A DNA stretch of 64,000 nt from Asterias rubens (GCF_902459465.1 NC_047070.1:2728001-2792000); one strand, 5' to 3'; positions 1 through 64,000 are shown, counted from the stretch's first letter. Notes: a model not told the origin generated them from the letters alone. Translations and numbers: made by a program.

Positions 1-469
1 AAACACGGCTGACCTATGTGTACACATTGTCTAGGCATTAATATACTATTCAGATTATTTTATTATTCACAATATAAGTCTGATTTTTGCAAGGAAAAAA
101 AAAATCGAAAAAACTAAACTAAAAGTAGGATGGATATCATGCCTGTAGAGCAAGACACCATTCATGTTTTGTGTAATCTGTATTTTGTTACCGCATACCT
201 TTCCATATCGTGACCAAACTTATACATGAAATTAAAATACCTATGCAAATTCCTGTCAGGAAATTTATATGAAAAAACATGCACAATTTTTAGCTTGTAT
301 GTAATCACACTGTCATTAATTTGGGTTATAAAAATTTGCTATAGATTTTTAAAAAGAGGTTATCATCTAAAAAGGTAATTGTTTTGGCAAATCAAAGCAT
401 CAGTTCATCTGAGACGAATTTCAGTATTTAAAAAAGGTTGATCTTCCAAAAGTACCTTTAAAATACTTT

Positions 470-710
470 TTAAAGACACTGGACACTTACTGGACACTAT
501 TGGTAATTGTCAAAGACCAGTCTTCTCACTCAAAATCAAGTTCAAATATTTTAGTGGAAAATTACTTCTTTCTCGAAAACTACGCTACTTCAGAGACGGC
601 CGTTTCTCAAAAAGTGTTATACTATCAACAGCTCTCCATTGCTTGTTATCAAGTAATTTTTTACGCTAACGATTATTTTGAGTAATAACCAATAGTGTCC
701 ATGCCTTTAA
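470..710. mobile_element. TTAA-flanked MITE family A (Kolobok/piggyBac-type ends), internally deleted copy
   Basis: TIR ttaaagrcastggacactattggtaatt...aattaccaatagtgtccactgcctttaa shared with many copies in the window. Confidence 0.75.
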
Positions 711-1148
711 ACTGTCTAATTCTTATCCATAAACATTATACCTTAGTTTGCAATTGAAACGAAGAGTAAGTTAAAAACCATTATAATTTGTCTGCATTCC
801 AGAGACGATGAAGGAAGAGTCTGAAACCTTCCCCTTCATGTCTCTCGTCATTCTGAATGTGACCCTATAAAAGGTTCAACAGAAAAATTTACACTGCGCC
901 ATTATAGAGGTGCCCTACAAATAGTGGAGTAATTACAAAATGTACACCCTGCCTTTAAAAGGACAACTGTATAAAGCCAGCTGGGTTGAGTATCTTCTTG
1001 AGGAGAATAAAAACTCAACTTTGAGTGAGTAAGATCATGTCCCAATGCACCTCTGACATAAACATCAAAATCAAAAGTAGTGTTGGGGTATAATTCCCCC
1101 AAAGATAAGGCTTCAACATCTGCAACCGATTTCCAACCAGAAACTCCA

Positions 1149-3352
1149 TTAATGCATAAATACGTTAGAATTGGTACCTCCTATTATGGCAAAGTTGTTG
1201 TTACCTGTTATGGTAACATTTCTACCCTGACCCCTTCCAGTTACGACCCCCGCAGTTCTTGAACTTTCCTGTCTCACAGGCTGTCCATCAACTTCATCCA
1301 AGTCGACTGCATAAAAAAGGAAACAGAAAACCATGATTAAATCATTGAAAATATGGTCTAAGTAGGACTTATTAAATGAATTTTCCACAAAACACAGCCA
1401 ATACTTTCAAAATTTTCGTTTATGTTTCGACTAATATCGGTTGGTGGCGCTGTTTCCTGCTCAGCCACTGGATGGTGGTTTGGCCGATTGTGTCCTCCCC
1501 GGGGGTGAAACTTGGGATATGAGGGAGTCCCATAAACCCCAAGTTTCACCCAGGTGAGGACACAATCTGCCAAACCACCGTCCAGTGGCAGTAGCAGGAA
1601 ACAGCGCCACCAACCGACTGGTGGTGCCTCATTCTGAGGATGACTAGTGATACTAGTTGAAACGTAAACAAAAACTACGTATTGGCTGTGTTTTGTAGAA
1701 AATTCATATAATAAGTTGATATTTTACCAGCCTGATGAACGTCTTTGATGGTATAAGTAGGATTTGAAACTGTGCATGGTGGAAGTATAACTAAGAGAGG
1801 TGTGTGGTAACACCCTGTGAATATCTCTTCATAGTAGTATGTTGGTTCAGAAAAGAACTGGTGGTGGATGACTCAATGTTTCGATCAGTATGCTCTGATC
1901 ATCCTCAGGGGAATGCTGGACTAAGGCCATTAACTATTTTCTAAAAATAATTTTTGTCTCGTTGAGAGGGAATTTATTTTCAAATGTATATTTACAATGG
2001 ATTTACACGACTCTCCTTAAAACGCTGTACTATGATTTTTTCACTTTTTTTTCTTGATGACTAATGAAGATGAAACTACTTCAGGTAAATTATATTACAT
2101 ACATCTTCATTCACAGTCAGTTAGGGATTCATGTCGTGGCCAAAAACTTGATCTACAAAAGGTATCGAAACCCTTTACGGGAACATTACAGAACTGGTAT
2201 GAGAAAAAAACTTGTCTAAGATCACAGTTTTACATAAAACTTACACGGTCTAGTTATGTACAAACAAAACATCACTTGAAATATTTCTGTCTGAAATGTC
2301 ATATTTGATGAAAAATAAATAAAACTAATTTCCTGTTTGGAGTTATTCGCTCAGTGAGCGTTTTATTCATTTTATTTTTTAATCAATGTCATGCAAAATG
2401 TGTGATCGGTTTTTCACTATTTTCTCGTGACCCAGACAGCCGATTGATCTCAAACTTCTACAGGTTTGTCAGTTTATGTATATGGTTGATCACATCAAAT
2501 GCTTACACTGCCAGCAACTGTTTTGTTAGCAAAAACCAATTCCATTTGTTCCTGTACGAAATTCTTTAAGGGATAAAACATACCTGGCAGAGAGGTGTTG
2601 TCCAACTTCTCGACCAGATGTTCATACACAGGGAACTCACACAACACATTTCTGAACTTTCCATATGCATTGGGTCCTCTTTTCTCCAGGTCATTTAGCA
2701 TTTTACTCATCTGGCCCTGTGAAAGGAACATGACACATTAATCATTCAAAACAGTTTGAAAAGATCTCAAAGTGCTTTACAAACAAACATGCTTTCAACA
2801 AAAGTTTACTATCAATAATGTCGGAGTTATAAGCCATGCGTGTTAGATTTGAATAATGTCTGGTACAATGACGTGCTTGACCACAAGTTACCATTTAAAT
2901 TTGAATTATTCAGTCTATCAGTATGTCGCATAATTAGGGGCAAGCTTTTGCGTAGTAACGTAAGAGACGGTGAACACCCATACACAATTCTGAATGAATG
3001 TGTATGACACAATGGTACCAGGGTTTGCTCATCTGGAGGTTGCTATGCAAAAGGCTCGCCCCGAACCATTTGACATAGCAACTGTCTTATTAGTCTGATT
3101 ATTTCAAATGTAAGCGGTACATTGTGACTAAAACAAGTCATTGTATCGACATTATTCAAATCCAACTCTCAAATGGCGTATTGACCTTAATGACCTCTCT
3201 CTTACTTTAGCTGTAGATTGCGCAAATATTTCCTCCATCATCTGGGGAGAGAAAACCTCCTCCTGAATTAGATGATCCGAAACTTTACTAGGTTCGATGT
3301 CCAGCAAAGCACAGCGATTTCTCCTCAGTCGTTGCTTATCTCGATTTTCCAT
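1149..3352 (-). CDS. Small CARD-domain protein (RAIDD/caspase-9-type CARD) with C-terminal RHIM-like motif, 145 aa, 3 coding exons
   Basis: Exons 3352-3206 (phase 0), 2716-2584 (phase 1) and 1306-1149, all GT-AG with pyrimidine-rich acceptors, total 438 nt. Translation MENRDKQRLRRNRCALLDIEPSKVSDHLIQEEVF...LEKRGPNAYGKFRNVL... fits a CARD (recalled RAIDD start MEARDKQVLR; RGPxA motif). Ends NVTITGNNNFAIIGGTNSNVFMH*. An acceptor at 3368-3369 implies an upstream non-coding exon; a strong minus-strand donor (GTAAGT) lies at 4866-4871. Confidence 0.82.
1378..1707. mobile_element. Foldback element with Penelope-like terminal segments as inverted arms
   Basis: 1437-1490 is the reverse complement of about 1569-1620, and 1378-1435 of about 1648-1707; the right arm carries a hammerhead-type core. 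Confidence 0.5.
1631..1669 (+). ncRNA. Minimal hammerhead-ribozyme-like motif (Penelope-like element type)
   Basis: ATT-CTGAGGA-T-GACTAG-tgata-CTAGTT-GAAAC-GTA-AAC: CUGANGA box, 6-bp stem II, GAAAC, palindromic ACGT in place of stem III, GUA triplet; stem I only 2 bp. Activity unknown. Confidence 0.5.
1765..1920 (-). mobile_element. Penelope-like terminal-repeat fragment with degenerate hammerhead core (1872-1911)
   Basis: Minus strand CTGAGGA-T-GATCAG-agcata-CTGATC-GAAAC-ATT-GAG. Related flanks (ttggytctgaaaagarc) recur at 44300-44440, 49850-49955 and 60855-61005. Confidence 0.5.
2173..2569. mobile_element. TTAA-flanked MITE family B
   Basis: Near-identical to 45785-46172 and 61214-61598; TIR aggaacrttacagaattgg...ccaattctgtaatgttcct. 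Confidence 0.75.
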
Positions 3353-4544
3353 CTTTTGGCAGAGTACCTAGATAGAATTAGAATAGGACAGAATTATAGG
3401 TCAATATTTGATCAGGTCTTTGAAAAGGATTGAAAAGCGTCTGCAATGTCTAAAGGGTTAGGCTAATGGCTACTTAGTAATAAGGCCGTGTTCGAAACGG
3501 CGATTTTGGCTACAGCTACGGCTAGATCAGCGCGTCTGCCTGTATTGAAGAATAGGCGGACGCGTGCGATCTAGCCGTAGATGTAGCCGAAGTCACCGTT
3601 TTAGACATGGTCTTACATAGGAAAGTACTTTAGCATGTTTTTTCTCCTGTAGCAATCATGGAGGTAGAGATTGTAATCATGATGTATACTTAGCTGATAA
3701 AAGTTTTAAATAGGGGCTCCAAGTCCAATGTCAAGTTAAGTGATGTTATATCTGATACTTAGAATAGTAGGACGATAAACAGCAAGCTAGTACATATTTG
3801 ACGCAACAGTGACAAAAATGGTTCCATTTGAACTTTATGGTAATTTATTACTGGCGAGGTCTCGCAAATATCTCGTATTCTGTAACCCTCTGGTCTGTCT
3901 GCGATTGTCGGGAAGATGGAGGGTAACGGTTGCAATCGTCCATCTATCGCCCTCTTTTGTCCATGCTGTACAAACTATGGAATCTGTGCAAGATGGCTGC
4001 TTATATTTATATTACAGATAGGCCCTACATTTTTTCACAAGAAAAACCGCTATTCTTAGAAGTGGAAAAGTTAAATGTTACCCCAAACATATCCCTCTTT
4101 TGTAGATTTTAAATGGTTAACCTAGTAGAGTAGTTGCGACCTGCGGGAGGAGGGTTACGTTATCGCAACTTTAGAGGTTGGACAGTACAGTCAGTAGTTA
4201 CGTTCGTGTTGGGACTGTTGACATCGAGTTCGTTGAAGCCTAAATGGACCTAGACCCAGTGACTGGGGCGCTAGAGAATCTAGATACCTTTTTTCTAAAT
4301 TTTGACATTATCGGTCATTATGTCAAAATGGACCCACGTCGATGCAATTCAATTCAATAACTTATTGAATAAGCCTTTTTGTTGAGATATGGCAGACACA
4401 TGTACTACAACACTCTAAGGACCTTAGTAAGGTTTGGGTAAATGTGTGTGTATTTCAACCAAACTACACTCCGTATCCTCTATCACGTCCGCCATACCTC
4501 AAAAAGGCTTTTTAAATATGGACATTTACTACTCCTAGTCCTAG

Positions 4545-4678
4545 TCCTAGAACTATTTCGGTTTCGTCCGGCTATCGTCTACGGGAGACGATAGCCGGAC
4601 GAAACCGAAATAGTTCTGTTTCGTCCGGCTATCGTCTCCCGTAGACGATAGCCGGACGAAACCGAAATAGTTCTAGGA
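4545..4678. repeat. Perfect nested inverted repeat
   Basis: About 61-bp arms are exact reverse complements around a 12-bp spacer; each arm contains its own 20-bp-stem hairpin. Confidence 0.9.
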
Positions 4679-6223
4679 GTATACATTTACCAAGGAACTC
4701 ACCTTTACCAAACCAAGCAAGACGAACTGGGCAAATCTGACGATTATCAAGTTGGGACGGAACAAATCTACTTTTGTTTTGTGATTGATTGAATTTAATC
4801 ATTCAGATGATCGGTTCCAATTCCAATTCGTACATGTCGTAATTATTCATACTCGTGTATTGTATACTTACCAGTACAGTTATTGTTCCATGCAGAACCA
4901 CACTCTGCTCTGGTCACTCTTGCTACTTTTGACATAAAACCGTAGTTCCGTATGGTTTATTTACCACCAAAAAAAAATAGAATCAAGAAAATACCGTGCG
5001 TTTGAAGTTTCCTATGTTGTTGTTGATGTCGATCTATATCTACGTACCGCGTCCGGCCGTATCAAAATATCCTGTTTTTTCCCCAAAAAGCATTGGCCTT
5101 GATTGTCAAATGAGGGCGCTATACCCAAAATCCTGTCTTGGGGTCCGGTGTTTTTTTTCACAAAGTGAAAAAGGGATAGGGGAAGCACAATAACTAAGGT
5201 TAAAAAATTACTAATTGTTATAACTTCAAAGAAACATCAGAAACCTTTCTCATAGTAATTGTATCTAGCTTTTAATATTTAATTTTATTTCTTGACAATT
5301 ACCATTTTTTGTATTACCAATGAAACCTTTACGCGAGATTTATTCATCAACAAAGAAACATTGGCATACTTTTAAATAATTATAATTCTGCAATGTATTC
5401 ACTTATTTATTCAAACACCTCACCAAACAATTTCTTTTTCTTTCAAACATTGATTTGAAATACAATTTTTACGACCAAATTAGATTTTTTACTTTTTTTG
5501 TAAGTTTATTTATAAAGAGCATAACCTATGAACCCCATGCTGTTTATTTATTTATTTATAGTTTACTCCCACTTTGTTGGTTCAATAGTTGTCAAATTAG
5601 AAATGCGAGAGAATAAAACTGAAGAAAGGTGTTTAAAGTCGAGTTGCTTATTGGAAATACATTGGTACATTTTACTTCTTTTTGATGTTCTTTATCTGGA
5701 AGGAAGTTGCCAAAATAAAATCAAATATCTTTGGCCAATTTTGTTGGCTTGTTTATCCATACTGATATTTCCAACAAATGACCGATTTAGCTTGATGGCA
5801 TCTAAGTGGTTTTGTAGTACTTCAAGTTCATGCCTTCAAATGATTAAGTCCTAATGTACCATTTTAAGGTTCAAGGCTTCAACATTTCCAAAACAATTCA
5901 ACTCATCAAATCCTTAGACATAGACCAGCTGCAGAACGTCCTGCACTAATAAACCTGATAATTTATGCTATGACAACATTTGACTAGTGGGTGCATGGGT
6001 GAAAAATTGTACAAGTTGTGATAATCATAATACCATTCTTACTCTAAGACCATTGGGGAGTGAGTGTTACGATTATCACAACCTTATCAGATGTGTACTC
6101 TGACCAAGCAGGCCTTGCATTTAAGCCCACAGCCACACACAGCAATTGCCTTGGTGCCCAAAAGCTTTTGCTGTGGAGCCATTTGCAAAGTTCTTATACA
6201 AACAAGGCCTGCCTAAGCCAGCT

Positions 6224-6620
6224 TTAAAGAAACACGTTTATCGGACGAGTTGGTCTATAAAAAGCGTTTGAAACCGTTTGTTATGAAATGCATGGTTAGA
6301 AAGATGTTTTTAAAGTAGAATATAATGATTCACATAAGTATCACTCAAAATTGCACGGTTTTCCTTTTACGTCGCGAACTCACATGGTCAGCCATTTATG
6401 GGAGTCAAAAATTTGACTCCCATAAATGGCCGGCCGTGTTTGTCGTCGAGGTAAAAAGAAACCACGCAATTTCGAGGCATATTTGTGTAGATTAACTTAG
6501 TGTAGATCATTGTATTCTACTTTTACAACATCTTTCTACCCATATGCATTTTATAACAAACGGTTACAGAACGCTTTTCAAAGACCAAGTTGACCGATCC
6601 AAGGCAATGTGTTCCTTTAA
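6224..6620. mobile_element. TTAA-flanked MITE family D
   Basis: Related to 43432-43795 (acacgttgccttggatc...gatccaaggcaatgtgt TIR type). Confidence 0.7.
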
Positions 6621-9600
6621 GCGAACTAGTTTAGCTATAATCTACTCAAAGGTAAAGGTTCGTGTTATATTTTTGATTATTCTTGATGATAACTTTAGAC
6701 AAGAAATACCACACGAGCAAGCATGAACTGTTTACCATAGCAGTTCATGGCTATTGATTATCTTTTTAAAATCTTTAAAAAAATAATGTGATTCTAATAA
6801 TAAACCAGGTTTTGTTATATAAAGATTTCAACAATAAGCCACGTTCAAAACTGCTTTAAACAATTAGTTAAATATCTAATAATTCATTACTATACATTGA
6901 TCTACATTGAAGATTTAATTTAAAATTTTTAAGAAAAGATTTTTGTGTTGTCTCTTTTTGGCTGTACTGTATAAAAAAACAATCAAAATTAGCAAATAAA
7001 AAAAGACAATAATTTGAAAAGTTGCGGAGCCCAATTTTTGAAAAAAGTAATTATTTCAAAAGATTTTGACAGATATTTCTGTTTCAAATAAAAAACATAC
7101 CATTGTTTGTGTAGGTGCCACTGTCATTATCGCACAAAAAAAAAATAAAGTACTGATCAAAATAGTTTTGTACTCGTGGGCGAATCATCAGAAAATAATA
7201 AATGTTTAGTTGTTTTAAATTAACTACCAGTTATCGCTGGCAGATTTGTTTGTGCATTACATTGAAAGAAAGGTAATAACTTTCTTGAAACAATAAAAAT
7301 AGCTTATAAAAATATCACTTATATTTAAACATGCAGGTTAAAATAAGACCTAATATCTTTAAATTTTACGACACAGTCTTTATGTCAAATACGTTTTTGT
7401 AGATTGCTCTAAATTACCTTTTTAAACAAAAAAAACATAAAATGTACCAATTACCTTGCATTTAATGAAACCCTACTTTGTATTTAAGTTCTTTCATTTT
7501 AATAAACGTTACAATTTTGACAAATAGTAGGCCCCTATCAAAATAAAGTATTTACATTCAAATATTCATGTGAATCACAAGAAAGCACTATAAAATTCTT
7601 ACAATTAACTGTGATTTCTTTTTACATTTTTGGTGCATTTGGCGGTAAGACTAACCTGTCTAAACCTACTGGATGTGTACATGTACCTTTTGTGTTTACA
7701 TTGTCTCTGCTTGCGCCTTAAACATCTGTAAAGATTGATTTGGTGCATTACAAATACCTACTACATGTAGTATTATTATTATATTATTTACTGGCTTTAT
7801 GATTATGAATGGTCATTTCCATAATAACTATACAAAATATCTGAATATATTTTAGAAAATCAAGTAAAACATTAAAATTTAAAACTGTCTATTATACATA
7901 GTGAAATATATTAAAGTGTGTAAAGCTGCTTTGGAAATATGTTTACCCTCTGAAGTAATTCTTTCATATAAACTTAAACGTGATATGAAAGAAACAAAAA
8001 AGGACAAAGGGTCGGACTGCTTATAGTATTGTTTTTAAATTGTTCTCAAATTTCCCTCTATCAAATGAAAAGTTGAAAACAAATATCAGGTATGTTGTGT
8101 ATGTGGTTAATACTTTTTTACATGCTAAAACTGAGACGAAAATTATTTTTGAGACAATGTTTTACTCATTTCTCAAAGTCATATTTTCAGGGAAGCTTTC
8201 TACTATCATTATCTTCAAACTGTGTACGTTTAATGTAAATCTGTGGACATTACACAGACCCTTTAAAGGCTAAAATCATTGTTTTAGGGTTACATGACAA
8301 AGCAATGTATACACCCAGTATAGTCCATTTCCAGCTGGAAATGATTGTATTTTAACACCATTTACATTTTTTGTATTATTTAAAATTTTAAATTCACTTT
8401 TAGTTTAAGGAGTGCTACAGGTATTTTTTTTAATTCAACTAATAAGGTACACGGGTACTGCAGAGTGCAGAGAGAGATTTCAATCACATTCCTGATGCAA
8501 CAACAAATAAATTAATGTTTTATTTAATAAATTTCATTATTTATTACTCCTAGGAAGGGTGTCCTTCCATATCATAAATATTTAAATAAAAGATCACAAT
8601 TGTAAATTCGTGTTGAAATAAATAAACATTTTGGTCAAATTACTATTAATAAATAACTATTTATTAAACAAACAATCACCCATCTTTACTGACGGTAGCC
8701 CATCCAGCAAACTGTGTTAGTATCATATTGGGTCCTCGTATAGAGAAAGGTTGATATTATTCAATATTTTAATATATTATTTAATATATTTTAATTAAAA
8801 CAGAACAGTCCCAGATGGTCCCAGTGACTGTACATGAAGTTATGAACTTTCACCCAGTTATAAAGCACACACCTCTCGTAGTACTAGTAGCTCACCATAG
8901 AGAAGATACAGAGGGAGGGAGTGCACATGCAGTAACTTCCCTGGCTCAAGCTTGGGGGGAAATGTATAATGAACATAGAACTTGTAGTTCAGAATTTTAA
9001 CTGGAACAAGCGTTTTTTCCGCAAGACCAGAATCAAAACGGTTAAAAACCTTTCCACAAACATTTTTCTAAGATTAGAGAAGATTGATCTCCTTTTTCAT
9101 ATGGGCAAGTACACTTTGATACTCAAAAGAATTAAAGATTGTTTGTTACATTAAATGTAAAACTTTTCGCATAACTTTTATGACATAGTTAGGTATATTA
9201 CTCAATGAAAAAAACAAGTAGACTGCCGGACTCTGCCTGTTGCGAGTTTACAGGCCCGACACTAAAATCACTGGCCTCATCAGGCATGCCGTCCAGTGTT
9301 GATTTCCAGCCCTGAACTGGGTTAGAGTTTATAATTCCATACAGCCACAGACTGACCTGGGCTCAATTTTGCTTAATGATTTCCTATTAGCAAAAATTAG
9401 CAGGATACCAGTCACAATGGTACTGTACGTGTGAAATGGTATTTTGGCTGGTAATCTAATTCTACTAAGCATAATTTGGTTGTGCTTAGCTACTTTGTGC
9501 TTAGTCCATGACAACACAGCCATTTACTTTCTATCTTAAGCCCGGTTGAAACTTCCAGCGAAAGTGAATGCAATACAAATTTTGTCGTCAAAAATTTGCA

Positions 9601-9730
9601 ACAAATAATTTGCAACAGTTGAAATGTGTTCAACTCTTACGAAAAATTGGTAGCGAAAATGTTTTGATGTCAAAATACGCTTCCCATTAGCATTCGCAGG
9701 AAGTATGGACAGGGCTTTATTTTGTTCTTT

Positions 9731-10795
9731 TTACTGCACTCCAATAAATTGTGTAATGGGTGGGGCATCCACCATCAGCATCTTATACTCCTTAGTGAAG
9801 AACTTGAGGCGGTCGAAGTATCCGCGTTTCTGGTACGGCAATCCATGCTCCTGCAAATACTGCTGTACAATGGGTTGGATCTTCAAACACATGTTGTCAG
9901 ACAGCTTGGGAAAGAGATGGTGCTCGATATGGCAGGCAATCAGTGAGTGTCCGAAATTCCAGTCCAGTAACAGATTATGGGATAGATTGAGGACTCCGCT
10001 GGACATCAGGTGGAGACGTGGCGGGCGACTATCACGTGCGTACATCGGTAATCCGATATGTTGAAAGATGTTGACATGGATGTAAGGGATGTCCATGAGA
10101 GCGCGGTAGACAAGTGTACTCAGCACAGCCGCCTTGGCAGTGAGACCGGAGACGAACATCAGTAGTGAGATGTTGGCTACTAGGCCAACGGATACCACGA
10201 TAAAACACTGAAAAGCTTTCAGCACTTTCTTATCTTGGAGAAGAAAAACGACTGCTCCGATCGGAGTCATGACTGGTAGGAAAAGCGGGGCTACAAACAA
10301 ATAGATGTATCTCGGCAAACTTGGCACCCGCCATGTGCTAGAATCACCCAGCCCGATGACATTGGTATAGGGATGGTGGACTTTAACGTGGGCACCAATT
10401 GCGTACTCGGCTGAAAAGGATCCGCAAAACTCAATGAAGAACAACTGCCAGAAGCGATTGACGAGCTTTGAACGGCACAGGGCAGAGTGGGATGCGAGAT
10501 GAGACATCTTGGTTTTGAGCATTCCATAGTAGAATCCCAATAAGATCAGACCTGCGATGAACGGAGGCCAAGTCTGGTGCCTAAGAAGCAATAGACCAGG
10601 AGGGATCATGGCGAAACCTGATGCGATGTAGCACCAGTCTACACCATAGAGATCCCACCAGGATGATGCTTCTTGAACCTTCTGGACAGCAGCAGTCAGC
10701 TCACTCAGGCTAGCTTTTATTTCCACATCTGTCTCTTGATGAGACGACAACGACTGCTGCTCTCCACTTGATGCTGATGCTGATTTTCGTTGCAT
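9731..10795 (-). CDS. FADS6: Fatty acid desaturase 6-like membrane desaturase, 354 aa, single coding exon, no cytochrome b5 domain
   Basis: Uninterrupted ORF with histidine boxes HLASH, HVKVHHPYTN, HVNIFQH and CHIEHHLFP plus hydrophobic segments, matching FADS6 as recalled. Acceptor at 10812-10813, just 5' of the ATG, indicates a 5'-UTR intron. Confidence 0.92.
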   Translation of the reverse strand: MQRKSASASSGEQQSLSSHQETDVEIKASLSELTAAVQKVQEASSWWDLYGVDWCYIASGFAMIPPGLLLLRHQTWPPFIAGLILLGFYYGMLKTKMSHLASHSALCRSKLVNRFWQLFFIEFCGSFSAEYAIGAHVKVHHPYTNVIGLGDSSTWRVPSLPRYIYLFVAPLFLPVMTPIGAVVFLLQDKKVLKAFQCFIVVSVGLVANISLLMFVSGLTAKAAVLSTLVYRALMDIPYIHVNIFQHIGLPMYARDSRPPRLHLMSSGVLNLSHNLLLDWNFGHSLIACHIEHHLFPKLSDNMCLKIQPIVQQYLQEHGLPYQKRGYFDRLKFFTKEYKMLMVDAPPITQFIGVQ

Positions 10796-11102
10796 TGTTT
10801 GATTTGGTTTGCTGAAAATAACAGAGAAAAAATCAACACTTTAATTAATACAACTTTAAGTCTTTAGTAGTCAGAATTAGAGCTTTTTATCTTTGACAGA
10901 GAATAGACCAGAAGTTTAATAGTTTCAGTCTAAAGGCTAGATCACGACGCAAAGAGAACGCATTCTATTGGTTGAATTGCTCCACGCAGAATAGGCACAA
11001 GCTAATTTTCCACACCTCGCCACCAATTTATCTGCCCTCAATTAGCTCCATTCAACCCCCTCTTACTCCAATAACACCCCCAACCAGCCAACCCCCCCTC
11101 CA

Positions 11103-11127
11103 CCCCCCCCCCCCCCCCCCCCCCCCC
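11103..11127. repeat. C25 homopolymer
   Basis: Run read directly from the sequence, within a C-rich tract at 11055-11150. Confidence 0.9.
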
Positions 11128-11350
11128 GAGCATGACAGTCACCCCCACACACCAAATACCGCACAGTCTGCTAATGACAAAAAGTTCCCTATCTTGCACT
11201 GCACAGCAATGCAAACTGTCATGCAAACTGTCAAACCACTGTCATGCCAGTGTCAGTCAGCTGGTCGGTGTCTTGGATTGGAGTTTCATTTATAATCACC
11301 AAACATCCTTCTGTTTTACCATCCATTTAAGCAATTTTCACACATCTTAC

Positions 11351-11533
11351 CTCATTGAGTCCTGGTTGATTGTTTTAAAAACACATGAAGGGTGTTTTTG
11401 GCGATGAGAAAACGCATAAAAGATTCAGACCACAACAATCAATTTCCCAGACCATCTACCTCCATGCCCAGACAGAGTCCAGATCCCCAGATGATCTACT
11501 TCAGTCCTTCACTTCTTGACGAAATGACGGCTG
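11351..11533 (-). other. Putative 5'-UTR exon of FADS6
   Basis: Bounded on the minus strand by an acceptor (ctatttcag, AG at 11535-11534) and a strong donor AG|GTAAGA at 11350. No expression evidence available. Confidence 0.4.
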
Positions 11534-11539
11534 CTGAAA

Positions 11540-11879
11540 TAGTTATGTGCAAAATCGCGTACGTCTGTTTCGTCCACCTTCCGCCTTGTGTTATCATGTG
11601 TAATCAATATTCAAACTTTAGATATAAATACCGGTCCTAAATACCAATGCCGGGGTGTACCGGGTGATGCTAATTTTGGCAGTGCTCGTTGTAGCATGCT
11701 AATCATAATAATCCGTTGTTTATCTTTTGCGCGTATATCCCAGGGGCGCGGGCATTAATTTTGCACGCTTGGTTTTTTTGCTGACATATATTAAGTCTCG
11801 TTACTAAAAACGTGATTTTGCGTGATCGGAGTTTCTGGCGTTGTTTTGTCGTCACGTCCCCCACATCCAAGATGGCGGC
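11540..11879. promoter_or_regulatory. Probable bidirectional promoter region between FADS6 and LMAN2
   Basis: Head-to-head genes about 1.1 kb apart ATG to ATG; locally CpG-rich; YY1-type CAAGATGGCGGC overlaps the LMAN2 start codon (11868-11879). Confidence 0.5.
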
Positions 11880-14800
11880 GCCCAGCCACGTTCTTCTTTT
11901 TGCGACTTTTAATGTCGTTTTCTTTTGTTTAAACGCACCTGTTACAAGTGAAAAGACGGCAGAAGATTTCTTCAAACGTGAACATTCATTGATGCGGCCC
12001 TATACAGGTAAGACATGTAAATAAATCTGTGCAATAAGTTGGTTTATGTGCCACGTCATAACACTTCTTGTTGCCGGCTTATTGGCCGGGCCTGTCCCGC
12101 GTGCCGACGGGTTGGCGGGCGGTGCCGTCGCGTTGGCGTGCGTGGTGCCGGTGTTTATGGTGACGATGACGGGACGCGATTTTTTCCATTCCTTCCCTTT
12201 TTTAAATCGATTTATAATTAGAAAACAAACTTGAAAACTTCGGAATTGTAGTGCAGAATTTTTTTTGGCTGACGGGGCAATTATAAAATTAAATAGTAAA
12301 GACAAGTGTTCAGACTTTGTTTGTATGTTTTGTTTATGTTTTGTTTGTGGTTAAAAAAATCAAATAAGTAAGTGTCCAAATTCATATCGGGCGAACACTT
12401 CACTCGATATTAAATAAATTAGTATTTTATTTATTAAAATTGAGATACTTCATATTAAATCATAACTTTATATATTAAATAAGAAATGTGTCATTAATTT
12501 GTTCATGCTTCAAATCAATACAAAACACCATTGTTGCACAAATTTGTGTGCTTTCAGATGCCTCTATAGTAATAAAGGCTTCAGGCCTGAAGTCTTTTAG
12601 TTTTAGTTGAGTGAGAAATTATCAGTTTCTAAAAAACTATGTTACTTTAGAGAGCCGTTTCTCACACTCTTTATATTAGGCCGAGTACAAAAAAAACATG
12701 TTTCACGTCCAGGTTTTTTAAAAAAAGGAGGAAGAGGGGCTTTTTATTTTTTATTTTTTATTTCAAGATGGCCGCCATTCTTTGTTAAAATGTCAAATAT
12801 CCATTGTTTTTTCTACTGCTGAAATACACAAAACATAAGTGAAACAATTTAGTCGAGGCATTCAGTGCAATGATCTGGAAAGGGTGCAAAAGCGCGCATG
12901 CAGAATTATTCTTGGCAATGACTACGTGCGCTACTCAGACGCTCTACAATTGTGCAATATTGAAACACTGGTATGCCGTCGTAACCACTTGTGCCAATCT
13001 TTTGCCAAAACTCTCCCTTCATCAATCCTAAAGCGCCTCTTGCCACAGAGGTTTGATAGTGGGTACCAACTTAGGAACTCCGGACTTCTAGGTCAGTTTA
13101 AATGCCGAACAGAGCGCTATAGAAAGAGCCCTCTCCCTCACCTCACACGCCTTTTTAACAACTGAATTGCAATAGAATGCAGCTTTTTATGCGCCCTTGA
13201 CTGTGCCAGCAATATTTTTTATCCAGGTTTTTTTTTTTTTTTTTTCCCCGCAACTTTCAGAACAATTTATTTTATACATTGTAAATATTTGTCTCTCCTT
13301 AATCAATTATTTCTTAAATAATGTGAAATAGTGTCATTTTTTCTTATTTTTTAATCTCTGTATATTTTCCTGTAATTCGACCTCCGGTCGCCATGGGAAT
13401 TTGTTTTTAAAATAATAAACCAATTATGAATGAAGTAAAAAAAGAGACAAGACATTGAGATTGTTTTTGCTGAGATCATTTAAAATAACCCTATTTAAAA
13501 AAAAAAAATTTAAAAAAATATGGCTAAAAAAAAAGAAGAAAAAAAGGAGGTGGCCTGTGAAAAGAAAGCGGGCGGGGACGCTAAACATGTTTTTTTTTTT
13601 TACTTGGCCTTATCAACAGCTCTCCATTTACCCGTTACCAAATAAGTTTTTATGCTAACAATTATTTGGAGTAATTACCAATACTGTCCAGTGCCTTTAC
13701 TTTAAAATTTCTGATGTAATACTGTTCATCTTTCAAAACAGGTTCTGGGGCAAGTCTTCCTATGTGGGACATGCAAGGACACTCTATGATAACTAATAAT
13801 TACATTCGCCTAACTCCGGACAAACAAAGCCGTCAAGGTGCTATCTGGAATAAAGTGGTTGGTAATAAGATCCTTATCTGGTCCAGTTTTTAAAAACATT
13901 CAGATAATCTTTGAAATAACTTGATTTTGTTTTAGTTTAAAGGGATTGTAGGCCTATACGTTTGTTAATTGGGACCCACTAGTTGTTTGTTGTGTAGATA
14001 TTATATATAAAAAAACTACAGTAGTTCAGAAACACTACCACCTTCTGAAATTTTCACACAGATCAGTGTTATTGTACTTTTATATAGGATGAAAATAGTC
14101 AAACAATAAATAATTTTAAAAATATGCCATTTGCCTATTATCAAGTTGTTTCAGTAAAATTGTCAATGGAAATAACATGAGGCAGAAAATTTTGTATTAC
14201 AAATCGGGATTTTATGTTAACGTACTAAATTGGAAAATTTTGTATCTGGATAGGACCTTTCCTTTGACCTCTTTATGTGAATGGAAGTAGCCGCTACAGG
14301 CATTTTGGTTCAAGCCGCTTGTGGTCGCTATGACCTAGCCGCTATGGGTTCTAAAGGGTAACAACAAGTGTGCTTTAAGGCCATGAGGTTTATGGATGAA
14401 AAGCTAGTTAGGCTTGTTATTTTTCACTTCCCCTTCAATATGTTGTGTTGCTTTTATTGTAGCCAAATAGAAGTCCCAACTGGGAGCTCCACATTCACTT
14501 CCATGTACATGGCCAAGGAAAGTCGCTCTTTGGAGATGGATTTGCTGTCTGGTACACCAAGGATAAAATGCAATCAGGTATGTTTATTTATAAATCAATA
14601 CGAGATAGTAGTAGTACAGTAGTATTAGTAGTAGTCTATAAATAGTAGTAGTAGAACTTGTCGTAGTAGTAGTAGTACGCCTTCAGGTTCTGCATAGAGA
14701 TGGCTGGGCCCAGTTTCATAAAGCCTGTAAACACAAAAACCTGGAAAATCTTGCTTAGCAAAAACAGCTGACATTGTTGCGTCTGTTGCCCCACTCAATT

Positions 14801-17800
14801 TTTGCTTAATACCAAAGACATTTGTGAAGCAGTATTTTTTGCTTAACAGCTTATAAAAAAATCTTTGGAATTTGTTGTAAAAGAGACAATACTATTATTT
14901 ATTATTGTTATTTTGTTTGTGATCCTTGAAACACCCAGCACCCTAACACCATCGTATTTAATATCCTTACCGTCTTCAGGTCCAGTATTCGGCAGCAAGG
15001 ACTTCCACACAGGGCTTGGAGTTTATTTTGATACATACAGCAACCACAATGGACCTCACAATGTAAGTACAGACTCACAGTAATGAGCAAAACATGTGGG
15101 AACCACCTTGTGTAAATCTCTTTTAGGAGGAGTGCTCTGAAAATAGCTGTTGTGGTCTGAACTAAATCATGCTGTAGAGGGTCCCCCCAAATGTTCCCAT
15201 ATTATGTTAACACATTTTTTTCTTTGTGTACAAAAGTGAACCCCCACCCCCAGTCCTGGGCCCAACTTCATAGAGCTGCTAGCAGACAAAATTGCTTAGC
15301 ATGGAATTTCTTCCTTGATAAAAACATGATTACCGGTTGAATTTCCACGTGTTTTTTAGGACAAGCAAACAACAGCTGAATACCAGTACCAAGCAATATG
15401 CAACGAATGGAAATTCGGTTGGTAATCATTTGTTTAGCAAGGAAGAAATTTTATGCTAAGCAATGTGTCTGCTAAGCAACTCTATGAAATTGGGCCCTGG
15501 TCTTGACACTTGTGACCTTAAGGAAGACATTAAAGCTGCGTCCTTCGGATTGAGCGTAAAGCCCTAGGTCATGTGTGTTGTCTTTTCTCTATTGAGGGTT
15601 ACCTCCTTCACAGTCTATATGGATGAAGGCATGGATATCATCCACTAGGATGGTAGAGCAGAATGCACTACCTTCCCACATTTTTAAAAATAAATTTAGT
15701 TATGGTTAAAGTTCCATACACAAGGCCACAAGTGTCATAACAGGGATTCAAACCCACACGTCGCTGACAACACGTCGCTGGACCTCTCGGCGCCGGCCAC
15801 AACACGCCACATTTATAAGTTATTTGTTTGTACTCTTTGCAGCACCCGCATCCTTACATATCAGCGCAGATTAATAACGGCACGCTACACTATGATCATG
15901 ATCGTGATGGTACCCACACTGAAGTCGCTGGATGCCACGCCCCCTTTAGGAACAGGGATCATGAAACACATGTTGCTGTACGATACATGAGAGGCAGACT
16001 AGAAGTAAGTAATCATGGGTCATCAAGTGGGAGGGTTGGACTTTTTATATTTTCGTTTTGGAGGGGGAAAGGGTAGAATTTCTAGAGTTCAGTTCTGATG
16101 ATAGCTTCAGAAGATTAATTGCAGAATGTTTTATTCCATTATAAGTGTTAGGCCGTGTCCGAAACGACGACTTCGGCTACAGCTACGTCTAGATCAGCGC
16201 GTCTACCAGTGTTGAAGAATAGGCAGACGCGCGCGATCTAGCCGTAGCTGTAGCCGAAGTCGCCGTTTCGGACACGGCCTAATTTACAATAAAATTAACC
16301 TCTGAAAATTTCATTTCAAAAGTTGGTCAATTTGTTTTAAGATATCGCAAAAAAATCAGAGTGATTATGTCCATTCAGGAATGATAATCCCTAAAGGATC
16401 ACACAATCTGAGAAGCGTTGGCACGGTAAAGCTTCTTATATTTAATTTGTTGGTGATAAAAAGTGATAAACTGTCCTATAGTAAGTTTTGATTGCCAAAC
16501 ATCTACCTTCGCTTTAAAGCCATTATACACTTTCGGTACAGAAAAAAAAAGTTCACAGATTTACAAATAATTTACAGGGTTTACAGAAGGTAATGGTGAA
16601 AGACTTCTCTTGAAATATTGTTCCATGAAATGCTTTACTTTTTGAGAAAACATTAAAACAATATCAATTCTCGATAGCGAGAATTACGGATTTATTATAA
16701 ACACATGTCATAACACAGGAGTGGGTTTTCCCGTTATTTTCTCCCGACTCCGATGACCGATTGAGCCTAAATTTTCACAGGTTGTTTTTTTATATATAAG
16801 TTGTGATACACGAAGTGTGGGACTTGGACAATACTGTTTACCGAAAGTGTATAATGGCTTTAAAACACATGATGGATAAAATTTGTTGTTATTTAACAAC
16901 TTGTGCATTCTCCTTTATTCTTTCTATCCAGATAATGACTGATATTGATGATAAGTCAGAATGGAAGTCCTGTTTAGATGTACAAGGTGTTAAGCTTCCA
17001 ACTGGGTACTACTTTGGTCTCTCGGCCACCACCGGCCAATTAGCAGGTTAGTGGCCAGACATCGTCCACATGGACTGCGTCACCCACAGGCCTTGAATTT
17101 CATCTTAAAAAGGGCAAGGCCTCTTTCATTTTGCAGAGGGCACTTCCCTTGGAAATGTTAAAGGTCTATTAGAACATTTTGAAGGGGCACCAAGGCTACG
17201 ACCAGGAGCAATGAGGGCCATGGCCTCTGGGACTTCCAGATAATTCCAGGCCTGTACCCGACTGATGCAAATTTAACATCTTTTAAATTAGATATCAATA
17301 TAACCACAAGGGAAACTGACTGGGTAAATTTTGAAATGATTTTTGAGGTTGAACAAAGAATTGACTAGAGTGGGATTCGAACCAACGACCTCCGGATTAA
17401 TGTGCCGCCGCTCTACCAACTGAGCGAACTAGCCGTTTATTGGCAGTGTCCCTATTTTGTCAATATCTTTGTTCGGGGGTACCAGTCAGAAGCCATACAA
17501 CCGTTAACTGCTGTGTAGCCAGGGATCACACCCAAATTACGATACAACCTGGGAAGTGGCAGCCAGGGGGATCACCTTAACGGGATGCGACTTTTTGTTT
17601 CAGATATCAATATAAACCACCAGGGAAACTGACTGGGTAAATTTTGAAATGATTTTTGGGGTTGAGCAAAAATTAGGTCAACAAGTTTTAAATGTTAATA
17701 ATTACACGTTTATCTCTTTAATACTAAAATATTTTCATTTGTTTCCTTCTGTTTTCAGATAACCATGATATTATTTCTATAAAAACTTATGAGCTTGACG

Positions 17801-18875
17801 GTGCAGATGAATCTTTGGATTATGCAAATTTAAGTCCATCAGCAGATTTCTTTGCTCCACCAAGAGGTAAGACCCATCAATCGCCTTGTCCCCTCCTTTA
17901 AATAACCGTTGTCTTTAGCTCAGCTGATAGTACTCTCTGGGCCGTGTCATGGCCGAGCGGTGAAGAGCACCTGACTCAAGCTCTGGTGTTTCTAATCAGT
18001 AGAGTGTGGGTTCGAGTCATGACACTGGTGTCCTTAAGCAAAACACTTAACCCTTATTGCTGCTTCCTTCGGATGGGACGTAAAGCCGTAGGTTCTCTGT
18101 GTTGTGTAGCGCGGTGTGTCTGGCAGTGGCTGCTGAATGCGCGGCAGCTACTTGTCAACCATTATGAGGTGCTACATAAATAGGGTCTCATTACAAAAAT
18201 AAAAAACATCTACTAGAAAGTTTCTTCCAGTTCAAGTGCCTTGAGTACCTTATCAGTAGATGCATGAGGTATATAGACCATGTGAACTTTGTTTACAATA
18301 AGTGTGACCTTCTACATTCTTTGCTAGTCTGGCAGGCAAGATACTGCACTGGTCATATGGGAAAGTTGACATTTTGTGTTATAGTTTCTACATAAATCCA
18401 AGAGTTATGAAAGTAAAAGCTGGACAAGTTTTAAGATGTGCCCCCTTTCATCATATCAAAAGTTGATAAAAATTGTACAGTGCAATCTCCATAAAATATA
18501 AGATTTTATTTTTTCTTCCATTGGGCTGTGTACAAATCGTGCCTGCAGGAAGTCCAGGCTCTGTGGCTCTTTTGTAAACATGTGATGTCACAGGTCACAT
18601 CGTCTATAATACTACTTATTATTATTTTATTAAACCCTCCTACTGTCGGACCACTCAATATCATTTGCTAAGTTTGTAATCCAAAATAATCTTATCCCTA
18701 ACATCTAGATCATATTGACGATCCCGGTGGTTCATTCCGTGGAGATTGGACGATGAGTCTCAAGAACATGTTCCTTCTCATCTTCTGCTGTGTGCTTGGC
18801 GTCATGATCTGCCTCGTTGTCGGGGTGGTGGTCTTCCAGAAACGACAGGAGTACAATCGCAAAAGGTTTTACTGA
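11872..18875 (+). CDS. LMAN2: VIP36/VIPL-type L-lectin cargo receptor, 333 aa, 8 exons
   Basis: Exons 11872-12007, 13742-13857, 14463-14577, 14980-15062, 15843-16004, 16932-17046, 17759-17866, 18709-18875; phases consistent, 1002 nt. Signal peptide, KREHSL, GDGFAVWY, GPVFGS, LPTGYYFG, DNHDIIS, a transmembrane helix and C-terminal RKRFY. Probably co-orthologous to LMAN2 and LMAN2L. Confidence 0.93.
12858..13445 (+). mobile_element. 5'-truncated LINE 3' end (CR1/L2 group) in LMAN2 intron 1
   Basis: DLERVQKRACRIIL...LETL..RR..LC...CRTERYRKSPLP is a typical post-RT C-terminus; followed by a UTR with AATAAA and an A-rich end. Confidence 0.75.
16148..16282. mobile_element. About 130-bp palindromic MITE with TTA/TAA flanks (PIF/Harbinger-like)
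   Basis: tta|ggccgtgtccgaaacg...cgtttcggacacggcc|taa; second copy at 3481-3614; related element in the IDUA 3' UTR at about 45358-45483. Confidence 0.75.
16514..16863. mobile_element. TTAA-flanked MITE family C
   Basis: Perfect TIR ttaaagccattatacactttcggta...taccgaaagtgtataatggctttaa; second copy at 40615-40988. Confidence 0.85.
17291..17670 (-). mobile_element. Element with tRNA-like head (17362-17434) and an about 70-bp direct repeat
   Basis: Minus strand gctcagttggtagagc...ggttcgaatccc; direct repeats at 17291-17360 and 17603-17670; head also at 46186-46262. Confidence 0.6.
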
Positions 18876-21800
18876 GGAAGTCTCGGGGAGATAAAGCACA
18901 AAGGCCAGGAGTTTGGATTGGATGGAGTCAAATCAGGGAGGGTTTTGAAGTTGTGTTTTAAGGCCATGTCACACGAGGCAATAGACCTTTATCATAGTGC
19001 AGCCATCTTGAATTTCTCCCATTGATATCAATGTAACCAAACCGAGGCTGGAAGAACAAAATAGTCTGGTTTCTATTTGCAAAATGATTATTAGCATTCA
19101 TTATTGTTATTTGATATGAGGAACATGACCAAGATGGAGGCAGCATGACAAATGTCTATTTACTAGCGACCAGTTCCAGGCAATCTCCAAAAAGAAAAGG
19201 TATTCACTTAGTGAAAGTTCATATATTTTTCTTGTGATCATAAGACAATTGTATGAACAAATTGTGCCACAAAAGTTGTCCAACAGCATGCACTGCAAAT
19301 GGTTTCCTCCAAGTTGCCTGCAAAAGTTGCTTCGTGTGACGAGGCCTTTAGAACACTCAAGTAAAGGGAAAGTATCTGTTTGGTTATTCATATACAATTG
19401 TTGCACGCTGTGACGGGGTCCATGGCGTTTTGTACACCCGAGGGGGAAAATGGCACCCGAGGCGAAGGTGAGGATGCCATTTCCCCTCGAGGGTGTACAA
19501 AACCCATGGACCCCAGTCACAGCGTGCAACAACTGTTTAATTATACCTTTGTTTAATTGTTATTCCTCTTCTTGAAGTTCTGTTGTCATCTTCAAACGTT
19601 ATTTTGACGGACTATTCATCGTTTAATAAGCAGACGAACAAGAAACAATTCCCCCGAACCTGCGGTTGTTTCAGACCAAGGACAGAGCACTGGAAATCGA
19701 CCAATGCTGGGAACGATCAAGGTGATGTACACCGGTGTACATCACTTTTCATGTTACCCGGCCAGTCGAGCCATGTAACATGTGTTTTTGTTGCGCGTCA
19801 CGTGATTGGTTCTCGACTAATCAAACTTCGCAGTTTGTTACCGAGGGATAACAAAAATGTTTGATGGTTTGAATCATATATAAATTTAGATGTATACAAT
19901 AAAACTAACATGTGCAAAATTTCATTTCAAAAGGTGGTCGCGTTTTTTTGTGATATTGCCGAAAATCCGGAGTAATAGGAATAAACAGAAGCGTTACTCA
20001 GATTCAAATTTTAGGGCATTGAAACTGATATCTTTTTACACAACCACATTACTTCAAAGTGAAATGTTTCTCAAAATACTTTGTCCTATCCAAAGATTCT
20101 GTTGGATTCTAACAGATAGTTAGAGGGCCCCCAGGGAGAACAGTGTTTTTACACTGATGGGGCTACCCTGTATAAATAATACTTAATAATAATAATAGTT
20201 TGTATTGCCATCCCTTTTAAGAGTGATTACCAAACTTTTACCTTCCCTTTAAACAAAAGGAGGGGGGGAGAAATAATTTAAGCCATAATCATGAGCTTTT
20301 AAAGGACATTGTGCTTTATATCAAGAGAATAGGAGTGGGAGACTGGTACCCAGCAACAAATTGAAATATTTGTAAACAAACATTTTGTTTGCATTGAAAC
20401 TAATCATTTCCATTTAAATGGCATTAAATCTGCAACCAGCCAAATCCTTAATCTTTTAATGAAAGCTTTTATAAAATTGCAACGATTGTCCAATACAGTT
20501 TGAAAAAAGTGAACAAAATCGTCAACAAAATTAGTTGAGTGCTGTAAGAAGACAGTGAAGACACATTTTGAACCATTGAAGGGAGATCCAGAAAAATTTG
20601 CCATCATCCGATGTAAAGTGGTTAAAATATTGCCATCGGTTTAGTTTTTAATTAAGTCAGTATTTCATATTGTGACTTTTGATATGTGTGGATGTTTTCC
20701 ATTTGGGGGGGGGGGGAGTGAGATAATTGAAAGGAAAGAGGATCTGTTTTTAGGAATTTTGTTTGTTTGTTTATTTCTTTAAAACTGTTTTGTCCAATTG
20801 ACCTTACAACTCGGACTGTTAAACACATAAAATAGAAAAATACTTGACTGTCGTATCTTGCGTTTTAATATTTGGTGTACTTTTATTGTACTATCGCATC
20901 ATGCACTTTAAATTGTAACTGGTGTCAAGTGTCACTTTGTGCTTTAAATAAAAAATGTATAATAATCTTCTTGAAGAAAATGCCACAAGTAGTAATCACA
21001 GCATTTGCTAGCCGATCATGTGTTGGAACTTAGACACCTGTATTAGTGATGTAGGACTGATTTAGTGTAGACATTAGGATTCAGGTTTTTTCAACTTTCT
21101 GTCGGTAAATTGTCCAACAATTATTTTCCATAAATGTTCATTTTTGTTTTCATTTTGTAAAAGACAAATTCATATGTAAACATTCTTCTTATAAGGAGAT
21201 CAATTTTTATACATTAAATTTACGACAGAACTAACCAATTTTGCAATAAAGGACTACAATTGCAATCACTTATTTGTGTGTGTAATTTTAATGGAATGCA
21301 TATATTTATTTTACAGAAATCACACTGATACCAAATAAATAATAGTTTCATTTCATGTCAATTGCAAATTAGATATGAATAATTTCGGTACAATTCCTTT
21401 CTTAGATTTGAATAACTTCTGGTTCTGACTTTCTTAAAGACAGGTTGCTATGTCAAATGGTTCTGGGCAGATTTTGCTTATATTGAGTAGAATTGAGTAA
21501 AATTTTTTTTTCTTTGTAAAACTGTGTCCCCCACAAGAGGAGTCATTAGTTTTTCATTAGAAAAGGGAATAGTCGAACAACAATAGGAAGTCCCTACAAC
21601 TTTGCGTGATAAATTATGCGCGTTTGTCCTATCTTATGTAACTATGCGAAACCCTAGTCCATGTGACATATTTACGCAGTCACCTGTGACTATACAAGCA
21701 TGTCATTGTACCAGAAAGCATTTATATCTAATTTGCAACTGGCTTGCAGCTTTTTTAAAGACACAATTGGGCAGCCATGCCTGACATGAGCTCAGTGGTT

Positions 21801-22350
21801 AGTACCTCTCTAATCATCTCAAAAACTATGATAACCACTTCTCAAAACAAAAATTTTGCAACTTATTAACATTTTGCAACTTGGCAAGAGTAAAATCAAG
21901 ACAGGATAAAGTCACTTGTTTGTCTGCCAAGAGAGATAAAACCCAATTTGGAAGAAAGAGTGGATACCAAGATGGGCCCCTAAAAGTATAACAATTTCCC
22001 TCTGGCAAGGTAAACTTCTATGAGGAAAATGAAAATTTGTGTTAGAACTTTGCAAAGGGTACCACAGCAAAAGCACAGGGCCCCACGGCAATCGCTGTGG
22101 GTGCAATGGTTATGTCAAGGTCTGCAAAGATATTGAGTTTGTGGCCAAATTATTATTTTTCAGCTCCTTGTTTAGAAAATCAAGACCAGATTATGACACG
22201 TGCCTCTGTTTCAATGGAAATCTCAGTTGGTCAGTTATCCATCTTCCATCTGACAAATAAACACTGAAGCTCTAAACCACAAACTTCCTTTTTGAAGACA
22301 GCTTTGAAGTTGGTCTTAAGGGATGCAAGAGTGAGGTGGGGTTGGCTTCA

Positions 22351-24016
22351 TCACCTCTGAAGGGTCTGGAGTTGGTCTTGTAGTGTATCCATCACCTCCA
22401 AGCTACAAGGACAAAACACGGAATAAATTCAATATCAGGCATCAGGCATAGACATGTGAACTTATTATTATACTTCTGGTAATGAAACCAAGGATGCCTC
22501 GTAAGTGAGCTTAATCACTAGCTCACAAGCCTGAGGAAATCTGTAGACAATGGTGCTTGTTTCGTGAACCAGAAGCACCTACTCTTCCATGATAAGTGTT
22601 CTGTGTTTTATTACTTGCACTACCAATCCTAGTTCACAGGACCTATGGCTTAATGTCCCATCCGAAGGACAAAGCAACTATGGACACAAGTTCGACGAAT
22701 GGGCTTTGAACCCACACTCTGCTGATCAGAAACACCAGGGCTCGAGTCTAGTGCTTTTTAACTGCTCGGCAATACCGGCCGCAATTTGAAAATCTCACAT
22801 GATGGAAAACTTGACAGCAAAACAATTATATTTACCTTCTTTCAATGGCTTCTGCCCTGTTTATAAAATGAAAAGAGAAATACATGTTGTTAGTTTTCTA
22901 TTGGAGCTGTTTGTAAGAATGTGACAGAATATTTTGTTTTGGTTTTATTGAAACTGGATTTATATACTTACTGGAACTGCAGCTGTGACACCATCAGACT
23001 CATCTTTTTCACATTCTAAAATGAAGGGGAAAAATGACAGTGAATTGAAATTGGTTAAAAAGGTAAGTATAGGACAACACACACAAATATTTTTAATAAA
23101 GATTTTTTTTAATTTGATGTTTTTCAGTGTACAAAACATAAGTTACGATAAAGTAGCCCTCCTCCCGACGTCGGGAGGAGGGCTACGTTTTCGCAACTAA
23201 CAAATGTCTGTTTTACACAGGAACTATTACTAGGTTACTGTACTAGGTAGTTATTTTGTCTTTAGCCTCTAGTCATGTTAACACAGTTTCTTGGAGTAAC
23301 ATGTTAAAAAAAAAAAAAAATGTTTTTAATACTTACATGAGACGAATTGTCAACAGTAGATTCTTGCATGGCTAGATTGCGTGCCGCTTGCATCAAATGC
23401 TGCAAAAAAAAGGACAAATTATACAATTTAAGGGTCGTCAAGTGACACCAAATAAAAAGAATTTACAACCCGGGAAGTCTGGTGACTAATCTAGTCTGTC
23501 AACATTAGGTAAAATTGCACTTATTTTTGATCTCACATCTCACAAGTTGTTATTTGCGATAACGAAACTCTCCTCCTGATGGCCACGTGAGGAGGGTTAC
23601 GTTATCGCAACTAACGAGTTGTGGTCTCAAAACCCTGCAGTCTGTGACCGTCGAAAGAAAGGAGGGTCACCTAGTAATAGAGGAAAGAAATACTATATTT
23701 TCTTCCTCATTGGGTCTATAGCTATGAATTGCACAAAACAAATCAAATTATTCAGAATCCCGTTATCAACAAACCATATGGCAAGAACAAACCACCCACA
23801 ATTAAAATACACAAGGTGGATCCGCCATGGCCCAGCCAACTTCGCTTTTCTTCAAGGTCAACCAGACACCAATACACACAAAAATCAACAGTATTATTTG
23901 ACCCTTGACCCATATCCGCTGACCTCGTTGGATTTCGATCCGCGTAGAATCTGCTTCGCAAGGCCTCCCAAATCAGCTACATTTTCCTGCAGTTTGACCG
24001 GTAGTCTTGGATCCAT
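22351..24016 (-). CDS. BORCS7: BLOC-1-related complex subunit 7 (BORC), 5 coding exons, 90 aa from Met 24016 (in-frame ATGs also at 24076 and 24106)
   Basis: Exons 24016-23924, 23399-23337, 23015-22972, 22856-22836 (21 nt) and 22402-22351; phases 0,0,2,2 join into MDPRLPVKLQENVADLGGLAKQILRGSKSNEHLMQAARNLAMQESTVDNSSHNVKKMSLMVSQLQFQAEAIERSLEVMDTLQDQLQTLQR*. Matches recalled human KQVLKGSRSSELLGQAARN...LQYQQEAIQK...LQDQL. True start codon uncertain. Confidence 0.88.
23139..23200. repeat. About 62-bp dispersed palindromic element
   Basis: gttgcgataacgtaaccctcctcc...ggaggagggttacgttatcgcaac consensus; copies at 4131-4171 (partial), 23550-23614 and 48263-48323. Confidence 0.8.
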
Positions 24017-24109
24017 GTCTTGCGCCTGTTGCTGAACGCCTTGCCCAGCCCTGTAGGAGGGATTACTGGTAACCATAAAATGTCTGAGGACTGGATCATA
24101 ACTCATTTT

Positions 24110-24851
24110 CCATAACAATTGTGTCAAAAGAACGGGGTGCTGCACTTTCACAATGACCAATTCTATTATTTTTGGGTTCTCGATTTTCACCGCAATATAT
24201 TGGTCTGGAACCCTAATCCCACACTTGACATAGTCATTAACATTAGTCGGGTACTCTGTGAACTGGGGGCGGAGCGAAAGTGTTATTTCGGTGGGGGTGC
24301 ATGATACTGAGTTTTATAAACTTATTTGACATTTTGAATGAAGGTTTTGTAAAGTTTATTTGCATATACTTTTTGTCATTTTGTGAAACTTCTTGCCAAA
24401 GTAGTGGTGGCCGTGCTGTACAATAAAATAATTATGTTATTTGTTTATTTTAAGGGAATTTAGTAAAAATAAAGAAATTATAGTTTTTTATAGAATTTTT
24501 CTAGAATTTTTAGTAAATTATAGGTATAGAATTTATAGTTTTTTTAATATGATTTTTACACTTTTTGAGGCATTGCATAACAATGGGTGCGTTTGTTTAG
24601 CTTCCCTGAGTCTACATGCAGTGCTCACTCGAGTGAGCCCCTGACAAGAGCTAAACGAACGATCACTACCGCTCTCGTAGTGACGTCATGCACCTGGGGC
24701 CAGCCCCCAAGTGACCCACTCCACAAGCCCTTAGCGCTCTATAAATATTGTTATTATTTATTTTATTCTAAAAATCCCCGAAATGATCTTCAATAATTTT
24801 TTTTCTTTTTTCTCTCATTTTCAGAAGAAATCACGGCCACATCTGAACATC
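24110..24851. promoter_or_regulatory. Probable shared promoter interval between BORCS7 and IDUA
   Basis: Divergent genes with start codons about 750-840 bp apart; perfect CRE TGACGTCA at 24681-24688; TATA-like TATAAATA near 24739; acceptor-like tract ending at 24824 suggests an IDUA 5'-UTR intron. Confidence 0.45.
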
Positions 24852-27800
24852 ATGAAGGCATTCTGTACATCTCTTCTCTCATTCTTGTTGATGATGCTAG
24901 CTCCATCGTTGAGTCTTAAATATGAGTTTGTTGTGAAGTCCGACAGTAAAGTGGCCGACTTGAAGAATTTCTGGGCAAGCACAGGTTTCTGGTATGTTTA
25001 TCTTATTGATGATTGTCGGCAATTGTTTCACTTGAGATTGCTGCCAATATAAGTTATCACACAAGCGCGAGTGGAATACGGAATATAGCACTTCTGCGTC
25101 ATTCGGCCGAGTTGGATATGGGACGCAGACGGGCTATATTTGTTCGTATTCCACGAGCGCGCGTGTTATAATGAATTTATTTTCCAGTTTCACGTACATC
25201 AACGCGCAAAGTTTCAAATTTCAGAGCGTTATTTTGTGACGAAACGCACAAAGTTAAGAATGTAATTTTTGCACTGTCTGTATATGGAGCGTAACGCATT
25301 GACATTCACAATACGCACTATGTAATAAAAACAGAGGAAGTAGGAAATAAAACAGGAAGATGTGTTTTTATCCCCCTAGTAGTTCGAGCATCTGATTGGT
25401 GGATTAGTGCATACTGGAAGATAAAAGACTATAGAGAGTCAAAGTAAACAGATGTTGAAATGTGCGCAGGATGCCATTTTAGCAAGCATTTTTTGATGCG
25501 AGAATACATCAGTGCAGACAGTGAAATGAGAATTGCTATCAAAAACATTTGCTGGTAGAAATGGCACCCATGTGCATAACAAAACATAGAGCAACCTGTG
25601 CCTTCATTCAGCGTTCTATAAACTTGGTCAGTGCCCTCAATGAAAATTAGAGGGCTACAAGAAATGATGATTGAGTGTTCTTTAATGACTTTTCCTCCCT
25701 CTTCCTCCCTTTGGTTTTTGTCTTTGTGTTTCCAACCTCTTGTGGTTAAACCAGCCCCTTCTCTCTACCCACCCCCTGCATGTCTGGGTCAAAGCTTTTT
25801 AAGAAATGATGATCAAGTTTAATGACTCTTTTCCTCCCTCAATTACCACCTTTGTCCTTTGTGTTTACTTTACAACCTCCCCTGGTTAAATAGCCCCTTC
25901 TCTCTACCCACCAGCCTGCATGTTTCTGTCTACATTGTTTGCTTGCTGAAATGGCACCTGTGCGCATTTCTCCCATAACCAAAGAACGAGCAGCCTGTGC
26001 CTTCATTCAGCATTCTATCAACAATATTTGTCAGTGCCCTCAATGAAAATTAGAGGGCTATTACTGTTGGGGATCAAAGCTTTTCAAGAAATGATGATTG
26101 AGTGTTCTTAATGACTTTTCCTCCCTCTTCCTCCCTCTTCCCATCTTTGATTTTGTCTTTTGTGTTTCTAACCTCTTGTTGTTAAACCAGCCCCAATCCT
26201 CCCTCCTCCCTTTGTCTCTGTCTACATTGTTCACCCTTTGCTTTTTCTGCGCACCTGCTGCCCCTCTCTCTCTCTCTTTTTATTTCTATCCACTTGGCTG
26301 CTCCTGTTCACCAGTAGGCCTACAGGTTTATGTCTGTTGTTGTCATTTACCCTTAAGAAAGAGTCTGCTAAGGTCAAAACATCATGCAGGCAACTAACTA
26401 TATATTTCTGCAGAACTGACTCCGCGGCAGTACAGTTAATTACGATCCTATAAGCTAAAGTAGTAGTCCAAGTCTATTTTCTATACCATCGGCCCTGGTA
26501 ATAGTTAAAAGCAGGACAGTTCTTTTCAGAACTGAGAAGTCTCCCGAAACCGATTATCTACTCCGCCGGGGCAGTAGAATAAATGCAAGACAGTTCTCTA
26601 AGAACAAACTCTACCTTGCAAGTAGATACACACATGGTGTTGCCGCAAACCAATATATTTATACCTCACCGTGCAATGCCTCAAATCCTATATAACTATT
26701 TATTGCATTTACACTACAGCTTCTTTTGGTTAGGCCAAATAGAAATAAAAACATGTTTAGTGTCCTCGCCTGCTTCCTTTTTAGAGGCCGCTTTTTTTGT
26801 TCCCCGTTTTTTTTTTTAATGGCTGCTCAACACATTTTTTAAGACTAACCGCTGGGCTGTTTAACAAAAAAGAAAAAAATTGCTGATATTTAAAATATTT
26901 CCTTCTTTTTTGTAAAAATGTTTTTTACTCCTTAGGGAGAAGGACAAGTTTGTTTTGATTTATTTGGCCTTATTTGGTAGTTTGCAACAGTTAATCGATA
27001 TTTTTGTATTGTCTAAATTTATACTTTTGTTGCTTTAGTTGAAGCTTTTTCTTGTTACTTTCAGCCCGCCCCTTCCACACCAGAAAGCGTCCTCATACTT
27101 CCTGAATGAATCCGAGCATCAGAATTTGATCTTCATTGGATCTGTGCCCAACCAAGGAATTCAGCAAGTGCGGGTACATTGGCTGCTAGACCTTGTCAAA
27201 CTCAGGTATCATCATCTTCCTATACTGTGCAGAAACCTCCTCTGAAGTATATACCTAATTAAGTCATAATTAAGTCTGAAATCAAATTTTCACTTTTTAT
27301 TGTATATCTACATTTGTATCAGGATTAAAGCAGTACATTCCAAAAACTAAAGGTAGAAGTTGTCTTAAAGACAGCGGACACTATTGGTTATTGTCAAAGA
27401 CTAGCCTCCACAGTTGGTGTATCTCATCATATGCATAAAATAACAAACCTGTGAAAATTTGAGCTCAATCGTTCATCGAACTTGCGAGATAATAATGAAA
27501 GAAAAAAATACCCTTGTCAAACGAAGTTGTGTGCATTTAGATGGTTGATTTCGGGACCTCAAGTTCTAAACCTGAGGTCTCGAAATCAAATTCGTGGAGA
27601 ATTACTTCTTTCTCAAAAACTATGGCACTTCAGAGGGAGCTGTTTCTCATTATGTTTTATACCATCAACCTCTCCCCAGTACTTGTCACCAAGAAAGGTT
27701 TTATGCCAACAATTATTTTGAGTAATTACCAATAGTGTCCACTGCCTTTAATGACACGGCACACAATTAATATTATTGTAAAAGACCAGTCTTCTCACTT

Positions 27801-30800
27801 GGTGTATCTCAACATAATATGCATAAAATAACAAACCTGTGAAAATTTGAGCTCAATTGGTCATCAAAGTTGCGAGATAATAATGAAAGAAAAAACACCC
27901 TTGTCACACGAAGTTGTGTGCTTTCAGATGCTAATTGATTTCAAGACCTCAAGTTCTAAATCTGAGGTCTTGGAAAATTCTTGGAAAATTACTTCTTTCT
28001 AGAAAACTACGTCACTTCAGAGGGAGCCGTTTCTCACAATGTTTTATACTATCAGCAGCTCCCCATTACTTGTTACCAATTAAGGTTATATGCTAATAAT
28101 TATTTTGAGTAATTACTGTAGTGTCCACTGCCAACTGCTTCTTTCCTCATATACTGAAACACATATGGTTATGATTATTTTATAAATAATTATTCCTCTT
28201 CAAAGAGAGTTTAATGTTCAAAATTCAACTAAGATTGTCCCTGTTCTTTTAGCAGTGAGAACAAATCTGGAGCTGTCACATTCAACTTTGACCTCTTGGA
28301 CCAGATGATTGACAGAATCTGGAGAAATGGACTCCGCCCAGGATTTGAAATAATGGGGAACCCGTCTGATTGGTTCACTGACTTTGAGGAAGTGAAACAG
28401 GTGTATGCATGGAGAGATATGATTACTGCATTGGCTAAAAGATACATAGGTACAGTAAGCTTGTCTTATTCCAATAGACCAGAACCCAATTTCGTAGAGC
28501 TGCTTAAAGACAATGGACACTATTGGTAATTGTCAAAGACCAGTCTTCTCACTTGGTGTATCTCAACATATGCATAAAATAACAAACCTGTGAAAATTTG
28601 AGCTCAATCGGTCGTCGAATTTGCGAGATAATGGTGAAAGAAAAAAGAACCCTTGTCACATGAAGTTGTGTGCTTTCTGATGCTTGATTTCGAGACCTAA
28701 AATTCTAAACTTGAGGTCTCGAAATCAAATTCATGGAAAATTACTTCTTTCTTGAAAACTACGTCACTTCTGAGGGAGCCGTTTCAATCATACAATCACC
28801 CTCTCCCCTTTACTTGTAATCAAGAAAGGTTCTATGATGATAATTATTTTGAGTAATTACCAATAGTGTCCACTGCCTTTAAGCACAACAAGTAGCTAAG
28901 TACAACAAAATTATGCTCACCAGAATAAGGTTACCAGCCAAACTACTGTGTTTCATGTACAGTTTGTGACTGGTATCCTGCTTCATTTCTGCTAGCAAAA
29001 TTTTCGGTTTTAAGCAGCTCTATGAAACTGGTTCCTTTGCCCAATTTCATAGAGCTGCTTTAAGGCACTGGACACTACTATAATTACTCAATTGTTAGCC
29101 TAAAAACTTACTTGATAACAAGCAATGGAGAGCTGTTGGTTGTATACAGTATTGTGAGAAACGGCTCCCTCTGAAGTAACATAGTTTTTGAGAAAGAGTT
29201 AATTTATCACTCAAATATTAAAAGGCATCTGAAAGCACACAAATTTGTGAAACAAGGGTGTTTTTTCCTTCATTATTTTCTTGCAACTTTGATAACAAAT
29301 TGAGTAAAAATGTTCACAGATTTGTTATTTTATGCATATAATGTGATACACCAAGTGTTCCCAAACAGTGCAAAAATGAGTGGGATACCAGTCATGTGAA
29401 ATTATATTTTGTCTTGTTAATGTTAAAACCTTATTCTTATTAACATACTTATTTTTTGCTTAGTTACTTTTTGTGCTTAAGCAGCTCTATGAAATAGGGC
29501 CCACATCATCACGTCAATGCAAGAACAATGTGACTTGTTTTTTTCCTTGTCTTTTCCATCTCTCACAAAAATGCGCCGTGCAAAAAAGTGACAATTTCAG
29601 ACTCGCTGTAATGTGCTGCTAAAATATAGGATTGGAACTACCTCTAGCTACCGGGCAATCTCGGTGGTCTAGTTGGTAAGAAACTGCTCCAGATTAGCAA
29701 GGGCAAAGGGTCCGAATACAACCCGAGTAACGTGCCTTTGATTTTTTTCACAGAACACTAGGAAAGTACCAAGACAGTGCTTGCACACATCAGTGTAAGG
29801 GTAACCCAAAATAATACAAATTATAAATGTTTTTTTTTTTAGTGAAATATGGTTTGGATTATGTATCTGAGTGGAACTTTGAAACATGGAACGAGCCGGA
29901 CCACAAGGACTTTGATAATCTAAACATCACTCTTCAAGGTAAAGAAATTACTCTTTAGAAAACGTTTTATTTATTTTGAAACATTAATCACAATTCTGGC
30001 ATGTCGTGGCCGAGCAGATAAGAGCACCGAACTCAAGCTCTGGTGTTTCTGTTTAGCAGAGTGTGGGTTCGAATCCCGGTCGTGACACTTGTGTCCCTGA
30101 GCAAGACACTTAACTATAATTGCTTCAGCCACCCAGGGGTAAATGGTGAGGGTAGAGATGGTTCTTGTGGTTGGTTTAGCTTAGTGCGCTACATATTTGG
30201 CGGCACAGGCTGTATACTTCCCAGGGAGCTGAGATGGTTTAAGGAATGAAATGGCCCAGTGATCAGGGTAATAATGTTGGAAGCGCTTTGAGACATAATA
30301 ATAATAATAATAACCCGTTTTTATATAGCGCTTTTCACACCCGAAGGGCGTCCCAAAGCGCTTCACATTATTACCCCTGGTAACTGGGCCTCAAATCACT
30401 CCTTAAACCATCTCAGCTCCCTGGTGGGGAGTATGTAGCCTGTGCAACATTAGTTATGCGCTACTCGGCTAAATCAATCACAAGAACCATCTCTGCCCTC
30501 ACAGGTACCCATTTACCCCTGGGTGGAGAGAAGCAATTATAGTTAAGTGTCTTGCTCAAGGACACAAGTGTCACGACTGGGATTCAAACCCACACTCTGC
30601 TGAACAGAAGCAGCAGAGCTTGAGTTCGGTGCTCTTATCCGCTTGGCCACGACACCCCACATGGTGTATAAAGCGCTTTATAAAAAACAAATATTATTAT
30701 TATTAATTCTGAGTTAAAGGTAGGGTTATCTTTTGATATAAATGACCCTCGAAAAAATTATATATCTTTATCCGAAAACTGTCCATAGAATAGAATAAAA

Positions 30801-33800
30801 TAGAATGTTTTATTAGCCAATGATTAAAAACAATCGCAGGAATTTGAAATGTTGAACTCGCATTATTACAAAAATAGTTATCTTCAACACAAACAATATA
30901 TGTAATACAAACTTTATACACATTCAGTGCAATGAAAAAATTAGACCTAAAAACTACAGCATGTATCTATTTTTAAAGGATTTCTCAACTACTACGATGC
31001 GTGTTCAGAAGGTCTTAAGGCAGCTAGTCCCAAGCTTCGGTTCGGTGGTCCTGGGGCTGCCTGTAGATCCAGGAAGTTTTCCTTGGTATGCTGGGCGCTG
31101 CTGCAACATTGTGAGAATGGAACCAACTTCTTCACCGGGGAAACTGGTGTTCGCATTGATTTTATTTCATTTCATCACAAGGTATGAAACTTAATCTAGT
31201 TGAATATAACGGGCCTAATACTTCACGGAAGCATTGGAGGCGATTGCCTCCGTTGCCCCTTGCCATGCCGTGGTGCCCTTGAAATGCTCCAGTAGAAATT
31301 TTCAGTTTCCTCATAGGGTGCCCTTTGCCAAAGAGAAAATGCCTTGGTGCCCTTCCCCTTTCAAAAACGAAGCATACAGGCCTGATATTAAGTTTTTACC
31401 CATACACCAATGTGTTTAAGCACTGTATACTCAATATTTTCCGGCGTCCTGTGAAAAAATATCACAGGCATATTACTCTGGTGGGATTGGAAGAGACACT
31501 GCTCTAGAATAGACCGATTGCGCTCTGTGCATCACGTGACCTATAGTGGGTATTAGATGCTAAACAAACACGGCATACTGCATATAAATGTGCGTTAAAA
31601 AGACATGATTTCTGTTGCAATTTTTGGCACAAAAAATACTAAATTCTCGAAATCACTGAAGAATATTCCGTTGTTTGTAACATGAGACCTTACCGGTGGC
31701 TGGTCAATAAATGTAATGGGTAAATACAGTTCCACTTAAAATAGGAAATTCCACGAGAATGTTCACACGATGACATGTGTTTGTGCACGGAAAGTGTGGT
31801 TTTACATTGCCCTCTTTGTAATTATTTGCTGCAAATATTTTCAATAAAAACCTCATTAAGAAGCTGCAAATCCCTTTATTGTCATCCTTAAAATTATTTG
31901 ATTAGAAGGGGTTGCTGTCAGCTATGAGTCGGACAACTTCGCGATCTCCCCCATTACAGCCCGACTCACGCCAGGCAAATCGCAAAATCCACAGCGCTTG
32001 AGCTCGCTCAAACCTCAGTAATTACGTAGTTTAACCATACTCTCAAAAGAAACCTCTTTTGTAGTAGAATACTGGGAACATTTAACAGCAAATGTGATTT
32101 AAATCAATGTCACAATATTCAACTTAACAGAAGGGCTGGGTTTTTAGGTTAAAATGTTATTTATTGAAAATACAGCCAATTATGGTCCATCGGTACAAGT
32201 CTTCCCATGTCTTTACTGTGTAGCTGTGTTTTTCTATACCCACTATAGGTCACGTGATCACATGTAAATATTGGCAGTGCAATGGGTCTATTGCATTATC
32301 GTGCGTTCGAATCCCACCTGAGTAATATGCCTGTGATTTTTTTCGCAGGACTCGGGAAATTACTGAGTATATACAGTGCCAACACACATCGGTGTGTGGA
32401 TAAAAAAACGAAATTAATGTTCTTAATTCCCGATTAGACCGTGGGATGATGCTCCAAATTCTGTTTTTCAGTGATCTACCTTACACAACTACTTACATTT
32501 GGTCTCAAAATTTGAAGAAAATTCAACTTACCACCCCAAAAAAATCGTCAAGCACAAAACTTACGCAGTATGGATTTATTCGCGAAATGAAGCACAAAAA
32601 TACGGCGAGAATAAATGGCTGAATGTGCAAGAAAAAAATAGATGACTTGTAAGCTCGGCCAATCATAGCGCATATGACATGCATGTGGATGTGTGGACCA
32701 ATGAAAGAGCTTGTTTCGGAGTCCTGTGGTTTTGTGGCCCTTTTTGAAACGACGGCGTCTGCGTTGGATTCAGCTTCAGGCTCCCTTATCTCGTCTGAAG
32801 CCCTGACTGAGCGCGTACGCAAAGCACGCACAATTGCCAAAACAACCGCGGGCCAAGCTAGCATTCGGAGCCGAAGCCGTGGTTTCGTAAAGGGTTTCAG
32901 AAAGATGTCGTCTATGCTTCTCAGGAAACTTCGTCCTGTGTGTGTGAAGGGGAAGAAAGTTGCACGAACACAACAGAAATTACATCCAAGCTAGTTAGGG
33001 AAAATAGTTATCGCTGGCAGGAGTTCGTTGGCCCAGCAGTGGTTAGGAAAAACTATCAGCATCGGTGATGTGCTGACGGACGCCATGGATGATGGATGAT
33101 GACATGACAGCGACCTACAAAGACAAAAGACCTTCCCGGCAGCTGCTGGTTGGAGTACCGTGGATGTACTAACTACTAGTGGAAGTTGAAGGTATTTAGG
33201 CAACATTTCTTTCCAGAAATAGTTGTGCTTCAATTCGAAGCAAAGCAGTTAATCATTATTTTATTTTTATTTTGTCAAGTTAAACAAAATGAAATGCTCC
33301 TCCGATCTCTCAATTAAATGAAACGAAATCAGAGTCACGATCACATGATGAGGATACACATTTTGTTTATGAATCATGATGATGACACACATCGGTTTTA
33401 GTTATTTACTTAATACTTAAAAACAAAAACATACATGTACTGTTACAATTAGTAATTACATACAGATTACAGTATGAAAAATCAATAAGCATTAAATATT
33501 TAATGCACTAAGCCTATTAGAAATTTACACGATTCAGGAAAAAATGGCCCTTACTTTTACTAGACTAAAACACTGAAGTGGAGGAAGGGCAAGGGTACAT
33601 ACCCCAAGACCCCTATACTAATCACGTGATGAAGTATGCTTGAATAATAATAAATAACATCCCCATCTTTATTCTTAAAATTCTAGAGGCAAACAACCCG
33701 CCAACCAGCTTTCTTTGAGATGTGGTATTTAAATTTAAATTTTGTATTTAAACTAAGGGGAACAAGCCTAATTTTGTTTTCAAATAAGATGAGTAAACTA

Positions 33801-36800
33801 GGGCCTCATTTATTTGTATTTCTTTTCTTTTCAGTAAGACATGTCCGCTCTGGGTTAGTGCTATCAACACTTATGCAAATTCGCTGACAATGAAGCGTGC
33901 AGGTAGTAGGAGAAACAAAGAAAGGCAGGTAAAAAAAAAAATAACTTGTTCATTACTCTCGTCCACCAGAAGAAATACTGTGCGTAACCTTCTTTTCTTT
34001 TGTTTTAAGGAAAAAGAGAAAAGAAATCAAATGAATAATATATGGTAAACTGTTGGTATTTGTGAACAGGACCAGTATCCCCATTATTAGGTGTATTTGC
34101 ACTTTATGTGTTAAATAACAGCCCTCAAATTAAATAAAAAATCTGTGTAAATTTTTGCAAGAATTTGCTACAAGATAATGAAAAGTTCAAAGTATTGGGT
34201 AAAAAATTTCCTCTTTATATCAAAAGCTTTCCAGTGCTCTTTATCGTACGTTTTGTTTGGATTGACCTTTAATAATTGGGCACAAGTTGACTAGGGTATG
34301 AGGTCATGCCACTTGGATTGAGAAATTCGTACTGCCTATATAAACTTTGGATTGGATGTGTATCTGCAATTAGGGAACAATGAGTTGATCTGATTGCTTT
34401 TCTATGTTGTTATTGTAATATTGTACCTTCACCAAAACTGTACATGTTTGCTTTTCCTACAAATTGTTTTTATTTTGTGTACTGTCTGTTCAGTCATCGA
34501 GTATGCTTTTCTAATTCGCTTGCAGAACGCGAGAATAGTGATGCCATTAGCAACGAGACAACTGAAGGTGAACCACGATCAAAAGGTTGCTACGCTCTGA
34601 CACTGGTGATTCTGAAACGCCTCAGCTGAACGTGCTCCCCGTACAGTGTATCATGCAGATTGAAGAAGAAAGTATGTAAAGGAAAGGAAAATATCACACA
34701 GAAGATTTTCCTGTCAACGAATCAATTTCCCCTGCACAGACTTATGCTTTTGTGCCAATGGGCCATATTTTTGACCGTGTGAGGGCGCTCTCAATCACTT
34801 CCGGGGGTATATTCATTCATACCCAAAACAGTTTTTAAAGATTGGAACACATTACCACCACAGACATCTAATCCATCACAGACAATAAGACTTTTAAAGG
34901 AGCCGTTATAATCCACCTCTAAAGCAAATTGAAACTACGGCGCAACAAAAGTGACAGAACGCCTATTAATTTGTGCAGGGCGAATCGCGTGTACCCCCGG
35001 TAGTGATAAAAATACTATTTATAGCGCCCTCGCGCTGTCAAAAATAAGGGGCATTGTGGAGTGGAAATTATCCAGTACACTTCAAAGGACTCGGATGGGA
35101 ATGTTTATTCTGATGATAACTAATTTAAACAAAATGTTGTCTGAATCATCATTTTCAATAGAAAAGTAGAAAAACTATATTATTTTAATTCAATTTTGTA
35201 AAATCTTTAAATCTTTGAAATTGTTAAAGGCCCTGTCACACCATGGCGTATTGCCTTAACGTATGCCGGCGTATAGGCCTACAGAAACTAGTTCGAGCAT
35301 TTTAAAAGTCCAAGAGTGCCCAACTTCCCAGAATCACATCCATAGCGTACTGAACGTATACAAAGCGTATGACTAATGAATTGATAGCGTATCACTAACT
35401 TAAAATGAAGTTATGTATGTTACACAGGTGGATACGTCAGAATACGTCGAGACTTGTTGGGGATACGCCAGGCATAGGTTATACGGCACATAAAGGTATT
35501 TATTTCGTCAGCCAAAGTACATCACAGAGCCCTATACCAGCCAACAAGTAACGTACCTCTGACGTTCGCTAACGTACCACGGGCAACAAGAAATTTTGAA
35601 CATGCTCAATATTTTGTTGCGGGCTCTACGTGCTCCAAATTTTAATAGCGTATCACAGCGTGCTCTAATAACATTAGCGACATATTACCCCTAACCTATA
35701 TCAGCGTACACCAACGGAATGTTGATATTTCGCAAACGTTCGCAAACGTTAACATACAAGCAGGTGGTATGCCATGGTGTGGCAAGCCCCTAAATTAAAA
35801 AAACTCTGTGTTTTGAGACACTAAATACATGATCATCAATTTGTAAATTGCAAAGAAGATCCAATGGGCATAATTTCTTGGTTAGCTTTTTGTGTTCCAA
35901 ACCAATGATGACTAGTGGACACAATTGGGAGAACAAACGATGAGTGTTCAGCTCTTAAATTTGAATTTGAATTGTTTTAAATTGAATTGTTTTGGGGAAT
36001 TTAGAAAGTGCCTTTTCAAGAAAGTAACATAATTCATCATGAGGGTAATATTAACTTTCAATGTTTATAATAACAATGAGTATTGTACCAGAAATGTGTC
36101 ATTATGATATGAAGAGAAGGAAATAAAAAAATCTCAATGTGTGTCTCTTGTCAACAATATCCTTTTTTTGTCAAGTTCATTCATTCGATTAAAATTTAAT
36201 TAAGGCCTGTCTAAGCTCTGAAGACTTAGTAAATGACCAAAATGAGGTCCAGAAAGTTTGTTGGTGACATTTAGAAACAATTTAAATAACCCCAGGTCAA
36301 AATTGCAGTTGAACCCAGTTAACTGGGGTCAACTGGTTCAACTGGATAGTGACCAAACTCGTCCATTTTCCATATTAACCAACTGGTTTTGACTAGGTTT
36401 AACTGTGTTCAACTAGGTTTAAATTATAAACCAGTTGGTGTCTGTCCATTTTCCATATTAAACCAACTGGTTTTAACTGTATTGAACTAGTTTATCAACT
36501 GGTTTTCAACTAGTTCCAGTTAAACACAGTTTAACTAGGTTCAACTAGAATTTTGACCTGGGACTTAATTGGGGAAATGATTGATGTACAGAATAATATT
36601 TCCAGGGGTGTTAAATAATTAATTAATTGAGATCTGGGAGAAAAGAGCTGAAAACCTGTTAATGAAAGCAAAATAAATAAGCCAGTATATTTTCCCCATT
36701 CGTTTGTGCACTTGGTGATTTGCCCATAGAGTTTGTGCACAGTTCTTCATTTTTTACCAATAGAGGGCGCTATTTTCCTATAATTATTTTCTAATTAAAA

Positions 36801-39800
36801 TAACTCATTACTGTGCAAGTTTTGCCCTTGATGACTTTCACATGTTATTCAGGACTACCATAAGAACATCTGGGGAAAAATTCAGGTAGTTGCAGAGGGT
36901 AGATCACAAAACTCGAAAACTAGAGCCCTTTTTGATGATCATCCCACAGTCTAGATGCAAATTTAACATCTATTATATTAACCTAGTTGGTTAGACACTG
37001 CTCTAGAATTGCGAATTTGTGCAATAAAGGTTAAAAAATTAAATAAACTGAACTAAATAAATTTAAGGGCCTATCCATTAATATTTGATATTTTAATTGG
37101 TAACTTCTCTTACAGGGTGAAGGTCATTCGATGTTTATTTTGGAGCAGGAAATTGAAACCATAAAGAACATTCAGAACCTGTACCCAAAACTGTCCAACG
37201 TTCCGGTGTTCAATGAGTAAGTGTTAGTATCAGGAACCTCATTAGCCTATTTCCGAAACTCTAACCCCAAAGGGGGATCACTTGGATCGATTTAAACCTT
37301 GTCCAGCAAATGGGCATACAATACAATACAATACAACTTGATTGTCCCTGCATTGGAAATTCTTGGGGAATATAGCCACCCCTGCTCTGGAGTAGGGCTA
37401 AGCATATAAAATCCTGGAATAATAAGGGAATGAATATGTGCTTGGCCGGTTTTAAATACTCTGTTTAATACCGGTTACAGTCTGGATGCGATAATTACCC
37501 GAGTCTGAGGCGAGGGTAATTATCAGGATCCAGACTGCAACCGGTTTTAAACAGAGTGTTTAATACCGGCCAAGCTCATTTTATTTCTATTCAATAAGCA
37601 CATTTTTATTCTATTCATAAATACCTTTTCGGTCAAAAAACATCAAAACTTTTTGGTCCAAAAAATCACAAAAATTGTAATTGTTCAATGATTTCTTTCA
37701 ACAAAACACCCCTCCAGGTATGAAATGGTAAGGCCTTCTGGTGAAAACTCCTTACAGGGAGATTGGCTTGCACGTAGCGCGTATTGCGTGATGTGGGCCA
37801 GGTGTTCCAGCCGCTGCTCTCGACCAATAGGAATGAATAAACTGTCTTTATAAGCACAGGTGCAGCTTGCGTGTCACGCCCATGTTTAAACACTTTTTAC
37901 TGGTGATATGTCATCCGTTTAAACACCCCCACGTGATACCCTCTCGACCAATCAGAATGGATAAACTGTCTTAGGTATTTATGAATCTTGAATAAATGTG
38001 CAGCCAGAACCCCCTGGAATAGAGACCTAGGCGGTGACAGTGTGAAAGTGCGTGCCCATATTCACCATTTATTGATAATAAAATTTGATAGAAATGAACA
38101 AGAAATAAAGTGTACACAAAGCATGTTCATCTTGAGAGTTTATCCTTTTATTCTCCTTCTCCTCATTTCCAGCGAGGCAGATCCTTTAGTAGGATGGAGT
38201 CGTCCAGAGGAGTGGAGAGCTGATGCTACTTACGCAGCTGTGGTTGTCAAGGTAACTCTTTCTTTCTTTCTTTCATTCTATGAACAAATAAAAAGTACAA
38301 AAAAAATTGTCTTTCTAATGCTGTTTCTTTAAGGGTATGTATACATTTGATAATCACTCTTGAATTTAAAAACCTTTGATTAGAAGCCTACAGCAGCTTT
38401 CGCTAGTAAAAAGCATTTGAGAAACATTTCACTTTGAAGTAATGTGTTTATGTCAAAGGATATCAGTTTTTATGCCCTAAAGTTTGAATCTGAGAAACGT
38501 TTAACTGTCAGTAAATCTGAAACTAGGGTGTTTTTTCTTTCATCTATCTCCTGCAACTTTGAAGACCAATTTTCACAGATTTGTTATTGTATGCATATGT
38601 TGGGATACACCAAGTGAGAATATTGGTCTTTGACAATTACCGAAGTTGTCCGGTGCCTTTAAGGACATTTCCGGGTGTATCTTTTCCTTGATGATGAATT
38701 TCTGTCCTCCATCTCTCTTCTCCAGATTATTGCCCAGCATCAAAATCTTCTCATCAGCCAGCATCCAAATGTGAACTACGCGTTGTTAAGCAACGACAAT
38801 GGCTTCCTTAATTTTAACCCCAACTTCTTCACTCAGCGGACTCTGGTTGCTCGGTTTCAGATGAATCTAACTCACCCACCGAGCATTCAGACAATCAAGA
38901 AACCTGTACTCAGTGTGATGGGTTTGTTGGCGCTGCTTGGAGACACTCAAGTTGATGTTTTATCAGGTACACTGGCTCATTCATTCATTCGTTTCTTTTA
39001 TTTTGAATCTGACGTAAAGTTGTAGGTTTGTGTAATGCACGAAAAGAACTCAGTACACTTAAAGAAGGGATTTGCCCCGCTGTTTTCTGGTGTTCTGTCT
39101 ATAGAAAAGTAGTTGGAATGACTAGGCCGCGTGATCAAGCACACTGGACTCTGGTGTTTTTGATCAGCAGCAGTGGGTTCAAGTCCTGGTCGTGACGACT
39201 GTGGCCATGAGCAAGACACTTGACCATTGTTGCTTCAGCCTCAGATGTGATGTACAGCCGTAGGTCCGAGCATTGCAAAAAAAAATTACTTTTCTTAAAT
39301 TCAAGTTAAATTAATTTGAACATTGATAAGGTTGTATTTTCACCAGCCAAATGTTCAAATTCTACATTAACATTTTGACTTCTTTAACATTGCAGCAGGA
39401 GAGGTCAGCGGTAACAACAGTGACGTGGGTATTTTAGCGTCAACACACACACCAGTAAATACTTCAGGGGACAGGTGAAAAAAATATTGTTGTTATAATT
39501 TATTCCCAAGGGATTTTGGACAAGGCATTTTTACAAATAAGATTTAGTGTGGGTGGTGGAATAACTTTTGTTATGATAATTTCAGCTGGCAGATGAGCAT
39601 GATCGTATACAACAGCAACGACACGAGTAATGAGACTGGAAGTGATCATGTGACCATCAACGTTCAAGGTGTTCCTAACAGTCGGCAAAATCAAGGTATG
39701 TATAAATGAGATACAGCCATTACTATAATAATAATATATCTTATATCAACATCATCTTTGGGACAACATGCTTCCGAGCAACAGTAATCAAGTTTACTTT

Positions 39801-40084
39801 TGTTGTTCCTGACCCACATAAGTTGTTCCTTGTTGGTCTGTCCAGTTGTTTCCCTCAGTTGATTTACTCCCCATGCCTGCATGCTCCTCTTCAATTCATT
39901 CCTTTTTTTGCTCATCTAGTTGCCCTCCTGTCATGTTCTGTTCTGTTTTTTGTTTTGTTTTATATTTATTGTGTGCTTTTTGCTTGAATAATTATTGTAT
40001 TTGTTATTATTTTGATTGGTTCGTTGCTTATCGATTAACTTTTGCTGTGCTTTTTGATGTACTTGTATTTGTTGAGGTCAAATA

Positions 40085-40118
<34 letters not shown>

Positions 40119-43100
40119 TAATAATAATAGATCTTATATAGGGCATAATTGGCCTAAAAAAGAGTCCAAGGCGCTGCACACGAACAATAGAAACGCAAAA
40201 TGTATAAATAAGACTATTGAAGAATTAAACGTTGCTTAAAAAGTACAGGGGTGGATTTCACAAAGAGTTAGGACTGGTTTTTATCTTGATTTAGGACAAA
40301 TTACTCGTCGTTTTGAATAACTCCTAAAGAGTCATAGGACTAGTCCTAGGTTATTGGGACTATCTTTTGTGAAATCGACCACTGGCTTTTGGGGTAATGT
40401 TGTAAATATTTATATAATCAACACCCAACAGTTTAAAATCCTAGAATCCTAGAAATAAAATAGAAAGAATTGCAAAACTTATGCGCACATATCTCCAAGA
40501 GCACAATACACAAACACTAAAACTTAAAAATACAAACATAGGAAAATGACATTGAAAGTGCATCACAATGAGCAAGAAAAGGCAAGTGACATAAAACTAG
40601 TTTTGAGTTGAACTTTAAAGCCATTGGACACTTTCGGAACAGAAGAAAAAATAAAAGTTCACAGATTTACAAATAACTTACAGGGTTTACAGAAGGTAAT
40701 GGTGAAAGACTTCTCTTGAAATATTATTGCATGAAATGCTTTACTTTTTGAGAAAACATTAAAACAATATCAATTCTCAATATCGAGATTTACGGATATA
40801 TTATAAACACTTGTCATGACACGGTGAAACGTGCAGAAACAAGGGTGGGTTTTCCCGTTATTTTCTCGTGACTCCGATGACTGATTGAGCCTAAGTTTTC
40901 ACAGGTTTGTTATTTTATATAAAAGTTGTGATACACGAAGTGTGGGCCTTGGACAATACTGTTTACCGAAAGTGTCAAATGGCTTTAAAAGACCTTTGGG
41001 AAGAGACTATTGTGGTAGTGAGATGCATTTCTGTATTTTTCTTTCAGACATGTTGTACGTTGTGTATCTTTTGAACAACACTCTGGGTAATCCATATCAT
41101 TTGTGGAAAGACTACAACAAACCAGTTTTTCCGACCAGAAAACAATTTGTAGAAATGAGGAAAAATCAGGTAACTATAAAAATGATTTATAATTGTTCAC
41201 AGAAAATAGAACTGACAAGGAGGAGGGATGAGACACAAGGTTTAAGCCAGGATTTGGTATAATGGTGTCCAAATTAGCTGGAATTTTAAAGGCAGTGGAC
41301 ACTGTTGGTAATTACTCAAATTAATTATTTGCATCAAACCTTACTTGGTATAACGAGTAATGGGGAGGTTGATGGTATAAAACATTGCGAGAAACGGCTC
41401 CTTCTGAAGTGACGTAGTTTTCGAGAAAAAAAACATTTTCCACGAATTTGATTTCGAGACCTCAGGATTAGAATTTGAGGTCTTGAAATCAAGCATCTAA
41501 AGCACACAACTTCCATTATTTATCTCGCAACTTCGACGACCAATTGAGCTCAATTTTTCACAGGTTAGTTAATTTGTGCATGTTGAGATATACCAAGTGA
41601 GAAGACTGGCCTTTGACAATTACCAATAGTGTCCAGTGTCTTTAAACACTGGGGTGTCCAAATTGTTCACTTAAAATACATTTACATGAAAACGAGAGAT
41701 GAAACAGGGTGTCCAAAATTAAAACAGGGTGTCCAAAAGACACCATAACACCGTTTTGGCTAAAGGCTTTGATGAGAAATTCTAAACTTATTTGTATTAA
41801 TACCTTCTGCCCTCTACTCTCTGGAACAGTTTCCCCCATCACAAGAGTCTATCACCTCCTTTGAATCATACATAAGTGGCCTGAAAATCCACCTCCTCGT
41901 GTCTGTACAGCATTTTTACCTAGTTTTTGTGTTAATCTTAGAATAAGATCATTCAATCAATAGACCTTACGTACATGACGTCATTTCAGTAGGGCGCCCT
42001 CACCTAGAGGTCAAAAGGAGGTTGTTCATTGGCCAATACTGTGCGCCGTGAGTACAAATCTATGCGTCTCGATTGTTTTGTCACCGTTTTTCCCATTAAG
42101 ATGGCGGCTGGATGACGTCAATGCATGAGGTCTATTGCAAGTAATTTAATATTTTATGTAGAGTTAATTTTATATTAATTAGGCGCTATATAAATCAAAT
42201 AAAGACAGCAAAAAAAGTGATGCGGCTGTTGTAAAAGCACCTATAATATTAAAATTGTTACATGTAATCCAAAAAATGAAAATACCAGGAGATGGAAAAT
42301 TTAATTACGGCGATTTTGACACCTTGTTTGTTACAGTCGGTCGAGTACAAACAAGGTGTCAAAATCACCGTAATTAAATTTTTCGTCTCCTGGTATTTTC
42401 ATTTTTAGAATACGAGTATTAACAATTTGAAAATTATAGGTGCTTTTATAACAGCTGCGTTACTTTTTTTGCTGTCTTTATATTATTATTATTATTCTAT
42501 ACTATCTCTTTTTTTCTTAAGGAGCCTGTCCGAATCACAGGGCCGACTAGTTTCACTGGTCCTGGGATGACGTTTGACTTTAACTTGAGCAAACCTGGGG
42601 TGATGCTTATTCATGCTTGTGCTAAACCTGTAGCAGCTCTAGAAAAGGTAAAATATTGTCTCACAAATAAAATCTCAAACTATTTTAAAAAATAGCTGAT
42701 TGATAGCTCCTGTTTAAAGATACTGGACACCTTAAGTAATTGTCAAAGACCAGTCTTCTCACTTGGTGTATCTCAACATAAACTCAAAATAATAAACCTG
42801 TGAACATTTGAACTCAATTGGTTGTCGAAGTTGCGAGAAAATAATGGAAGAAAAAACGCCCTTGTCGCACAAAGTGGTGTGCTTTCAGATGCTTCATTTC
42901 GAGACCTCAGCTGAGGTCTTGAAATCAATTCAAATATTTTACTGAGAAATTACTTCTTTCTCAAAAACTACATTACTTCAGAGGGAGCCTTTTCTCACAT
43001 TTTTTACTATCAACAGCTCTCCATTACTCGTTACCAAGTAAGTTTTTATGCTGTCCAGTGCCTTTAGATATCGCAGATTTCGTGTTTTTATTTATTATTT

Positions 43101-45336
43101 ATTTATGAGACATAGCCTAACATCACAAGAGAAGAGATTTGAATTTTGTTATCACAAAGACCAGTTCTAAGATTCTTTCTTGTCCAACATTTACAGGTAA
43201 ACAATCTGTACCTTCACAATGTCACAGAGTATGACGTTCTTGTGAGATGGGAAGACGTCTCATCACATTGTCTCTTGACATACGAGGTGGAATACTCCAC
43301 TCAGCAAAGAGGGCAGTATTTACGAGTGAATGACGTTGATTTGATATTCACTACCTTTCTCTTCTCAGCTGATGCAGTCAGTCATGGTGAGTACTGGCAA
43401 GTATTTAATTAATTTTGGGTTTTTGTTTTAATTAAATGGACACGTTGCCTTGGATCAGGCGAGTTGGTATATGAAAAGCGCTTGTAACCGTTTTTTTATC
43501 AAATGCAATTGGTTCGAAAGATGTTTTAAATATAGAATACAATGATTCACAAAGTATGCCTCAAAATTGTGTGGTCCGCGCTTTATTGAGAAAACAAAAA
43601 CATTACTCTTCAAACTGCCGTGCCAAGTTAGATCACCGTTTAAAAGGAATACCACACAGTTTTGAGGCGTGTTTGTGTGGCTCATTGTATTCTACTTTTA
43701 ACAACTTTTTCAACAAATCTTTCTTACAATATGCATTTTGTAAAAAACGCTTTTCATAGACCAACTAATCCAATCAAGGCAATGTGTCCCTTTAAATGAT
43801 GGTATGATTTTGAAGATTCTAATGATTTTGAATGTAGTTCTTGAAGTATTTGTTCTGAGTAAACTTGTAGGCACAACCATGAGCAAGTTCGATCAGGGTA
43901 CAATTGTCGACTAGTGGTTAGTTTGTAACGTACGAAGCGCATGCGCGCTGAAGTAAAAGTGCGACTGACTCTAGTTGTTTTCTAGCGACCGTATGTGAAA
44001 AAGATGACCGCGAACCATAGCTCTATGCCGTGAACACATAAAAAGTCCATACTCACTTCTTTTCAGCTATTTTAAGAACAACTGGTCCTCTCTGCCTGCA
44101 GCACACTGTGACATGACAAATTGCTATTGGTAACCAACGATGCAACCAACCTCACCCAGCCTCGAGTGGATGGTCGCGAATAGTCAACTAGACTGGTCCA
44201 ACTATCGTTGACTAGCGCAGGTTCAATCAGAGTTGGTCGAACTATGGTTAACTATGGTCGTTGATCGAACTTGCTCCATTTGTGAATCTCTTTTGGGAAA
44301 AGTGTTGGCTCTGAAAAGAGCCATCCTGAAGATGAGCAGAGTATACTTTTCAAAAGATCGGGACCACACCGGCTCTTTACAGAGCCTTCACTCCTGCCGA
44401 AAGAGCTTTACACATGGTTGTTCCCGCAAGTTTGTGTATATCTTTGTTTAAAGGCAGTGGACACTATTGGTAATTACTCAAAATAATTATTAGCATAAAA
44501 CCTTACTTGGTAACGACTACGAGTAAAAGGGAAAAGTTGAGAAATGGCTCCATCTGAAGTAGCGTAGTTTACGAGCAAGAAGTAATTTTCCACGAATTTG
44601 ATTTCGAGACCTCAGACTTAGAATTTGAGGTCTCGAAATCAAGCATCTGAAAACAAACAACTTCGTGTGATAAGGGTGTTTTTTCTTTCATTACTATGTC
44701 GCAACTTCGACGACCGATTGAGCTAAAATTATCACAGGTTTGTTATTTTATGTATATGTTGAGATACACCGAGTGAGAAGACTGGTCTTTGACAATTACG
44801 CAGTATGTGTCTAGTATCTTTAACCATCCATTCTTTAACTCTCTGAGTATTTCTTTATTTGTTTTTCACACCGTTGAGGTACCCATTGCTAACACACAGA
44901 ATTTAAATTGCCTCTAGCCACTGGGCTAGGTCAGTGGTCTAGTGGTAAGACATCTGCTTTAGCAAACAAAGGTCATGGGTTCGCATCCCACCCAAATGTT
45001 TTGCCTGTGTATTTTTTTCACAGAACTCAAGAATACAGTATACAGTGCTGAATACACATCGGTGTAAGGGTTAAAACAAATTATATTTTTTTCTGTAAAA
45101 GGAAAGCTATTGAATTTTTGCTATCCTTGGATAAGTTTGTTAATTTGTTTCTTTATTTTCTTCTACTTTCTACTATAACAAAAATATTTCAGATTAATGA
45201 CTTTTTACAAAAATTTCTTTTTTACTTTTTTACAGGTGCTCTAGCGAGCATTAGCACCAAAGGATGGTATCGTGTAAGAGCTGTAGACTATTGGAATCGT
45301 CCTGGCGATTATTCTACACCCGTGCAGTTGAAGTAG
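24852..45336 (+). CDS. IDUA: Alpha-L-iduronidase (GH39), 641 aa, 14 coding exons
   Basis: Exons 24852-24991, 27065-27205, 28253-28449, 29843-29938, 30979-31181, 37116-37216, 38173-38251, 38726-38966, 39396-39474, 39586-39695, 41048-41169, 42522-42647, 43197-43386, 45236-45336; 1926 nt in frame. Signal peptide, FWASTGFCPPLPH, acid/base WNEPD, nucleophile [17 protein letters not shown] and C-terminal YRVRAVDYW. Confidence 0.96.
25558..26190 (+). repeat. Local direct duplication, period about 390 bp
   Basis: gaaatggcacc...gtgccctcaatgaaaattagagggcta...aagaaatgatgattgagtgttc occurs at about 25558-25790 and 25946-26190. Confidence 0.75.
27365..28135. mobile_element. Two adjacent family A MITE copies
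   Basis: 27365-27751 full length with TTAA ends, followed directly by a more degenerate copy. Confidence 0.8.
28504..28882. mobile_element. Family A MITE, full length
   Basis: About 380 bp, TTAA at both ends, about 25-bp TIR. Confidence 0.85.
29645..29820 (+). mobile_element. tRNA-derived SINE family 2
   Basis: Head gcaatctcggtggtctagttggtaag, body cacagaac...acacatcggtgtaagggt. Other copies at 31390-31490(-), 32300-32410(+), 44915-45080(+), 52715-54445(-) and 62075-62260(+, internally duplicated). Confidence 0.75.
29999..30311 (+). mobile_element. tRNA-derived SINE family 1, full length
   Basis: A-box tggccgagc, B-box ggttcgaatccc, central gtgtccctgagcaagacacttaac, (AAT)n tail. Other copies at 17943-18110, 39118-39270, 47762-47830, 58140-58262, 58501-58783 and reverse fragments at 15715-15810 and 22660-22740. 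Confidence 0.8.
30312..30657 (-). mobile_element. tRNA-derived SINE family 1, inverted partner of 29999-30311
   Basis: Reverse complement of the adjacent copy, tail-to-tail. Confidence 0.8.
31508..32291. mobile_element. TIR element in IDUA intron 5
   Basis: Left aatagaccgattgc...atcacgtgacctatagtgggta and right tacccactataggtcacgtgat...gcaatgggtctatt are imperfect inverted repeats. Confidence 0.6.
40081..40128. repeat. (AAT)n microsatellite
   Basis: Read directly from the sequence. Confidence 0.9.
40615..40988. mobile_element. TTAA-flanked MITE family C
   Basis: Near-identical to 16514-16863. Confidence 0.85.
41286..41645. mobile_element. Family A MITE, reverse orientation
   Basis: TTAA ends, TIRs, interior is the reverse complement of 28504-28882. 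Confidence 0.85.
42200..42480. repeat. About 280-bp near-perfect palindrome (foldback element)
   Basis: taaagacagcaaaaaaagt...actttttttgctgtcttta arms converge on a short loop near 42335-42345. Confidence 0.85.
42714..43066. mobile_element. Family A MITE
   Basis: Same interior; right TIR partly deleted. Confidence 0.8.
43432..43795. mobile_element. TTAA-flanked MITE family D
   Basis: TIR ggacacgttgccttggat...atcaaggcaatgtgtccc with TTAA ends. Confidence 0.75.
44448..44823. mobile_element. Family A MITE, reverse orientation
   Basis: TTAA ends and family interior. Confidence 0.8.
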
Positions 45337-45784
45337 TCCCTGTATGAGGCTGTATCAGAATTGGCGTCAACAGCTATGGCTACGGCTGTTGCTAAGGGTG
45401 TTGCTAAGGACGTCCTATACCTCAACACATGATGACATGGAAATCTAGCCGTAGCCGTAGCTGTAGCCGCCAATTCAGAATTAACTTCAACATATTTCTG
45501 ACAATCTTTTTCATAAAGCTGTTTCAATCACTTACCTTTTTTAGATACTGTCTTTCACTTCAAGAAATAGTCAGGAAATTTGGGTTCTGTCCATTTCTCA
45601 AAGTCATGTGACCTTTTTTATCAACAAATTGTGCTTAAGAAATAATATAATGTATGTATTTTTATGTTTTATACCTCTTTAAACTTTTATATTTAAATAT
45701 TTACTGTAAAATAAAACAGTACTTATTTGATGTACACATTTTGAATACATTTTTTTATACACCATATTGTTTAACAACCCATTA

Positions 45785-46172
45785 TTAAAGGAACGTTACA
45801 GAATTGGTAAGTAACAAAAATCGTGAAGATCACAGGTTTACATAAAACTTACACGGTCTAAATGATGATGATAGTAGAAAACATCCCTTGAAATATTGTT
45901 GTCTGAAAAGTCATATTTGATGAGAAATAAATAATCTAAATTCGCTTTTGGAGCTTAACGCTCAGTGAGCGTTTTATTCATTTTTTTGTTTTGGCATCGA
46001 TGCAATGCAAAATTTGTAATTTATTTTTCACTATTCTCCCGTGACCCAGATGGCTGATCGATCTCAAACTTCTACAGGTTTGTCATTTTATGTTTATGAT
46101 GGATTACATAAAGTACTTACACTACCAGCAGCTGTTTGGTTAGCAAAAACCAATTCTGTAATGTTCCTTTAA
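45785..46172. mobile_element. TTAA-flanked MITE family B
   Basis: TTAA ends, TIR, shared interior. Confidence 0.85.
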
Positions 46173-46274
46173 TGTTAGGTTGATTGACTAGAGTGGGATT
46201 TGAACCTGCGACCTCCGAATTGAATGTGCTGGCACTCTACCAACTGAGCCATCTAGCCCTATATAGGTGGTCTC

Positions 46275-47435
46275 TCTTTTTATGCCCCGCTGGCGAAGCA
46301 AGCCAAAGGGGCGTCTAATGTGTGCGTGTTTGCAATCATTGTCCGAGTGATAACTCAAGAAGGACTTAAACTCCAAAAAACTTGGTTTGTGGATTGTTCT
46401 TGGGATCCCCCACAAGCCTATTGTTTTCAGACCGTCTACGATAAATGTAAAGGTTATTATGGCTAAAACAATTGAAATGTTGTTCGAGCGATAAATGTAA
46501 AGGTTATTATGGCTAAAACAATTGAAATGTTGTTCGAGCAATAACTCGAGAAGGACTTGGCATATCAACTCCAAACTTGGTTTGTGGATTAGTCATGGGA
46601 TCCCCCAGAAGCTTATTGTTTATGGACCCCCTCAGTCGAATATTAAAGACAGTGGACACTATTAGTAATTGTCAAAGACTACTGTTCATAGTTGGTGTAT
46701 CTCAACATATGCATAAAATAACACTGCTGTGAAAATTTGAGCTCAATCGGTCGTCGAAGTTGCGAGATAATAATAAAAGAAAAAAGCACCCTTCAAGTCA
46801 CACGAAATTGTGCTTTCAGATGCTTGATTTTGAGACCTCAAATTCTAAAACTGAGGTCTCAAAATCGAATTCGTGGAAAATTACTTCTTTCTCGCAAACT
46901 ACGTTACATCAGAGGGAGCCATTTCTCACAATGTTTTATACTATCAACAGCTCCCCATTACTCGTCACCAAGTAGGGTTTTATGCGATTAATTATTTTGA
47001 GTAGTTACCAATATTGTCCACTTCCTTTAAAGGCACTAGACACTATTGGTAATCACTCAAAATAATTATTAGCATAAAACTTACTTGGTAATGATCACTG
47101 GAGAGCTATTGATAGTATAAAAACATTGTGAGAAATGGCTCCCTCCAAAGTAACATGTAATTTTCCATTATTGAATTTGATTTTGAGACCTCAGATTTAG
47201 ATTTTTGAGGTCGTGATGAAATCAAGCATCAAATTGCCAAAGGTATCCAGTGTCTTTAAGTTAATTCAAGAGCAATAACTCAAGAAGGACTTGGCACTGT
47301 GGATTGGTCTTGGGTCCCCAACACAATCCTATTGTTTTTAGACCCTCTAGGTTAAAATGTAAAGTTCATCATGGCTAAAACAAAACAAAATGTCCAAGCA
47401 ACAACTCAAGATTGAGATTACTCTTAGCGGGGCAT
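46275..47435 (+). mobile_element. Helentron/DINE-like non-autonomous element with internal subrepeats, interrupted by two MITEs
   Basis: Starts tttttatgccccgc, ends gcggggcat; repeated units aaacttggtttgtggatt...cctattgtttt; tandem duplication of about 50 bp at 46440-46540. Family assignment is from recalled structure only. Confidence 0.45.
46643..47259. mobile_element. Two family A MITEs sharing one TTAA (47027-47030)
   Basis: Full copy 46643-47030 and a deleted reverse copy 47027-47259. Confidence 0.8.
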
Positions 47436-50226
47436 TTGTGTTTGTCAGCACACTTGTCTTGTTTGTAAGTGGCTTTGTTCAGAAGTGCTCATTGCTAAAA
47501 TACATTGGCATGTATCTCAGTATTTGAAATTTACGGTAATAAGTGCTGAGCATTTCCGACTTGTTACAGTAACAGGCCTGTTTTTCTAACAGTGTATGCA
47601 GGTGGTGGCATTGTTCACTTAATCTTAGTTCCTGTATTTTATTGTTCAAGATTTGCTACAAATACTTTTTTATACCGTTAACTATTGGGTTAATTTCTAA
47701 TATCTGGCTGGTCCAGAATACTAAATTTGTATATTGTAATCATGTATATGTTTATTTATGGCATGCTATGGCCGAGCGGATCACTGGACTCGACCCCTGG
47801 TGTTTCTGATCAGTAGAGTGTGGGTTCAAGTCCCGGTTGTGATGCTTGAACTATGTTTTACCATAAATGGATTCTCCTTACGGTGGCACATTAAACCGTT
47901 GGGCCCTTGTAGGCCTACAGTGAATTGAACACGCCATGTTTCTGGTTCACATGCAAATACACAAGTAACAGTTTTCGTCAGGCTTTCGAGCTACATTGAT
48001 TAAATTTCACTCATGAGGCATCCTTGTTTCATTACCAGAAATATGTAATAATAATAATATTATGTCCTAGGTATATTGCCCTGGGATGCTATATATTGTA
48101 TTTGTGATGAATAAACATATAAAATGACACAACTTCTTTAGAACCAGATGATATGTTTCCATGTTATCCTTATTTGATTTTTTGGAGGTTCAGTTCCCAA
48201 GCTCCCAACTTAGGACGATTAAAGTTTTTAAATACTCCATTTTTGAGAATGATAAATGGTTGTTAGTTGCCATAACGTCACCCTCCTGCCGACGGCGTAG
48301 AGGGTTACGTTATCGCAACTTAATGGTTGTCATGGTCAGACCCACCCCAAAGAGGGGTTATCCAGTTTTGTGAGCCCCGGTCTCGCTTGCTAGGCTTGGC
48401 CCAAGACGTCAGTGATCGAAAGTGGATAGTTGGAGGCCCCGCTGTAGCGATTTACAACTGAGCGAAGTGCACTATCCACTATTGATCACTGACGTCTTGA
48501 GCCAAGACTACTCGCTCGCTAGCTCTAATGCTCTAATAAAGCAGGGACAGAAATAGGCACAGAGTGCATGCAGCCGACATCGATCCCCAGAGTGAGTACT
48601 GTGTGCGATCGTTGGACTTCCGATATTTAACCTGGGAACAAGTCTGTCCAACTAGGAGGAGTGGAGGTTTTAATTGCTACAAAATCTATTCCACAGAAAC
48701 CTTGGTAAATACACTTTTTCCGTCAAATTAATAAATTTTAATGAACATTTTGTTGTATACGAAGATGTTAACATTTTCGTTAATTACATGCGCCATGTAT
48801 AGCTACCGGGAAGCTGTTTTTTGCATGTTTGCCAGGCGTTACAGGAGTGTCCCAGTTTCCGGACAAGTGCTTTCGCATAGGATTTAGGAATAGGATTTGT
48901 TTTTGTTTTGTTTAATACATACCGGGTATTTTGCCTTATTTTTTTGGTTTGATGATTGCGACTTACCAACTGACTGAGGTGGAACCTTATTAAGTGTCTT
49001 CCATTTCATCAGTTGACATCCAGGTTTTTTTAGCAGCTCTTCTTTTAAATTGAAATCGATCTAATTTTGATAATGTTATAAAATTAACTTAGGATTAATG
49101 TTTAAACTTTAATGTTTCTTAAATTCTAATTATCTAGACTTTAGTTTTTCACTTTTGTTCAGCAGTGCCATGTACATGTACCTCCCTTGTACAATAAAAT
49201 TTAGTACACAACTGTCCTGACTTAATACGCTTCCGTACCTGACCCCTTGGTCTAATTGAGTAATTCCCTCCCCCTTTTGTAACCTTGTTTTTAAGTTACA
49301 TTTGTTATTCATTCAAATCAATTCAATGTCTAACTAATAGGAAAAGTTTCCGTATGGCGCCACCACTTTTTCATTCGAAATAAAATAATATAGTATCTAA
49401 TTTACCTGATTGATATATCCCTTTTTGTAAAAATGAGTGAAAAAGTGGTGGCGCCATACGGAAAGTTATCCAACTAATAAATTACTAATTTGCTTTTATA
49501 CCATTTTGAACTGTTGTTCCTGATATATTGGCCGAATAACTTAAAAAATAATAATATAGTAAAAGTATCTGACCTCCACTATTTCTCTGTTATTGTTCTT
49601 ACCCCTATTTGTTTGTTAGAAATGTGAGAAGTTAATTGCATTTTAAGTTGCCGCCTAAACTACGTGCAGCCGGTTGCTCAAGAGGATTTTAATTTTAATT
49701 TTAAAGAATGGAAATTAATGAAGTCCAACATTCACCAAAGATGTGAATCACACACAAGAGCCTAAAGTGGAGGTCAGATAAAGACAGTTTTCAATCAATC
49801 ATAAACAAAAATCCAAATCAAATAATAAGAAAGAAAAGTGGGATTTAAAACTTTGCATGGTGGAAATATGATATGGACAGGTTTGCGGTAACACCACCAA
49901 GTAATAAATAAATGAGTTGGGGTGGTTCTGAAAAGAACTATTGGTTTCAACTCGACGTTATTGTAGAAAGAAGCTAAATTTTCAAAGATTATTTATAGTG
50001 TACCTTAATTCTATGCCCCCATAAGCATGCAGATGGCATGTCAGGTTTGTATCAGCTTTTGTTTACAGATAAATGTTTACTTGTTGGTTCATTCTTGAAA
50101 AAATTGTAAAACCATTGCGTTTGTGGCAACAACAATCTTTGTGTATTTTTCAGTGGCTGTCTGATCGGAAGAAAAGATCTTTACAGAAGTCGGACCAAGG
50201 TATTTGAGTTGCTTCGATCCATCACT

Positions 50227-51061
50227 ATGACGATGAAGAATACAAGTGGTCTGTTGCAGAAGCTTCGGAGTTTGATGAAAGCCAAACAGTACATCGGCTC
50301 AGATGCAATCCAAGCGTATATCATACCATCGGGTGATGCTCATCAGGTACTTGACCCTGCCCTCAACTTGATTTATTTATTTATTTACATTACTCATTTA
50401 TTTATTTACGTAATCTTTAGTTCGGGTAAACTCTGATCAATGCCAAGCACTGCTTTGCTTTTTACAAAAATTGTATGAGTAAAAAACATAAACATATTAC
50501 ACTAAAATTGATAAAAAAGGAAAGACACCTCGGTCTCCTGCTTTAATTAATAGCAAATCTTTACACAGAGTTGTAGATTAAAAGACACATAAAATAGCTA
50601 TTAAAGGAAGCAGGATATGTTGAACAAAAGGATTTAAAAATACCAATTACTCATTTGAGCTTGAAATGTGCTCCAACTAGGGATGGGATGTATCTAATTA
50701 TAATGTACTTGAGATTTGTTATAACCAGTGTTGTAGCTAGACCTTTAGTGATGGGCTCTATGTATATCAAGTTTAGTCCACGAGCGGTTTAACAAATTAA
50801 TTATTATTGTTTAGATATGGGGCCAGCATTGCTGAAGTGCAATCCAGGGGAAATCTGTGCTGGGTAGTTCTGGGCAAGCCCGTCCGGCACCGCCCCCATC
50901 GTGGCTAAAAAAACTGGTTATAACTCTCGATCCTACCTAACGTTGTAGAGGATCAAGGGTTATGATCACTCCTAGCTAAGATAATACATTCCAGAGATCA
51001 GTGATTTTAGAGTTGGGCCAGAAAGCTCAAGATTGGAGTCTAGGACAAGTCCTGTGGTCAT

Positions 51062-51094
<33 letters not shown>

Positions 51095-54000
51095 CAATTC
51101 AACATCTTTGTCTTGAAAGAGTGATTTTTAAATGTTCGGTATGAGTCTCACAAATATCTTGTATTTGTACTGTTTTTTTTTTTTTCAGAGTGAATACATA
51201 GCTGCTTGTGATTGTCGTCGAGCATTCATGTCTGGATTCACAGGATCCTTCGGTTAGTCGTTAGGGACCATAAATATCTCAAACTCTTATCTGTATGCCT
51301 CGAGAAAAAAAGGTAGCTGCAAAAAAATCACACTTGTTGAGGTAGTCTTGGTGCAAGACGTTCTTGTTGAGTTGGTCAGCGTCTTTGTTAATACCATAGG
51401 CCCCATACACTCAACGCTACATGCAAGAAGTTCTTGTTTAGTTGGTCAACCTCTATGTTAATAACATAGGCCCCATACACTCAACGCTACACACGTCACG
51501 ACTATTTCACCGATACAGAGGCATTTCTGTAAGCCGTGATCCCACAAGCAAGAACTACCGGCTAGTCCTATGTATTGAGTGTGATTGTGGACTCAGTTTT
51601 TAAGAATATCGTATTCATTGACAGGTACGGCAATAATCACAGAAGATGTAGCAGCGATGTGGACTGATGGTCGCTACTTCTTACAGGCCGAACAGCAGAT
51701 GGATTCCAACTGGACCCTTATGAAGCACGGTACTCACATTTCTTTAAAAAAAATGATAATTTTAATATAAGTTTTCTCGGTCAATTTCGGTAAAATGAGC
51801 AGCCAATTTAACCACCAAGCTATTCTATTTCGCGCGAAATCGAATGCTACTAAAAAGGGTCATTAGATTTCGTTTTATGATTAGTCAAATGTAATATTGC
51901 GTCGTTCGATTTAACAAAATAATCATTCAATTTAACAATTCATCAAAGCAGCATTCAAATTCGCAGACGCTTCTTGAGGCGTGTGTGTCACGAAAAAGAA
52001 TGACGATAAGCTAAATTGAACAGAGTGCTAAAGGAATTTGACTCGACTCAAAACGAAATTGAATGGCTGAATTCTGAATTTACAACTGGAAAGGCAAAAC
52101 GGGTTTAATTCGAACGTGTGAAAATGAAATTGACTGCTCATTTGCCGAATTTGACTGAGAAAACCTAAAGACACACTAGTAATAATAATAATTAGAAGAC
52201 TTGCAATGCGCACATATCCACCCTGCTGGGTGTTCAAGGCGCAGTAAAACCAAAAAACAAAACAAAGAACAACAGACACATCAAAATTTTGAGGAGAGTT
52301 TTGAGGAGAGATTTGAATTTTGTGGTACAAAGACAAGATCTAAGATTAGGTGGTAGAGAGTTCCAGATGCGTGGCACAGCTGAAGAAAAAGACCTGTCAC
52401 CCCATGAGTGTCGAGACTTGGGTTCAATGAGGAGAAGCATGCAACTTGATTGAAGATTCCTTGACGGAGTGTAAACTTAAAGCAGTTCAGAATTATAGTG
52501 GGGAGCCTTGCCATTAAGAGCTTTGTGGACAATGAGCATCAGCTTGAAGATGAGATAGGGAGCCAGTGTAGTTGTTTCAGAATGGGGGTGATAAAACAGG
52601 ATTTTCTAGACAGTGTCACAATGCGGGCGTTGAAGTCGGGAAATCTGGTTGTTAGACAGACTGTAGAGAAGAGCATTGCCGTTGTCATTTTGCGTCGGTA
52701 ATAAATAATAAGAATGAAGAATACAGAATTTTGGTTTTACCCATACACCGTTGTGTGTTAGCACTGTGTACTCAGTACTTTCCCCTTACACCGATGTGTG
52801 TTAGCACTGTATACTCAGTACTTTCCCCTTACACCGATGTGTGTTAGCACTGTATACTCAGTACTTTCCCCTTACACCGATGTGTGTAAGCACTGTATAC
52901 TCAGTACTTTCCCCTTACACCGATGTGTGTAAGCACTGTATACTCAGTACTTTCCCCTTACACCGATGTGTGTAAGCACTGTATACTCAGTACTTTCCCC
53001 TTACACCGATGTGTGTTAGCACTGTGTACTCAGTACTTTCCCCTTACACCGATGTGTGTTAGCACTGTATACTCAGTACTTTCCCCTTACACCGATGTGT
53101 GTTAGCACTGTATACTCAGTACTTTCCCCTTACACCGATGTGTGTAAGCACTGTATACTCAGTACTTTCCCCTTACACCGATGTGTGTAAGCACTGTATA
53201 CTCAGTACTTTCCCCTTACACCGATGTGTGTTAGCACTGTGTACTCAGTACTTTCCCCTTACACCGATGTGTGTTAGCACTGTATACTCAGTACTTTCCC
53301 CTTACACCGATGTGTGTAAGCACTGTATACTCAGTACTTTCCCCTTACACCGATGTGTGTAAGCACTGTATACTCAGTACTTTCCCCTTACACCGATGTG
53401 TGTTAGCACTGTGTACTCAGTACTTTCCCCTTACACCGATGTGTGTTAGCACTGTATACTCAGTACTTTCCCCTTACACCGATGTGTGTTAGCACTGTGT
53501 ACTCAGTACTTTCCCCTTACACCGATGTGTGTTAGCACTGTGTACTCAGTACTTTCCCCATACACCGATGTGTGTTAGCACTGTGTACTCAGTACTTTCC
53601 CCTTACACCGATGTGTGTTAGCACTGTATACTCAGTACTTTCCCCTTACACCGATGTGTGTTAGCACTGTGTACTCAGTACTTTCCCCTTACACCGATGT
53701 GTGTTAGCACTGTATACTCAGTACTTTCCCCTTACACCGATGTGTGTTAGCACTGTGTACTCAGTACTTTCCCCTTACACCGATGTGTGTTAGCACTGTG
53801 TACTCAGTACTTTCCCCTTACACCGATGTGTGTTAGCACTGTGTACTCAGTACTTTCCCCTTACACCGATGTGTGTTAGCACTGTGTACTCAGTACTTTC
53901 CCCTTACACCGATGTGTGTTAGCACTGTGTACTCAGTACTTTCCCCTTACACCGATGTGTGTTAGCACTGTGTACTCAGTACTTTCCCCTTACACCGATG

Positions 54001-57000
54001 TGTGTTAGCACTGTATACTCAGTACTTTCCCCTTACACCGTTGTGTGTTAGCACTGTATACTCAGTACTTTCCCCTTACACCGATGTGTGTTAGCACTGT
54101 ATACTCAGTACTTTCCCCTTACACCGATGTGTGTTAGCACTGTATACTTGTACTTTCCCCTTACACCGATGTGTGTAAGCACTGTATACTCAGTACTTTC
54201 CCCTTACACCGAGGTGTGTTAGCACTGTATACTCAGTACTTTCCCCTTACACCGATGTGTGTTAGCACTGTATACTCAGTACTTTCCCCTTACACCGATG
54301 TGTGTTAGTACTGTATACTCGTACTTTCCCAAGCTCTGTGAACAAAATCACAGGCATGTTACTCAGATGGGATTCGAGCCTAAGACCTTTGCAATTCTAC
54401 AGCAGTGTCTTACCAACTAGACCACCGAGATTGCCTGGTAGCTTGGAGGGTTTGTCCAAAGCATGTGGAATTGAAATGAGGTCCTTTGAATGTTTTGTAC
54501 TTGGTGTTTATCTTCATTTAAAAAGCCCTGTTGTGCCGTCTTCATCATTCTGATATGGCTTTCATCTTGACAATTGTTGTGATTGTTTCAATTGTATACC
54601 AGCCAGAATTCTTGTTTCAGCCTGTTACTCAAGCTTTTGCTTTGGGAGAACCCAGTTTTGAAATAATCCTCACTTTATATGATAGAATTTTTTTAAATGT
54701 TCATAATTCTGACATGTGATTTACACAGTTTACTTGAAGAAAGTGGAGTTAGTTTTAGTATTTATGAAGATGTCTTTCTTTTGTTGCCAGGTTTAAAAGA
54801 TACACCCACACAGGAGGATTGGCTCGTCAAGGTAAAACAGAAATTCGCTTTCATTATAAAAAATTTGAGCTGTGAATGTTAGCGCTGTCTTGAAGGGGAA
54901 CCTATACCTTTTGTTTCAATTGTTTAAACCTACCCTGTGAAAATTTGATTTCAAAAGGTGGTAGTATTTTTTAGATATTGCCGAAAACCTGGATTAGTTT
55001 TATTCGGCGCAGGCAAAATAATTGGTAATTGGAATACCCAATCTCAGAAATGTTTCTGACAGTAATGTTTGTCAAATTAAAATTTTGGGTAAAAGCTAAA
55101 GTCTCTGTCTGTGACCCAATTTAAAGTCAAATGATTCTCAAAATGTTTTATTACTATCGAAAGCTGATGTAGGCTTCTAACCAAGCAACTTTATATTGCC
55201 ATTAAGTTTAGGAGTGGTTACCAAGCGTATAGACGATGTGACCTATGTTTACATTCAAACCGCCCTCTGTTGACAAAACACTATATGCGTCATGTTTCGC
55301 CGGGCACTGAGTTGCGTAGTCATAGTAAGTTTGCGTACACTTTCTAGCTGGCTGCCAAAACACAAAGGTTTTGCCCGGCGGTATGCGCGCGAATCATGTT
55401 ATGGTTTTCGTGTGACGTCAGAGGTCACATCGTCTATACTTTCCCTTTATTTTAAGAATTGTACTGGAACTTCTGTTGAACAGGATTATGCCACTAATTA
55501 TTGTTTTAACTTTGTTTTAGAATCTTCCAGAAGGTGCACGTGTAGGGGTGGACTCTTTCTTATTGGCAAATGGTAAGATTGTGTTTGTATTCCAACTTGG
55601 GATTGATTCTTAGTCAGGATAAGAAGACATTGTTTAAATGCTTGTATGGTTTAAGTCCAAGGTGTGGTCTTGGACCCTTTTTGAAACCCTCATTTGGGCT
55701 TAGGATTGGGCTTTTTCAGTTATGTAGAAAATGTAGACTTTCCTGTATGTCGGCAAACAGACAGACAGAGCCCCAGCCAGAGCCTAAACCAGAGCTCAAG
55801 TCAGAGTATCAGACAGAGCCAAAGCCACACCCAAGTTGAGCTTTAAGGTCCATTCAAAATAATCGTCAGTGCTTTAAAAACAAAAAAAATCTTCAAAATT
55901 ACAGCTGGGTGGGTCAAAATAAATAACTCAAATTTAAAATTCAGTTTCTACACATAAAAAATAACAAAGAGAAAAGAAGACTAAATCATTGACTATTCTT
56001 ATTAGCCCCATAGTCTATTCTGTGGTGGGACTCTTTACCATGATCACTTCTCTCCACCTGGAAATATAATCAGTTTATTTGGGAGGGGTATTTGAAAAAC
56101 CTAGCAATGAAGAATTATCATGAAATGATACCACCAAAGAAAGTAAAGAAGTGAGTGAAGTAAATGTCTGAATTGTTTTCTTACTACAACAATACATTTT
56201 CTGGGCAAATCAAGCAATGATTTTGTTACAAATAGTATACACATATTCGTATTTCAGTTTGTCATATGATTCTGTTGTAAGCTTCTACAGTCTATTCCAG
56301 CTAAGCAGATTTGTTTGCTTGGCATAAAGGTTAAATTGCCTTCTGTAAGTCATTAACTGGAAATTCCCTCACTGCAGATCTTTGGAAGAAGTTCTCAACT
56401 ACTTTGACTGGTGCCGGACTCACCCTGGTGCCAACAGTGGTGAATCTGGTGGACTTAGTCTGGGGGGATGACCGGCCGTGCCCACCCACTGATCAAGTCA
56501 TGGTTCTGGACACCAAGTATGCAGGTATTGGCTTAAGTATCATTTGATTTCCATTTTTTTTAAATACATTTTGCTTTGGACACAAACAAAAAACCTTGCT
56601 ACACCAGCCAGCGCCAAGGGATGTGCCCCTTCACTGTAGTTTGTGGTTTTGTGATCCTCAAGAAAGGGCAACTTGTTCTGTTTAAAGTCTTGGAAAGTGC
56701 GTTGACATCTGCTCAAGGTTTGGCTCAAAATGCAGAAAATAGAGAGCTTGCACAGATATTGTTGGTACCCTGCACCATAGTTCCGATTCCATCAGTAGCA
56801 ATGGTGAAAAGGTTAAACAGAAGTCACATGTTCCTTTCAAACATTTTCAAGAAGAAAAAAACATAGACGCACAACCCCAGTAGTATTTGATTAATTGTAT
56901 AAAACAACTCGATAGTACATCAAAGTCAAATATTGATCAGCATGTTTTTGTAATACTTTTGTCTCCTTACTTCAGTCATTTGAATCTTTTATTTTTGATT

Positions 57001-60000
57001 TGCAGGTATATCTTGGACGGAGAAGGTGCATAAGATGAGAGATGCGATGACCTCAAAGGATGCCCAGTACCTCGTCTTGACGGCCCTTGATGAAATCGCT
57101 TGTAAGTTTCCTCGCCCAAAAGATTTCATTTCATAAAGGGTTTTTTTATAATTTTTATAATTTTTGTTTGTTTATTATCACAGAACGACCACTTCAATTT
57201 GAGGGTGACACTTAACTAATTTGGGCCGTCGACCCAAATCAACTGCAACCAGAGGCATCTTGCCATCTATTCCTGGGACTGAAAAAGGGTTACCCCTTTT
57301 TACAGTCTGTAAGGATGTAAGCATGGGTATCATCCACTAGGAGCTTGCCTGGTAGAGCAGAAAGCACTACCTACCAAATTTAATATTGCAAGTTGAAAAT
57401 TCTTTTTCTTGGTGTTATTGTCCCACCATTTTTTTTTTTTTTTTTAGCCCTTCTACTATTGGTCAGATTTTCCAGTGAGGTGACCAACTGATGGTTGGGT
57501 TTTGTAGGGTGGCACAGCAGTGTGCAGAACTAGATGCATTCAACACATGATCTTATATTGCAGACTGGCATAGTTTCTGTATCATTCAAAACTACAGTGG
57601 ATGATTTTGAATAGCCAGATAGTAGATGGGTTGACTATGAACTGTGTATATTGGTCACCGACCAATGGGAAACGCAAACGAGGGCGCCCTACGACATCAT
57701 GGAAAAATGTAATCCAGAGGGACCTCTCCAGACTGGGCACTGGGTGGTCTGTGGAGGAGGCAGAAGTGACAGCTAAAGACCGGTCTATTTGGAAGCGTCT
57801 TACAAGTTAGGCAGCCGGTGCCGAAATGCATGATGCTAACCGATGATGATTATGATGATATTCATTTACCACATGATATCATATTTCAAGGCTTCTATCG
57901 AAGGCTCTGTAGCCTTTTCTATGGCTGCCGAGGTCAAATGAGGCCTAAAAACAAACCCCACTTTCCCACAGGTCGCTAGACAGGAATCTTACACCACCCA
58001 GTCTTAGCATCACCCAGGGAAAGAACAAACTTTAGCATAGCAACATTTGTTGCGCCTCCTATCATAGACCCAGTGTTGTCTGATTTCATATTATGAAAAA
58101 CCAAGCCTGGTATTTTGTTCTTGTATTGTTGCAAGGCATGTCATGGTGTGTCATGGCCTAGCGGTTAAACGCACGGACTCAAGCTCTGGTGTTTCTGATC
58201 AGCAGAGTGTGGGTTGGAGTCCCAGTCGTAACACCTGTGTCCTTAAGCAAGGCACTTAACATAACTCGGTATTGAATATTTTAATGTTTTGCCTCTGCAG
58301 GGCTTTTCAACTTGAGGGGTTCTGATATTGAATATAATCCAGTGTTCTTTGCATATGCTGTTGTTAGCATGGAGAGCGTACAGTAAGTAATAATACTAAG
58401 TTCTTGGATAGTTCTTTAACAATGGGCTTCTCAGAGCGCTTGTTCCTTTTTTTTGGACAGGTTTGCTAAGTGTTGGATCATGAAAGGTTACAATCTGTAC
58501 GGTGTCGTGGCCGAATGGATAAGAGCACCAATCACTTGTGATTCTGTTTAGCAGAGTGTGGGTTTGGGAGTAGGGACACTTTTGTCCCTGAGCAAGACAC
58601 TTAACTCCATGCTTCTCTTCACCTATGGGTAAATAGGTACCTGTTAGGGCAGAGATGGTTCTCGTAATCGCTTTGTTAGCCGAGTAGCGCATATTTTTTT
58701 GCACAGGCTGTATACTCCCCAGGGAGCTGAGATGGTTTAAGGAATGATTTAAGGCCCACTGACAAGGGGTAATAATGTTGGGTGTTTAACATAAAGTGAT
58801 TATTTTATAATGTTTTTTTTGTTTCCTATTTCCAGTCTTTTTATAGATGATCAGAAGTTAACAGAAGAATCTCGAGCCCACCTGATTCAGAATGGCATGA
58901 AAGTTGACATCCATGAGTATGAGGCCATTCAACAGTTTCTGGCTGATCTCTATCCAGACGGAAGCAACACTGGAAAGACATGGGTAAATTAGGCTCTTCC
59001 CTTTGCAGAGGAGTGTCAAGGCTCAAATCGGGAATACAATTCCTTAAGACCCGGGTCCTGTAGCTCCAAATGTTTACTGGACCAGAATTTATTTTACAAG
59101 ACAAGGGGTCGATTTCACAAAGAGTTAGGACTAGTCCTAACTTAGGACTAGTTCTAGGAGATATACAACTTGCATGGATAGTCCTAAGTTAGGACGAGTA
59201 ACTGGTCCTAACTCGAGATAAGACTAGTCCTAACTCTTTGTGAAATCCATTCCACCCCAGAATCTTCATAAGAAATAACTTTCTACAGAGTTTAACATGT
59301 ACTTTTTAATTTTTTTATTTTGATCAAGCAGTAAGAGAAGATTATCTCATTTGTGTTGTGGGTTTGAATTTTTCAAATTTGATACTCAACGAAATGGTAT
59401 TACAATAAAGGAGTGTGCACAGCCGGCAGCCAAATTATCACACAGGTTGCTGATAATGCACATCAACAATCTCTGCAGGTACCTAATAACTTCTGATTGA
59501 TCAGAAAAAAATATAGTTAATTGTCTTGCTCAAGAACAAAAATGTAATGACTAGGATTCGAACCCACACACTAATGATGCAACTCTGTTTAGAGTATTTC
59601 ATGCCAATATTGACATCTTGTAGTTAAATACAGTGGACACTATTGGTAATGTCAAAGACCAGTCTTCCCACTTGGTGTATCTCAACATAAACACTTAATA
59701 ACCAACCTGTGAGAATTTGAGCTCAATCGGTCGTCAGAGTTGCAAGATAATAATGAAAGAAAAAAACACCCTTGTCACACGAAGTTGTGTGCTTTCATAT
59801 GCTTGATTTCGAGACCTCAAATTCTAAACTTGAGGTCTCGAAATCAAATTCGTGGAAAATTACTTCTTTCTCGAAAACTACGTCACTTCAGAGGGAGCCG
59901 TTTCTCACAATGTTTTATACCATCAACCTCTCCCCATTACTCTTTACCAAGTAAGGTTTCATGCTAATAATTATTTTGAGTAATTACCAATAGTGTCCAC

Positions 60001-63000
60001 TGCCTTTAAGTGTCTTGCTTGAACAAAAAACATCAAGACCAGGATTTGACCCCCACACACTGATGATGCAACTTTATTAAGCGTGTTCTATTTTAACATT
60101 AACATCTTGTATTTCTTCTATCCAGGTTAGTCCAAAGTCCAGCTATGCTCTTGTCAGTTGCATTCCAAAGGTAAGCTCACTCAAATCTTCATGTTATTTC
60201 TTTTTGCAATTTAGGAATCACGCAAAGTGAACAATTGTTAAAGGCACTGGACACTATTGGTAATTGTCAAAGACCAGTCTGCTCTCTTGGTGTATCTCAA
60301 CATACGCATAAAATAACAAACCTGGGAAAAATTTGAGCTCAATTGGTCTTCGAAGTTGCGAGATAATAATGGAAGAAAAAACACCCATGTCACATGAAGT
60401 TGTGTGCTTTCTTATGCTTGATATTGAGTCAAATTCGAGGAAAATTATTTTTTTTAAAAAGAACAACATTTTTCCAGAGGGAGCCGTTTCTCACAATGTT
60501 TTATACTATCAGCAGCTCCCCATTACTCGTTACCAAGTAAGGTTTTATGCTAATAATTATTATGAGTAATTTCCAAAAGTGTCTGCCTTTAAACATTGGT
60601 TGTACAGTAGACCTCAAAAGGGAACTTTTCCCATGAGATATGGTTTTGTTAAAGGAATTCTTGAAATGAATTGCAGAATCTTGTACAATCATGTTTTATA
60701 ACTTCTTGGTATCTGTTTTCTTTTGTAGCGGAAATGCATTCTACAAGGAACCCCAGCGATGATGAGTAAAGCTGTCAAGAATAAAACAGAGATTGAAGGA
60801 ATGAAGAATGCTCATGTAAGATTTAGTTACTTCTATTCCACTAAGTATTGTTTGAAGCTTTGCATGGTGTGGAGAGATAAGAAGAAACTATAAATAAGTA
60901 GTAAACTTGCGGGTACAACCATGTGTAAATCTCTTAGGGTGAGTGTTGGCTCTGAAAAGAGCCGGTTGGGTCTCGACATTTCGAGCAGTATACTCTGCTC
61001 GTCTTATTATAGTTTCTTCTTTTATTCCACTGTTTAAAGCCTTCATGAAATGTTGGTAATTGTTAAAGACCAGTATCCGCACTTTATACGTGAAATAACC
61101 AGTCAGTGAAAGTGAAAGTTCAACTGGTCATTATATTTTGTCACTGTTTTCCAAAATTGGCTTTTGGACTAGTGAGGTCAGAACTAATTTCCGTCATCTC
61201 TATACTAACCATGTTAAAGGAGCGTTACAGAATTGGTAAGAAACAAAAATCGTGAAGATCACAGATTAACATAAAACTTACACAGTCTAATGAGGATGAT
61301 AGTTGAAAACATCCCTTGAAATATTTCTGTCTGAAAGGTCATATTTGATGAGAAATAAATAGTCTAACGTCGCGATTGGAGTTTATCGCTCAGTGAGCGT
61401 TTTATTTATTTTTATTTTGGCATCTTTGCAATGCAAAATTTGTAATCGGTTTTTCACTATTCTCTCGTGACTCAGATGGCCGATCGATCTCAAACTTCTA
61501 CAGGTTTGTCAGTTCATGTATATGGTGGATTACATGCAGTGCTTACACTGCCAGCAACTGTTTTGTTAGCAAAAACCAATTCTGTAATGTTCCTTTAAGC
61601 TTTGTGCAAATCTGTGATCATTTATATTTTCAATCTTACAAGAGCATCGGATTCATTTACTCGGACTCGGACTCATACTCTGATCAGCAGAATGTAACCA
61701 ATGTTGAGCACCCCTGTGTAGTATTTATGTGATTATTTTAGGTTTTTGAACACAATTATGGTTTTTGCAGACATTTTTATGGTCATAAATTGTAAAATCT
61801 TTGACATTTATCTCAAGATAATAAATTGATTGTCTTTCTTATTTCATCTTTTCTGTAGATACGAGACGCTGTTGCGCTTTGTGAATATTTCAACTGGTTG
61901 GAAAAAGAGGTAAGTTTTAATAATTCAAAAATAGTTGAATGAGCTCAAATAATTGTAGATGAAAATTGTTTGTAAGTTACAATAGAAAGAAGATTTAATA
62001 GATATATTTGTTGTCCCTGATGCAAAAATAACATCTATAAACCGCTGCGGTACCAGCTGCATTCGAACTGCCTTCAGCTACCTAGTGGTAAGTGATTTGC
62101 CTGTGGATTTTTTTTTTTACGGAACTCAAGAAAGTATCGATTACACAGCACTTAATATACGCATCGGTGTAAGTTTTTTTTTTTTTTTTGTTTTTTTTTA
62201 CGGAACTCAAGAAAGTATCGATTATACAGCACTTAATATATGCATCGGTGTAAGTTTTAAAAACAGAGATATCATATATTTTATCACAAGTCAATCAAAC
62301 ATTTCTTATTGCATTATTTGTTCTCAGGTTCCAAAGGGTCAACTCACTGAAATATCAGCCTCAGACAAACTGGAACAGCTTCGAAGGTAGGTAATGCTTG
62401 GAAAACGTAAAAGTTGTCAACAACTACATGCAAAAATGGCCTGACCTTGCAACCCCAGCAGAGTCTTTCTTGAAGCCTAAAAGAAAGACTCTTTGAGAAA
62501 GATTCTACTTAGGTTTAAACGTCAGGCCAATAACTGTTGTACCGGCATGCAACTTTACAGCTGATCAGCTGATTTCCTTTTTTCTTTTCAAAACAGTGCC
62601 ATAGAAAACACTGCTCAAAAATCCATTTCCTCATTTTTGCAATACGAAAGTTGCATGTTTGATTTTAACTGCATTTGTCATTTTGGTTGGTAATTAGTTT
62701 GCATCGGGTAATTCTATTTTCTTAACAACAACAGCATTAAAATAAAACAAGTGGCTTAAGCCTGGCACTATCAAAATAGAAAGTCAAATCTGGACGAACA
62801 AAAATTAAATGAACTTTTCCTGAAATTTACAGGGAAAACAAATATCTATATTCACAGCAAAAGAAACACTTTTGAGTGTTTCTTTAATCTTCTAAAACTC
62901 TCATTGCATGTTAGTTGTTTGACAACTTCTTAAATTATCACCTCTTTTTTTTTAATATTATCTTTTCATTAAAGACACTGGACACTATTGGTAATTGTCA

Positions 63001-63585
63001 AAGACCAGTCTTCTCACTTAGTGTATCTCAACATGTGAATAAAAGAACAAACCTGTGAAAATTTGAGCTCAATTGGTCGTCGAAGTTGCGAGATAATAAT
63101 GAAAGAAAAAGCACCTTTGTCGAGACCTCAAATTCTAAATCTGAGGTCTGAAATCAAATTCGTGGAAGATTTACTTCTTTCTCGAAAACTACATTACTTC
63201 AGAGGGAGCCGTTTCTCACAATGTTTTATACTATCAACCTCTCCCAATTACTTGTTACCAAGTAAGGTTTTATGTTAATAATTATTATGAGTAATTACCA
63301 ATAGTGTCCACTGCCTATAATACAACTTGTTCTCCCTTTTTTCCAATTAAAAAAGATCTGTGTAATTAATTATACCTGCTTTACCATTTTACAAACTTCT
63401 TGCAGATTTAATTTTATTTTCTCATTTTCCCACAGAGAGCAGGAGGATTATGTCAGCCTTAGCTTTGCCACGATTTCTAGCGTAGGATCAAACGGTGCTA
63501 TCATTCATTACAAAGCAACACCAGAAACAGATACAGCCCTCAACACTCATGGCATGTATCTATGTGATTCAGGCGGACAGTACAG
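50227..63585 (+). CDS. XPNPEP1: Xaa-Pro aminopeptidase 1 (cytosolic aminopeptidase P), 3'-partial
   Basis: Exons 50227-50346, 51189-51252, 51625-51729, 54791-54831, 55521-55572, 56378-56524, 57006-57101, 58301-58382, 58836-58983, 60126-60170, 60729-60815, 61859-61909, 62328-62386, 63436-63585. Motifs [43 protein letters not shown] and DSGGQY. The last exon ends in an open donor, so the gene continues past 64000. Confidence 0.95.
52170..52712 (-). mobile_element. 5'-truncated L2-type LINE 3' end in XPNPEP1 intron 3
   Basis: Minus-strand [13 protein letters not shown] and [18 protein letters not shown] motifs, frameshifted, with a TAT/AAT-type tail. Confidence 0.8.
52737..54330. repeat. 43-bp minisatellite, about 37 copies
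   Basis: Unit ccccttacaccgatgtgtgttagcactgtatactcagtacttt with only two common variable sites (tta/taa, gta/gtg) and no unique spacers. Confidence 0.97.
57640..57860 (+). mobile_element. 5'-truncated RTE-clade LINE 3' end
   Basis: [17 protein letters not shown]...DRSIWK motif followed by a (GAT)n-like tail. Confidence 0.75.
59624..60009. mobile_element. Family A MITE, full length
   Basis: TTAA ends and family interior. Confidence 0.85.
60238..60592. mobile_element. Family A MITE
   Basis: TTAA ends and family interior. Confidence 0.8.
61214..61598. mobile_element. TTAA-flanked MITE family B
   Basis: TTAA ends, TIR, shared interior. Confidence 0.85.
62969..63320. mobile_element. Family A MITE
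   Basis: Left TTAA plus TIR, family interior, right end ctgcctataa. Confidence 0.8.
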
Positions 63586-64000
63586 GTACATGCAAGTTAC
63601 TTCTTTTACATTTTTGCATACAACTGAACCTCAAATCGAGAACCTATAAAAATGTTGGTTGTAGATGAAAAAAAAAAACATTTTCAAAGGCAGCCATAAG
63701 CGATAAGATCTTTTTTTTTGTTTCTTTTTTCTTTTTTTCTTTTCTTTTTAAAAACTGTTTAAAAAAAATAGCTATTGGAATTTACTTTATGTGTGTTCAC
63801 CTCCCGCAACAAGACAAATTCCAGTCTTTTTCATTTCTTCAAAATCTCATCCCTGCAATAGGAATGGAGGCAAGGCAGCATGTTTCGCAATAACTATGTG
63901 TGGGGAGGTCAACTTTTTGTTACAGGTGTTTAATAACTGGTGCCAATCAATAAAAAGCAAAAATACTGCACAATTATACATTCTGTATTTTCCATTAAAC

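What the first reader, a model, noticed from the sequence alone, without database searches (positions are those of the whole stretch)
1149..3352. Candidate CARD plus RHIM-like amyloid adaptor: a RAIDD-type CARD with an Asn/Gly beta-arch tail instead of a death domain
Seen: three phase-compatible exons give a 145-aa protein consisting of a CARD (about residues 1-90), a short linker and a terminal RNVTITGNNNFAIIGGTNSNVFMH. Established: RHIMs (RIPK1 IQIGxxN, RIPK3 VQVGxxN, TRIF, ZBP1) form signalling amyloids, and CARDs nucleate filaments. Inference: TITGNNNF-AIIG-GT-N aligns to the RHIM pattern (hydrophobic, then N, then (I/V)x(I/V)G-x-x-N) but with a non-canonical AIIG core, and it looks like two G-N turn pseudo-repeats. 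No catalytic, death or NACHT domain is present, so this could be a bridge between CARD filaments and amyloid signalling in an invertebrate deuterostome. The ORF track splits the gene into three unrelated fragments.
Basis: partly seen in the sequence, partly recalled or inferred. Interest (0 to 1): 0.78.

Follow-up and report, generated by a model that had tools for sequence, protein, structure and literature searches.

The report
Starfish CARD protein with conserved beta-tail
This is a real, expressed starfish gene for a small cell-death adaptor-like protein: a CARD domain, a conserved caspase-type cutting site, and a short conserved beta-strand tail that could be a new self-assembly motif but is not a recognisable RHIM.

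Summary
The window is Asterias rubens. The 145-aa model is identical to RefSeq XP_033633328.1 ("caspase-2-like"). Residues 1-93 are a firm CARD, closest to the RAIDD and caspase-9 CARDs. No death, caspase or NACHT domain follows.

The tail is not noise. Its core is conserved in A. amurensis, an unidentified third species and Acanthaster planci (a different order), while the linker drifts. A tandem paralogue has the same build. All seven sequences also keep a DExD site (DEVD|G here) right after the CARD.

The RHIM reading fails every test I could run:
- The Pfam RHIM profile gives no hit.
- No RHIM chain in the PDB matches.
- The (V/I)-Q-(V/I/L/C)-G tetrad and the G-phi-Q-phi-G signature are absent.
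- No other eukaryotic protein with the motif was found.

The only outside look-alikes are domain junctions in bacterial adhesins, probably by convergence.

Best reading: a starfish family of CARD regulators whose tail is a beta-strand assembly motif that caspase cleavage could detach. Amyloid behaviour is possible (about 0.25) but untested.

The parts
4872..5010 (-).
   Evidence: Joint 3364-3367|4869-4872 with GT..AG ends in contigs of X1, X2 and X14. Pieces reach 5000-5010. It contains the in-frame stop upstream of the ATG.
3206..3367 (-). Exon holding the start codon (ATG 3352-3350) and CARD helices 1-3 (residues 1-49)
   Evidence: Pfam CARD profile positions 2-44, E 4.5e-5 for this exon alone. 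Donor AAA|GTAAGA. RNA joint.
2584..2716 (-). Exon for CARD helices 4-6 (residues 50-93, phase-1 end)
   Evidence: Pfam CARD profile positions 48-83, E 4.8e-4. Acceptor TTTCACAG|G and donor CAG|GTATGT. RNA joints on both sides.
677..1306 (-). Terminal exon: CDS 1306-1149 (residues 94-145, stop TAA 1151-1149) and 3'UTR from 1148 to at least 677
   Evidence: Transcript contigs are continuous from 1306 through the stop to 677-735. A further contig at 1-510 has the same depth, so the UTR may run on through the repeat at 510-677.
1284..1298 (-). DEVD|G (residues 97-101), a caspase-3/7-type cleavage consensus at the start of the last exon
   Evidence: D-E-x-D is kept in all seven family members: DEVD|G, DEID|G, DEMD|G, DEPD|M. 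Cleavage itself is not tested.
1251..1283 (-). Drifting linker (residues 102-112)
   Evidence: dN/dS 0.56 for residues 94-112, against 0.10 for the CARD. It cannot be aligned between Asterias and Acanthaster. pLDDT under 50.
1152..1250 (-). Conserved beta-prone tail (residues 113-145). The core is residues 122-145 = 1152-1223, with invariant Gly128 and Gly137.
   Evidence: Alignments A1, A3, A4. dN/dS 0.22. AlphaFold2 on the tail alone gives three strands, 113-119, 122-128 and 133-138, at pLDDT 71-79. In the full-length monomer model the tail is disordered.

Best explanation
This gene belongs to a starfish (Asteroidea) family of small CARD proteins that occur as tandem pairs. Shown here: each member has an N-terminal CARD of the RAIDD/caspase-9 type, a conserved DExD site immediately after the CARD, a fast-drifting disordered linker, and a conserved C-terminal core of about 24 residues. 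The core is three short hydrophobic strands separated by two invariant Gly turns with Asn/His/Asp. Inferred: the CARD docks the protein onto a CARD platform. In starfish that platform is most plausibly Apaf-1 with the CARD-bearing DEVDase caspase-3/9 or the caspase-9 paralogues. The tail folds only on assembly and gives a second, beta-sheet-based self- or paralogue-association surface. That surface could be a beta-arch stack (amyloid-like) or a simple beta-augmentation. Cleavage at DExD by an active caspase would uncouple the CARD from the tail, acting as a feedback switch. In logic this resembles RHIM adaptors. In family it is a CARD-only regulator with a new tail, not a RHIM protein.
For: Gene, splicing and expression. 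CARD: Pfam 51.1 bits. AlphaFold2 gives a six-helix bundle with pLDDT 88-95 and a kinked helix 1. Foldseek TM 0.83-0.90 to caspase-9 and Apaf-1 CARDs. The RAIDD CARD is the best PDB sequence hit. Tail conservation: 96% identity to A. amurensis and 75% to the third species. The GNNNFA-hh-GG-x-N core is kept in Acanthaster planci (Valvatida, against Forcipulatida for Asterias). Paralogues of the same build lie 4.4-4.6 kb downstream in A. rubens and A. amurensis, and 4 kb upstream in A. planci. The only invariant tail columns are the two Gly, which fits turns of a folded beta motif better than anchor residues of a linear peptide ligand. dN/dS is 0.22 for the tail and 0.56 for the linker. The A. 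rubens core has no Pro, Lys, Leu or acidic residue and is 6 Asn, 3 Gly, 3 Ile, 3 Thr, 2 Val of 24. That matches the composition reported for amyloid signalling motifs of about 25 aa (bioRxiv 10.1101/2020.01.06.895854). AlphaFold2 on the tail alone gives three strands. Starfish have a CARD-bearing DEVDase activated by Apaf-1 through CARD-CARD binding (PMC5785508).
Against: No experiment bears on assembly, cleavage or partners. Every RHIM or amyloid-motif profile test was negative. The exhaustive tail-profile search of 1.84 billion proteins found no other eukaryotic carrier at E<=0.001. That search also missed the known B paralogues, so it is insensitive to diverged copies. The B-type tails carry charged residues and change quickly between the two Asterias species. 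The monomer model shows only disorder. The tail-alone model has moderate confidence, rests on seven sequences, and is an antiparallel meander rather than a cross-beta arch. The dN/dS counts are small (8-9 changes per class).
Confidence: 0.45

Rival explanations
1. It is a plain CARD-only decoy, like vertebrate ICEBERG/COP/INCA or ARC. The CARD caps or competes on a CARD platform. The tail is a peptide ligand for a folded partner, a localisation signal or a stability element, with no self-assembly.
For: The CARD is the only globular domain. The family arose by tandem duplication, as the vertebrate CARD-only genes did. No second protein type carrying the motif was found. The tail is disordered in the monomer model.
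Against: About 24 conserved residues is long for a linear motif. The invariant positions are glycines, with alternating hydrophobic residues between them, a pattern typical of a folded beta unit.
Confidence: 0.3
2. It is a CARD-targeted caspase substrate or pseudosubstrate. The CARD brings the conserved DExD site to an active CARD caspase. The protein then titrates or reports caspase activity, and the released C-terminal fragment may have its own role.
For: D-E-x-D is the most conserved feature outside the CARD, present in 7 of 7 sequences and always followed by a small residue or Met. Starfish caspase-3/9 has both a CARD and DEVDase activity (PMC5785508).
Against: This does not explain the conserved beta core. 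It is compatible with the best explanation rather than exclusive of it. An IAP-binding new N-terminus is not produced, because the new ends start with Gly or Met, not Ala.
Confidence: 0.2
3. It is a true, diverged RHIM, homologous to RIPK1, RIPK3, TRIF, ZBP1 and IMD, that co-assembles with other RHIM proteins.
For: With Gly136 aligned to the tetrad Gly, the A-type tail keeps Asn, Ile, Gly and Asn at RHIM-like spacing. RHIMs do occur in invertebrates at positions otherwise held by death-fold domains (PMC4262963).
Against: No Pfam RHIM hit and no PDB RHIM hit. The tetrad Gln is absent in all members. Gly136 and Asn139 are not kept in the B paralogues. RHIM-bearing RIPK1 is reported absent from echinoderms (PMC12119088, PMC11507063).
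Confidence: 0.07
4. The tail is a relic or chance copy of a bacterial adhesin domain junction (the VTITGxNDAAVIGG-type seam between Cadherin_4/VCBS Ig-like repeats).
For: These adhesins are the only outside hits of the tail profile, together with PDB 6xi1.
Against: The scores are sums over 4-26 repeats. Single stretches score 12-14 bits (E about 0.5-1.4 even in the small PDB set). One seam cannot form an Ig domain. The exon is single-copy in reads and lies in an old intron-bearing starfish gene. Convergence of a strand-turn-strand pattern is the simpler account.
Confidence: 0.03

Closest known systems
CRADD/RAIDD (CARD + death domain adaptor of the PIDDosome)
   Same: A small adaptor with an N-terminal CARD. 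The RAIDD CARD is the best solved-structure sequence match (31.5 bits, E 1.6e-6). RefSeq names the A. amurensis orthologue CRADD-like.
   Different: There is no death domain. A 52-residue tail takes its place. Caspase-2, RAIDD's client, is reported as not identifiable in echinoderms (PMC10959488).
CARD-only proteins (CARD16/COP, CARD17/INCA, CARD18/ICEBERG) and ARC/NOL3. Comparison from general knowledge.
   Same: One CARD plus a short non-globular tail. Born by tandem duplication. Expected to modulate CARD assemblies.
   Different: Those derive from caspase-1 or are confined to vertebrates, and they have no conserved Gly/Asn beta core or DExD site. No caspase gene lies within 10 kb here.
RHIM adaptors (RIPK1, RIPK3, TRIF, ZBP1; Drosophila IMD and PGRP-LC/LE cRHIM)
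   Same: A short Gly/Asn/Ile/Val-rich beta-prone segment, flanked by disorder, in a death-fold or immune adaptor. RIPK1 and RIPK3 are likewise cut by a caspase between modules (PMC13506858).
   Different: The tetrad and the G-phi-Q-phi-G signature are absent. There is no profile match. Two invariant Gly nine residues apart take the place of one tetrad Gly.
Fungal and bacterial amyloid signalling motifs (HET-s/HRAM, PP, sigma, BASS1-10)
   Same: About 25 residues, C-terminal, rich in N/G/V/I and poor in K/P/L. Related copies sit on adjacent genes (bioRxiv 10.1101/2020.01.06.895854).
   Different: The adjacent gene is a paralogue of the same build, not an NLR with the motif at its N-terminus. 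No sequence match to any Pfam amyloid-motif family.
Cadherin_4/VCBS Ig-like repeat junctions of bacterial adhesins (e.g. PDB 6xi1)
   Same: The local strand, Gly-x-Asn-Asp turn and strand sequence is nearly identical over about 15 residues.
   Different: There it is the seam between folded, calcium-binding extracellular domains and is repeated many times. Here it is a single cytosolic copy. Probably convergence.

Membership tests
CARD (Pfam PF00619, death-fold superfamily) | Profile match above the curated cut-off | tested here: met
   51.1 bits against a cut-off of 23.9, residues 7-88. The two exons match the two halves of the profile.
CARD (Pfam PF00619, death-fold superfamily) | Six-helix bundle with a kinked first helix | tested here: met
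   AlphaFold2 pLDDT 88-95 with helices 3-11/13-16, 21-30, 36-43, 48-61, 64-75, 78-89. Foldseek TM 0.83-0.90 to caspase-9 and Apaf-1 CARDs.
CRADD/RAIDD | C-terminal death domain | tested here: not met
   No Death-domain hit. Transcripts end in this exon with a stop codon and 3'UTR.
Caspase-2 (the RefSeq name of this gene) | Peptidase C14 catalytic domain | tested here: not met
   The 145-aa ORF holds only a CARD.
RHIM (Pfam PF12721) | Core tetrad (V/I)-Q-(V/I/L/C)-G (PMC13506858) | tested here: not met
   The equivalent positions read AIIG, AVFG, AVVC, AVVS, TMIG. No member has Gln.
RHIM (Pfam PF12721) | Match to the RHIM profile or to solved RHIM chains | tested here: not met
   No Pfam hit at E<=10 for the tails of two species. 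No RHIM chain at E<=10 with the sequence or the profile. HMMER filters drop most hits above E about 0.1.
RHIM / PP / BASS3 superfamily | Central G-phi-Q-phi-G signature (bioRxiv 10.1101/2020.01.06.895854) | tested here: not met
   Phe, Ser, Thr or Leu stands where the first Gly would be, and there is no Gln.
RHIM and amyloid signalling motifs in general | An 18-25-residue beta-prone segment flanked by disorder, rich in N/G/V/I and poor in K/P/L | tested here: met
   Composition. Disordered linker. Three predicted strands. The B-type tails are less clean, carrying K, R and D.
RHIM and amyloid signalling motifs in general | The same motif on a partner protein (receptor/effector pair, often adjacent genes) | tested here: inconclusive
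   The only second carrier is the adjacent paralogue of the same architecture. There is no NLR, kinase or TIR carrier at E<=0.001, but that search also missed the paralogues.
RHIM and amyloid signalling motifs in general | Forms cross-beta fibrils and templates its partner | not testable with these tools
   Needs ThT, EM, DAmFRET or prion assays.
CARD-only regulators (COP/INCA/ICEBERG type) | The CARD is the sole globular domain, and the gene arose by local duplication | tested here: met
   Tandem pairs in three species.
CARD-only regulators (COP/INCA/ICEBERG type) | Inhibits or caps a CARD assembly | not testable with these tools
   Needs binding and filament assays.

The most novel reading that the evidence does not exclude
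The tail is a new family of metazoan amyloid signalling motif, unrelated in sequence to RHIM. It is fused to a CARD, and the two tandem paralogues co-assemble through it. The result would couple helical CARD filaments to a cross-beta scaffold in starfish cell-death or immune signalling, with caspase cleavage at the conserved DExD site as the off (or release) switch.
Probability: 0.25. Interest if true: 0.8.

Novelty: new variant of a known kind. Interest (0 to 1): 0.55.

Why it matters
Death-fold filaments and RHIM-type amyloids are the two known ways animals build higher-order cell-death and immune signalling complexes. Echinoderms are reported to lack RHIM-bearing RIPK1. A conserved CARD-plus-beta-motif family with a built-in caspase site would be either a new type of CARD regulator or a second, independent animal amyloid-signalling motif. 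Either outcome can be tested directly with short peptides and the starfish egg extract system already used for Apaf-1 and caspase-3/9. It also corrects misleading database names: this protein is neither caspase-2 nor CRADD.

Tried and rejected
- Pfam scans of the tail, alone and in the full protein, for two species gave nothing, including RHIM and the fungal amyloid-motif families.
- phmmer and profile searches of PDB sequences found no RHIM chain.
- The ESM Atlas feature search on the tail had a best score of 0.65, which is uninformative. On the whole protein it returned only CARD clusters.
- The exhaustive tail-profile search returned bacterial adhesins. I considered homology or gene transfer and rejected it, because the scores are sums over many repeats and the domain context differs.
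- An HMM of the core, run against six-frame translations of the window and all fetched loci, found no further hidden copies.
- An IAP-binding new N-terminus after DExD cleavage was rejected, because the new ends start with Gly or Met.
- Orthology of the Acanthaster neighbour gene with the Asterias B paralogue stays unresolved: CARD identity is 44-51% to both types.
- The species of assembly GCA_014845345.1 could not be identified.
- The look-up of isoform P0023 was not on record.
- Earlier scan notes held nothing on this locus.
No tool supplied RHIM sequences, so no profile-profile test was run.

Full report
**1. The observation**

On the minus strand, exons 3352-3206, 2716-2584 and 1306-1149 have canonical splice sites: AAA|GTAAGA, TTTCACAG|G, CAG|GTATGT and TTTTTTATGCAG|T. 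They join into a 438-nt ORF of 145 codons. The product is identical to P0004 = XP_033633328.1, "caspase-2-like", of Asterias rubens. So the window is A. rubens and the model is already in RefSeq.

I laid contigs of four public runs on window 1-6000.
- Three runs from different studies (X1, X2, X14) each hold one transcript contig with joints 1306|2584, 2715|3205 and 3364|4869, all with GT..AG ends on the minus strand.
- The same contigs run on through the stop codon to 677-735.
- The fourth run (X12) covers exon-intron borders and shows none of these joints, so the joined form is RNA.
- In the mRNA an in-frame stop lies 20 codons upstream of the ATG, so 145 aa is the full product.

Contigs can miss rare isoforms.

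**2. The CARD**

- Pfam CARD scores 51.1 bits (cut-off 23.9) over residues 7-88. The two exons match the two halves of the profile separately.
- AlphaFold2 with a four-sequence alignment gives a six-helix bundle with pLDDT 88-95 and the kinked first helix typical of CARDs.
- Foldseek places it on caspase-9 and Apaf-1 CARDs (TM 0.83-0.90, rmsd 1.0-1.7 A).
- By sequence the closest solved chain is the RAIDD CARD (E 1.6e-6), followed by caspase-9.
- No other domain is present.

**3. The tail is conserved, and the gene belongs to a family**

A-type orthologues:

| Species | Protein | Identity to A. rubens |
|---|---|---|
| A. amurensis | P0002 | 92% |
| Unidentified species | P0003, assembly GCA_014845345.1 | 78% |
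| Acanthaster planci | P0021-P0023 | 51% |

Asterias is in Forcipulatida and Acanthaster in Valvatida. Between them the linker cannot be aligned, but the core G-N-N-N-F-A-(I/V)-(I/F)-G-G-x-N is intact.

Each species also has a neighbouring small CARD gene with the same three-coding-exon build:

| Species | Locus | Size | Position |
|---|---|---|---|
| A. rubens | L005:16625-18875 | 138 aa | downstream, just outside the window |
| A. amurensis | L003:16710-19139 | 140 aa | downstream |
| A. planci | L004:3707-5847 | 152 aa | upstream |

My splices reproduce the annotated lengths.

All seven tails were aligned as A4. The core reads: a basic residue or Gln, then h-x-(I/V)-x-G-(N/H/D)-x-(N/S)-x-(A/T)-(I/V/M)-(I/V/F)-x-G-x-(N/H)-x-x-(I/V). 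The two Gly are the only invariant tail columns.

All seven sequences also start the last exon with D-E-x-D: DEVD|G, DEID|G, DEMD|G or DEPD|M.

Nei-Gojobori dN/dS between A. rubens and the third species is 0.10 for the CARD, 0.56 for the linker and 0.22 for the tail. The counts are small.

Read depth shows the exon is single-copy, unlike the repeat-rich introns.

**4. Is it a RHIM? Every test I could run says no**

- There is no Pfam RHIM hit at E<=10.
- No RHIM chain in the PDB matches the tail sequence or the seven-sequence profile at E<=10.
- The tetrad (V/I)-Q-(V/I/L/C)-G (PMC13506858) and the G-phi-Q-phi-G signature shared by RHIM, PP and BASS3 (bioRxiv 10.1101/2020.01.06.895854) are absent in every member.
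It would be common by chance in a proteome.
- RHIM-bearing RIPK1 is reported absent from echinoderms (PMC12119088, PMC11507063).

An exhaustive profile search of 1.84 billion representative proteins found the gene's own cluster. Beyond that it found only bacterial adhesins built of Cadherin_4/Big_9 repeats, whose inter-domain seam reads like the tail. PDB 6xi1 is the same kind of hit. Those scores are sums over many repeats. Single stretches reach 12-14 bits. I read this as convergence on a strand-turn-strand pattern.

The search also failed to recover the B paralogues, so it cannot exclude diverged partner motifs.

**5. What the tail most likely is**

The core is long (about 24 residues). It is conserved across orders and across paralogues. 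It has invariant glycines with alternating hydrophobic residues between them. In A. rubens it has no Pro, Lys, Leu or acidic residue.

AlphaFold2 leaves it disordered in the full-length monomer. For the tail alone it predicts three strands, 113-119, 122-128 and 133-138, at pLDDT 71-79.

This fits a unit that folds on assembly better than a short peptide ligand. It also matches the general description of amyloid signalling motifs: about 25 residues, rich in N/G/V/I, poor in K/P/L, and flanked by disorder. It does not show amyloid.

**6. Mechanism proposed**

Shown:
- the CARD;
- the conserved DExD site;
- the conserved beta core;
- the tandem paralogues;
- expression.

Inferred:
- The CARD docks to a starfish CARD platform. 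Starfish have Apaf-1 and a CARD-bearing DEVDase, caspase-3/9, that bind CARD to CARD (PMC5785508). Caspase-2 is reported as not identifiable in echinoderms, while caspase-9 is expanded (PMC10959488). The RefSeq names are therefore similarity labels only.
- The tail adds a beta-sheet self- or paralogue-association surface.
- Caspase cleavage at DExD separates the two modules.

Rivals:
- a plain CARD-only decoy;
- a CARD-targeted substrate or pseudosubstrate, which is compatible with the main reading;
- a true diverged RHIM (unlikely);
- an adhesin relic (very unlikely).

**7. Novelty**

The gene is annotated but misnamed. I found no paper describing it or its architecture. It is best filed as a new variant of CARD-only regulator with a new conserved tail. 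If the tail proves to be an amyloid switch, it would be a new animal amyloid-signalling motif.

Noticed in passing
window 1367-1716 (intron 2): A nested palindrome of about 350 nt: outer arms 38 nt at 95% complementarity, inner arms 25 nt at 100% and 41 nt at 90%. It looks like a foldback or MITE-type insert.
   Followed up: partly
window 401-800, 1601-2600, 2801-3200, 3401-3600: Very high-copy repeats in the 3'UTR region and introns. Summed contig depth is 10^3 to 10^6 in all four runs, against about 10^2 on the exons. A short stretch at 2501-2560 recurs at 46103-46162.
   Followed up: no
window 9731-10795 (-): An intronless 354-aa ORF with a fatty-acid desaturase domain (Pfam E 3e-18). The same neighbour, plus an L-type lectin gene beyond it, is found in A. 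amurensis, so synteny is conserved.
   Followed up: partly
L005:16625-18875 (A. rubens, just outside the window's low end): The B paralogue (138 aa) with a DEMD|G site and a related tail. Its tail differs a good deal from that of A. amurensis (CARD 83% identical, against 90% for the A gene), so it evolves faster.
   Followed up: partly
L001 (assembly GCA_014845345.1, 2364-nt contig): The orthologue is intronless here, with UTR-like flanks and a 26-nt T run at the contig's start. It is either cDNA-derived sequence in a genome assembly or a processed retrocopy.
   Followed up: no
L004:10001-15218 (Acanthaster planci): Three annotated isoforms share the tail. Two of them use alternative first exons that replace CARD helix 1, which would give a truncated CARD.
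   Followed up: no
window 5265-6000: Separate transcript contigs in X1, X2 and X14 lie just upstream of the gene's 5'UTR exon and run off the stretch examined. They could be another gene or an alternative first exon.
   Followed up: no
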